A stretch of 64,000 bases of DNA, taken from positions 41,912,001 through 41,976,000 of the forward strand of contig OX597816.1 of NCBI GenBank assembly GCA_951406725.2. Reading direction: 5' to 3'. The DNA is from Octopus vulgaris. Its lineage: Eukaryota. Both the position numbers and the translations under genes were made by a program. The notes beneath the pieces are model-generated. The model was not told where the DNA came from. It saw nothing but the letters and a program-made list of their open reading frames with translations, and ran no database searches. Within the stretch, counting starts at the first letter, position 1, and each line of letters starts with the position of its first letter. This document shows positions 1-64,000 of this stretch, in pieces.

Positions 1-751
1 CGTATTCTTCCGTATATCCCCATAAATGTTACTAGTATGTTGTTGCATATATATTCTTTTTAGTGGAATAAGAGTTAAAGATCCTGAACAAGTGCATAAA
101 GTTTTGTTTTGTTTTCCTCTTTATTCTTTCACTGCGAATTTTTTGAATTAAAGTTATGTCCCCATGGGCTACTTGATACCAATTGAATATACTTCATACC
201 AACTACTCAGACAGAGATTAATATACAAAATAAATACCTCCACTTAAACGTCTTCGTTATGTTTCATTTGTCTTATCGATGGATGAAATCTCAATAACTG
301 ATTTAAAGAGATTTAATCTTGCAGCAGTAAAATACAAAGAAACAAGCTGATGGTGGCGTCAATAGTATCATGATTCGTTTATAAATATCATTTTGACATT
401 CAAGTGTGCATTCATTTACCTAAAATGTCTCCGATATCGGTATTAACAAAGCAAATTCAACGCATAATTATATATATGTAAAAAAAAAAGGTAGAGGACA
501 ATGAACGCAGCGTATCGTCTCCAATTGTATATAGAAGATAAATATTTGCACATTAACGGATAGGATAGTAAATAATGGATACATTTTTGCGATACTTAGT
601 AAAAGTAATATGTCATGGCCTATGAATACATATGTATAAAAGCATATGTAGCTATCGGGCTACATATGTATATACACGTATACATATATATATACGTACT
701 TAAATATATATATACAGGTGAGAAAGTTGGTGTGTGAAAGCACGTGGTTAG

Positions 752-1404
752 ATATATAAAAAGTAGAACAGAGTGAAAAAATTACAGAAGGCGTGTTTTC
801 TAAGGTTAAAGAATATATTTAAGTCGTTATGTTAGAAAAATGTTATAAAATTTTGTGTATTGTAACATAGTTTTTGGAGAAAAAGGTTTCGTGTAAACTT
901 TTCAATTTCTCAAAGTTCTTTACCTACAGCGTGTCATGTCTTCGTTATGAAGTGCAAAGAAGAGTTCCAGGCATAGGGAGGTAATAAGGGATTTCTTCCG
1001 GTATAAGGGAGATAATCACTTTATTTATTTATTTATTTTAATGGGATGAGTTTCTCTGTATAATAATGTTCGGATGGTTAAGTTCAGGCTTATATTTTTC
1101 AATGAAGAATGTTTCTTTGTTTAATCTAATTTGTGTTGGTGTTGAGAAATGCGCAAAGCAACTACTGCCACAATTTTTAATCTTTCCATTCTATCAATGT
1201 GCTATTGGAACACCAACACTAATTAGATTAAACAAAGAAACATTCTTCATTGAAAAATATAAGCCTGAACTTAACCGTCCGAACATTATGTTACTATACA
1301 CAAAATTTCATAACATTTTTCTAACATAACGACTTAAATATATTCTTTAACCTTAGAAAACAAGCCTTCTGTAGTTTTTTCACTCTTTCCTATTTTTTAT
1401 ATAT
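752..1404. mobile_element. Penelope-like element 3' remnant in an inverted (foldback) arrangement
   Basis: Nested inverted arms 752-869/1287-1404 and 1063-1143/1209-1289. The + frame reads FLIFPFYQ...IRLNKETFFIEKYKPELN, which resembles the C-terminus of a PLE GIY-YIG endonuclease. Confidence 0.7.
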
Positions 1405-4365
1405 ATGCATATATACATACATAGGCACAAACATACATATGCCTATATTTACATACATACACTCACACACACAAGCACACATCCATATGTACTTATGTAA
1501 ATACAGATACATATGCATATATATACAGTATACACATATACATACATAGACACACAGACACACAAACACACACATTCACAAACGCATATACATTTATACG
1601 AATGCACAAATATACAAATATGCATACAGCAATACGCATGCATGCATATTCCTTCACTTATGTGCATCCCTCACACACACATACACACATATATGTAAGC
1701 ATGTGTGTGTAGCATGCATCACTCTTGTTCGTCATAACTTTATACAATAACGCATGAAGGATACCACTGCATTTTCATTTCATTGTATTTTTTTTTAATT
1801 ACTGTTACCTTCCAAATCTATGATTATTTACTTACATGTCTTCAAAGGATTAAAGGATTGATTTCAAGAGTATTATGTAAAGATAAATTGAAATACAAAT
1901 CTAATGCAATTCAGTTGTTGACATGACAGAGTGGTGATTTCGAAACGATGCAAGAACAGAAAAAATAATTTAAATGCTGGTCCTTTGACAACCACAGCGT
2001 GCTTGTATAGTGCTATTTCTTCCGGGCATGTCAATCTTAACTACAAATTTCATCATGGCGCTCCTGCGCGTGTGGCTTAATAATTCACCCTGTTGAACAA
2101 TATCACTTTAGTATTTCGGTGTCGTCAGTGGTGTTTCCCCTGTGCAAGCACGAATGCCAATTCTGTAGTTCCGTGATATTTTATCTTTGCTCCAATCTCA
2201 CAGGCCATGGAATGGGCGATGGACATCTTTCACCATTTAGGAGAAGGGAAAACATACGAATAAGGCATACTGTTTCATTTTTTTTATATCAGGAAGAAAT
2301 CATACTCTCTTTTGGGATAGTACACAGGATCATACAAATTCAGGCATATGTTATGATTATGTATACAGGGAGCGAGATGCACGCTAGAGATGAAAACGAT
2401 TGGAAGGAAAACTTAGGTGCTTGCCACAGGGATCCAAATAAATATCATCATTTTCTCATGATGTGAAAAGTTCAGCAATCTCATGTAAAGACGATATGCG
2501 GGAAGAGAAATACAATGATAAATTTGAAATATCAGCTCACTGCATAACTTCTTTATAGCATTGTGTATGCATGAAATGTTGAAATTGCAGCAATACATGT
2601 GAGAGAGAGAAAGAGCAAATCTAATGTTCAATGCTTAGTAAAAATTTGAACTGACTCAAATTGAGCTGAAGATGTGTGCCGTAGAATTTAAATGATTCGA
2701 TAGCCATATATGTTTCCTTTTCAGAAAATTAATACATGTTTCTGTCGCTGCTGTGTATTTTATCGCATTAATTACATATTTTCACACTTCTACTTAAATA
2801 GTTGAGATGATAAAAGAAGCCAACGCTAGGAGCCTCTCATTGCCATATCGGTTACGTTGTTCTTTATGATATATGTTTATGATATAATAGCTGTACAGTT
2901 TCCGAGGTCATACTAACTTTCATGATTATCTGTCTAGCCGTTTTTGAAATAAACTTTGGGCCTGAATACTCTAATTCTCCAATTTGTGAATATCTGGCAT
3001 TGCTTTTAATTGAGATCTGCGCCCATACATATAAAATAGTTATTTAAGATAATCAAAATCAATGGAATTTAAATTGCAACAACAGTGGTAACTTTAATTT
3101 TTACCTTCTCTTCGTTGCATGTGATGCAAAACAAACTTAAATGTAAAATGTAAAAGAAACGTAAGAGAAATTTGTATAATTCCAAAACTTAATATTAATA
3201 TCAAAGTAGAAGTGAGATATTGACATTTCTTCACAATAATGTAAAGTCCGTGGAAACCCTTTCCCATGTTATTTCTTAATATAGGTTTACATTGCCTCGG
3301 CAATATAAAGTCAAACATCAATTGCATAAGTTAAATTGTTAAATTGAAACGCTGAAGAAAATGAGTTTATTAATGCATTGGGCATCGTATTTATCTTTTA
3401 AAATAGAACACTAGATTGTATATTAATACTTAAGCAGAGGTACCTCACGTTAAAAAGGAGCAAAATCTCAAAGAAATTTGTTAAGTGCTATAAATATGAT
3501 CAGTTTAAACATATACGTTGGAACATAAATCACGACTGACATATTTTATGAAGTGATTTTATCAATCTATTGGGGAAGCAATCATTAGTTCAGTCTTTGA
3601 TGTATCATAAGTGATATTGACTGCAAAATTGATATAATATACATGAAAGGAAACTAAAAATGTAAGATAAATGTTAGAAGTGGTTACCATTCTTTGAAAT
3701 CCGTAGTTGTGTATTTTTTTTTAAATAAATGGAAAAATTCTCAATAAAAATATTTGGATCTTAATAGATAAACCTCTTTGATAATCGATTAGACTGCATA
3801 TTTTTGTTTGCAACACTTGATTTAAACACAGTTTAAAATTTTATTTCATACTGACTTGTGCAAAGATAAAACATTTTATTAGAAGGAACATATCGTATAT
3901 TACATTGTATGTGATGTAGGGAATATTACTGGGATAAATGTGAAGAAAATTCACCAATTTAAAATTTGAACCAGACATGTACTTTCTACCCAGGTAAAGC
4001 AACTCCAGATTTTAACTTATTTCAATTCCCTTTTAAATTCATCCATAGAAAGAAAGCACTGCTCAATTGTAACTATTATTTTAGTGAAAAAGGTTCGGTT
4101 TATTTAGTAAATATTCATTATTATTGTAAACATATTGATTTACTGAGAATTCACATGCGGATATAAATACAGCGATGCATGTAAATTTATTTCGACAAAT
4201 CATATTTGATATCCGAACATTTAGTTCAACGAACTTCCAATGAGTCGCAGGAGCCATACACCGAGCAGCCGTTAACTTGTTATTTATGAAGAGACAACAA
4301 ACGAGGACAACATGCTAATACTATCATTTATTTTACTATGATGTCTAATTATTTGAATGTATACG

Positions 4366-4751
4366 TTAGTTAGTTAGTTAGTTAATTTGGCTCAAATGCA
4401 AATAGCAAGGCCATGTAGGGGGACATGGAGTTAAGTACAGGGTGGTGTTCATGTAAAGAGTTCAGGCCACTTGAGGTCAAGGGAGGCTTTGAACAAAGCG
4501 GTCGTCGGCATCTTCACCATCTCGTCTGGCAGCTTGTTCCACGGATCCGCAACCCGGACGGAGAAAGCTCCTCTCCTTCAATTGAGATGAAATAGTCGCA
4601 GGTAGAGCTTTTCGGAATGACCCCGCAGCCGACGCTCTGGAGCAGGAGTGAAGAACAGCTCTTTCGAGAGGTTACACTTTCCGCTTATGATGTTGTGGGC
4701 GAGAATGAGATCACCACGGCGGCGGCGTTTTTCAAGAGAATAAAGGTCGAA
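4366..4751 (-). mobile_element. CR1-group LINE, 5'-truncated 3' end
   Basis: Minus strand reads LYSLEKRRRRGDLI...LRGHSEKL...FSVRVADPWNKLP...FKASLD and ends in a (CTAA)n tail. Confidence 0.85.
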
Positions 4752-5039
4752 TAGAGGTTAATTACATGACAGTAACGATCGTGTAAATATATAACTTATT
4801 GTGTTATTTGACAGGTGTTTTAGATATGAAAACATAAATCAAGGTTCAGTGGTTGATTAATTGGTCACCATAAACATTCTATTTCAGAATCACTCCCAAC
4901 ACGTAATAAGTTGGGTGAGTGTTTCTCTAGTATCCGCTCACTAGTTAAATAGCATTTCAGTCACAAGGATGTAAAATTTGCATATAAGTGTACACACACA
5001 CATATACAAATGAACACTATATTATATTTGTTTCTTGTT

Positions 5040-5085
5040 AACACAACGTTTCGGCTTATATACCCTCCAGCATTCATCAGGTGTC
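5040..5085 (-). ncRNA. Minimal type I hammerhead ribozyme in a PLE pseudo-LTR
   Basis: Minus strand: GACAC-CUGAUGA-A-UGCU..AGCC-GAAAC-GU-U-GUGUU. Stem I is GACAC/GUGUU and stem III is the palindrome AACGUU. Confidence 0.7.
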
Positions 5086-5139
5086 TTGGGGGTCATTTCG
5101 AACCTGCGTTCTCATTCCTAAATTATTTTTCCATGTTAC

Positions 5140-5179
<40 letters not shown>

Positions 5180-5181
<2 letters not shown>

Positions 5182-5240
5182 AGAATCGAACTCAGAATCT
5201 TGGGGTTAGTAGCCCGCGCTCTTAACCACTACGTCATATG
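5180..5240 (-). repeat. tRNA-derived SINE-type head with A/B boxes
   Basis: Minus strand: TGACGTAGTGGTTAAGAGCG...GAGTTCGATTC. Confidence 0.6.
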
Positions 5241-7960
5241 TGCGTGGGCAATTACGGGGTGAAATTTTGGGTTTATAAATTTAATATCCTTCCTTAATAC
5301 CGGTTCCCATATGCTGTTCATATCTGCACTCGGTCTGCTTATGAGGTCGGTGTATCCTAGTATATGTGCTACTTCGTTTAGTTTTCGTATATTCAAGTGG
5401 TGTTCTCTGTGTATTATTTGAATTTCATCCCACAGGAGGAGGTGGTCTCCATTTTTCCATACATGATCATGATTAATCAAAATCTCCCCTTGTCACAGCT
5501 TTGCGATGTTTCTGTACCCTTATTTTGAGGGGCAGTATGTTGCGCCTTTGTCTCAACTTTGCGACAACCATCAAGCACATTCCATACTTGGATATAGTAG
5601 CCCTACTGAAGAGATAGCCATAAAGATTCAAAAACACAAGGAGATGAAGTAAGGAGGAAAGTGAGGCAAGTACTAGAATAAGCGAAACTTCCCAAGCCAA
5701 ACATCACTAGGGAAGACACGCTCGCTATCAAAAGACTACGGAGTGACAATTCCATCATAATACTTCCAGCAGGCAACGGAAATGCTACTGTGGTGATGAA
5801 CAAGTCTGACCACTTGGGAAAATTGGTAAGTTTTATAAGTGATGGTAGCTAAATCAAAGTAAAGAAAGACCCTACTTTGAAAACAGAGTGGAAGTTGTTT
5901 CAGATCCTGATCAAGAACAAGCATCACTTTACATCAGTGATATACAGACAACTAACTCAACACCACAGTAAACTACCACACATGTACGCTCTTCCTAAGA
6001 TTCACAATTAGGAACTATAGTGAGCTCTAGAGATTCAGCATGTCATCCATTGAGCCACTTCTTTGTGGACACATCAGTCCATTAGCAGTAAAGTCAATAT
6101 TGTATGTGAAGAATTCCACCTAATTCCCAGAATTGATCAAGGATCTAACCAGATAGTGAGTTTTGATGTGATAAGTCTGTTCACCGAAAATCTTAACTGG
6201 TAAAGCACTATTGGTGATTCAAGAGAAACTAGTGACAGGCACCCATCTAAAAGAACGCACTAGTATACCAATAAGAAACTTTATGTAGAAACTACATACT
6301 TCAGTATGGATACTGATATATATATATATATATATATCGACAAGAAGATATGTCGTGTCTATTTGAGACAAGACATATATTGTTTTAGATATGAGAAGTA
6401 CACGGCAGTTTCATGCATCATCTCAAATATGGAAATATTCCATTCATCTGGTCATGAGGCATAATAGATTCAGGATTTCCATACCAGGGTCAACGCTCGG
6501 CCTGTAATCTATGTTTAACAGGGGCATACCACATATTAAAACACGACTCTTCAATACTCCTAAATAAATATTATGAGGCTATAGGTAAATGGGACCACCG
6601 CTTTCTTCATAACTTCAAATTTTACCACAAATCGAAATGCTACCAAAATCACCACACAGTACATATTACGAAAACTCTGAGGTAAGCCCCAGGAATCCTA
6701 TTTGACATCCCATCATCGCCGTTTTTAAGTAGCACTACAATCTCATTTTTTAATTGTTTACGAATACATATATGGACATGTATATGGATATATATGTATG
6801 TATTATATGTGTGTGCGGTGTGTGTATGCATACACACCACACACATATATATATATATATATACGCATACATATATGTGCATATATGCGTATAGGATTAA
6901 GAACATAAGTATGCGGACCTATATAATAGAGCATATACACACGTATATGCATGTGTGTATACGCGTGCGTATATCAATATACGCTCCTTTCTCTCTCTAA
7001 TTTCTCATCCCTCACTATCACATTATCCAGTAGAATAAACACCTCCACCTAATTTTTCAATCTTTTCTATTATAACTTATAATTCTTCCATTCCTTTTTG
7101 AGGTTTACTACTTACTTTAGTAACGACGCCGTACCATTTTCTGTACCCAGTCCTTAGTGCATTTCATTTATAACACTCCTCCTAACACACGTCACACATA
7201 TTCATTCCTTACATCCTTATCTCTTCCTATCCCTCCCCCACACCTCTCCCATCCCCGTTATAATATATTGGCCACCAACTAACACTCTTTTTCCCTTTTC
7301 TCTTCCGCTTTCATTTTTCTTTCATCTTTCCTCACCTATTCCTTTTGACCACTCTTCTAATTTTAACATATCCATATTTTCTCACCTCGCTATCTATATA
7401 ATACTACTACTATTCCATTCTCAAAATTTCATTCGCGCCACTAGACCCCTTTGAATGAACAGCACATAGAATCTAAGTCTCCACACTTTCTGTTTGTAAT
7501 GACAAAATATGAACTCCTACCGGAAATTACATAACATGGATCAGAAGCATTTCTACCATTTCTACAAATCATTTTACTCGGATAATGGAACTGTAACTAT
7601 ATGATGCTTCACATATTCTTATTTCCCTTTCTACTTGCTATTTCCATCCTTTGCCAAAATACCTCCTTGTATTGAAATCTACTACTTCCCTCTATTAAAC
7701 AAACTCACATCCTCTCTGATGAATATATATTCCTAATATCCCAGAATCATCTGTCACTCTAACTTTTTCTATATAAATGACCTGAAATTTCCACACAGAC
7801 ATGCCTTTGTTGTCTCATTTTGTTTAAACAATACATGCTCGTACAAGAGCCGCATTAGACTGCTCAGTCATATTGTTATCGAATCGAGAGTTTAACTACG
7901 GTCCTTCCATAGCACTTACATGGCATTACCCGTCATCTTGGGTTTTCTGGATGCCAATAA

Positions 7961-8015
<55 letters not shown>

Positions 8016-8549
8016 GTGTGTATATACATATATACATACATAAATAATACATACAGACACACACAAACATATATATATGTATATATAATTATCCTGTGCC
8101 GAAGTAGAGAAAGAGCCTAGAAACCATGGTTCGCAGGTAGCGCCTAAGGATGAGTGGGGACATTAGCTCCCTTGTTCGAGGTAGATTTTACTCTGTAGTA
8201 CTGTTGCTACTTATTTCTTGCTCTCAGATTTAAAATTAATTGTTTCCCCTTTACGAAATGAGTAACTGTGTGCCACTTCAAAGGTCTAAACCACGAACAA
8301 GTGCTGCCACCTCAGGCTAGCGGTTATCCTGTGCCGATAAAATGAAATAATCCAGAAACCATGATCCGCAATTATCGTTTAAGGCTCAGTTGGGACATTA
8401 GTTAGAGGTTTAAGGATGCAGTTGTGCGTCGGTAGCCAGCTGGGAAAGTGTTTTCCTGAGGTTAAAAGGGATTGTAACTTCCTCCTAATCAAAACTGCCA
8501 ATTTATTTTGGCAAACATATTTTATTCTCTCTCCCCCCCTCTCTCTCTC

Positions 8550-8594
<45 letters not shown>

Positions 8595-9734
8595 GCACAT
8601 GTGAGTATGTATGTCTGCATGTGTGTGAGTGCATTTTACAACTATTTTCCGTCATAACAGGCATTTCTGGATATATATACATTTGTCTTCATTTATTTAG
8701 AAAATATTCACCGACGATACAAAAAAGAGAAGAAATAAGATAAGAATATCAACTTTGCAATTATTTTCAAACTCTCAAATAAACAATCTTGGCATTTAAG
8801 AGTAGACATAGCTTAACATTATGACATTTGCAATCAACAATCAATATAAAAATTAACTCCAACTTTCTCGAATTGAATATATTATAATTTTTACTTAAAC
8901 TTTCACACTTGAAATATTAACAGCAATATATAATAAAATATTAAAATAGTTTAGTGTTCATAAATACGTATAAACGTATAAGAATTAACAGTAGAAATTA
9001 TGTTTATCCTGTACAATTTTACTTTACAGCAGCATTGAAAACATTGAAAACAGAGTCTGAAAAATATTTCCTCGAAATTTAACAGAACATTTGTGGAAAT
9101 ATAGTACTGCATTTGATTTTCAAACGTACGTGACCTCATCATATATTATCCACTTTGTGTTACCATGTTACTAGCTTTTCTTAAAGATATCGTCTGAAGT
9201 AATGCTGCCAACTGCGTTCACCACAGAGCGTCAAACTTGTAAGGGAACTTGCGGCAATCCAGCGCTAATACACAATGAATATTGAGTCGGTGAAATAGAT
9301 GAGCTACTGGGAGAGGTTAAAAGAAATGAAGCTTTATCCCCTGGAGACAAGGTGGGATATACAGTGATTCACATATGGGGAATCCTGGAGTTCTAGCTCC
9401 CAGCTTTGGAATTAAAAGCTATGCCAACTGGAAGGCACTGCATACCAAATATCTCGTCTTCTCCGTCTGAAGTAAGGGCCCATTATTGCAAAAGGCGAGG
9501 AACTGAAGGCAAGGGATAAAGCACCATTCACCAACTTAAACAAAGAAGAGGTGCAGGAAACTCGGAATTTTTTTGGAGGCCGTCGTTGAAGCCGATGGAT
9601 GGTTTTGTTGAATAAATTTACTCTTTAGTATCTCAAGATATTTTTATATTAATTTGGTAAATATATCTGTTAAAATGAGATGAGTTATTTTACTTTTTGC
9701 GTACTTTAGACGACAATATATTCACCGCACACTG

Positions 9735-9794
<60 letters not shown>

Positions 9795-9810
9795 CATACA
9801 TATATAACAC

Positions 9811-9845
<35 letters not shown>

Positions 9846-10029
9846 TGTATATACATATATATATATATATATACATACATATATATATATGCATATATAA
9901 ATATATATATATACATGTGTGTATATATATATATATATATATTCAGTGAATCAATTGCCAACTAAATGACTCGACATTAAAAATAATACTCACATCTCGT
10001 CTTAAGACAAATATTTACCAAAATTACAT

Positions 10030-10545
10030 TAAAAGATCTTGAAATACTAAGGAGTAAATTTATTCAATATAATCACCATTGTCTTCAATCACGTCCTCCT
10101 GATGACCTCCGGATATCTTGCAACTCTTCTAGACGTTCTCCTCGCTGAAGATTGTGAATGCTTCCACAATACTTGACCTCAGTTCAACTTTGTTGTACAA
10201 GGAGTTTTGTTGGTCTCTCGCTCAACTGCGGCCTACACAATAATCAAAGTCATTGCAGTCTGGGGAGTTAGATGGCCAGATGTTAGGGGTGATGTAGTCA
10301 GAGAAATTGTCTGACAGCTATGAATGTGTTCTCCAGTTTGTTTGGCATAGTGCAGAGTCCTAATGCCAGATATAGGGTCTTCTAGCAGTCACCCGCCTGA
10401 CCCAGGGCAGCACTAACTCCTCTAGGAACATGTTGAGTCAGATGCCATGTAGGAAAATGAATGGAGGCATAACATTGCCATCACTAGTGAGCACTACAAA
10501 AACTATGATGTTGACTGGATGTTTGAATTTTATAACTCTTGGTAC
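10030..10545 (-). mobile_element. Tc1/mariner (maT/DD37D-like) transposase relic
   Basis: Minus strand reads LSDNFSDYITPNIWPSNSPDCNDFDY..AAVERETN, with stops and frameshifts. Confidence 0.75.
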
Positions 10546-10838
10546 ATGCCCTCAGAATGCACTATCCTCAACTTGACACCCAAACACACTGAAATGGTCG
10601 TACAGTAGCTTCTGGTGTGAATGCCTAGCAGTAGAGCATGTCGTTTTGAACTTTCCGGCAAACAGAATTTTATCATGGTTCTGTTTGTCTTGAAGACTGT
10701 GCCCAAACGACCCTACTATAATGTGTAGTCGACAAAATCAAAACCACACAATGGGCTTGCGGATGTATATGTATGTATGTATGTATGTATGTTTGTACAT
10801 ATATACATACATACTTACACACACACACATGTATGCAA

Positions 10839-10895
<57 letters not shown>

Positions 10896-10964
10896 TATAT
10901 ATATATATATATATATATATTGATTCGGATGGTACGGGAAAGCCTATATTTCTCTTTCGAGGGC

Positions 10965-11014
<50 letters not shown>

Positions 11015-11830
11015 CACATATGCATGCGTGCGTGCGTGCATTTGTGTGTGTGTGTTTGTTTGAAGGCGCGTGGCCAAGTCGTTTCCATGTGCCCTCCTGT
11101 TCGAGCCATTGACGTTTCAAGTCACAGCGCGAGTGGTAGGTTGTGTCCATGAGCAAAGTACCATATCTCACGCTGCTTTCAAATTACTTGTGCTCCGTTG
11201 TGTTATATAGTCTACATCTGTTCAACGTCAATTCCCTGGCAGGACTGAGCTAATGTACTGCTCATACATGTGGCCAAGATAAACAAATAATTTTTCCAGG
11301 TTGTTCAACCTCATTCAACAAGAGATTCTATCACCTATGCACGCATACTTTACATGTGCTACGTCCTTGCGCTGTTTTTCTTGTCTTTTCTCTCCGTTTT
11401 TTTTAAAATTAAGTACAAGCACACATGCACGCATATACTTATATATATTTCAAATATAAGGGAGTAGAAATCCAAAAATTACTTTGAGTGTAGCATCTCT
11501 TGTTACATTGTTTCATTATTTCATTTACGGGATATACTGTGAACGAAATGAGATTATATACATATAAAATTAAAACAGTTTAGGAGATCGAAAATCCAAC
11601 TGACGAATGTCATTGAAGACATGAAACGATTGTAGTGGCGGTTTATTTCTTTATATTAAAAATTTTTTATGTATTGATTAAGTCTTTCCTTGTTTGTTTT
11701 GCAAAATAGTGGTTTTGTCTCGAATTAATATTATATAATATTTTACTATAAAATTGGATTTAATCCTAAATCTGATTTTTTCCCTGTAAATTTGGATTTA
11801 TTCCCTAATATTTATTATTATATATATATA

Positions 11831-12185
11831 TTCCTTTATTTTTTATCTGTTTTAGTCATTTGTCTTTGGCCATGCTGTATCCTTTAGTCGAAAAGATCGA
11901 CCCCAGGGCTTATTCTTTATAAACCTAGCACTTCCATTGTTCTCTTTTGCCGAACAACTAGGTTACGGGGACGTAAATACACCAACATAGGTTGTGAACC
12001 GATGGTGGGGGGGGGGCAAATACAGACACACAAACTTATACATATATACATCATGCTTCTTTCAGTTTCTGTCTACCACATCCACTCACAAGTCTATAGT
12101 AAAAGACAATTGCTCAAGGTGCCAGGCAGAAGAACTGAACCCGGAACCATGAGGCTGGTAAGCTACTAAACACATTGCCACGCCT
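11831..12185 (-). mobile_element. tRNA-derived SINE (family A), degenerate
   Basis: Similar along its length to the copies at 41235-41684 and 43295-43740. Confidence 0.8.
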
Positions 12186-12188
12186 AAG

Positions 12189-12228
<40 letters not shown>

Positions 12229-12255
12229 TACACACACAAACACATACACACACAT

Positions 12256-12292
<37 letters not shown>

Positions 12293-12642
12293 GAAAATAG
12301 CTATAAGAAATGAATGTTATAAATATACAGAGAAGTAACGTTATCGCCACATCAATACAGCTGCTCCACAACATTACAGCCGATTTTATCCTCAGCAGGA
12401 GCCTGTTTCAGCTGGTTATAGATGCACATTACACCCGGTATGAATTGTAAGCAGAAGAAGAAACCCCTAACATCTTCTAGTAGACGTCAGGATCACAAAA
12501 GCACACGCTTTCGAGCTATTTCTACCCATCACCGATGGTGAGCACCTGGCCCCTAACGGTAGCAGTATTCGCTCGAGCTCGCAATATATAGAAAACCAAG
12601 CGGCAGTCAGTCCTTCTGGTGTGTCGGAAAAATTTACTTCTC

Positions 12643-12695
<53 letters not shown>

Positions 12696-12750
12696 TGTGC
12701 CTGTGTGTGTGTGTGTATTTAAAGGGCTAAAAAACCAATATGCGGTTAGC

Positions 12751-12794
12751 CATATGCTAGAAGTAGATGGCAGGTGATCTACTTCTAGCATATG
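12751..12794. repeat. Perfect 18-bp hairpin
   Basis: CATATGCTAGAAGTAGAT-ggcaggtg-ATCTACTTCTAGCATATG. Confidence 0.9.
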
Positions 12795-12937
12795 AGAACC
12801 ACATAGTGTTCTTTTAGCACATTAAATATACACATGTATTAGAATTTTCTCTGATACTTCAGATTTTTGTATGCTAGGCTACTGGTTTTAAATTGATATT
12901 AATTAAACTAACATTCAATTTATCTCCCTCATTATTT

Positions 12938-12977
<40 letters not shown>

Positions 12978-13787
12978 CGTGTTCCAAATAAAACTGTCCG
13001 ACGATCGGGAACGGGAGACACTGGGCAACTGTTTTTTTTCTGATATTTTTGCTTCTTTTTAATAAAGTATGTATGTTTATGCTTGTTTGAAATAGAACTC
13101 TTCACTATCCTTTTGTAGCCCATATTAGACGGTTGGAAATAAAAGTTTATTTACTTATTTCAAAGTAATATATAACGGTAGAGTTCAGATCTGTGTTTAT
13201 TCTTCGTTATATATTTAAAGTTTAAAAATAGAAATTCGTTCTTGTGTGTACTCAAATCGGAAGGGATATGTCAGACTTTGCACTGTTATCTGCAAATTTT
13301 CTGAAACGGGTATCTGAATAAAACTATAGTACAACATCTGATTTGAAAATTTAGAAGTGTATACGAAAGATTAGCAGTTGTTGAGGACTACGGCCTAGCC
13401 TAACATTCACGATTCCAAATACTGGTCTTTTTGGGATCAAAAGGACACACGCACTATATAGTCATTCTCCTAAGCAAATTTGGTATTGCACTCATTTTAT
13501 GTCCTATGTGTGGAAATATTTCCGCATATCTCCTGTGATTTCTTCAGGAGGAGACACGTGTGATGGCCATTCACTGAAGTGGCTACAGGATGTGTGACGA
13601 TTGCAGTTCAGACAAAGAACAACAAATACGAACAGTATTTACTTTAAAGTTAAGAACGAATATATAGTGCATGTGCTTATTTGTTTCCTTCCCCCAAAGA
13701 AAAAAAGAAAAAAAAAGAAAATCCTGAAATAGAGTAGTATCAGTTTCTACACACGATTACACATCGGAAATCTTAGAAACCAAATAC

Positions 13788-13886
<99 letters not shown>

Positions 13887-13962
13887 ATATGTATATATAT
13901 AAATATACATATATTTATGTGTGTGTGTGTGTGTGTATACATATATTTATATATAATTATTT

Positions 13963-14105
13963 TTTCAGAATAAGATAAAAAAAGAGGGCTGTGAAGATTG
14001 TAGTACATTTATAAATAGAAGATCTTAGAGCTTCTTATAAATAGAAGGTCTTCTAATTATAAATGTAAAATCTTCACAGCCATGGTTTTCTATCTCATTC
14101 AGAAA
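13963..14105. repeat. Imperfect ~140-bp palindrome (MITE-like foldback)
   Basis: Arms 13963-14022 and 14049-14105, e.g. GGCTGTGAAGATT/AATCTTCACAGCC and TACATTTATAA/TTATAAATGTA. Confidence 0.75.
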
Positions 14106-14269
14106 TTTAATAAAATATATACCTACACACTCTGATATACGACCTACATTGGACTCCTTATTCGCATAATCACCGAACCTGGAGGTTAACTATTGTCTAT
14201 CCATAGTACTTACTCAGCATTACCTGACACTTTCGGGGCTTACTGACACCATCATCTCTCATAACCCCT

Positions 14270-14349
<80 letters not shown>

Positions 14350-14352
<3 letters not shown>

Positions 14353-14377
14353 GTGTATCTATGGAGAGGAAAGAGAG

Positions 14378-14412
<35 letters not shown>

Positions 14413-14444
14413 AGTATCTCTCTTTCCTCTCCATAGATACACTA

Positions 14445-14445
<1 letters not shown>
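14350..14445. repeat. Perfect 32-bp inverted repeat around a (TA)n core
   Basis: TTAGTGTATCTATGGAGAGGAAAGAGAGATAC ... GTATCTCTCTTTCCTCTCCATAGATACACTAA, extended outward by (TG)n/(CA)n. Confidence 0.9.
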
Positions 14446-14480
<35 letters not shown>

Positions 14481-14486
14481 GCATAT

Positions 14487-14660
14487 GGGCACAGGAGACG
14501 CTGTGTGGTAAGTAGCTTGCTTCCTACCCACTTGGTTCTGAGTTTAGTTCCACTGCATGGCACCTTGGGTGGGTGTCTTCTACTATAGCCTCGGGCCGAC
14601 AAAAGACGGTACTCCAGCATAGCTACAATCAAATGAATGAACCGAATAAAAGAATAAAAG
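14487..14660 (+). mobile_element. tRNA-derived SINE (family A), internally deleted
   Basis: Head TGTGTGGTAAGTAGCTTGC..CCACTGCATGGCACCTTGGG joined directly to tail GGTACTCCAGCATAGCTACAATCAAATGA..AATAAAAG. Confidence 0.8.
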
Positions 14661-14829
14661 TATTACTTCTATTCCACCCACCCCTTCTCCACTTCCGTCT
14701 GTTGTTACCATTCCCCCCGATCTTCCCCTCTCTGCGGCTGAACGCTCCGTCCTTGGTAGGGGTCTGCGTTTCATCCCCCTCACTCCATCCTGTAAGGAAT
14801 TCCAGACGCGAGTTGATGTCCACAGCTTT

Positions 14830-17223
14830 GTGCGCCGTGTCCGGTTGGGTGCGCATTACCACGACTCGCCACCCACACCCCACGAAGAGGACGACTGCTT
14901 CACTGGCCTGGGCCGCCGACCATCCCCGTGGACGCCTGCCCCTGGCCAGATCCTAGCAGTGGATCTTTTCGCGGGCGCTTGTCAGCGTGCATTGGAGCGG
15001 TTCAACTTCTCCAGGCGCCAACGCCGCCTCAACATCTCCCCGGCTGAGCTCTTGGCTCTTCGTTCCCTCCAACGGCGCGCTGACATTATCATCAAACCGG
15101 CTGACAAGGGTGGAGCTGTAGTGGTGTTGCGCGCGGACCTCTATAGGGCCGAGGCTTTCCGCCAACTCAATGACACCTCCTTCTATTCCCCTCTGCCCTC
15201 TAACCCCACACGTAGCTACCAACAGACGGTATCCTCTACCGTCCAAGACCTCATCTCGTCCTTCCGTCTCCCCCGCACCGCATCCAACCTAATTGTGCGA
15301 ACCCCACGTACCCCCACCATTTACTTCCTCCCCAAAATCCACAAACCCAACAACCCTGGCCGCCCCATCGTCTCCGCCTGTAACTGCCCCACGGAGCTCA
15401 TCTCTAAATACCTCGACCGTGTCCTTGCCCCCCTAGTGGCATCTCTTCCCTCCCACATCCACGATACCAACCATGCTCTCCGGCTTTTCAACTCTTTCTC
15501 CTTTCCTCCCGGCTCCTCCAAAATCCTTTTTACTATGGACATCCAAAGCCTCTATACTGTTATCCCTCACCACGAAGGACTGCAGGCCCTTCGACACTTT
15601 CTTGACCTCCGCTCTAACCCTGTACCTGACACCTCCACACTCATTCGTCTGGCCGAACTTGTCCTTACTCTGAACTGCTTCTCGTTCGCGGGCGAGTTCT
15701 ACCATCAGGTCTCGGGAGTGGCCATGGGAACGCGAATGGGCCCCAACTATGCGAACCTGTTCGTTGGCTATGTTGAGGCCCAAATATTCTCTAATTTCAC
15801 TGGTCCCACTCCTGAACTATATGGTCGTTATATTGACGACATTATCGGTGCCACCTCACTCTCCCGCGAACATCTAGATTCCTTCCTCCCTTTCGTCCAA
15901 TCTTTCCATCCGGCCCTCCACTTCACTTCCACTATCTCCAACACCTCTGTCTCCTTCCTTGACATTTCGGTTAGCATTCTTCACTCCACTCTTACCACCT
16001 CCATTCACTACAAACACACAGACTCACACTCATACCTCAACTTCTCTTCCTCCCACCCAGAACACACCAAGCTTTCCATCCCCTATTCCCAATTCCTCCG
16101 TCTACGTAGGCTCTGTAGTGACGACCATGACTTTGAGACTCAGTCTCAACGTATGGCTCACCACTTCACCCTACGTGGATACCCCCTCACCACTATCCAC
16201 ACCGCCCTTGCCAGAGCACGGTCCGTGGACCGTGTATCTGCTCTCTCACCCCGAACCCGCCCTGTAGTCTCCCGCCTCCCTTTTCCCCTCACTTACCACC
16301 CCACGACCCTACGTCTCCAACGCACCATTCTTCGAGCTTTCCGTCATCTCCAGTCCGACCCGTCCACTTCACACCTCTTCCCTAACCGACCCCTCCCCTC
16401 TTTCAAACGAGCCCACAACCTTCGAGACCTTTTGGTCCATAGCTCCTTCCCTGACCCTACCTCCCAACCCGGCTCGTTCCCCTGCTCCCGCCCACGTTGC
16501 CGCACTTGCCCTTACCTCTCCAACACCACCCGCCTCACTAGCACCCACCATCGACCCTATCCCATCATCCACTCCTTCACCTGCACCTCCAGCAATATTA
16601 TCTATTGCATCTCTTGCTCTCTCTGCAATTCCTTGTACATCGGACAAACGGGACGCCGCTTGGCTGACCGGTTCGCGGAACACCTTCGTGACATCCACCT
16701 TGCGAACGACACACCGGTCTCACGCCATTTCCGCTCCACCGGTCACTCCTTGCAACACCTATCTGTGTTCGGTTTGTCCTTACACAGAGGCCATCCGGAT
16801 TCCCGTTTGCGCCGTGAACAGGAATTAATCTTCTCTCTTCGCTCTTATACGCCATTTGGTCTCAACTCTGCCCCCTCCTCATCTAACCCCCTCTCCCCCT
16901 CCTCACCTATCCTTTCTCCCCCCGACCCCTACTTCTTCAGTCCTTCATCCTTTCACCCCTACTCCCCTTCCCTTCTTCCCTCTTTCTCCCTCCCTCTTCC
17001 CCTTCTCTCTGCTCCCTCACTCCCTCTCTCCCCCTCTCCCTCTTTCCTCCTTCATCCCCCTCCTCCCCTTCCTTCTCCCCCATCCTCTCCTCTTCCCCCT
17101 TCTCCTCCCCCTCTTCTTCCCCTCCTCTTCTCCCCCTTCTCCCCCTCTTCTCCCCCTCCCCCTCTTCTCCTCACTACACCACATGACTTTACACATCACA
17201 TCACATATGATGTGCCATACTAA
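14830..17223 (+). CDS. PLE polyprotein: reverse transcriptase, Cys linker and GIY-YIG endonuclease (frame is open from 14650, no initiator ATG)
   Basis: LSAAERSVLGRGLRFIP lies upstream in frame. Motifs: IKPADKGGAVVV, YFLPKIHK..PGRPIVS, MDIQSLYT, QVSGVAMGTRMGP, RYIDD, FLDI, PCSRPRCRTC (Neptune linker), IIYCISC..CNSLYIGQTGR...RFAEH, REQELI..L....PFGLN. Confidence 0.92.
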   Translation: MRRVRLGAHYHDSPPTPHEEDDCFTGLGRRPSPWTPAPGQILAVDLFAGACQRALERFNFSRRQRRLNISPAELLALRSLQRRADIIIKPADKGGAVVVLRADLYRAEAFRQLNDTSFYSPLPSNPTRSYQQTVSSTVQDLISSFRLPRTASNLIVRTPRTPTIYFLPKIHKPNNPGRPIVSACNCPTELISKYLDRVLAPLVASLPSHIHDTNHALRLFNSFSFPPGSSKILFTMDIQSLYTVIPHHEGLQALRHFLDLRSNPVPDTSTLIRLAELVLTLNCFSFAGEFYHQVSGVAMGTRMGPNYANLFVGYVEAQIFSNFTGPTPELYGRYIDDIIGATSLSREHLDSFLPFVQSFHPALHFTSTISNTSVSFLDISVSILHSTLTTSIHYKHTDSHSYLNFSSSHPEHTKLSIPYSQFLRLRRLCSDDHDFETQSQRMAHHFTLRGYPLTTIHTALARARSVDRVSALSPRTRPVVSRLPFPLTYHPTTLRLQRTILRAFRHLQSDPSTSHLFPNRPLPSFKRAHNLRDLLVHSSFPDPTSQPGSFPCSRPRCRTCPYLSNTTRLTSTHHRPYPIIHSFTCTSSNIIYCISCSLCNSLYIGQTGRRLADRFAEHLRDIHLANDTPVSRHFRSTGHSLQHLSVFGLSLHRGHPDSRLRREQELIFSLRSYTPFGLNSAPSSSNPLSPSSPILSPPDPYFFSPSSFHPYSPSLLPSFSLPLPLLSAPSLPLSPSPSFLLHPPPPLPSPPSSPLPPSPPPLLPLLFSPFSPSSPPPPLLLTTPHDFTHHITYDVPY

Positions 17224-17729
17224 TACACACACCAACTAATACATACTAATACGTACTAATACATACTAGTACATACTAATACTTACACCAACCCTATACA
17301 TACACACGTCCAGACGCCGCATACGCACTTATACTCTCTCACACAAACACACACACATACCTATACATACCAATACGTACTAATACATACTAATACATAC
17401 TAATACATACACCAACCCCATACATACGCACGTCCAGACCAATCTTACGCACTAATACTCTCTCATACACACACACACACACACACACACCACCCTTATA
17501 CATACTAATACATACACCAACCCTATACATACACACATCCAGACCCCTCCCACGCACTTTTAGCTGGTCCCTCAACCCTTTTATCAACCCTATTATCTCC
17601 CCTTATTTCGCTCTCGCGTCTCATGTTTGATCTTTGACCTCTGGCCGAAATCAGATCGCCATGTTGATTCGTTAGCTACTGCACGCATTTTTTTCTCTCC
17701 TTCTTTCTGTGTTTTTCTCTCTCTGTGTA

Positions 17730-17767
17730 TCTTTCTGTTGAAGAGCGTAGGCTCGAAACGTTAAAGA
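17730..17767 (+). ncRNA. Variant minimal hammerhead motif in the Neptune pseudo-LTR
   Basis: UCUUU-CUGUUGA-A-GAGC-GUAG-GCUC-GAAAC-GU-U-AAAGA. All stems pair, but the core has U in place of A6. Confidence 0.6.
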
Positions 17768-17909
17768 CTTGTTTTATTTATATTTCCTGAGCGCCATACT
17801 AATACAATTGTTCGTTTGTTTTCCACCTGCCTTCGTCTTTTGTTTATTTTCATAAAGCTTCCCGTTATATCTATATATACATACATATATATATATATAC
17901 ATATATATG

Positions 17910-18000
<91 letters not shown>

Positions 18001-18002
18001 TA

Positions 18003-18393
18003 CTAGCAGTATCGCCCGGTGTTGCTCGTGTTTGTAAGGGAAATAACTATATGAGCATTTTTAGAGAGTTATAGCCAAAAATACCAAAAAAATGCATTAA
18101 AAATGGAAAAAAAAATGATGGTATTTTTTTTTTAAATCGTTGACTCATCGTAGACATTTTAGAGAGTTACTTTCCTTATATAATAGCGAAAAAATGCATT
18201 AAAATGGAAACATTGATGGTATTTTTTTTAAATCGTAGACTCATCGTAGACGCGCGCTAATGCCCAGAAGGACTCGATATGAATCACGACTATAAGATAC
18301 CCGGTTTTGGTTAAACTGCACCGCAAAATGTGGGAGTAGTTAGGAATCTAAATCGTAGGAGGCAGACACACAACCTTACTTTTATATATAAAC
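18003..18393 (-). mobile_element. Non-autonomous Helitron
   Basis: Minus strand starts T(T)TATATATAAAAG and ends with an imperfect GC-rich hairpin (CGAGCAACACCGGG) followed by CTAG|T. It has an internal ~97-bp tandem duplication. Confidence 0.65.
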
Positions 18394-18395
18394 AC

Positions 18396-18427
<32 letters not shown>

Positions 18428-18455
18428 TATATAATATATTTATATAGACATGTAC

Positions 18456-18526
<71 letters not shown>

Positions 18527-20309
18527 GATACGTGCATAAATGTACACATATGTATAAATGTCTGTCTGTAACTATTATATATATAATGCTATATCTTCAG
18601 GCAATGTAGAAAGACACTTGTTACTGTTTTTCATGTACTCTTGCTGCGATGCCTATTTTGTGAATGCGTATATACATCTGTATGCAAAATGTTATTTCTA
18701 TACGTCTGTGATATATGTGCTCACAAACATATTCATGTATCAATGTGTCTATGTGTATGTATATATTAGTATATTTCTGTCTATGTGTGTCTTGAATATT
18801 CTAATGGTGAAATTTAATTAAAATCTAAGCTAGAAAAATTTGGAAACTTAATTAATTTCTCTGCAGATATTCTTGATTTATTCTATCTTCTGTAAATTGT
18901 AATTATCATGTTATCAACAAATCAATCATTTTGTCTGAGAAAGAATCCATGTGTTTGTGTGCATGCTCTCGATGGAAACAGAATTATGAATGGCTCTGTG
19001 ACGAGTGGAATATGTATAGAAATTCAGAGTGAGATTATTGGAATTAAGTAAAAGAAAACCATACGTCAATACAGACAAACACATTGATTGCTTGTTGTTC
19101 TTAATGACAATTTTGCATATAAAAATGACTATTTTAATGTTGCAAACAGACGGAGGACAGGCAACGTTAGAAATCGATAAATTGATCGATACGCACATAA
19201 ACAAATGTTGAAATGCATATAAATATATACATTGAATATGTTGTCTTATCTTCTAATGTCGTTATCTTTTTCTGAATATGCTTAATTCTTCTACTTAGAC
19301 AAGAAAATGTCAGCTTCAGTGATTTTCAGAATATATCTCTCTATTCTTATTTGGTTTAGTTCTTACTCGCAGTTCATAAAAAATCTAACAATCTTATAAA
19401 TAATTATTATTATATAAAATATTATGCAATCATTCAACGAAACGAGAGTTACATGAATATCTATAAGCATGGGATCATTAAAAACTTCAATTCACCTGCC
19501 TAACCCTTAGCCAATTTAATAATCGTGCGACAGTGCTACCAGATTATTTGAAAACATTCCATGATATGATTTAAAAGCACACACACTCTCTCTCTTCCTT
19601 TTTTTATCGCTATGCGTGTGTTATACACTATAACGTATCATCTCTGAAGTTTTGTTGTTAATATTATAATAGTAGTTTTCGAATCAATTACCCCTCACTA
19701 AATTTGGTCGTATATATAGTAATATATTTTCTAATGCAATACGGGTTTTTGTTTCGCATTCTTTCTTCATAATTTTGTTACTAGATTCTCAACTTCCTTA
19801 ATTAGAACTCTCTTCATATATTCTCCGAGTTTTAAGTTTCTATGGTCGTCCTACTTTTCACACTTTCCACCATTTTTCTCTCTTAATCATATTGCATGGA
19901 CCTCTCCACATCTCACATTATCAAGCAGTGTGATATATTGAAGGTATGTAGTCAGGCAAGACACTGATTTCATAAAATATATCCACATCTGATATCGCAG
20001 CGAAGCGGCATTATAATCATTCACTTTTGTAATAAATAGATTAGAATAGGAAATATTTGATTTCAATGAGTCTATATCAAAAGACTCTCCAGCATGTTTC
20101 TAGCTTTTGCTGGCTTTCTTAAAAATTATGTTCCCTTATGTCATTTGTAGAGACATTGCTTTTTTTTCTTATACATTAAAAAATAACATAATAATAATTT
20201 CGAATCGACCATTGTCTCTTGAGAATGTATTCTACCTATAAATACCTATAAATACACAAATGCTTTCATTTCTAAAATGATAGAAAATCAAACAGAATTT
20301 TTAGTAAAT

Positions 20310-20351
<42 letters not shown>

Positions 20352-20502
20352 ACACACAAACACGCAGATACACATATATAAATACAAAAACGCAAAAATA
20401 TCTGTACAGTTATATACATGTTTTCATGTCTATATGTATGCGTATGTTTCTCTAGGCGCACGTATTTGTATACACACACACAAGCACACGGACACACACA
20501 GT

Positions 20503-20561
<59 letters not shown>

Positions 20562-20751
20562 AAAGACAATATTTGAGTACAAAAGGGCATATGACTTCAT
20601 ATATATGAGAATGTGTACGCATATTCATATACATATACATGTATATAGACATATATACATATATATATATACATATGTCTATATTTATAAACATATATAT
20701 GTCTATATATATATGCCTATATATATATGTCTATATATATATATATATATA

Positions 20752-20806
<55 letters not shown>

Positions 20807-22149
20807 ATGTATTTATACACAAATACATACACATATATATGTATATTTGTACATAAATATGTGCACTTATAGATACACACATACACACACAAACACTTGC
20901 ATATACATAAAGAATTCTTATTTATTCAAGATGTTTCTGCAAACTTACCGATAATTTGATTCATTAACGGAAACGTGGTATTACATTATCTTGGTTTCAG
21001 CAGTCAGTAACATTTAACGTATAGAATATAAATTGTCTATATAACCTTTAGTGGAGTTTTGTATTGGAATTTTTTTACACACGATTGGTAAATAAACCAT
21101 GCCAATTTTCAACTGATGGGGAAGCGTAAATCTGTAAATAAAAGCATTTTTTACTATATAACTCTGTAACACTACAGATAATACGTCACCGGTCTATTGA
21201 AACGTTATTCGAACGTATTTACAATACGTTATAACATCTCTGTAACCCAGCTAACCTTGTTAACATAATTTCGAAATACGATTCCTGCCAAATGGTGTAT
21301 AGTTAATTCAGAAACATAATATTGATAGCATATTTCAATGATTATTTCAGTAATTGTAATGTGAAATAGCAATTGGTATGGAAAAAATAGCAGCTGTGGA
21401 GGTTACCGATATCGGGTGTGGTGTTGTTGAATATGATCGGTGATAGAAATAGTAGAATTTATGAAAGTGGTTAAGAGCAACTGTCATTTAGTAGTTGTTC
21501 TTGTCTACGTTGATGAAGAGGATTAGGATGGTGATGAATGCTATCATGATGACTACTACGATGTTAATTTTTATAACGACGACGACTACAACAATCATAT
21601 CAACAACTACCATGACGACGACGTTGACGATAACGATAATTAAAGTAATAACGATGAACACAATGATGGTGATGGTGGTGGTTGTGGTCATGGTGTTCTT
21701 GACAGTGGTGATTGTGCAAATGGAGATGATGATGATGTTGATGAATTAAGCTATAAACTATACTGTATCACATGAAACGTGGACATTTATGCGCATAAAT
21801 AGTATTAAAAAGAAAAGTGAGAGAAAAATTATTCCAGTTATGTAAATCTAATACCAAAGCAATAATTTATCGCTATCTTTAACATCAAACTTCACGATAA
21901 ATCCCGCCGCAACAAATTTGATCACGAGCGTAGATCATTGACCGGAAGCTATCGATGAAGGAAGTTACATCACATAAATCCGGTAGACATACATTTTGGT
22001 ATTCCGGTACAAAACTACACTATCATCGGCTCTGTATATGACTCACAACTGTACATATTTACGAGTACACATATGCGCGGACTTCATTGTGGACGGATAT
22101 ATACATATACATATGCATACATACGTACATACACACACACACACACACT

Positions 22150-22195
<46 letters not shown>

Positions 22196-22281
22196 CATAT
22201 ATATATATACATATATATGTATATATATATATGCGCGTGTACATAGAAGTGTCTACGCACACATTCATATGTATGTATGTA

Positions 22282-22341
<60 letters not shown>

Positions 22342-23312
22342 ATACGCACATACACACAGACACACACATATATACATAAATACATGTATTAACGTATGAA
22401 TATATCCCAGTCTGGGCGTGCGCCGTTGCGTGCGTAAGAAAATGTTATCTTTAAAAATCCCATTCATATACGAACACAAAACACGCACGCTCACATGCTG
22501 GATTTAGGCCACGGTCACACATACATATTTACACCTATTCATGATTTTATAAGATAAGTCGGATGAAATATTGCTATGAGGAGCGGGAATGTGGAAATAT
22601 ATGCGTTTCCAAGATATTTTTCCTTTTAAAATGTGTTTCTGTGAAATGTATTTCTCTATCATGCTCCATTATTTTCTCTCTCTCCTTCACATACTCTTTT
22701 CGTTTGGTCTTGCTTCATATTTCTTCATCCTTCTCTGCGTATTTAGCTGATATTGTTTATTTCCTTGTCCATTTCATTTCCCAGTCCTTCCTCTTTATTT
22801 TTCTTTATCACTGTCTCTATTGGTTGCTCCTCACTCTGTCTTCGCTTGTTTATTTTTCTCTCTCCTTATAAATCGTTTATTTTTAGCATGTATATTGATA
22901 TGTCTTCCGTTTTCTTTGCCAAGCAAAGAAACAATTTGCATATCGCTTTTGTATATTCCGTTGCTCATTCACCGTAAAGTTGCCCTGGGTATCTAAAATT
23001 GCTAGACGAATAGAAAAAGCTCTATCCATGGCTGTCCGTATAACATGCATGGTCTGTTAATCTTGCAACGGACACGTTAATGTTTATTTAAATTCTTTCG
23101 ACAGTTTTTAAAATTCTTTATGTGCATCGTGCACGTTTTCTTTTGTATTCTAACAAATATAGGGAGTAGATAATCTTAAACATATTCACGTATGCGCATG
23201 GTATTTCAGAAATACAATATATTCATTATATTTAGTAATTCTATAAACGTATCTATGACAAGAAATATTGTGTAACACTGAAAGAATTCCATGCCGAGTA
23301 TATATATATAAG

Positions 23313-23375
23313 AATTTTTTGCGTAATGAGATAAAAAGAACCTTGTTTTTATTTTATCTCATTACGCAAAAAATT
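23313..23375. repeat. Perfect 24-bp hairpin
   Basis: AATTTTTTGCGTAATGAGATAAAA-15 nt-TTTTATCTCATTACGCAAAAAATT. Confidence 0.9.
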
Positions 23376-23522
23376 GCTATATACATACGATGACATATGA
23401 CCAACATTGAACCCCTTATTCGCAAAATTTCCGAATCTGGAACTTAACTATAATCTGTCTATAGCACTTATTCAACATCACCTGACACCTTTGGGTCTCA
23501 ATGACACCATTACCTCTTATAA

Positions 23523-23606
<84 letters not shown>

Positions 23607-23938
23607 GCAAATTATGTAGCAACTGCTTCTGCGCAAAAGACATAAATATAACATTGAAATAAGTAATTTATGACTGAATCTATGTTAATATATTTTAAAT
23701 AAAAGATAACTGATAATCATTAGATTATATTCCAGAAGAAAATTTGTCAAATATTTCGTTTGAAGACTTGCATGATTATATATTATGTTGCATTAGGAAG
23801 TGTAATAAAATTCCATGATCGGAATTTATGCTGATTCTATTTTGTATGAAATTGCGATTCTTTTATAGATGCGTCCACATATATCTTCTTCTGTGCGAAT
23901 GAAAAGAGTACAGATATTTCGATCACTGGGAAAATAAA

Positions 23939-23982
<44 letters not shown>

Positions 23983-25665
23983 TACACACACACACACACA
24001 CGCACACATACACACACACACACACACGCACACATACATGTATCTATCTACGAATATATGTATGTATACATGTGCGTGTACGCATTCTCGTATAATTAAA
24101 CGTACACACACACACACCTACACATATGAATATATCTTCATGCATGTATTTTTGTGCGATTAGTGTAGATCCGTATAAAACCGTATTATAGTTAACGCTT
24201 ATATAATTACAAGAATGCAGCCTTAACTTTCACAAATCCTTGAAGCTGTTATTAATTAGTACTGACATGAATTTTTCACCTTTTTTTATCGCATCCTAGT
24301 ACATTTATCATTAGCCATCCTTAATGCCACACGTGAGTCAGAACAGAATTATTTTTCCTTGATAGACAACCAATTTGAGATAATGGCAGAGAGCCAGAAA
24401 GGATTTATAAAAGTATTATCTAGGGGTTTAAAATGTTCTTGCATAATCCATGACAATTTTTAAAATTTTATTTTATAAAAAGCATTGCTTTGATAGGAGG
24501 AAGAAACGAAAGATACAAAATAAAGCAAAACAAAAGTGAATGCTCAACCGATAAGTTTCGAAATAAATTGAGATATAATTCAATTATGATAACGCTGGTT
24601 GTAATCACATGGGACAAAATAGGAAAATATAGTTATTAATTAGATGTTGGTCATGTTTTATCATTTGTGCATATTCAATTTTACATGATGTTTATCGAAG
24701 CAGCAAGCGTTTACTTTTCAGTTTAACCTTGATTATAAGATATGGAAGGCAAATTTCCTCAGATTCAACATTCATTATTAAACAAGGACACATTCGATAA
24801 TGCAGTCCTACATGTAAATTATGTATGAATATCAAACAAGTTTACTAATGGGATGATTGATTTCAGCATGTTTATTACATATTTAATAAAAATGATTTTT
24901 GAAAGCGTCGTTAATGAAAACGTTATGATACTCACGTCTTAAATCCATTGCTTTTAATAAATTTGGTTTTCATATTCAATACAATATATTGTATCTACAA
25001 AGGTGGCCAAAAGTTTGGAACATAGGTGTGACAATTAAACTTTTATATTAAATGCCCAAAGTTAAATTTGAATCGAATTGTACTTGAGGATAACAATTAA
25101 AATTTGTTAAAAAAGCTTCCAAACTCCTGGCTACCACCGCGAGTATATATTAGGCATATTGCAAATTGCACAAAGACTAGATATTAGAAATAGAATGCAA
25201 ATACCCTTCAGATTAGATTTTAACGTCCTCAATATGTGAGACACGTTGCATCTATGATGTTTTGTTGTATGGAATACACTATGAGGAAAAGTAATATGGT
25301 TGTGAATTTGGAAATACATGTCATCACAGATTTGTTGGAAGTTGCAAACAACAAAGACAGCAATAAAAACTGATAATTAAAAGCACGTTTACAAAATAAA
25401 AAAATGTTATCCAAATCATATTTTAATTAATAGCAAATAGAAATTATAAATTTCATTTTATGATAATTTATAACGATTAATATTTTAAGTCATGCGTATT
25501 TAGACATAGCTGTGAGATACACATAAATCCTAATATTTTCATTTCCTTCTTTTCAAGTATAATTTTAGTAAAAGTAATCAAACGTATCGTTTCTTAGATG
25601 AAAGCTCAAGGCTATTAATTCCTACCAGTAACTTCGCCGTTGTGACAAAATTAGTATTTACATCG

Positions 25666-25716
<51 letters not shown>

Positions 25717-26605
25717 CTGAAGTTCTCATTGATTCTGCAATTCATTCGTGTATGTCAAAACATATGTAAAGTCATTGATATTTTGCCATTACGAGATTCA
25801 ACTGTAACATTCACAAATTTATTAATTAGATATGGCGTATTGTTTTTCGCTTTCATTTTCCATCATGGTAAAACTTGTTTTCTTATCATAATACGTTCAT
25901 CAATGCATATTCTACATTAGTCAGTGGAAAACGAATTAGTTTGCATCAATAGGGATATAATTTGACATAATGAGTGAATGCCAAGAAGGATTTAAACGTA
26001 TATTAACTACAGTTTCAAATTCATCTTGCATAGTCACCGACGAACATCATTACATATAATCAGAAATAAGATAAAGGAACAATATAAACCCAAACGAATG
26101 GTTCAGGTGATGCATTACAAAACAAAATAACCATTTGATACAAAAGTGACATACTACAGGAAATAAAGAGAAAAAGAATAAAACTGTTTTCGAAAAATCT
26201 ACATGTAAGAAGTAAGGCAACATCGTAATATTATGGAAAAGGATTACGATGTGTCATAAGATTAAAAACAAGTTTGTAAAATAAGTTTCACAATATTATA
26301 GGCGAAGGTTTCCTGAGATAACCGGTGATCAGATGTAATTCCTTATTGTATTCTAGGGATTAAATTCAATGTATTTCGTCGTTGAATGAAATAGCGTTAA
26401 TACGATAAATTCTTATTTGCAAAGAAATCTGCGTTTAAAATTCATTTCGGTTATACACTAAGAAGTAGAAATATATACATATATACAAACAGAAGCATGC
26501 CGATGTATGCTTGCACATTTGTAATACATTTCTGTTTATACATACATACATATCCTTACATATATTTATATAACGACACACATACACACACATACATACA
26601 CACAC

Positions 26606-26658
<53 letters not shown>

Positions 26659-27924
26659 ATAATAAAAATAAAGTTCTTGGTACAGCATTATATATATTTG
26701 AAAGAATGAATATCCCTTTCTTGAGGGGATAATTTTCATTTTAATCTTACTAGTACTGTTTACAGTGTGGTAGTAGGCATATATGACATATTTAAGGGGG
26801 TTTTGTCGCTTCATCAGTACCTGCGTGCTGATACATATGTATGTAGTAAAAGCACTATATGTATTGATGTATGTATACGAATGCATACATGCACATGTTC
26901 ATACGTGTGTGTGTGTGTGTGTGTTTGCGTCACTGTGAGTATTTGGAAATGGATATATACTTACACATTATATACATACATACATAGCGTATATATGAAA
27001 ACACTTTTTTAGTATATGTGGCTATGTTAGTAAAAAGCAGTTCGTAAACCTATAGATATATATATTTGTCTTTCCTTAATAAAATTCTTTTTTACAGAAT
27101 TGTTTGAAAGTGCTCAGGTCGAAACCGAGACGCTAGACATTATATAACTTGGTTTAAGAAGAAACAAATTTTAGATAATCATCTAATCATCCTACAGTTA
27201 TGATTTACATCAACATAATAAATACACTAGGGCAAGACACATCAATATATTATTTAGATTGGAAATATCAAATACCTGAGATAAAGCTGTACGTGAAAAG
27301 GATAAATAAATAAAAAGTGAGACATCCATTAAAATATCGTATTATATTTCAGATTAAAAATGTTGAATTAAGAATTAAAAGTTAGAAGATACATCGATAT
27401 ACGCATATACGCGCTTTTCTTGGTGTGAATGATATATGTGTTGTTTTGACAGTGATGCTGTTGATACTACAATTTGTGAAGACATTTCTAACGTTCCAGG
27501 TGTATCTATTTTCTTTAAGCTCTTCGAGTAGACGATGAAGGACACCGACAGCATATTTTCTCTGTATTTTCCTCTATTCATTTTGCCTTCCTCTATTGCA
27601 TTCGATGTAAAGGAAGCTTATATATCTGGATAGAATTATCAAATAGAATATGGTTAGAATGATGATACGTATTTTCAATGTACACGCTGTATTTGTCATA
27701 TATTATGCTTGACGTTTTTATCCGGTCCTGCAGTCCCATTTTATGCTTTTCAATGCTGTTTCAGATCCTCTCGTTCTCTTCGGAATGTATTAGAATATTG
27801 CTACTAGTGTTTATAATAGCTCGATATTTCCCTGTATTTTATGTATATTTCACTAAGATCCATAAATATAAATTGTTAATAGAGTGCCTTATATGCAAAT
27901 AAATACCTTTTTGTGCGATGAAAT

Positions 27925-28990
27925 CAAACACACACTTCTACCAATATCATCTACTGCATCTCTCGCTCTCTCTGTCCCTCTATATACATCAGGCAAACGG
28001 GACCTCGCATGGCTGACCGGTTCGCGGAACACCTCCGAGACATCCGACTCGGCAATGGCATCCCAGCGCCATTTCGCTCTACCGTTCGTTCTTTGCAATC
28101 TTCTCTCTTCGCTTCTTTGCGCCACATGGGCTCTACTCTCTTCCACTCTTCATCTAACCTCCTCCCCTCGCCTCTGTTCCACTCACACCTACTTCCGCCC
28201 ACCAACCTCTCTTCTCTTGCTCCGACTCCTACTTCTCTTCACACCTACTTTCTTCTCTCTTCTCTTCATCTTACCCACCATCTCCTTTCTCCTCCATCGT
28301 TACCCCTCCCTTGTAAGCCCACACCCGCCCCTACACAATCCAACCCCACTTCCTTATCCTTCCCCATCCCACCCTACCCCATCCCTTACACCCACTCCCA
28401 TCTACCCCACCTCTACTCCACCCTCCGCCTACCCGCATGCCCACCTCTATCACCACACTCAGAGTACCCATACCCCACTCTTGTTTTTTCCACTCTCTCC
28501 TCCCCAACTCCCAACATCGTCACACCATACACCACTACACCCTATACCTCCATACTACACAACACATCACATCTCAACACACCACGGCGCGCACACCAGC
28601 ACTTACCACTACCCAGACTCACATTTTCACACCTACACATACACACACGCACACGTCAAAATCACTAACCCACTTCCAAACGCACATGCAAACTCTCTTA
28701 TACACACGCACGCGTACCTTCATTTTGGGATCAACACTACTTAGTTATGTCCCCTTCTCCATAACTCTTCTGTGTGACTCTTCTTTCCGGCATTCTCCAT
28801 GATATATCGCTAGCCATTACATATTCTTTATTTTCTCTCCTTGTTTATTTTTTTCTGTGTTGCTTTCTGTGCAAGAACGTAGGCTCGAAAAGTTAACAAC
28901 GTTTTCCTTTCCCGAGCGTTATACTAATACATCTGTTTGTTGTCTACACCGCCTGTCTTCGTCTTTTGTTTTCTGTGAATTTTCCATATA
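27925..28990 (+). mobile_element. Degenerate 3' copy of a Neptune-type PLE
   Basis: TSTNIIYCISRSLCPSIYIRQTGPRMADRFAEHLRDI matches the GIY-YIG of the 14.8-kb ORF. It is followed by a C-rich tail and the same pseudo-LTR (CGTAGGCTCGAAA). Confidence 0.85.
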
Positions 28991-29175
28991 TATATACATA
29001 CATAGGTACATACATATATGTGTATGTATGTATACATATATATATATATATATACATATATATACATGCACACATACATGCATACGCACATACATACACG
29101 CATACATAAATACATTCATACATACATGTATATATGTATGTATACACATATATGTGTATGTGTGGGGGTGTATCG

Positions 29176-29261
<86 letters not shown>

Positions 29262-29943
29262 ATGCATCAATATCCCCATCATCATAACATGTTTATCTCA
29301 TATACAAGATATCAACTGAGTCAGTATGTTTCTCCGAGACAAATATAGCCAAGATGCTCTATTCAAACTAATGAGAAACACTGCCCAGGTCGGACGGGTT
29401 AGACTATAAATGTAAAGAGAAACAAACTTCACAGTCAGTGATGATTCATGTACAAAATCTGGCGGGTAATACGGCCGGTCTAACGTCTGGTTCATTAGAG
29501 CTTTTCCTAACAGTCGTACTATAACATAAGTTAGGTTTGCATCATCCGCAATGGTCTTATTGTTCCCCGACTACAAGCCTGTATTTTCGAATTCCGCATA
29601 ATATTGCCGGGTATCATTCACATTTTATTGGAGTTTCTGTACTTTTTACACGTATTGTTTATATTTTGCATGGTTTCAAATTATTGTCCTCAGCAGAAAG
29701 CCTAATGAAATATTTGGATTTGTTGCCACCAACCCGGCAAAATATTTTATGGCATGCTATTCTCATCAACGGCCGACCATCCGATTGCCTGAAGATGCAT
29801 ATTGGGTGTGGATTATATGCCTGGGATCCATCCATGCAAAGAGGTGTAGTGGGAAACATGTTAACAATATTTTTCAAGGGCGTCTTTATATTGAACTTTC
29901 ATTCTAGCGGAAATTAAACTGCTTCATATTACAGACTTCTAAT

Positions 29944-30140
29944 GCATATATTCAAGGACTGTACTTATTTGAAACAACATAATTATTTTTTAGTAAAATA
30001 TAAATTGTTTTCATAATTAAAATACAGGGTTAGTAACCCAAGCATATATTCAAGGACTGTACTTATTTGAAACAACATAATTATTTTTTAGTAAAATATA
30101 AATTGTTTTCATAATTAAAATACAGGGTTAGTAACCCAAG
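29944..30140. repeat. Exact 98-bp tandem duplication
   Basis: GCATATATTCAAGGACTG...GTAACCCAA occurs at 29944 and again at 30042. Confidence 0.95.
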
Positions 30141-31639
30141 AAATGGAAACAATTCTGGAATTATTTTCCGATAGGTTAAATGTTGAATAGACTGTTATCA
30201 ATTAGGATCACGTCTAGAAAAAATAAGAGAAAATCATGATTCTATTTGTCTCGATGTTACTGTATTGATTAATAAATATACTGAACAGTGAGTATATATC
30301 ATTAATTCATCTTCACATTTGGGTTTATTTAAAATATAATTAACGATATTCGCTTTGCCCCCAGTTCATAATCTCAATATTCGTCCCCGCGTTAATCAAT
30401 AGATATCGTTATCGCTACTTATCTATTTCAAGCAAATGACATTAACGAGACAGGTTGAATTAAGGTCAGTAAAATGTATAATGTATTTCCAGTCCATATC
30501 TCGCAACTATGACCTGCTCTTCTCTATTATGCAAACATGTTGTTATAATTTAGAGATAATGTTATTATTTATTCAAACCTTTCGCCTTTATCCCAATAAA
30601 CATGAAGCAGTGTGCTTATTCAATCTTTAGAAATCTAGCTAAAGTTTCACTAAATTCAATTTACATTAAACGAGAGATTATTATAAATTTTGTAAAAAAA
30701 TAAACGAAATCATTTAACAGAGATCAGCTCCACAATACGGCCCAAAATATAATCTGGCTCCATATATATTTGGATGGTTTATTGATTATACTTGTTAATA
30801 TTCCATCAGAAAATGTATTTGCCATGAACTGCTAAAGTTTATAGTTCATTTTGAGTCAATCTTCGAGTATATTCGAAGCGCATTCCAAACTATGTCGACT
30901 GCACAGTTTCACTTTTGTGCCTGACGTTTCGGGTGTATATTTATTTATAACCACATTGTTGAAAAATAGTCATATATGATATCCGTTCAGATAGTCCAGA
31001 GTTCTGAGGCAAAATGGCAACTAACAGATTAAACTGATATAGAGCATATTACGATGTAATCATTTTGATTTCATTAAATTTTTAGGTTACAGGACGGACC
31101 ATCCCGAAATAGGGATAATTATTTTTTTTTAATTTACTTAATTTTCGATACAGTGAATCACATATGATTATAGAATCAAATAGATATTTTTATAGCAATG
31201 CAGATCGTGAATTTTTCGAACTTATGGCAAATAGATGTATGAACTTACGTATCGTACATATATCTACGGCTTTTTGCCACTTGTTGAAAGTGTTACAGAA
31301 ATTGTACTCTTTGATTTCGTGGATTTCCCGTTGGAGAAATTTCTTTTCACATGCCTACAAGTATCTGCTAGGAATGACATGTGAATAAACCAACTCATTC
31401 GTTAAATTTGGTACGGTTTGGTTGTGAATTATGAGAAATATTGGCGGCTTTCGGATCTTATAATTTCTGGAAACATTTCTTATTTCTTAGTAAACTTCTG
31501 TTGAAACACAGGATACGCAAGCCATTCCAAAACTCCTACTTCGAAAAGAAATGTTATATTAAAAATAGCAGAACATAAGAAGAACGGAGCGAAACAGTTG
31601 AAGAAGAAATAGAAGACGAGCTGTAAAGCAAGAACATGC

Positions 31640-31731
<92 letters not shown>

Positions 31732-31821
31732 TAATAATAAATAATAATAATAATAATAATCATAATAATAATAATAATAATAAATAATAAAATAATAAAA
31801 TAATAATAATAAATATAAAAT

Positions 31822-32823
31822 AACCACCATAGGACTGCAAAAATATCTACTTCAGAAGGAAGGAAAACTGATACAAATAGCGGCAAAACACGAGCAAAAC
31901 AAAAAAAAACTGTTCTCAGTATTTAGGGAAGCTGACAAATACAAACAAGAAATCATACCATCTAATAAATATGAAGAAGAAGAAGAAGAAGAAGAAGAAG
32001 AAGAAGAAGAAGAAGAAGAAGAAGAAGAAGAAGAAGAAGAAGAAGAAGAAGAAGAAGAAGAAGAAGAAACAACAAAAGCTATAAAACAAATGAAATCCAA
32101 ACTAACAATAGAACAGCAACGAACCATGATAAAACGATGGCAAGAAAAGATACTTCATGGTAAATACTGGACTAAACTAAACGCAAAAGAAATAGACAAA
32201 GAAAAATCCCAGCAATGGTTGAGAAGCTCAGGACTCAAAGTAGAGACAGAGGGATATTTAATTGCAGCACAAGACCAAAGCCTCCCCACCAGAAATTAAC
32301 AAAAACATGTAATGAAAAGAAATATAACAAGTAACTGCAGAAAATGTGGAGATGGACAAGAAACAATAAATCATATGATTCTCTAGCTGCCCAGTCCTGG
32401 CTAAGAAAGAATATATTCACAGACATGACAGAGTTGGAACCTACATACACTGGAAGCTATGCCAACATTATGGAATAACAACAGGAAAAAGATGGTATAG
32501 GCACACACCAGAAAAGGTAACAGAAAACGAGAAAGCAACCATACTCTGGGATATGCCGATACACACAGATAGAGAAATTAAGGCCAACAGACCAGATATA
32601 GTTGTCAGAGATCATGAAGGAAAACAATGCTTTCTAATTGGTGTATCAATACCGGCAGGTGACAACGTGTCTCTAAAAGAAATGGAGAAACTTTCAAAAT
32701 ACAAAGACCTGGAAATAGAGGTAACCAGAATGTGGAATCTAAAATCAGAAACAATTCCTATCATAGTAGGTACATTAGGCATGATAAAAAAATATTCAGA
32801 CAAATACATAACAAAAACTCCAG
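31822..32823 (+). mobile_element. R4/Dong-clade LINE fragment (CCHC finger + restriction-like endonuclease) next to a (TAA)n tract
   Basis: LHGKY, ETEGYLIAAQDQ, CRKC..ETINH..C, RHD, ILWD, NRPDIV, EKLSKYKDL, PIIVGTLG. (TAA)n at 31640-31820 and an internal (GAA)n expansion. Confidence 0.88.
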
Positions 32824-32850
32824 TACATATATACATATATATATATATAT

Positions 32851-33800
32851 GTCTCTCTATGTGTTCGACGTCTTTTTGGTGTCCTGTACACATATATGCG
32901 TGTATATGTACATGTAGAGGTAGGTACGTACATATATGTTTATATATATGCATATATTTTATTAACATATTATACGACTAAACGCACGCACCCTATTAAG
33001 TAAGATTGTTCTGTTTATCAAGTTCGCCTTGATATTAACTCTCACGCGACTCTGCATCTTTCTTTCTTTCTCTCCCATTCCCTTTTTCGTCTTTTTTCCC
33101 TCACTTAACTTGTCTCTTCCTCTCTCTCTCCCCCTCACTGTTCTTCATGGTCTCCTCGCACCATTCCCCTTCTTCTCTCTCTTCCTCTTGCTCCTCCTCC
33201 CCCATTCCCGTCGTCCATCTGCGACGATACTTCCGTCGTAACTGCTATCCTGTCCTTTCTCGCCCGCCTTCTAAGGCTACTGGTCGACATCTTCCTCTCT
33301 CGTCGTCCACTATAATCCAGCGTTTGCAATACTTTTTTCGTCTGGCGTTAACAACCCTTCTTATCTTGTTCTCCTTGTCCTGTCTCTCACTGTTATATAT
33401 TTATTTTTCCACTGTTTATATATATATTTTTTACTGTTTATATGTTTGTACTGTCGTTACCGTCTTGCTTTTTTTTACCCCTCTGCGAAAAGATCTCAGA
33501 ATTTTAATTGATTTGCTTTTCTCAGGAAGGAATTTTTCTTCGAAGTATACGTCTCGCTTTTATCCTTCGAAACGTTTAGTAGATGAAACTTTAGCGACTG
33601 AAGAAGGGGATTTTTCGTTGTGCTTATTGTCCTGTATCTCCTTTTTTTTGTGCCTGTCTTGTTCCTTGGTTTGTGTCTCTGTTTTTCGTCTCTCTATGTG
33701 TTCGACGTCTTTTTGGTGTCCTGTACACATATATGCGTGTATATGTACATGTAGAGGTAGGTACGTACATATATGTTTATATATATGCATATATTTTATT

Positions 33801-33807
<7 letters not shown>
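32851..33807 (+). mobile_element. Non-autonomous element with identical ~120-bp direct terminal repeats (pseudo-LTR-like)
   Basis: 32851-32970 is identical to 33688-33807. A related copy lies on the minus strand at 57975-58360. Confidence 0.65.
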
Positions 33808-33835
<28 letters not shown>

Positions 33836-34929
33836 GTATATACGTGTATGTTTACGTATACGTGTATGTATGTGTATATACATATATATGTAGGTAAATG
33901 GATATGAATGCAAACAGATAGACATAAGATAGGTACATAGGTAATATGAACAGATAGGCACACATAGATGCATACACACATATATACGCAAATGAAGGAT
34001 GAAACCCGTGACCGTATACACACACACGTATACTTCACTTCACACAAGAACACATATGGCGTCATACATCCATCCGTAACAGACGCACATATATAGTGAC
34101 AAAAGCAGATACGCAGACACACTTAGACATGCACACGCAAGGCGACAGAGTTATGCATACACACGCACACACACATGGAAACACACACACATACAAAAAC
34201 ACAAACACATGAATATGCAGAAGAGATACATACAAACGTACACACACACACACACACATATATATATATTTAAATTCAGGGTGAATACTTGATAATGTGT
34301 GTTAGCATCTGTATATGCTAGCTAGTACAGAGATGAGAGGGTATATGCATCAAATGAAATAAAAAACACAAATATGATGGAAGTCCTTGGTATAGCAATT
34401 GCATGCGGTTGAAAAGAGCTGTTATGTCGATTATACATTGATGTAAGAATAGGTTGTTGTATAAATCTTGAAACACGTGTACCGCGACATCCTTTGTGTT
34501 CTGTTTTTTTATTTCATTTGATGCATATATATATATATATGCATTCACACAAGGAATGTATACAAGCATACATATATACATATGTGTATGCGCACGCACA
34601 CTCTCCTACACACATCCGCACAGTCAGAAGTTAGTAACGCATATATATATATACAGAGAGAACAGTATATAAGGATAAAATCAACTTAATGATTTATAGA
34701 TAATTTATACAGTAAATTGTTTTATATATATATATATAGTAATGATATGACAACAAAAGCATAAATGAGACCTCCATACTATGTAAATAGAGGAATATAG
34801 ATATGTATATATGTACATGTATGGTTGCATATATATGTGTATATATAGGTGTGTATGTATGTGTTTCACGTGAGTGTAAGTGAGCATAAACACATAGGCA
34901 CATGTATGTGGGTGTGCATTCACCATGAT

Positions 34930-35108
34930 AGATCGGTAGCCACCACACACATTTTTCTCTCTCCTTGTTTCTTTCTGTGTTCCTTTCGGTGGATGAGCGT
35001 AGGCTCGGAACTTATAAAACTTTTTCAAATCCCGAGCGTGGTACTAATACATCTGTTTGTTTTCTACACCGCCTGTCTTCGTCTTTTGTTTTCTCGTGAA
35101 TTCTCCCC
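34930..35108 (+). mobile_element. Solo Neptune pseudo-LTR
   Basis: Matches 17670-17860: GAGCGTAGGCTCG, ACTAATACA, CCTGTCTTCGTCTTTTG. Confidence 0.8.
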
Positions 35109-36017
35109 ATGTGCGTAGATATGTACATGCGCGCATGCGCGATTTCTATGAGCTTCTTTACTTTTTTTATTTTCTACTTTCTCCCCTTCGGCATTTTTTC
35201 CATTTATTTAGCAGTCATTCTAATAGCTCTATTGTTTTAATAACGGTTAATTACATATTAATTTCCCTTGTTTAACGGTTATTTTCATAGCAGTTTTTCA
35301 TTGCCTTGATAACTGACGAGATGCCGGAACAAATTTCCACATAGATATCCGAAACTCGGAGCTTTATTATGGCAACCGAAACATTGTTACATATTATATT
35401 TCACACGCACGCACACACACACATACACACACACAGACACACACACACACATACAACACACACACATACATACATATATATATATATATCTTATATTACA
35501 TATCTATATATGTATGTAAGTATGTATATAATTATTAATTTAAGGTATACATTACCGATAATTTTTTATTGCATGCTGACTACTTGATGAAAATCATAAA
35601 CCTTGTTTTATCCTTATATTCTCTTATTAATTAATAAATGAAATAAAACAATATAATTATTTTTACTCCTGATCGGAATACCATTTCATGCGGATCTATT
35701 TTGATAATATACTGGTAGCTGTCGTGAAAAGAATATAAATCTGAATATTTGTATGTCGACATGCGAATCAGCTTTGTACGGGTATGTATAATTATGTGTA
35801 TGTATAATTATTCGTATTTGTTGACGAAGGAAAAAAACCCTGCTTTATGGCTTTAATCCAGAAATTGGACCCAATTCACAATTAACGTGTTGTCTTTTTA
35901 ATATATTTCACTCGACCAACTACAGCCCGTATATAGTTTGGAGATTTTGGGTAGTATCTGAGTGTCTCGGCATTTTCAAGCATGTTTCCGCCCTTACTTC
36001 CGCCCCATAATATAATT

Positions 36018-36048
<31 letters not shown>

Positions 36049-36131
36049 CACATATATACACACACACACACATATATATATATATACACATATATATATA
36101 CACATAGATACACGTATATACATATATATAT

Positions 36132-36196
<65 letters not shown>

Positions 36197-36884
36197 TACA
36201 CATACATACATATACATACATACATATATACACATATATATATATATAATGATACTGGTATATATACATATATAGAGAAAGTAATACATACAAGCACATA
36301 CACAGGTATATATATATATTTATATATGCATTTATTTGTTTAAATGTACGTATACGTATACAATAACGTATACGTATACAATAACGTATATGTAGTAACA
36401 TTTATCTATAGAAAGATGTTGCGAACATTCATATACACAAAGACGTAGTCACACTTTTCTTTATTCTCTCTCTCTCTCACTCTCTCTTTCTCTTTCTCTC
36501 TCGCCCACTGTCCTAGACACATAATTATAGAGAAGTGCAAAACTAGAAAAGCTGCAACTAGTCGAACATTATATACGAACCGATATAACATGAGAATGCT
36601 ATTTTCGTTGTCTTTGTAGGCGTTGACTATTTTTACAAAACTACCGAGTATTATGATTTGTGTCAACAACATTCAGCGAAGCAAAGGAGCTTAATTACAT
36701 GTGAGAATCTTTAAATATTGATCTTGCAACTGGAATCTGTTTGTACGCCATATAAATGTTACCTATTTTTCCTTTCAAGAATCTTTCTGTCGGAACAATA
36801 TAATTTTATTTTTTTACTGCATTAATTATGATGAAGGTGATGATGAGGAAGGTCGACGACGACGATGAAAATGATGAGGAGGAA

Positions 36885-36916
<32 letters not shown>

Positions 36917-36936
36917 TAATAATGATAATAATAACG

Positions 36937-37069
<133 letters not shown>

Positions 37070-37089
37070 TAATAATGATAATAATAACG

Positions 37090-37156
<67 letters not shown>

Positions 37157-37157
<1 letters not shown>

Positions 37158-37341
37158 TACAAACACATATAACATACAGAAAATTGCACTACTAGGCACT
37201 GCACATATCCTACGCAGAACACTTTCCATACAATAACCATCAGAGCATCACAACAAATCACAGCACATACCCAAGGCACACAGAGTGAAGTAGGCACTCG
37301 GTAGTGAAGTGAAAGCACGCTATAAAAAATAAAACTACTGA
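37157..37341 (+). mobile_element. R4/Dong-clade LINE extreme 3' end flanked by (TAA)n
   Basis: TNTYNIQKIALLGTAHILRRTLSIQ* plus 3' UTR, with TAA repeats on both sides. Confidence 0.8.
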
Positions 37342-38184
37342 ATAATTATAATAATAATAATAATCTCTGCCCTAGGTGTATGGAAAACACTCGGCGAGAA
37401 ACGGAGGAAAATTTGAAGACAGAAGGAAAAAACGAAATAATAATAAAAATACTGATGATGATTATAATGATGATGATAATGACGATGATGATATAATTCA
37501 TATAATTCCCTACGCCGTAGAACTTAGACTGTGCTTACTGAAATAGTTATAGCAGAATAATTCAGATTTTGCTTCAAAGCCGAAACGTATATATTAATCG
37601 GATGAATTTCAAATTGTATGAGGGGATATTTACGCCGATTGGAAAATGTTTATGTATTTGAAGTGCAATGACATGTAAAGGAAAATAAATTATATATTTA
37701 ATGAATGCGATCTCTGAAATTTAATATAATTGTCTGCATCACTAGAAATTCGCAGAGAAACCCACCACCACCGCATACACAAACAAAAATTATCTCGTAA
37801 ATATTCGTGGTCTGTACACTATTTGTCTAATATTTGCGTCTTTGCTCAGGGAGAATGTAGACAGCATTTGCTAATATGGCGACTTCGTTTCTGAAGTTGT
37901 ATTAGCGTTTCTGTGATTTCTCTGCAAGACAGCAACAATAAATGTCTATGCACCACAACGATGAACACTAATTCTTCCCTACTTAGCTCACATGATATAT
38001 TCGTTCGTTGAATTCCGTTGGGTTCTAAAGGGTGAATATTATAGGAGTACTCAATAAATATTGTAGAGGATATGTTTCTTTGAAAAAATTGGAAAAAATT
38101 CTCGACTTCTTGCATGAGCATTGCAGTGGCGTGAAATGCAAGACACGAGTTTTAGGTTCAATAATACGAATATATATATATATA

Positions 38185-39475
38185 TACCAGGGATGGTAAG
38201 ACAACTGATTTGTAAAGAGCCAGCTTTGTATTCTTATTTATATGTTGCTGGCACCAAACGCGTGACTCCAAGCTACCAAATACTTTTGCTGCCCTTCGAA
38301 TTCGCAGCTGTATTTCTGTATGAAGATTTCCATCATTTTGGACAGAGCTTCTAAGGTAGACGAACGTATCGACAACCTGAAGTAACTTACCCTTTAGGTG
38401 GGTTACAAATAGCACCACAAGCAGGCTGATGCATTACAACATGTTTTTTTTCAAGTTGATGGTCAAGCCAAAATCATCACAAGCTGAGTGAATTAGAGAT
38501 ACAATAGACTTGTTTCAGAATGACTGACAAGATCGCAATCTTCAGCATACAAAAGTTCTCGAATGAGTGAAGTAAAAACCTTCGTTTTGAATTTCAGTCT
38601 GGTCAGATTAAAAACATTCCCTGTAGTTCTATATTTTATGTAAATACCCTCCTCAGAGTTTTGAGAAGTATGTGACTTCACAGCAGCACAGTATATTGAA
38701 AAGAGGGTGGGTGCATCAAGGTGTGTTTGCTTTCCTCCATTTTTCACAGTAAAAGATTCACAGAGCCTGCCACCAAAACTAACTCTAGCTTTCATATCTT
38801 GGTGCAAAACCATGACCATGTTTACAATTTTTTTCTGGGCAACCTATTTTCCTTAGAATTAGCCACAGAGCATTTCAATTAACAGTATCGAATGCTTCGC
38901 TCAAATCAACAAAGCAATGTAATAGAGCAAGATTCTGTTCAATGCAATTTTCTTGTAAATATCTGGCAGTAATGCTACAATCAGCTGTGTCCCTGGAGGA
39001 ACGAAAACCACACGGAGACTCAGATACTATATTTGGAACTATAAAGGTATTTAAAAATTTTAACACAATGCAGGCAAGTACCTTTCCAGCCACAGACAAA
39101 AGCGAAATCCCACGAAAATTACTTCTGCACAGATTCCATCAGACCCTGGAGACTTATGTTATTCAGCTTATTCACAGCTAAATGAATGTCATTTAGAGTT
39201 GGTTCAAATGCTATCTCTTCTATAACTGGAAGGTGTTCAATTTTTTCTATCGCCCTCATATCAACGGATGATGGTCTATTCAAAAGTGCAGAGAAATGTT
39301 CTACCCAACGCTTATGAAATAAGTGGTGTCAGTCAGAAGACAATGTCCATTTGCTGTTCTCACTGGAGCTATTGAGGAAGATTTTGGGCCATATACCTCC
39401 TAACATAAGAGTACAAACACTTGGCATCATTTCTATCAGCTGCTTCATGTACTCGTTTTGCTGTATCATTCCGCC
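38185..39475 (-). mobile_element. RTE-clade LINE ORF2 relic
   Basis: LSVAGKVLA, PESPCGFRSSR-like, FVDLSEAFDTVN, APTLFSIY, ELLYAEDC, FVYL.S, EIQLRI..A...FG.L..RVW, TKLALYKSVVLPSL.Y. Confidence 0.85.
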
Positions 39476-39481
39476 ACGGCT

Positions 39482-40117
39482 GTGAAATAAATCCACTGAT
39501 TACAAAAATAGAAATAATACATTTCTAAATATCTCAGAGACTGTCACATTAAGTTGACAGTATACAACTTAATATTATCAATACGGACATTTTCTCTTGT
39601 TTTTGTATGATTTATGCAATAAAAATGTCATTGCCGAGGATGATAATTAGCTATGTTTGTGACATATTTTCATATTAAGTTGACATATTTTCACATTAAG
39701 TTGACAGTATACAACTACTCTATCGTACCACTACTGCATATATCTCTGAGCTATTTAGAAATATATTATTTCTATTTTTGTCATCAGTGGATATATTTCA
39801 CTAGAATTCTTATATGTTTACAAGAGATAGATAGACATCTCCAACTAGCAAGCCATATTATTCCAGACTGATGACGAGCAAAGACTCAGAAACTAGTTTC
39901 TGGTTGCAGGCTTAGCCGGGTGGGGTGCTTATCCCCCCTTGTAAGCATAAGAACTCAGGAAATGTGTCAAGGCCGACAGGAAGCGTTGCTGCTTCCTAGG
40001 GCTAAATAGGAGTAGTGTCATTTCCTTCATGGGACTGTCACATTTCGTTGACTGTATACAACTACTCTATCTACTGCATATATCTCTCTGAGATAATTAG
40101 AAATGTATTATTTCTAA
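39482..40117 (+). mobile_element. Retrozyme-like tandem repeat (~347-nt unit, ~1.2 copies plus inverted and partial pieces)
   Basis: TCACATT..GTTGAC recurs at 39691 and 40038. HHR at 39863-39903. 39482-39540 is an inverted copy of 39743-39801. Confidence 0.8.
39863..39903 (+). ncRNA. Minimal type I hammerhead ribozyme
   Basis: CCAGA-CUGAUGA-CGAG-CAAAGA-CUCA-GAAAC-UA-GUU-UCUGG. Confidence 0.8.
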
Positions 40118-41234
40118 TATTATTCATATTTAATTCTTATTCACACATCGTACCTTTTTTATATGCATATATATATGTATATTTGTACATATATATATAT
40201 GTATGTATGTATGTGTGTGTGTCTGTGTGTGTGTGTGCGTGTGTATGTGTATATATGCATATACATATACATATATTTATAATTGTATATATATATATAT
40301 ATATGTTTGTATATATGCAGTAATAGTTATAGTGGTTAGAAAAAAAGAACGACACCAACAAAAACAAGAACAAGAAGAACAACAACAATGCCAATCAATT
40401 TCATTAAGTCACTGTAGAGATGTTTTAGGAGGCATTTTAGTGAAGACAGCATTTTTATCCTTTTTTCCGATAAAACTTTAAATCTTGAAATGAAATATGA
40501 AAATATGTCACAAACGTAGCTAATTATCATCCCCAGCACTGACTTTATTATTGCATAAATCATACAAAAACAAACGAAAATGTCCATACTGATAACATTA
40601 ATACGCCAGCATAATATAAATTCGCCGTTTAACTATGTTGTTAATTGGATAAATCTGTACAATTTTGACAGAGACAATGGGATTTATTATGTCTGAAAAT
40701 CAAAATGAAGGAATGAAACAATAAGAAAGTTACAGCAGGAAAATGGAATCTGATATGAATAAGGGATTAAATACACGAAACGTAATTATTATTGTGCCAA
40801 AAAGTCAGGATAAAATCGGCATCTGTTAAGCTGGCTGCTGGAAATTTATTTGAATCAGGAAAATATTTTCGTACTGAGGGTCTATGGGCACAAATCATTA
40901 ATTAAATTTTGACGCATGGATGAGTTAAGATGACGAAATTTATTTTGCCCCTAGCAGTTTTCCCCGGTCACGAAACTAGAAAACGTATTCTTAACACTTC
41001 AAAATTGGTTCAAATCGTCGCTCGAACTTCAAATTCATTAACGATTTTCGATCGGAAACAAAATATGCCCTTCTTATATATACACACAAAGATATTTACA
41101 TATAAAAATAGATTTTTATGTAGTTATGTACTTTAAAGGTATTTTGATTCTGGATATAGTAAATTTCATACAATTTCATACAAATATATATCCTCATTAG
41201 CAGAAACCTTCGAAATACGAGGAGAAATATTAGA

Positions 41235-41684
41235 GACGTCGGAGTGCGTGTGTGGTAAGTAGCTTGCTTACCAGCCACATGGTTCCAGGTTCAATCCCAC
41301 TGCGTGGCAATTTGGGCAAGTGTCTTCAACTATAGCCTTGGGCCGAGCAAAGCCTTGTGAGAAGATTTGGTAGACGGAAACTGAAAGAAGCCCGCCGTAT
41401 ATATATATATATATATGTGTGTGTGCGTGCGGGTGTGTGTGAGTGTGTACGCGCGCATGTGTGTGTGTGTATGTTTGTGTGTCTGTGTTTATCCCCCAAC
41501 ATCGCTTGAGAACCGATGCTGGTGTGCTTACGTCCCCGTGAGTAAGCGGTTCGGTAAAAGAGACCGATAGAATAAGTACTAGGCTTACAAAGAATAAGTC
41601 CCGGGGTCGATTTGCTCGACGAAAGGCGGTGCTCCAGTATGGCTACAGTCAAATGACTGAAACAAGTAAAATAGTAAAAGAATA
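41235..41684 (+). mobile_element. tRNA-derived SINE (family A), full length
   Basis: A box TGTGTGGTAAG, B box GGTTCAATCCC, internal (TA)/(TG) tract, and tail AAACAAGTAAAA. Confidence 0.88.
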
Positions 41685-42449
41685 ATAATTAGATATATTT
41701 GAGTGGAATTAGTACGTTTGATTTTTGTTTATATCATTGAACCAACTAAATATTTCCAAGGAATTAGGCCATAAATGTAAATGCTTTTAAATAATAAATT
41801 TAGTAATCTTACCGATATCTGATTTGGACAGATAGATTAGTCTAACTTGGGGATTCGTATGCATTAATATTGCTTAATTTATGCCAACAGTTTTGCTTCA
41901 TTAATTGGCATTCTTTTATTTGCTACATAAAATGACAATTGCCTATAAGTTTTGTAATCCACTAAAACACCTTCCTGAACACTTATGCAACGTAATTTGT
42001 TTCTTTCCTAAATACCAAATTGATGTTTAAAACTAAAACTACACTGCTACTATTTAATCCAACAAACAAAATATAGATAATCTTCTCGTTACATTATTCT
42101 AACATTCCAAAATTTTCCAATAATCAATAGATATTAAATGCATATGTTAAAGATATTTTTTACTAAATAAGAGGAAATTATATTGTTGTTTTATCTTTCT
42201 TCTATACTTCATAAAACTTCGCTTGAAAACTTCAGTAGCAATAGCAAAGAATAAATCCAGTATGTCATCTATGCAAAGTTCTTTTACATATATTGGTTGC
42301 GCGTAGTTTACAAAGAATACTTGTTCTTAAATTACTGACAGTTAGCGGAAGGCCACACATGGAAATTCAACAGCAAAGTACAAAATTCGTTTTGCTTATA
42401 TGAAATGCAATGACTAAATTCTTTTGTTAGGGAAGGAATCATTGTGTAA

Positions 42450-42860
42450 CTTTCAGGAGCTGTCAACAGTGCATAAAGCAGTCACATAAGATACTACCAG
42501 ACTAAAGTATTGATGGCAGATTACTACTGGAGATTGAAGAGAGACATTCCAGAAACTGCGCCGTAGAGATCATCATCAATAAAGAGGCCATCTAGCAGTA
42601 GTAGCATGATTAAATTTAGTAGGGAATTTTTTATCACCAAACTTAATTCTTACATGCCAATGTGCATTTTCTCTCAGAACTTTATGTTCTGATTTATTTG
42701 ACATATTGTCCATTAAAATTGCATCTATGAATGTTTAATTCTTTTTTTATGAGCAAAACTAAAAGATTTCATATCACAAAAATCTTATGTGATAGGGAAC
42801 AATCTGGTGCTTAATTACGATTTAGCACCTCGCCAAAGTTAGCAACAAAACTATTGATAA
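42450..42860 (+). mobile_element. Possible Chapaev3-like DNA transposon 3' relic
   Basis: GAV...YQ...LMADYYWRLKRD resembles the C-terminus of these transposases. The assignment is from memory only. Confidence 0.4.
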
Positions 42861-43294
42861 ACTTTATGCCAGGAAACATATGTTAACTGGTGCTATATAT
42901 CACTCTCTTCAAACCAGATATAATTACTAGTTTAATTTTTGTCAGATCAACCATGGCAGAACTTATGATAACGCAATAAAATTACATCATTTGCCATATC
43001 TGTAGCACACATCTATTTGCAAAACTGGCTCTATGTTGCGAGATTTTTTGCACGCAAAGTCCACAATCGAATTGAAGGCTCCTGGCAGGAATATGCCATC
43101 CATATTAATGAAAGAAAAGTGCACTCATAATGCTTTGTGACTTTAAAGACACATTTCATGTGACGAATTCTAGATATTGGCGATGAAATTAATTTGCGTG
43201 CCATCTCCAGAAGGCTTCCGATATCGGAGGGACTATCACTACACAGTGCACGAGGACATTTCCATAAAGTTCGTATGTAATGAACGGAGTTCAA

Positions 43295-43509
43295 TTTACT
43301 CTTTACTCTTTTACTTGTTTCAGTCATTTGACTGCGGCCATGCTGGAGCACCGCCTTTAATCGAGCAACTCTATCCCGGGACTTATTCTTTGTAAGCCCA
43401 ATACTTATTCTATCGGTCTCTTTTGCCGAACCGCTAAGTAACGGGGACATAAACACACCAGCATCGGTTGTCAAGCAATGCTAGGGGTACAAACACAGAC
43501 ACACAAACA

Positions 43510-43580
<71 letters not shown>

Positions 43581-43740
43581 CGGGCTTCTTTCAGTTTCCG
43601 TCTACCAAATCCACTCACAAAGCTTTGGTCGGCCCGGGGCTATAGTAGAAGACACTTTCCCAAGGTGCCACGCAGTGGGACTGAACCCGGAACCATGTGG
43701 TTGGTAAACAGGCTACTTACCACACAGCCACTCCTGCGCC
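43295..43740 (-). mobile_element. tRNA-derived SINE (family A), full length
   Basis: Reverse-complement homologue of 41235-41684. Confidence 0.9.
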
Positions 43741-43784
43741 TCCATTCCAAGCAGTTACTTAACAAGAGTAAACACCATTAGCAA

Positions 43785-44400
43785 TGTAGCATGCTTTGGT
43801 TCTTCTCTGATGACAAAATCTTCGATCAAGGCCAAAATTCTAACAAGAGAAATGGCAGATGGTTATGTGCAGATTATTTTGGTGTTCCCAGAGTGGCGCC
43901 ATCCAAGTTTCCATCAAGTAAGTTTCCAATCTTGGTTGTAGGATTGATGATTTGCGAAGGTGTGCCATACCATATCACATCTCTCCACTGAATCTAAGAC
44001 CAATGATGTTGGATATGTTAAGATGCTGGAGACAGTTAATAAGCTACAGATGGATAAGATACAAAGTAGAAGGACAAACGAATTAAACAAAACTCAGCAC
44101 AATCTCATAACGACAACGTAACTAGAATTTATCGTAGATAATACGATAATGTAACACAAACACTGTGGATTCCAATCTTACTAGAAATAAATCCAATGGA
44201 TTGAATTGTGTGGAGTGCTGTCGAAAGGGACAGAGATCGATATTTCCTCAATAGTTATAGGAGCTCAGATTGCTACCATTTCCAAGTGATTTTGTTAAGA
44301 ATAAATAGAATTTAGGCCAGGCATCTGAAAGATGTTGTTGTATATTCAAGCAGTCATCGAATGAGAAGATGACCTCATAAAATAATCTGATTCGAAACGT
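43785..44400 (+). mobile_element. Tc1/mariner (maT/DD37D-like) transposase relic
   Basis: WFFSDDKIFDQ..N.RN.RWL, Y.KMLETV, and W....EINPMD..VWSAVERD. Confidence 0.7.
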
Positions 44401-44599
44401 TATCGAGTACGTGTGTAAAATTGCATATTGAAATGCATTTGATTTAGTCTAGTTTTCAAATAACTTATTAACCTACCAAATATTTACCCACATACCTCAT
44501 GCTTATATATGTATATGCGTCATTGCTGCGACTGTTTGTATATGTAAAAGTGTATGTAAATGTATAAGTGTATACATGTAAATATACACAGTTTTATAT

Positions 44600-44770
44600 T
44601 TAAGAGATGAAGAATTACGTACATTATTTGCATTATTTATATTTGACGGATATCTGTCCTCATCTTGTTTGTTGTTAACACTATAATTCGGCTGATATAC
44701 TCTCCAGCATTCATCAGGTATCTTGGGGAAATTTCAAACCTGGTCCACATTCCTAAGGTATGTTTCCATG
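44600..44770 (-). mobile_element. PLE pseudo-LTR of the 5.0-kb family with a decayed HHR (44677-44722)
   Basis: TCGGCTGATATAC.CTCCAGCATTCATCAGGT.TCTTGGGG matches 5050-5092. The GAAAC box is mutated. Confidence 0.75.
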
Positions 44771-44776
44771 TTATTA

Positions 44777-44839
<63 letters not shown>

Positions 44840-44842
<3 letters not shown>

Positions 44843-45197
44843 GTTTGACTTTTGCTTTACATTTGCACAAGCTGGCTCCAAGTCTCACCTAGTGACCTCA
44901 AGAGACAACAAGTTGGAAGTTCATGTTGGTGTTATGACTAGGGTAACGTATATTCGGCTTTGTACTTAGTGTTGTACTAGTGAATGCCTAAAAAAGCATA
45001 CGGAAATTATGTTTGTTTTAAAACTTGAGATTACATAGGAAGTATTTTGCGTAGGATATGAGCAATTCCCATGAGCACTATCATTTGAATTTCTGCCTTT
45101 TTGAGTTTCCTGGTATCTGAGTTAGGTAGCAATCAGCCCCTTTTGCTATAATTCCCAGGGCACCTATGACAACAGGTATTGTTTTAGTCTTCAGGTT
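44840..45197 (-). mobile_element. R4/Dong-clade LINE 3' end inserted in (TAA)n
   Basis: NLKTKTIPVVIGALGII...IPG...EIQMIVLMGIAHILRKIL, with TTA repeats on both flanks. Confidence 0.8.
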
Positions 45198-45835
45198 ATT
45201 ATTATTATTATCATTATTATTATTATTATTATTATTGTTGTTGTTGTTGTTGTTATTATTATCATTATTATTATTATTATTGTTGTTATTATTATTATTA
45301 TTGTTGTTGTTGTTGTTGTTGTTGTTATTATTGTTATTTATTCGTGTATTCCATAATAATTGATTGTCATGTATTTTCTCTCCTGATATAAGGTAGTATA
45401 TCCTAGACGCTGCTTGTGTTTCATAGAATTATAATTTTGTACGATTTCTTTAAGATGGTGTACTCCGAAAATAATCCTATGTTGATACAATAATTTGTTT
45501 TCCTTCTTCATTTGAGACTTGTCTAAGGTTTCTGTCTGGCTGAAATATATCTGTATATATGAATAGTAGGCTGAATGTTTTGTAATACAAAATGGAACAA
45601 TACATGCTGTATTATAAATGTCGAAAGATAGCAGCAATAAAAAAACATCTTATTTTCTTTCACAATTATTTATAGGCTTAAAGGCAAATGAGGCTGACAC
45701 GTAAGATCACAATCATCCATCAATACTTCCTCTTTCTGTCTATAGTTCCCGTTAAATGACAAACACGTTATGTATATGTATGTTTATTTATGCATACATA
45801 TATAAATATAAAGGTATATGTTACACATATGTGCG

Positions 45836-46329
<494 letters not shown>

Positions 46330-46899
46330 CTATGTCATAAATATGTGGGTACATGTATATAAAGTTACAAAAAACAAACAATTTTTTTTACAGTATGAAA
46401 TATATAGAAAGTTAGAGATTACTATTTTATTCATATATTTTCACTCATTGTACTTCAGTCAGGTTGACTTGACACTCTAATGGTTTTAGTTGATTGAACA
46501 AGTCCCAGAATATATTGTAATTTTGATACCTCGCCATCTATATGTATATTGTCGGACAGTTTATCTATGGGAGTGTAAGCAATCCAATACTAGATTTCAA
46601 GGAATAAGACTCAACATCAACAATACATATACGTACGACCGCAGACAGGCACCCACGCACCCACTCACAAACATATGTACATACATGCGTACGTGGCTAT
46701 ATACATACAAAAATATTTTCTTCATATTGGCAATGGAATTCATCTTTATTCCGGCGACAACATTTCAATTGGATACATACTAGGGTCTGTAGATGCTGGT
46801 GATATTAAAGTAAGCCATTAATGTAACTCGTAATTTGTTAGTGGATGCCCTGAAGTTTTATGTTACCAGTGCTAACAATGCTAAAACAAAAACAGCTGG

Positions 46900-48315
46900 A
46901 AGCAATTTCATTTCGGCTGATATAAGAATATTCACATTTGATTTTTGAACGTGCAAAATCAGTCAGAAACAAAACCGATGGTTCAATGGCCTCAATATCT
47001 CACCTGTATCACAAAAAGAATGCTAGTAGTAACTATGCATTGATAAAACTAAATCATACGAAGGAAATGTGAAGGAAGGCAGAGTGACCCAAGAATATTA
47101 TACCAGACTTAGAAAAATATAACATTCGAGATATTCTTACAACGATACAGTATCTCACAAAGGATTTGCAGTACCTCTGTTGATTCTACCATTTGGTATA
47201 CTTAACTGATCTGTAGAGACATCCACTTCACACACCTTAAAACATGATGTCAGGATCGCATGATCCTGACATCAACTGGAAATCTCGACAGAACTAGTAA
47301 TATAAGAGGCTCTATCTACGAAGAGTCGAAGGAGAGAAAGAGATAGGGGCTTGAGATAAGTGATGACAGCATTCGAATATCGGATAATACCTCTCCAACG
47401 GCACTTGCTAAATAATTGCGACAAAACGAAATGCATTAACTTAGTATTGAAAAGTGATAATAACAATATCCACCATGGTGACAATGAGCTTCTCAAAAGC
47501 ACTCTTTCTTGATGATATCGCATAAAACTTCAAAAGAGTCAAAGACTACCTCGATATGAAACGATCAGCATACCAAAGAAAGACTATGCCTGTGTATGTT
47601 TCCCGAATACCGGACGAGTACAGTAATATCGATATGAAGCGTAGCACCTATTGGACACAGGCCCGATACATCTTATCACATTTCCAAGGCTAATGCATTT
47701 GTAATCCCAAAACAGGAGATTGCTACGAAATACCTAATACACAAAGGAAGCAGCGAAGCCATTGGGATTGTGCAAATGTAGATTATGTCTTATTCACGCG
47801 GAATACATCAGACATTGGATTATGAGCTGCCTAAGATTCAACATCATACTACCACCTAGGCGACACTTCGTTGTTGCAAAAACAATATACAATGATATTC
47901 GGAAAATAGCCTGTCCTGAAATAATTATATAAATTCCCCTTGTTATTAAATAAATACACGAACATCAACAAGGAATGCTGTTACAACATTCTAATCGAAA
48001 CATTATTCAAGTATAAGCATATCAGGCCGTATATTGTTATTTGGCACTGTCAAAAAAATGCATGTACAGATCAGCTGAATATAGTTTTGAAAACCAAAGA
48101 GAAAGAGGGTAACAAAGAACAACAGCTTCGAGACCTCCAGCCTCTACGGCCAGACTATAATTTCACATTTATATCAGTCACAATTGTTGAGTGAGCATCT
48201 GGGTTATCGAAGGTTTTCAGAAAAAGAAATCAATCAGCTAACTTCCCCATCATAATTGAAATCTTCAAGTTGAATAGCAAAATATCCCAGATTTGTTTCA
48301 AGTTTAAAATGTGAC
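46900..48315 (+). mobile_element. Highly decayed R4-like (RLE) LINE
   Basis: Fragments EYYTRLRKI, FAVPL..FGILN, RH..VAK, and HIRPYIVIW (RPDIV-like). Confidence 0.55.
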
Positions 48316-48376
48316 ATTGTTTTTGTAATCAATATCCCAATGATGGACATTATATATATACACATATATATATATA

Positions 48377-50767
48377 TAACTTAGAATAACTTAGAAAGGT
48401 TTTGGCCAGTATTGGCCTAGGCCTAACTTAATAGCACCACCTGGAGAAGTCTTTCAATTCAGGATTTGAGCAACGAGGCCCATTCGAGCAGAGAGTTATT
48501 GTTTGCGGAGACATATCCGGGTGAGGGTGGTTTGTCCGGGACTGTTTGAAGGAATTTGTCCAAAGACTTCTTGAATTTTGTGTGGTCAGTTTCTGTTTTG
48601 ACGTGTCCTGGTGTAATGTTGAAGAGAGCGGGTCCAATCGAGGTGAAATAGTTGTGCCGTATTGTCGTTATGTGATGCGATTTAGATTTTTGTTGTGGAC
48701 GGATGGCACGTGGTCCAAGCCTTGGATGTATTTTGAAGGTGATGCCAACATCATTCGGACAGTGCTGATGAAATATTTTCCACATCATATAGATAATGTA
48801 GCGTTCACGGCGTCGTTGGAGTGAATACAGTTTCAGCTTCTCTAGTCTACTCCAGTAGTCAAGGTCTGACATGCCATCTATTTTTTTTGTGATTGACCTT
48901 TGGGGAGCTTCAATTCTCATAATATTTTGTTTTGTGTAGGGAGACCACAGTGGACAGCATTATTCAAGATGGGGTCGGGCAAAATTGGAGAAGAGAAGGA
49001 TAATAGTGTGGGAATCTCTCGACTGGAAGGTTCTGAGAATCCAGGAACACATTCTGCGGGCCATGTCAACTTTGCTGCTTATATGTGTAGCCCAGCTTAT
49101 GTTGTTGTCCACTGTTACTCCCACGTCTCTGATGTTGTTGGACGCCATGAGAATTTCTCCAGAAGGAAGGGAGTATGGGAGTTTCAGAGCGTCCACCCTT
49201 CCAAAGTGGATCAGTTCGAATGTGTCTTCGTTTAGCAACATGTTGTTCTTTTCCGCCCACTGGACAACAGCCAGTAGGTCTGACTGGAGGCTTATTCGGT
49301 CATCCATGACATAGATGACCTTCTGGAGCTTGGAATCATCAGCGAAGGTTCTCATGTTACTGTGTTTGATGGTGTCAGTAATATCATTTATGTAGATGAT
49401 GAAGAGAAGTGGGCCCAAAACAGTGCGTTGTGGGACATCACTGCTGACTTTGGCTGGGCTGGATTTGACTCCTTCGACTACAACATGTTGGGTTCTGGTA
49501 GACAGGAAGCACTTGATCCACTTCAGTAGCTTTCCAGTGACACCAATATTGGACAGCCTTCTCAAAAGGATCATATGACCAACCCTGTCAAAGGCCATGC
49601 TGAAATCAAGGTAGATGACATCAGTGTTGGAACCATCTCCCAAGGCTCTCAAAATGTCATCAAAATGATGCAGTAGCTGCGTCAGGCAATCTTTTCCATT
49701 ACGGAATCCATGCTGGTTGGAGTTCAGCATATTATGACTCTCAAGGAAGTGAGTCATACGCGATCTCAGCATTCTCTCAAATACCTTAATGATATGAGAG
49801 GTGAGTGAGATTGGACGGTAATTCACGGCAAGCGATTTGTTTCCTTTTTTGAAAACTGGGACAACAGACTGGGATAGAAGGTCTTCTGGTATATATCCTG
49901 CATCCAGTGAGTTCCGCCACATATTGGCTAGAGGGGGTGCAAGTTGGTTTTGACACATCTTCAAGACACAAGCAGGGAACCTATCGGGACCTACTGCTGA
50001 ATTATGCTTCATTTCTTTTATTGCTGCTAAGACATCAGGAGCGCCAAAGGTTATGTCCGATAAAGTGTATTGGGGAGTAACATCACTGATACAGCCCAGA
50101 TCAGTCATATCAGGATTGCTGAAAACAGAGCAATATTGTTTCTGCAATATCTCTCCCATGGTTTTGGCATTGTCTTGAAGAGTACCATTTTCATCAATCA
50201 GAGGGCCAACAGTAGAACCAGTGACTCTGTGTTTTTTTGCAAATGAAAAGAACACTTTGGGATTGAGTTTGATCTTCTCAATGGCCCAGGCCTCTTCAGC
50301 TCTTCGCTGACTATTGATGATAGACATCATGTTGTTTTGGAGTTTATGTTTTTTAATCTCTAGCGACGAGATGGCAGTCAGGTTGGTGTGTTGCTGTTGA
50401 CAGTATTTCAGCTTGTTGATTTTTTTGTTAATTCTTTTAATTTTCCTGATGAGAAATTTTCTATTTCTAGGGATTCGACACTTAGATTTGTTTGCAGATC
50501 TTAATGGGATGTGTTTTGCACATATGTTCGTAATGGTGTCTACAAATGACTGCCAGGACTTTTTGGTGTTAGTGGGTGTGCATATGTGCGTGAAGGACCA
50601 ATCGACTTGTGCAAGATCATTATTGATCGCTTCCCAGTTTGCATTGTGGAAATCCATAGTGTCAAATGGATGAACAGGAGGGATGGCATTTGTTTTGCAA
50701 TTTGGCCGGTGAAATCTCAGATCACAGAGAACCATGTCATGATCAGTGAGTAGGGTTTTCCCCACTG
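48377..50767 (-). mobile_element. CR1-group LINE, 5'-truncated
   Basis: ORF2 runs from the end of the APE domain to the C-terminus. 3' tail is (TTCTAAGTTA)2. Confidence 0.9.
48459..50765 (-). pseudogene. LINE ORF2 (APE C-terminus + RT) with one in-frame stop at 48960-48962
   Basis: TDHDMV, YRPISLTS, NQHGFR, YLDFSMAFDRV, VPQRTVLGPLLF, FADDSKL, HLE*CCPLWSP, LYSLQRRRER. The two listed ORFs are in the same frame. Confidence 0.9.
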
Positions 50768-51740
50768 CAATATACTTTCAGCGAAGAAAACGTTTGCTAG
50801 TTGTTGCTTATATCTGCCATGTGTCTAAACTTGAATGGATATATTAAGAATAAAAAATGCAAATACAGGATGCTCTATGTTGTGTAAATAATATTTCTTG
50901 TCGGTTCACGGATATTAAACTTTCGCTGAAAGTTTAAATAAAGCAAGCGGCTTGGTTTCGGTTAAAAAATACGATTCCCTTAACTGACGAGACACACGTC
51001 CCAAAAACCCGTATGTTAATGGGACGAAAGTGTCGAATACAGTGTTATACTAAAAGTTAATCTTCCATAACATACACGACAGAGAACTGCATAGTCTGTG
51101 TGCGAACCAGCTTCGATGAATCTAGTAATATCTGAACAAAGAAAAGTACTTGTATTTTCCATTATTTCCACATAAACTAAAAAATGTTTCTTATGCAGGT
51201 ATGTATGCAAATATATATACACACAGACACAGGCATACACATATACACATTCACGCATACACACAGACTCATATTCAGACACATATAGATAAATTGTGCC
51301 TGTAACTACGTACTTCAGTTGCTTTCACACCTGCCAATATCTCGATTTCTGTTCTTTTGTGCGTACGTCTGTGGTCAGTTAATGCGTCTGTCGCAACACA
51401 TATCTAAAGTCGTTCCGGCAATTATCAGCTAATCAGACTTAGTAACATACTTTGTCTAGGTTTCGTAAAAGAACATTATTGTCGAAAGAAAATACTTTAC
51501 AGACAAATAAGAAACCGTAAAAATGTAGCTTACCAAATGGACGCCTCTCAAGAAATAATACATTCTCTGGAAGATTATGTGAAGCAACACGAAACAATAG
51601 TAAAATATGATCAATGCATGTGTTGTATATATCTCCATTTGAAGTGTTCAGTTTTTTTTTTCTTTCATTTATAAATATTTTCATCGAAAGAGACGTAGGC
51701 ACACACAAACAACGCATATAAAGATAAAAGACCATAAATA

Positions 51741-51793
<53 letters not shown>

Positions 51794-52102
51794 ACGAAGA
51801 GAAACCTATAAAATGCTATGATAATTTGTGAAAAACTGTTAGATTTTTTAGGATTTATTTTCTTTCAGACACTAAAAAGACAAAGGTAAAAAACAAGCGA
51901 ATAAACAGCTGAATAAAATCACTTGAACTCAAACAAAAACATGTGCTTCCTTGTCCGGTTATGTTTATATACTCTGAATAAAATATTTGGCTCAGTATGC
52001 ATGGATACACAGAAATACTGACACACGGAAGAAAAAATACCCACGAACACACACACGGGCATAAAAACATACCGACATACATACATATGTACATACATAC
52101 AT

Positions 52103-52182
<80 letters not shown>

Positions 52183-52190
52183 GTACGTAC

Positions 52191-52232
<42 letters not shown>

Positions 52233-52249
52233 ATCTATCTATCTATTTA

Positions 52250-52409
<160 letters not shown>

Positions 52410-52887
52410 CAGTGTGTCTGTGTCTCTGTTTCTCAGTTTCTCACTTGATGTTCCAATCTTCTTTCTCTTATTTTTTATTCTCAATTTTAGTTGTAAAATG
52501 GATTATCTCCAGTCGCCCTTCATGGAGAAAGTTTAGCGATTTCCTTTCATGTGGGATGAGGAAAGATATTCTTTAATGACGAAATAGCGTCATGTATTTA
52601 CCATTGATCTGTTGGTTGTTGGAACTTTCTCAGTATTATTGCGATTTCTATTTCAAAACAATTGAGAGGATATATAGAATAAACTACTATAATAACATCA
52701 GGATTGATTGTATTGGTGTAAAGCCCTTCTCTTACAATATTCCTAACTTTGCCCCTTAATCACATATATCATTTTCATTGAAAATATCTATATGATTCTT
52801 GAGACTTCTGGAATAGTTGACTTCATTGTGTTCGTCTAAATTTCACAGCTTGTATAAAAAGAAAAGTAAACGAACTATTAATTCTAT

Positions 52888-53298
52888 TTAAAAAAATCAG
52901 TGAATGTATTTCACTAGAAATATGTTTTCGGAGCGGATAGGCATCGACATCTAGCTGCTCTAGACTGATGATGAGCAATGACTCTGAAACTAGTCTCTGG
53001 TTGCTGGCTTTGCTGAGTGGATGTGCCTGTCTCCATTTTGAAAACATAAGGACACAGAAAATGCATCAAGTTCAACAGGAAACGATGTTTCCGAGGGCTA
53101 AATCACAGTAGCATTCTTCCTTTCATGGGACAGTCATATTAAGTTGACAACATACTATCACTTTATCGTGTTACTGCTGCATAAATCTCTCTGAGAGATT
53201 TCGAAATGTATTATATCTATTTTCAAAAATCAGAGAATGTATTTCACTTGAAATATATAGGTTTTCAAAGGCATATAGTCACCGACAGCTAGCAAGCC
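52888..53298 (+). mobile_element. Retrozyme-like repeat, first unit of the second locus
   Basis: Homologous to 39780-40117. AAAATCAG.GAATGTATTTCACT recurs at ~52893 and ~53226. Confidence 0.8.
52960..53000 (+). ncRNA. Minimal type I hammerhead ribozyme with canonical core
   Basis: CUAGA-CUGAUGA-UGAG-CAAUGA-CUCU-GAAAC-UA-GUC-UCUGG. Confidence 0.88.
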
Positions 53299-55249
53299 TG
53301 CGCCTTTTATAGTTTTTTGGGTCACTCATGGGTTCTGGTGGTGAGTTCCTCGACGTGAGTTCGAGTCGTTACACACTGATATTGTATGTTTTTTGTGTCT
53401 CCCCGCGCGCGTGAACCAAGATTCCTTGAATTGTTTAAATTGTTGAATTTTAGTCACTGTTTTGTTTGCATCTGTATATTCCCCGTTTACGGGAGAAGTG
53501 AAGAAAGAAAGAGAGATGGAGAATAGACAAAGTCCCGCAGCGGCAACGACCCGTGGAATAAATGCCAACACCCTGGAAGTACAGGAAATAGAAATTGACA
53601 CAAGAAAGTGGAGGGAAGGAAGCAAATTGGTAAAAAAGGAGGGAGCCAGTCTAAAGCCGACTCCTCCAGAAGAACTGTTGTCTACGACCTCGAACACGAT
53701 AGAATTAGCCCCAACATAAGAAATAGAGAAGTGTCTGGAAAAAGTTAAAAGATTGACCACATTCTATACACGTGGTAGAAAGTATGGCACAGTGTAAGTA
53801 AGGTGTGGCAACGAAGAAGATGCCATAAAACAATCCACGGACCTGTTACTGATAACAAAACGGATACTACTTCTGATATACTGTGGCAAACACGTTGCGA
53901 GATTGAGTGTTGGAAAAGTGCCCCCCGAAACCGAGGAAGAATGACCGGTGGCAGCCATACCGCACGAAATATAGGAGTAATTTTATTCAGCTGAATATAC
54001 GTCATTAATTGGTTGAAATTAGCGAAACACGACAACTTTAACACGAAATAACTTCGTAAATATAAACTTTTCTCAAAATCGCTAAGTGTAAAAGATGTGA
54101 CACATTCTACCAGTATACGAATTTTGAAAGTATTTAGTTACAAAAAATTATTTTGTAACTCTGCCGGACAAAAGGTAAAGATCCAATGGCGAAAACTGTG
54201 GATTTACCAATCGGTGAAAAACTGAAAGTAATGCAGCAGGGGAGACCCCCAAACTGTTACGGATGCGGTGAAAGAGGACACCTGAGAAGAAAATGCCCTA
54301 GAGCAGCAGTACAAATGGTGGAAGAATAGCAGAAGCAGAAAACAGAGTATGATGGGAATTTGTCGGAAGTAAAACCCAGGAAAACAGAGGGAAGAAATTC
54401 ACCGACGACAGTGGAAGTGAAGAAGTGTAAAGAAATGGAAAAAGAAACTCAACCTACGACGAGAATTGGAGAAAACTTACCAGAGAAAGTACCAGCAAAT
54501 GAATTAGAATAACAGAGTCATGCAGACCAGAAACAAGACAACCCAGAAGTACGGAAACCTAAAAACATAGACACACAGAAGAAACACTTATAATTACAGT
54601 CAAACGAACACACAGACATACAAAAACACGAATGAACAGACTTAGAAACGAACATACAAGAACACACAAAACAGCAGGAAAATACAAACAAAAAGAGACA
54701 ACATGAAAAACAAATATAAAAGGAAAATGATAGTGAGATAGGACACCCCAACGTAAAGGATTGTGAACGTGAAAGACATTGTGAGAGACAGAAGAGGTAA
54801 GTCGATACAATTTTGTAAAGACTGTATTTATTTATAATATTTATTTGAATTTTTAAGGAAAAAAAGATAAACAAGTAATTTTGCGAGTGTCGAATGAATA
54901 CGTTTCCCAATGTTTTAAAAAAATTATGTGATGTACATTTGGTTGACATTAATTTAAAAAAAAAAGGTAAAATAAGAAGTAAATCCTGTTTGAACATTTG
55001 TTTAAAAGGTGTAATTATAGAGCGAAAGCGAAAATGTAAGCCGCAGCTTCGCCTCGGAGAGTGGCTAGAGGTTGTATCATAAGTTAATAGTAAAGGAATA
55101 CACGGTTTCATTTCGCAGCGGGACGAGATGGCCAGCTCATTTGCATTGTAAATTATTCATTTCACCTTCATCCTTCATATGTTTTATATTCCCGCTTGTA
55201 TTTGTATGTCCCCTCTGTAATTAGGCCTTGTGCCTGATATAAAAGATTC
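53299..55249 (+). mobile_element. ORF1-only non-LTR (L1/Tx1-like) element A
   Basis: Decayed ORF1 from ATG 53516. Zinc knuckle GRPPNCYGCGERGHLRRKC (CX2CX4HX4C, 54255-54296). No RT seen. Flanked by AGCTAGCAAGC at 53287-53297 and 55250-55260. Confidence 0.7.
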
Positions 55250-55260
55250 AGCTAGCAAGC

Positions 55261-55760
55261 TACTTTTGTTTTTTTGAAGAAATCGAAGCGAGAATTTTTG
55301 TGCGAAGCCACCATCGTTGGGTGGTAGTGAATAATGAAAGAAAAGAAAAGTTACGCAGAAGCTGCTGGAGGTCGAGATGCTATAGACCCACGTATGCTGA
55401 AGCCGAATAGGATGGAGAGGAATAAACAGAAGATACCAAAATATTATGGCATGAAAAAAAAGGGTCAAACGAAAAAGAAATGACCCTGGAAGAGGAGGAA
55501 AAAGGAAAACGGAAAGCAGAACGGCGATATTCTGATCATTTTCAAATGAAAATAGGAGAACAGAACACACACCGCAGGAAGAGATAGAGAAAATATTGAA
55601 GGTACAAATGGATTAAGGAATAACTTTCTTTACAAGAGGGAGGAAATACGCAGCGTTGTAAATATATTCATTTTAGATTCATCCTTCATATGTTTTATTT
55701 TCCCGCATGTCTTTGTATGTCCCTTCTGTAATTCGGCATTATGCCTGTAATAAAGAATTA
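55261..55760 (+). mobile_element. Internally deleted related element B
   Basis: MKEKKSYAEAA start. TFFTRGRKY matches TFYTRGRKY in element A. The 3' ~105 bp (55656-55760) are homologous to 55146-55249. Followed by AGCTAGGAAGC. Confidence 0.7.
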
Positions 55761-56108
55761 AGCTAGGAAGCCATGCTACTCCAGACTGATGATGAGCAAT
55801 GACTCTGAAACTAGTCTCTGATTGCTGGCTTTGCTGTGTGGAGGTGCTTCTCTCCCCTTTGAAGACATAAGGACACAGGTAATGTGTCAAGTGCAACAGG
55901 AAACGGTATTTCCTAGGGCTAAATAACAGTAGCATCACATCTTTGAACAGGGCTTTATTCTCAATTCAAATTCAAACGAGTACGTGAAACTGTTAGGGAC
56001 AACCATGATCAAAATTTGATTAGATAATGTTGCTACTGAAAGGTCAAATATGACGAAACATGATTCGGCTCCTTATCACGTTAAGTTGGCAACATACAAC
56101 CACTTTAA
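55761..56108 (+). mobile_element. Retrozyme-like repeat resuming after the insertions, interrupted at 55937-56075 by a transposase fragment
   Basis: 55761-55936 matches 52960-53115 and 56076-56108 matches 53135-53165. Confidence 0.75.
55781..55821 (+). ncRNA. Minimal type I hammerhead ribozyme with canonical core
   Basis: CCAGA-CUGAUGA-UGAG-CAAUGA-CUCU-GAAAC-UA-GUC-UCUGA. Confidence 0.88.
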
Positions 56109-56330
56109 CCATTTCTGACTTCTTTCAGCAGTCTGATAAGGGGGCAGATCCTGCTGCGTCATATATGGCCTTTCAGTAGCAACACTAATCAAATTTTGGC
56201 CACGGTCGTCTTCAACAGTTTCACATACTCGTTTGAACTGAGAATAAAGCCCTGTTCAAAGAAGTGGAGCGGCCTGATATCACCCTCAGTGAAGACACAC
56301 CAAAGTCCCTCGCAATTTCTGGCAATATGG
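55937..56330. mobile_element. Two inverted maT-like transposase fragments
   Basis: FEQGFIL..NEYVKLL.T..I....VATER....DSAP on + (55940-56072) and on - (56140-56262). Confidence 0.7.
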
Positions 56331-57888
56331 TTGCCATGATAAGAGGGAAACATTTTACAGTCTGTACAGTGTTCACATAGCACTGGGCAGTAGTCAACAT
56401 GTCAGCGTCTGACACACTGCTCTAATCATCATCTTACAGGTAAAACTATTTTACTATTCAAATGGCCGTCATTTCTCAGTGTCTCCTAAAGATTTTTCTC
56501 AATTTCAACTTCAATATTCATGCTTTACAATGGCATTGATTGTTTCCCAATACATCAAGCTTTTCATTAAAAAATTAAGACATTAAAATTGTCAGATTTA
56601 TCTCGAACCCCTAGTACTATAGATGTGTTTGACGTAAAGAAAAAAAGCTAGAAAATATTCACAAATAAACAAAAGGAATCGATTGGATCACTTCTTGGAT
56701 AATTTCTCTACCTATTTTCTGCTTCAATAGGGGTCTTGTTGTTTCGTAGATAACTGGTTATCCACGTTGCCTGTGTGTATATATGCATTGATGTATCTAT
56801 TTCCAAGAGCGTGATCACTTTCAATACATTTCGTGTCATCCAAAATGGAACATAGACAAACATACTGTGACATAGATAGACAGATAGATAAATAGAGAGG
56901 GAGGGAGAGGGAGGGAGAGGGAGGGAGAGGGAGGGAGAGAGAAATAGAAACAGATAGACAGAGACATACATACATACAGAAAGCTAGAGAAAGGCACATA
57001 GAGAGAGGCAGAGAGAGAGAGAGAGAGGGGGGAGAGAGAGATACAGACAGACAAAGGTATATTATACATTCTCTTTTAAATTCTTGACTGAATTGTTAAA
57101 ATGTAGTGTGTGTGTTAATTTGGAGTATCTGCCACTAATTAATTCCAAAGGACACAGTAGAGTCTACTGTTCTTGGTCCATTAGGAGCAATAACAATTAC
57201 ATTAAGAAATTACTATTGATTTGCAACATCGATATATAGGTGTCCAATTAGACAGCTTGAAGCAGATGTGTCGTTTACATACATTGTCCCTCTGGAGAAA
57301 TCTTTTCTCTGGTAGGATAAACAGCAGCCAAAAGCCTTATTCCAATTCGTTTGTGCAGGAACGTTTTGAGAATAAAGGTATGCATGTATGTATGTGTGTA
57401 TATATGATTGTATGCATGTATGTATGTATCTATCTATCTATTATGTATTTATGTATGTATATGTCTGTTTCTTTATCTGTCAATCTCTATGTCTGTTTAT
57501 CTGTCTATCTATCTGTCTATCTCTCGATCTGTCGATCTCTCTATCTGTCAATCTTTCCATCTGTCTAGATACAGAGATTGACAGATGTTTGTAGATTTCT
57601 CGTTGTTCCGAAAGCAATACGCAAGAACAAACAACATATATGCAAGACAGTACAAATAGTTGCAATGTTTAATTTAAACAGAATAGCTGGGCCAAGAGGT
57701 AATTTCTTGGTGTATGTTCATAATGTGCACTGCAAGATGTTTTCACGGGGGGGAGCTTTGGTCATATAATTATTACTTTAGGTAATTTGTAACTGATAAT
57801 GAAATCTTTAATTATGATATATTGGTTGTATTGTATTGTGAAAATGTTTGTTTGTTTGTTTGTATGCAAAATCCTATCAATAGCTCCG

Positions 57889-57950
<62 letters not shown>

Positions 57951-57974
57951 CACTTAGAAATGGATGTGTGCGTT

Positions 57975-58360
57975 CCGTCATATAATAACAAATTAATAAA
58001 TTAAACATATGCATATGTACGTACCTACATCTACATGTATATCTACATGCATATATGGGTACAGGACACCAAAGAAACATCGAACACAATGAGGAACCAA
58101 AACATAAGCACAAAACCAAGGAAATGGACATTTTTCTTAAACAACGAAAAATAGAGTACAGGACATACAACACAAGGAATATTCCCCTTCTTCAGTCGCC
58201 TCTGTTTCATCTACTCCGCGTTTCGAAGGTCAAGGCGCGACGCGACTTATTTGAAACATTCCTTCCCACAAAAAGCAAATTAAATAAGATTTGAGATTTT
58301 TTGCGGAGGGGTAAAAATTGTAACAAAAACAGGACAGTAAAGGCAGCGACAGGGAGAGAA
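57975..58360 (-). mobile_element. Copy of the 32.9-33.8 kb repeat family
   Basis: Shares CCTTCGAAACG..GTAGATGAAAC..GCGACTGAAGAAGGGGA and TTTGGTGTCCTGTAC.CATATATGC. Confidence 0.75.
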
Positions 58361-59436
58361 AGAGAGATACATACACACGCATGCATATATATGTATCTAT
58401 GTATGTATCAATTACTGAGTGTAAAAGATATAGCCATTCAAAAACACACAAAAGCTTCATTTATTGCTTCCAGTCATATTAACTGCGATGAGATCACTAA
58501 TGTACTTCGCCTGCAACTAAAACCAAGGTCGAAGTTACTGCAAAAATAAGGTTTTCTTGTGCCTTTGAATAACTAACTTGCATTTTCCACGCTGTGCCAT
58601 ACTTTAAACAGACGGTCTCAGATGAGAAAATCAAATGAACAAAGAAGTACGCCTCCAAAATATATACACACACATATACATAGAGAGGCAGTGAGCGAGA
58701 GAAGAAATGAGAGAGACACAGACGAAAAGTGTTGAGGTGTCAAATGATTGTAAGCCTCGAACAAAATGCATTGATTTCATTAGTTTTCATATACATTTAG
58801 TTCATATACCTACGATATCGACACCAAGCAATATGAATGAAGTGCTATCCTCAATATAATGGCCTATTTTCCTGCTCGTAACATGTCAATTATTGAATTT
58901 AACACACACCAAGTTTAATAAAATATTACCACCTATCCATTTAAAACCACTGCGAACTAAGCATTGTTAAGTGTGTCCATGTACCGTTTTACCATTCTGG
59001 CAGAACGTCATTTTGTTCGAAGAAAAAACAGTTTTACTGGATATATTTTGTGAATAGTTGTAGCATAAAGTACCTATCATGAATATTTTATTAGAAGCAC
59101 TGAAGTTTCTAATCATATCTGAGAATGTATTTCGTGTAATTTTTCTTAAGTATTATTTGATTTTCACCAAATTTCCAAAAGGTGTGTATACACGCGTAAA
59201 GATATATATTTTTTAACTCAGCCATGATTTACCAGACGATACAATAAGGTGTGGTATTGCTTCAAATAGAATCTAATAATGTTAAGACAATATACGTGCA
59301 GAAAAATGTATAACCCGCCTCCACCCACATATAAACTCACAGATATATGAATACACACACATAGATGTAAATATGCATATTTACCGACGTACATATTCAT
59401 AAATCATTATATGATATATGTGGGCATGCGTGCATG

Positions 59437-59524
<88 letters not shown>

Positions 59525-59967
59525 CATACATATCCATATATGAATACTAGTTTTGATTTGTTTTTGTTTACAGTATATAGAAATTCGATTTTTATTTTTC
59601 TCGACATATTTATGCATAGTTACTGTACAAAATGCCACTGTCTAAATATATAAATATTTTTGAATATCTGTAAGAAAGCACTTGAACATAGATGAATGTG
59701 TGTATCACTTTGAATTTATATACGTAATTGGGTATACGAAGAGGTTGACATTTGCTGGAGAAAAAATATGAAACCATCTTTATTCTTGTTTATCTGACTA
59801 TGTAATCGCATTTCCTTAGTGATAAGAAGAATGTAACTGGTTTTATTGAAAGGAAAATAAATATTGTTTGAACAATATGCGTAATCATATGCATACATAC
59901 ATGCACCATAATATACGCAAATACATATACATACATATATATCTATATATCTATATCTATATATACG

Positions 59968-59998
<31 letters not shown>

Positions 59999-60794
59999 AT
60001 ATAGTGTGTGTTTATGTATATGTATACATACATACATATATATATATATGTGTGTTGGGGGGTGTATAGGTGTGTGTGTTTGTGAAAATATGCGTATGCA
60101 TCTGTCTGTGCGTACATTTTTTACGGCAAAAACAAATTAAATTAAATTTATGTATATACACAAAAGCGTACACATAAGCAACATATAATTATTATGAGAA
60201 TATAAATCTACTCAGTATCTTACACATATTCTTTTTACCACAAATAAAACATATATACGTGTATCTGTCTTTTTTATTGCGTCAGTATGTTTTCATGGTC
60301 TTTATGTTTGTATGTAATTCACCGTGAATAAATGTATTTTAATATAAGTAGATATTAAATATATTTATTCCATAGTATCAGATACGTTTATATCTTTCTA
60401 CCTGAGTACTTTAGAAATATATTCACGTATCCTCATTTAATTAACAAAATTTATCGGGCACCGCTAGCATATTTCTGTGTCTGTTGCGATGTGTATGCAT
60501 AAACATATAGCTTCATACCTAGATATGAGCGCACAAACACATATATCCATGTATATATGTGTGCGTCTGTGTGTGTATATATATGCATATATATATACAC
60601 ACATATATGTATATATATATATATAATGATATACATATAAATACATATATATACACACATTGTTACATGTACGTACATCTTTCTATATATATGTATAAAG
60701 ATACATAAAAATGTATGTATTATATATTTACACACACACCCACAAGCACACATGCATGGGCAGACACACATGGACACACATATATGTATGTATG

Positions 60795-60863
<69 letters not shown>

Positions 60864-60982
60864 GATTTTGCGTCTGCCGGGTAGATTTTGCGTCTGCGCA
60901 GAGATTTGAAAAGTTAAGACCTGCAAGTTGTTTAGATCAACACATGGTCTAACACGCTGCGCATCTCGATTTAACTCCGGAT

Positions 60983-61062
60983 TCTCGCTGATGAAACCGG
61001 CCTTAGCAAACATATTCTGTCTGTTTTGCTAGAAAGAGGTAGAAACTGATATCAGTCCGGGA
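60983..61062 (+). ncRNA. Type I hammerhead ribozyme with extended stem II and palindromic stem III
   Basis: UCUCG-CUGAUGA-AACC...UAGCAAA/UUUGCUA...GGUA-GAAAC-UGAUAUCA-GUC-CGGGA. Confidence 0.8.
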
Positions 61063-61269
61063 TGTATCGTTATTGGTAAATGTTTTTGATTTTCACTCTC
61101 GATAAATTTATCCCTTTTTTGTGTCACTAGCACTTGGCATCCTTATTGAGGAGCCCATAATTATATTTCTACATGAATAATATATTTCTATATGAATAAT
61201 ATTTTGTCTAATGACAAATTCGTCCTTTGTGCTGGGCCACTGGTAGTAATCTATATTATTACCCTTTTG

Positions 61270-61309
<40 letters not shown>

Positions 61310-62620
61310 AAAGAAATGAAACTTCAGTTTCTACGAAATATGAAATGTTTATATATTTGTTTTCAAAATTTTTATATGGACAATAACTTCGTAAACGGTG
61401 CTCAATATTTCTTAATTTGTCATACACATGTGGACATGGTACAGCTTATGAACTAATTTAAAACTGAAATTTAAAACTCGGGAGATAAACAGTTTACGTG
61501 TAATCATTCCGTAACAAAGAATCGACGAGCATCAAAGCATTACTTCATTATGTAAGTATATTAACTAATATATATATACATTGTTTTTGATCACGATATC
61601 ATTTAAAGATTTCTTTAAATAGAAGCTATCAATATCTTTGATAATAGTATCAAAATTTCCTATTCATAACCGCTATGCTTCTTAGAACAGTGTCAAATGA
61701 AATAAATTATCGCCAAGTACTAATGCATTATCAAGCGATGTAACACGTTAGACAGTACTATGTGTGTTTTAAAGATGAGAAATAAATCAACTGTATTTAA
61801 ATGATAGAATATCTTGTCCTAACATCACCATGCGTGTTTTCTTAATATCAGTTTTTGCTTCGCTTATTGGTTTTTCAGAGTTCCAGCACCTTTGAAATGT
61901 TTTTATCATTGATATTTGTATTGCCTCTTCTGAAATGTCATTATACGCCTCTAGGATATTATACATATAGTTTAATGTAGAGAATTTATTTTTAACAAGT
62001 GACTACAAAAATTATCGCTATGCTCGAGAATTAAGCACTGTAATTTGGGTCATGTAATTTGGGTTATTTATATCGACATATTATATGCAGAAACCTAATC
62101 TCCAATTTATTGCTAAATATCACGCAAACAGTATAAATCTTGTTTGTTTTAGACGTACATAATTAGATTGGGAGACAATAGAATAGCGTTTCAAGAACAT
62201 TTTCTGTTGGGATATGACAAATAATCTAACATTATGAATATATGAATTGAACTATAAATTTTATTCTTGGAGAATAATAAATAATAAATTTGACGGGTTT
62301 GTGATTCAGAGGAGAATCATTTGTTTCTTAAGAATCCATGGCAATTTATAAGTACTTATTCTTATTATACTATTTAGTAGTACAGGACTATCTCACTACG
62401 AACTCGTTAAAAATTTATATCAAATTAAATTCATGTTAAATGTCTTATAGCAATTTCTGTTATTTCTTTCAAACCTATGTCAAGCCTAATGTAGTGGATT
62501 CGCAAGAGAAAAGTTTTGGGACGATTACTAATACTATGATCCCTCAAATGTCTTCCATCTTTATGGATTTGAACCAAAGCCTCTATTTTCGTTCACTTTC
62601 TTATCTAGATATCGTCCTCA

Positions 62621-62657
<37 letters not shown>

Positions 62658-63359
62658 ATCATTAGACATTTATCAATAATAATTTCCTTTCATCTTGCCA
62701 CTAGGCCACTACGTGTTTGATGGACACGCGTGTTTGATAGGCGACAGCGTGTTTGATGGGCACCGAACTATATCTCAATTTCAATTCCTTGTGATAGCTT
62801 GAATCGATTTTGGAGTGTAAGACTGCATGGTACACACATGACAGATCTCCACATATGGGCTAATGAGTCATATTGTGTAGTATGTAATATTCCTAGCATT
62901 TCTGGGAATGCAATGCCAACATTCCACTGCTTTGAGTCTATAGGAAATCTTGCATGGGGAAAGGCATGCCCCAGTTTCCAAGACTTAATTGACAGGCCAC
63001 TTGTTCAAACACTTCGTCATCAGTCGTGTACTCCATTGATTACTGATAACTGGCAATTATTCAAGCAAAAGACACGTATCTGCTGGCATCGCACTGTTAT
63101 ACATATGAAATGGCATCCATCCCATAACTTCAGGCACAAGGAAGTTATTTGCAGTGCATGTGAGAAAAGATTTGATATTCTGGTTCCTTATATGGATGTG
63201 CCCATTGCTGAGGTTACATATTACAGAATCCATTGTCTATTTTTAATCAAAAGTAGTCGAACATGGTAGGTCGGGGTTTCTGCTGTTTTTTTCTCTATAT
63301 TTTAGGGCGGAGCTGGATGTATTTTCTTTTTCAAATATTACGAATTATGAGACAATATA

Positions 63360-63925
63360 TTGGGTTGTCCGGAAAGTTCGTGCCGGTTTTTAAAGGAAAG
63401 AAAAAGGTCAATAAATACTTGCCATTACATTTTTAATTAACCAAATATGAACCATTTGGTTGTAAAATGTGTCTCCATCTTTCCTTTAACTTGAACATAC
63501 TCTCTTCCCAGAATTGAGATGGTTTCATGGCAAATGGTTCATCAAGGTATCTTTTTACATCATCCAAGCTATCGAAATTTTTACCATTAAGACTATTCTG
63601 CAGAGAACTGAATAAGTGGAAATCCGAAGGAGCAATATCTGGTGAATGTGGAGGGTGAGGTAACACATCCCAGCCGAGCTGCAGCAATTTTCGTCTGGTT
63701 CCCAAAGCATCAAGTGCCGAAAATGAACTTTCTTATCTTCCATTTTATAGGGTTACGGAATTAACACAGGTTATAGGAACATAAAAGTTCTTTCACTAAA
63801 AGAGAGCTTAAATTGTGCTCTAAATGGAGGTGTAGTCAAACCCTATTTTATGGACTCAACCATGGTCTAAAATAAGTCGAATGGTAAGCTACTATAAATC
63901 GGCGCGAACTTTTGAGACAACCCAA
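63360..63925 (-). mobile_element. Mariner internal-deletion derivative with both TIRs
   Basis: TIRs TTGGGTTGTCCGGAAAGTTCGTGCCG / CGGCGCGAACTTTTGAGACAACCCAA with TA on both sides. N-terminus MEDKKVHFRHLML is joined to C-terminus WDVLPHPPHSPDIAPSDFHLF. Confidence 0.92.
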
Positions 63926-64000
63926 TATATACATACATGAGTATGGTGATGTCAACGACGACGACAATGATGTCGACGATGACGACGACGACAACGAGAA

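Follow-up and report, generated by a model that had tools for sequence, protein, structure and literature searches.

Tx1-like LINEs insert at a fixed base of hammerhead retrozymes and at nucleotide 1 of U2 in Octopus vulgaris, a likely snRNA-type transcription start

The window analyzed here, a stretch of 64,000 nt from the Octopus vulgaris genome, contains two decayed ORF1-only LINEs, A and B, that are stacked at a single base of a hammerhead repeat (retrozyme) with a high copy number. All features lie on the + strand except for one unrelated repeat within A, to which no strand is assigned. The positions of repeat, core and GUC triplet confirmed the predicted order retrozyme-A-B-hammerhead. 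The upstream unit belongs to retrozyme family T1 (52949..53228, core 52965-52995), has its own target start partly deleted, and is preceded by a PSE-like ATCAGTG motif (52896..52902) that also occurs before U1 and U2 genes. The left target duplication AGCTAGCAAGCC (53287..53298) begins at the cut, position 53287, which is also the putative transcription start (+1), and is followed by element A (53299..55249). The sequence AGCTAGCAAGC, which is found at 53287 and again at 55250, forms the middle target duplication (55250..55260) and separates A from element B (55261..55760). The right target duplication AGCTAGGAAGCC (55761..55772), with AGCTAGGAAGC at 55761, represents the start of the downstream retrozyme unit. 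This unit continues with a type I hammerhead motif (55781..55821; core 55786-55792) with a palindromic short helix III, a GUC triplet at 55814-55816 and predicted cleavage after 55816; the remainder of the unit (55822..55935) is interrupted after 55935. Hammerhead cores (CTGATGA...GAAAC) occur in the window at 39868, 52965, and 55786, the first of them in an empty T1-type site (39783..39903; PSE-like motif 39783-39789, target start at ~39844). The uninterrupted site noted at 39844-39874 is present.

Element A is disrupted by stops and frameshifts and encodes an ORF1 zinc knuckle (zf-CCHC, 54252..54299; E 0.00028, 21.3 bits). It contains an unrelated very high-copy repeat at ~53972-54184, recognized by depth and loose ends and with approximate borders, and the best relatives of its 5' half differ from those of its 3' half, indicating that A may be chimeric. 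Element B is an internally deleted copy of a common ORF1-only family, consisting of a 5' part of ~390 nt and a 3' end of 110 nt with an AATAAA at 55749-55754. No ORF2 remnant was detected in A or B; translation had suggested one at the 3' end of A, which tblastn did not bear out. The same layout, in which the 3' end directly follows a 371-aa frame, occurs in two other copies (L007/L010) and similarly in L103, L109, and L110. HAL1 (half-L1) is a non-autonomous, L1-derived element that likewise consists of ORF1 followed by the 3' end and is not known to be target-specific; the A/B family resembles it in carrying ORF1 directly before the 3' end without ORF2. At the DNA level, A and B align at their 3' ends only (55143-55260 and 55653-55771, 84.9%). 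Each 3' end is closer to copies elsewhere (B 92.7% to L011; A 92% to L002 and L003), so that A and B did not arise by local duplication, in keeping with the two independent insertions that had been proposed. The proposed target duplication of ~11 bp holds for the window (11-12 bp), but the length ranges from 10 to 25 bp in other copies and is 14 bp in the youngest.

The target is a short non-coding unit of ~339-347 nt in T1, within the ~170-400 nt of retrozymes, that occurs in tandem and dispersed and carries a type I hammerhead; a first look at the genome gave 2001 candidates. According to the available passages of PMC7229834 and bioRxiv 10.64898/2026.07.22.740005, non-LTR retrozymes of animals are tandem and dispersed units of ~340-350 nt with a type I hammerhead and a palindromic short helix III. 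The T1 target, known from sequence alone, resembles these and newt satellite 2, as described there, in unit size, hammerhead and helix III. The hammerhead was called by core motif and helix I pairing, the latter being kept among families while the helix I sequence varies; in T1, the base of helix II is mismatched. Rfam lent no support, as no hammerhead was obtained over the window either at the gathering score or with E relaxed to 5, and a search over 9 loci, mostly off-target, yielded just microsatellite-type microRNA and snoRNA matches below the cut-off. Six hammerhead regions gave weak z-scores on folding (-0.2 to -1.9). Inverted 5' partial copies of the retrozyme are frequent. With regard to a Penelope partner, none of 30 GIY-YIG loci had a T1-T4 hammerhead within 1.5 kb. 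T1 and T9 units, in some cases including the putative start, are covered by contigs from presumed RNA runs; such contigs are uninformative on starts, ends and strand. The 5' end of the young LINE had no cover in them, which we did not count as evidence.

We used the family 3' end of A (55140..55249) as a query against the genome and tabulated the 3' flanks. Of 40 matches, 22 were followed by a hammerhead repeat, 17 by the target start and another element, and one lay elsewhere. Hence, 39/40 3' ends of the A/B family adjoin either the start of a retrozyme or a stacked target start, a preference above the 20% threshold of PMC4494074. Of the complete 3' ends, 19/25 of a second family and 27/29 of a young family (19 retrozyme, 5 U2, 3 stacked) were located at the target. 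Exact T1 sites were empty in 55 cases and filled in 8. Both element ends lie within the target in L278, L280, L103 and 12 young copies, and 5'-truncated copies (L276, L279, L281) are likewise found at the cut. Together with the regenerated duplications and the autonomous partners described below, these data support the sequence-specific insertion into a hammerhead repeat put forward in the original prediction. The cut is fixed at Y|A and lies 23-27 nt upstream of the catalytic core in all retrozyme families scored, leaving the ribozyme whole, while the target start sequences differ (AGCT, ACCT, ATCT, ATCA, ATCG).

Autonomous relatives with APE and RT, the predicted partners, were found at the same insertion position in about ten retrozyme families, some with an intact ORF2. 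One retrozyme-inserted copy (L388) has an intact ORF2 with Exo_endo_phos, RVT_1, and zf-RVT domains, and the zf-CCHC of its ORF1, a domain also present in A, scored just under the cut-off. The ORF2s inserted in retrozymes and in U2 formed one clade with a support of 100. A sister ORF2 (L267) scored 323 bits against Tx1L (P0325) and 176 bits against human L1 ORF2p. In an RT tree that included one named Tx1 and no animal L1, the L267 clade and the Tx1L clade met at an unresolved fork. By similarity, the lineage likely belongs to the Tx1 clade. The ORF2s inserted in T1 are decayed, and the young autonomous families found do not include one that targets T1 itself. Searches of the ESM Atlas returned generic APE+RT clusters only, and a metagenome scan contained no relatives among 197 pattern matches.

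A PSE-like motif (ATCAGAG variant, 53229..53235) lies 58 nt before the insertion point, and a TATA-like box (53254..53259) 33-28 nt before it. The ATCAG motif is common to retrozymes, U1, and U2 at 54-61 nt upstream of the cut or +1. It occurred at -57 to -61 in 28/28 U2 and at -56 to -59 in 27/30 U1 genes, and at -54 to -60 from the cut in 10/21 T1, 12/19 T2, and 7/15 T3 copies, about half of the scored retrozyme copies having no motif at the expected offset. Motif and distance are those of the snRNA-type (PSE) promoters of U1 and U2, and the constant feature of the targets is a start position behind this motif. U6 was discarded as a promoter model, since none of the 20 best U6 matches had an ATCAG motif at the corresponding upstream position. 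The U2 genes also have a TATA-like sequence at ~-31. Pol III promoters typically carry a TATA-like box at this position. The element opens with a T run, at which Pol III would terminate. The snRNA promoter of newt satellite II is used by Pol II, according to the available part of PMC2220036.

The young family also inserts at nucleotide 1 of U2, where there is no ribozyme, and leaves the whole U2 coding sequence behind the element. These copies are stacked and located on two contigs. In four of them, distributed over both contigs, a 14-bp U2 duplication is followed by a 14-nt leader that matches positions +1 to +14 of retrozyme T10 at 13/14 positions and starts exactly at the cut; its length equals that of the duplication. 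The four copies are probably descendants of one event. A retrozyme leader on U2-inserted copies implies that the RNA began at the cut, and it is likely that the LINE uses the captured promoter for its own transcription. A template jump onto retrozyme RNA could also add a leader. A LINE was present at +1 in 2/30 U2 and 0/30 U1 loci, numbers that are too small to interpret.

Based on these sequence comparisons we propose, with a probability of roughly 65%, that A and B belong to a Tx1-like LINE lineage that inserts at a fixed base of retrozymes and at base 1 of U2, which is likely an snRNA-type start that the LINE likely exploits. The ORF2 endonuclease of an autonomous relative would nick a short start sequence, either Y|ATC-like or C|AGCT, and prime reverse transcription, and A and B would be mobilized in trans. 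Pol II would start at the cut, and the LINE RNA would open with ~14 target-derived bases that could anneal at the 5' junction. The duplication would restore the target RNA gene behind the element and thereby keep the site open to repeat insertion. The hammerhead would then lie 25 nt downstream because the retrozyme transcript begins at the edge of a hairpin, not because the LINE needs it. As a tentative and doubtful extension, target-derived bases at both RNA ends of such a promoter-capturing LINE might pair with the nicked DNA and help to choose the target. If so, each copy would bias its progeny toward its own small-RNA gene type and changed RNA ends alone would re-aim the element, which would account for its presence both in U2 and in about ten families of retrozymes.

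An ordinary safe-harbor strategy of the Tx1 type, in which the endonuclease reads a short conserved sequence that merely coincides with the 5' end of these multicopy RNAs, transcription starts from an internal promoter and the leader stems from a one-off template jump, fits several observations. Off-target copies keep Y|A or ATCGC and have no motif at -58, an observation that also speaks against the promoter reading; all targets of the young family begin with ATCG; and a sister family hit an (ATT)n microsatellite in 30/30 loci. Moreover, U1/U2 heads have been acquired by Tx1-Mar families, as stated in the available text of PMC4494074. We nevertheless consider this strategy unlikely, given that leader and duplication are equally long (14 nt), that the leader starts right at the cut, and that the distance from cut to motif is constant though the start sequences differ.

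The original prediction treated the ribozyme as the target and gave it a possible role in forming the 3' end. In such a scenario the LINE would need the hammerhead, which would cut a read-through transcript 56 nt behind the element and define the end used for priming. The narrow spacing between cut and core, the ribozyme left whole after insertion, and the lack of a poly(A) tail at most junctions agree with such a need. However, the U2-inserted copies stack and spread over two contigs without a ribozyme, and A is followed by B rather than by a hammerhead. Several targets have altered cores; the young family occurs upstream of cores that deviate from CUGANGA, and helix II of T1 is mismatched at its base. 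The element has its own AATAAA at its end, and a few junctions do show A runs. Finally, one frequent hammerhead family that has no promoter motif (11 context rows) was behind none of the 3' ends examined. The U2 insertions, the deviating cores and this family leave a role of the ribozyme unsupported; such a role is very unlikely, and the ribozyme appears to be a bystander.

Tethering of the LINE ribonucleoprotein to the snRNA promoter complex (SNAPc) would also place insertions at +1. In yeast, TFIIIB directs Ty3 to Pol III starts in this way. That the offset from the promoter motif is constant although the start sequences differ agrees with tethering, but 17/40 copies are stacked at regenerated sites, which are preceded by the 3' end of a LINE instead of a promoter, none of the 30 U1 loci was hit, and the off-target sites have no motif; we therefore regard it as very unlikely. 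That there is no targeting at all, the motif being the element's own end, hitchhiking inside an amplifying retrozyme, or a local duplication of A and B, can be dismissed: some local duplicates exist (L023 and L024, identical and 5.7 kb apart), but empty sites outnumber filled ones, one 3' end adjoins five different target sequences, several distinct LINE 3' ends adjoin the same T1 base, 5'-truncated copies share the cut, A and B each have nearer relatives elsewhere, and flanks were not random.

LINEs that target other repeats are already known. The available passages of PMC4494074 list, for the Tx1 clade, Xenopus Tx1L in Tx1D and the crocodilian Tx1-Mar, Tx1-8_Crp, Tx1-4_AMi, and Tx1-9_AMi. 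The octopus lineage resembles these in its zinc-knuckle ORF1 and an ORF2 with APE, RT and zinc finger, in fixed positions within another mobile element, stacked insertions and microsatellite sister families, and in the snRNA-derived 5' heads of some families. As targets, that paper gives DNA transposons, LTR elements, microsatellites, U2, U5, 5S, and unspecified satellites. It makes no mention of hammerhead retrozymes, unless among 'Sat', and the sites are not termed transcription starts. Keno (Tx1 clade) and Utopia target U2, sometimes in tandem, and their 3' flank starts from U2 nucleotide 39 in the passages of PMC4640811, whereas that of the octopus lineage starts from nucleotide 1; unlike them, the octopus family that inserts into U2 also hits retrozymes. 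R2 is co-transcribed with 28S rRNA, and target-derived RNA ends aid its integration (PMC4494074, in part). Reliance of a site-specific LINE on transcription of its target would be shared with R2. However, R2 has a restriction-like endonuclease, inserts within the gene and frees its 5' end by its own ribozyme, while insertion at +1 would need no processing. LINE insertion into retrozymes is not mentioned in the available parts of PMC7229834, bioRxiv 10.64898/2026.07.22.740005, and PMC2220036. The open literature searched, in its main texts, held no report of targeting to retrozymes or to U2 nucleotide 1.

Retrozymes and U2 nucleotide 1 add a target class for APE-type site-specific LINEs. By landing on the base of an snRNA-type start, an element would gain a promoter, and the host RNA gene would be rebuilt downstream of it. 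In invertebrate retrozymes, the site of insertion also marks where transcription likely starts and where the promoter likely lies; the available passages of the retrozyme literature do not address their transcription. Target switching by the APE and a possible contribution of the RNA ends are directly testable with the young copies that retain a whole ORF2, the several natural targets, and the microsatellite sister, and both questions bear on tools for site-specific gene insertion.

Target type followed the tree of the non-autonomous family, with 8 changes compared to 14.9 after shuffling (0/500). This is in line with RNA-end guidance. Against it, shared labels are found among kin in any case, and the T10 leader is carried by a copy that jumped into U2. 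Element-specific 5' variants recur at T1 junctions, and the CAC 5' variant was present in 11/22 element-followed rows versus 1/62 hammerhead-followed rows.

Within the window, three copies of the target motif, three hammerhead cores and one uninterrupted site are present at the positions originally given. Removal in silico of element A (53299..55249), element B (55261..55760) and the extra duplications restored a tandem of a ~345-nt unit, each with one type I hammerhead motif; this unit represents the retrozyme family T1. No ORF2 was detected in either A or B. At the DNA level the two elements have only ~110 nt of 3' end in common (85% identity), and closer relatives of each were found elsewhere, indicating independent insertions, as had been proposed, rather than a local duplication. 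B is a member of a common ORF1-only family with an internal deletion. A is longer, contains an unrelated insert of very high copy number (53972-54184) and may be chimeric. The downstream retrozyme unit is broken by an imperfect inverted repeat (72%) at 55936-56266, and a short T1-like stretch recurs near 56075-56110.

The genome (2.8 Gb in 227 contigs) was searched with the element 3' end alone (55140-55250), and the flanks of all 40 scored hits, from 129 candidates, were inspected and assigned to classes by eye. A hammerhead-type repeat occurred within ~30 nt downstream of 22 of the 40 3' ends, several with decayed cores, and in 17 the target start was followed by another element. The predicted non-randomness was thus observed, with a retrozyme or stacked target start in 39/40. 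At the single exception (L008), which lies elsewhere, the duplication spans 17 bp and is similar to the T1 start. T1 was the target in 19 of the 39 on-target cases, the remainder being four further hammerhead repeat types; two of the loci, L023 and L024, probably represent a single local duplication. In searches from the target side, with the window counted, 7/30 loci were filled at the left flank (two being one place) and 5/30 at the right flank. With exact patterns, 55 sites were found empty, and of 10 candidates for filled sites 8 proved truly filled. These counts indicate that the motif is part of the target and not the element's own terminus. Targeting is shown at the level of genome sequence.

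Autonomous APE- and RT-encoding partners, for which the original proposal suggested a search, are represented by elements with remnants of ORF1, APE and RT at four loci (L092, L099, L272, L277), whose start or end coincides with this T1 base. A second 3'-end family yielded 30 loci, 5 of which lacked the 3' end; of the remaining 25, 19 had it at retrozyme starts and 6 elsewhere. Two complete elements, L278 and L280, have both ends inside the target, each with a 17-bp duplication, and the same cut was also used by 5'-truncated copies. In all 12 scored representatives the cut is Y|A, 23-27 nt upstream of the catalytic core. In an ORF2 tree omitting three fragments of <150 residues, retrozyme-inserted, U2-inserted and off-target copies formed a single clade of 21 rows (support 100), with an (ATT)n family as its sister. 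This young sister family (L267, L141-L170; e.g. G000:C4:93.80-93.83 Mb and C50) ends in (ATT)n at 30/30 loci, retains a whole 1145-aa ORF2 in many copies and shows 91-99% identity over 150 scored hits; it also occurs in arrays, with units of 5.87 kb joined head to tail and about ten of them on C50. Membership of the Tx1 clade is likely; the ORF2 lineage scores nearer Tx1L than human L1, but the RT tree gave no clade assignment. The best named relative of the ORF2 lineage is from Argonauta.

In 2 of 30 U2 loci a LINE 3' end adjoins U2 nucleotide 1, and positions +1 to +14 of U2 are duplicated (14 bp). Full-length young LINEs were located within U2 arrays at nucleotide 1 (L337:4065-9622, L338:4090-9663 and L406), with the 14-bp duplication and a retrozyme-derived leader. 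A search with the U2-adjoining 3' end led to 30 loci. Three additional retrozyme families (T9-T11) account for 19 of these, all at the retrozyme start; another 5 lie at U2 +1, 3 are stacked, 2 are off-target and 1 lacks an end. Twelve retrozyme-inserted copies of this young family have both junctions and display a 14-nt duplication, exact in 10/12, with the T run of the element immediately behind it; the 1134-aa ORF2 frame is retained in L388 and L405. Insertion into both T9-T11 and U2 indicates that a single family enters ribozyme repeats and a ribozyme-less gene, always at the position homologous to +1.

The motif ATCAGT or ATTAGT, resembling a PSE, was found 57-61 nt upstream of U2 genes (28/28, two LINE-bearing loci left out) and 56-59 nt upstream of U1 genes (27/30). 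In retrozymes the distance from the motif to the LINE cut downstream is 54-60 nt (T1 10/21, T2 12/19, T3 7/15), and many of the copies without the motif are 5'-truncated. At the window site the motif is located at -58 from the cut. No motif of the U1/U2 type was seen upstream of U6 hits. A tandem cluster of U6-like genes (L295-L299; G000:C1:139.42 Mb) has octamer-like and TATA motifs upstream, without the U1/U2 motif. The first six bases of the T10 start (L364, L368, L373) are like U2 (L307-L336) and the next six like U1 (L407-L436), hinting that the T10 5' end derives from an snRNA gene.

A role of the candidate ribozyme for the LINE, as initially envisaged, is not supported: the U2 copies have no ribozyme, and A is followed by B. 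The core and helix I are preserved across families of differing sequence, and in the predicted fold the target's first bases pair as part of an extended stem, which would account for where the repeat begins. Rfam detected no candidate hammerhead in the window, and helix II of T1 is mismatched at its base. As negative control served a minimal hammerhead-like repeat without the promoter motif, which was never a 3' flank among the 3' ends inspected. This frequent repeat occurs after (AAT)n, for example at 5080 (-) and ~44717 (-) in the window and at L038, L040, L071 and L096. Cleavage of read-through transcripts by the candidate ribozyme is possible as a side effect. We favor start-site targeting with likely promoter capture over the ribozyme-centered reading, with a probability of roughly 0.65.

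Four U2-inserted copies on two contigs, probably derived from one event, carry 14 extra bases after the U2 duplication. These match T10 +1 to +14 at 13 positions, the first base being the T10 cut. In the simplest reading, a T10-inserted master would be transcribed from the cut base, giving an RNA that starts with the duplicated target; this leader would pair with retrozyme targets and be hidden there, and would find no pairing in U2 and be retained. Alternatively, the leader may have been added by a template jump onto T10 RNA; in that case, too, the cut would mark the 5' end of an RNA. Recurrent element-specific variants just inside the 5' junction at T1 sites fit a target-like 5' end that is inherited. 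At T3-type 5' junctions (L007, L010, L011, L094, L274, L346) a few common bases are the reverse complement of the target continuation; these shared bases are an inherited variant. In the ORF1-only family, target type tracks the tree (6 short copies left out), with 8 changes compared to 14.9 on average after shuffling (minimum 10; 0/500). Either RNA-assisted choice or successive partners may underlie this pattern.

Targets described for Tx1 families are other transposons, microsatellites, U2, U5, 5S and satellites (PMC4494074); in U2, the insertion point of Keno and Utopia precedes nucleotide 39 (PMC4640811). Excerpts document animal retrozymes (PMC7229834), present retrozymes as Penelope derivatives (bioRxiv 10.64898/2026.07.22.740005) and report an snRNA promoter for newt satellite II (PMC2220036). 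The available sections of an octopus repeat annotation list active L1-Tx1 families and mention no targets (PMC13282606), and those of PMC1950540 and PMC8869645 contain nothing further on retrozyme or snRNA-start targets. In searches of the main texts of openly accessible papers, no account of LINE targeting of retrozymes or snRNA-type start sites was found. A link to T1-T4 was sought for a Penelope-like family (L183, L188 and others) and none was found; many copies of this young family have an open frame of 781 aa. Elsewhere in the window, a piece of another RT is located at 49380-49673 (-), with 32% to the Tx1-like RT, and a tandem duplication of 98 bp with two identical copies occurs at 29944-30166.
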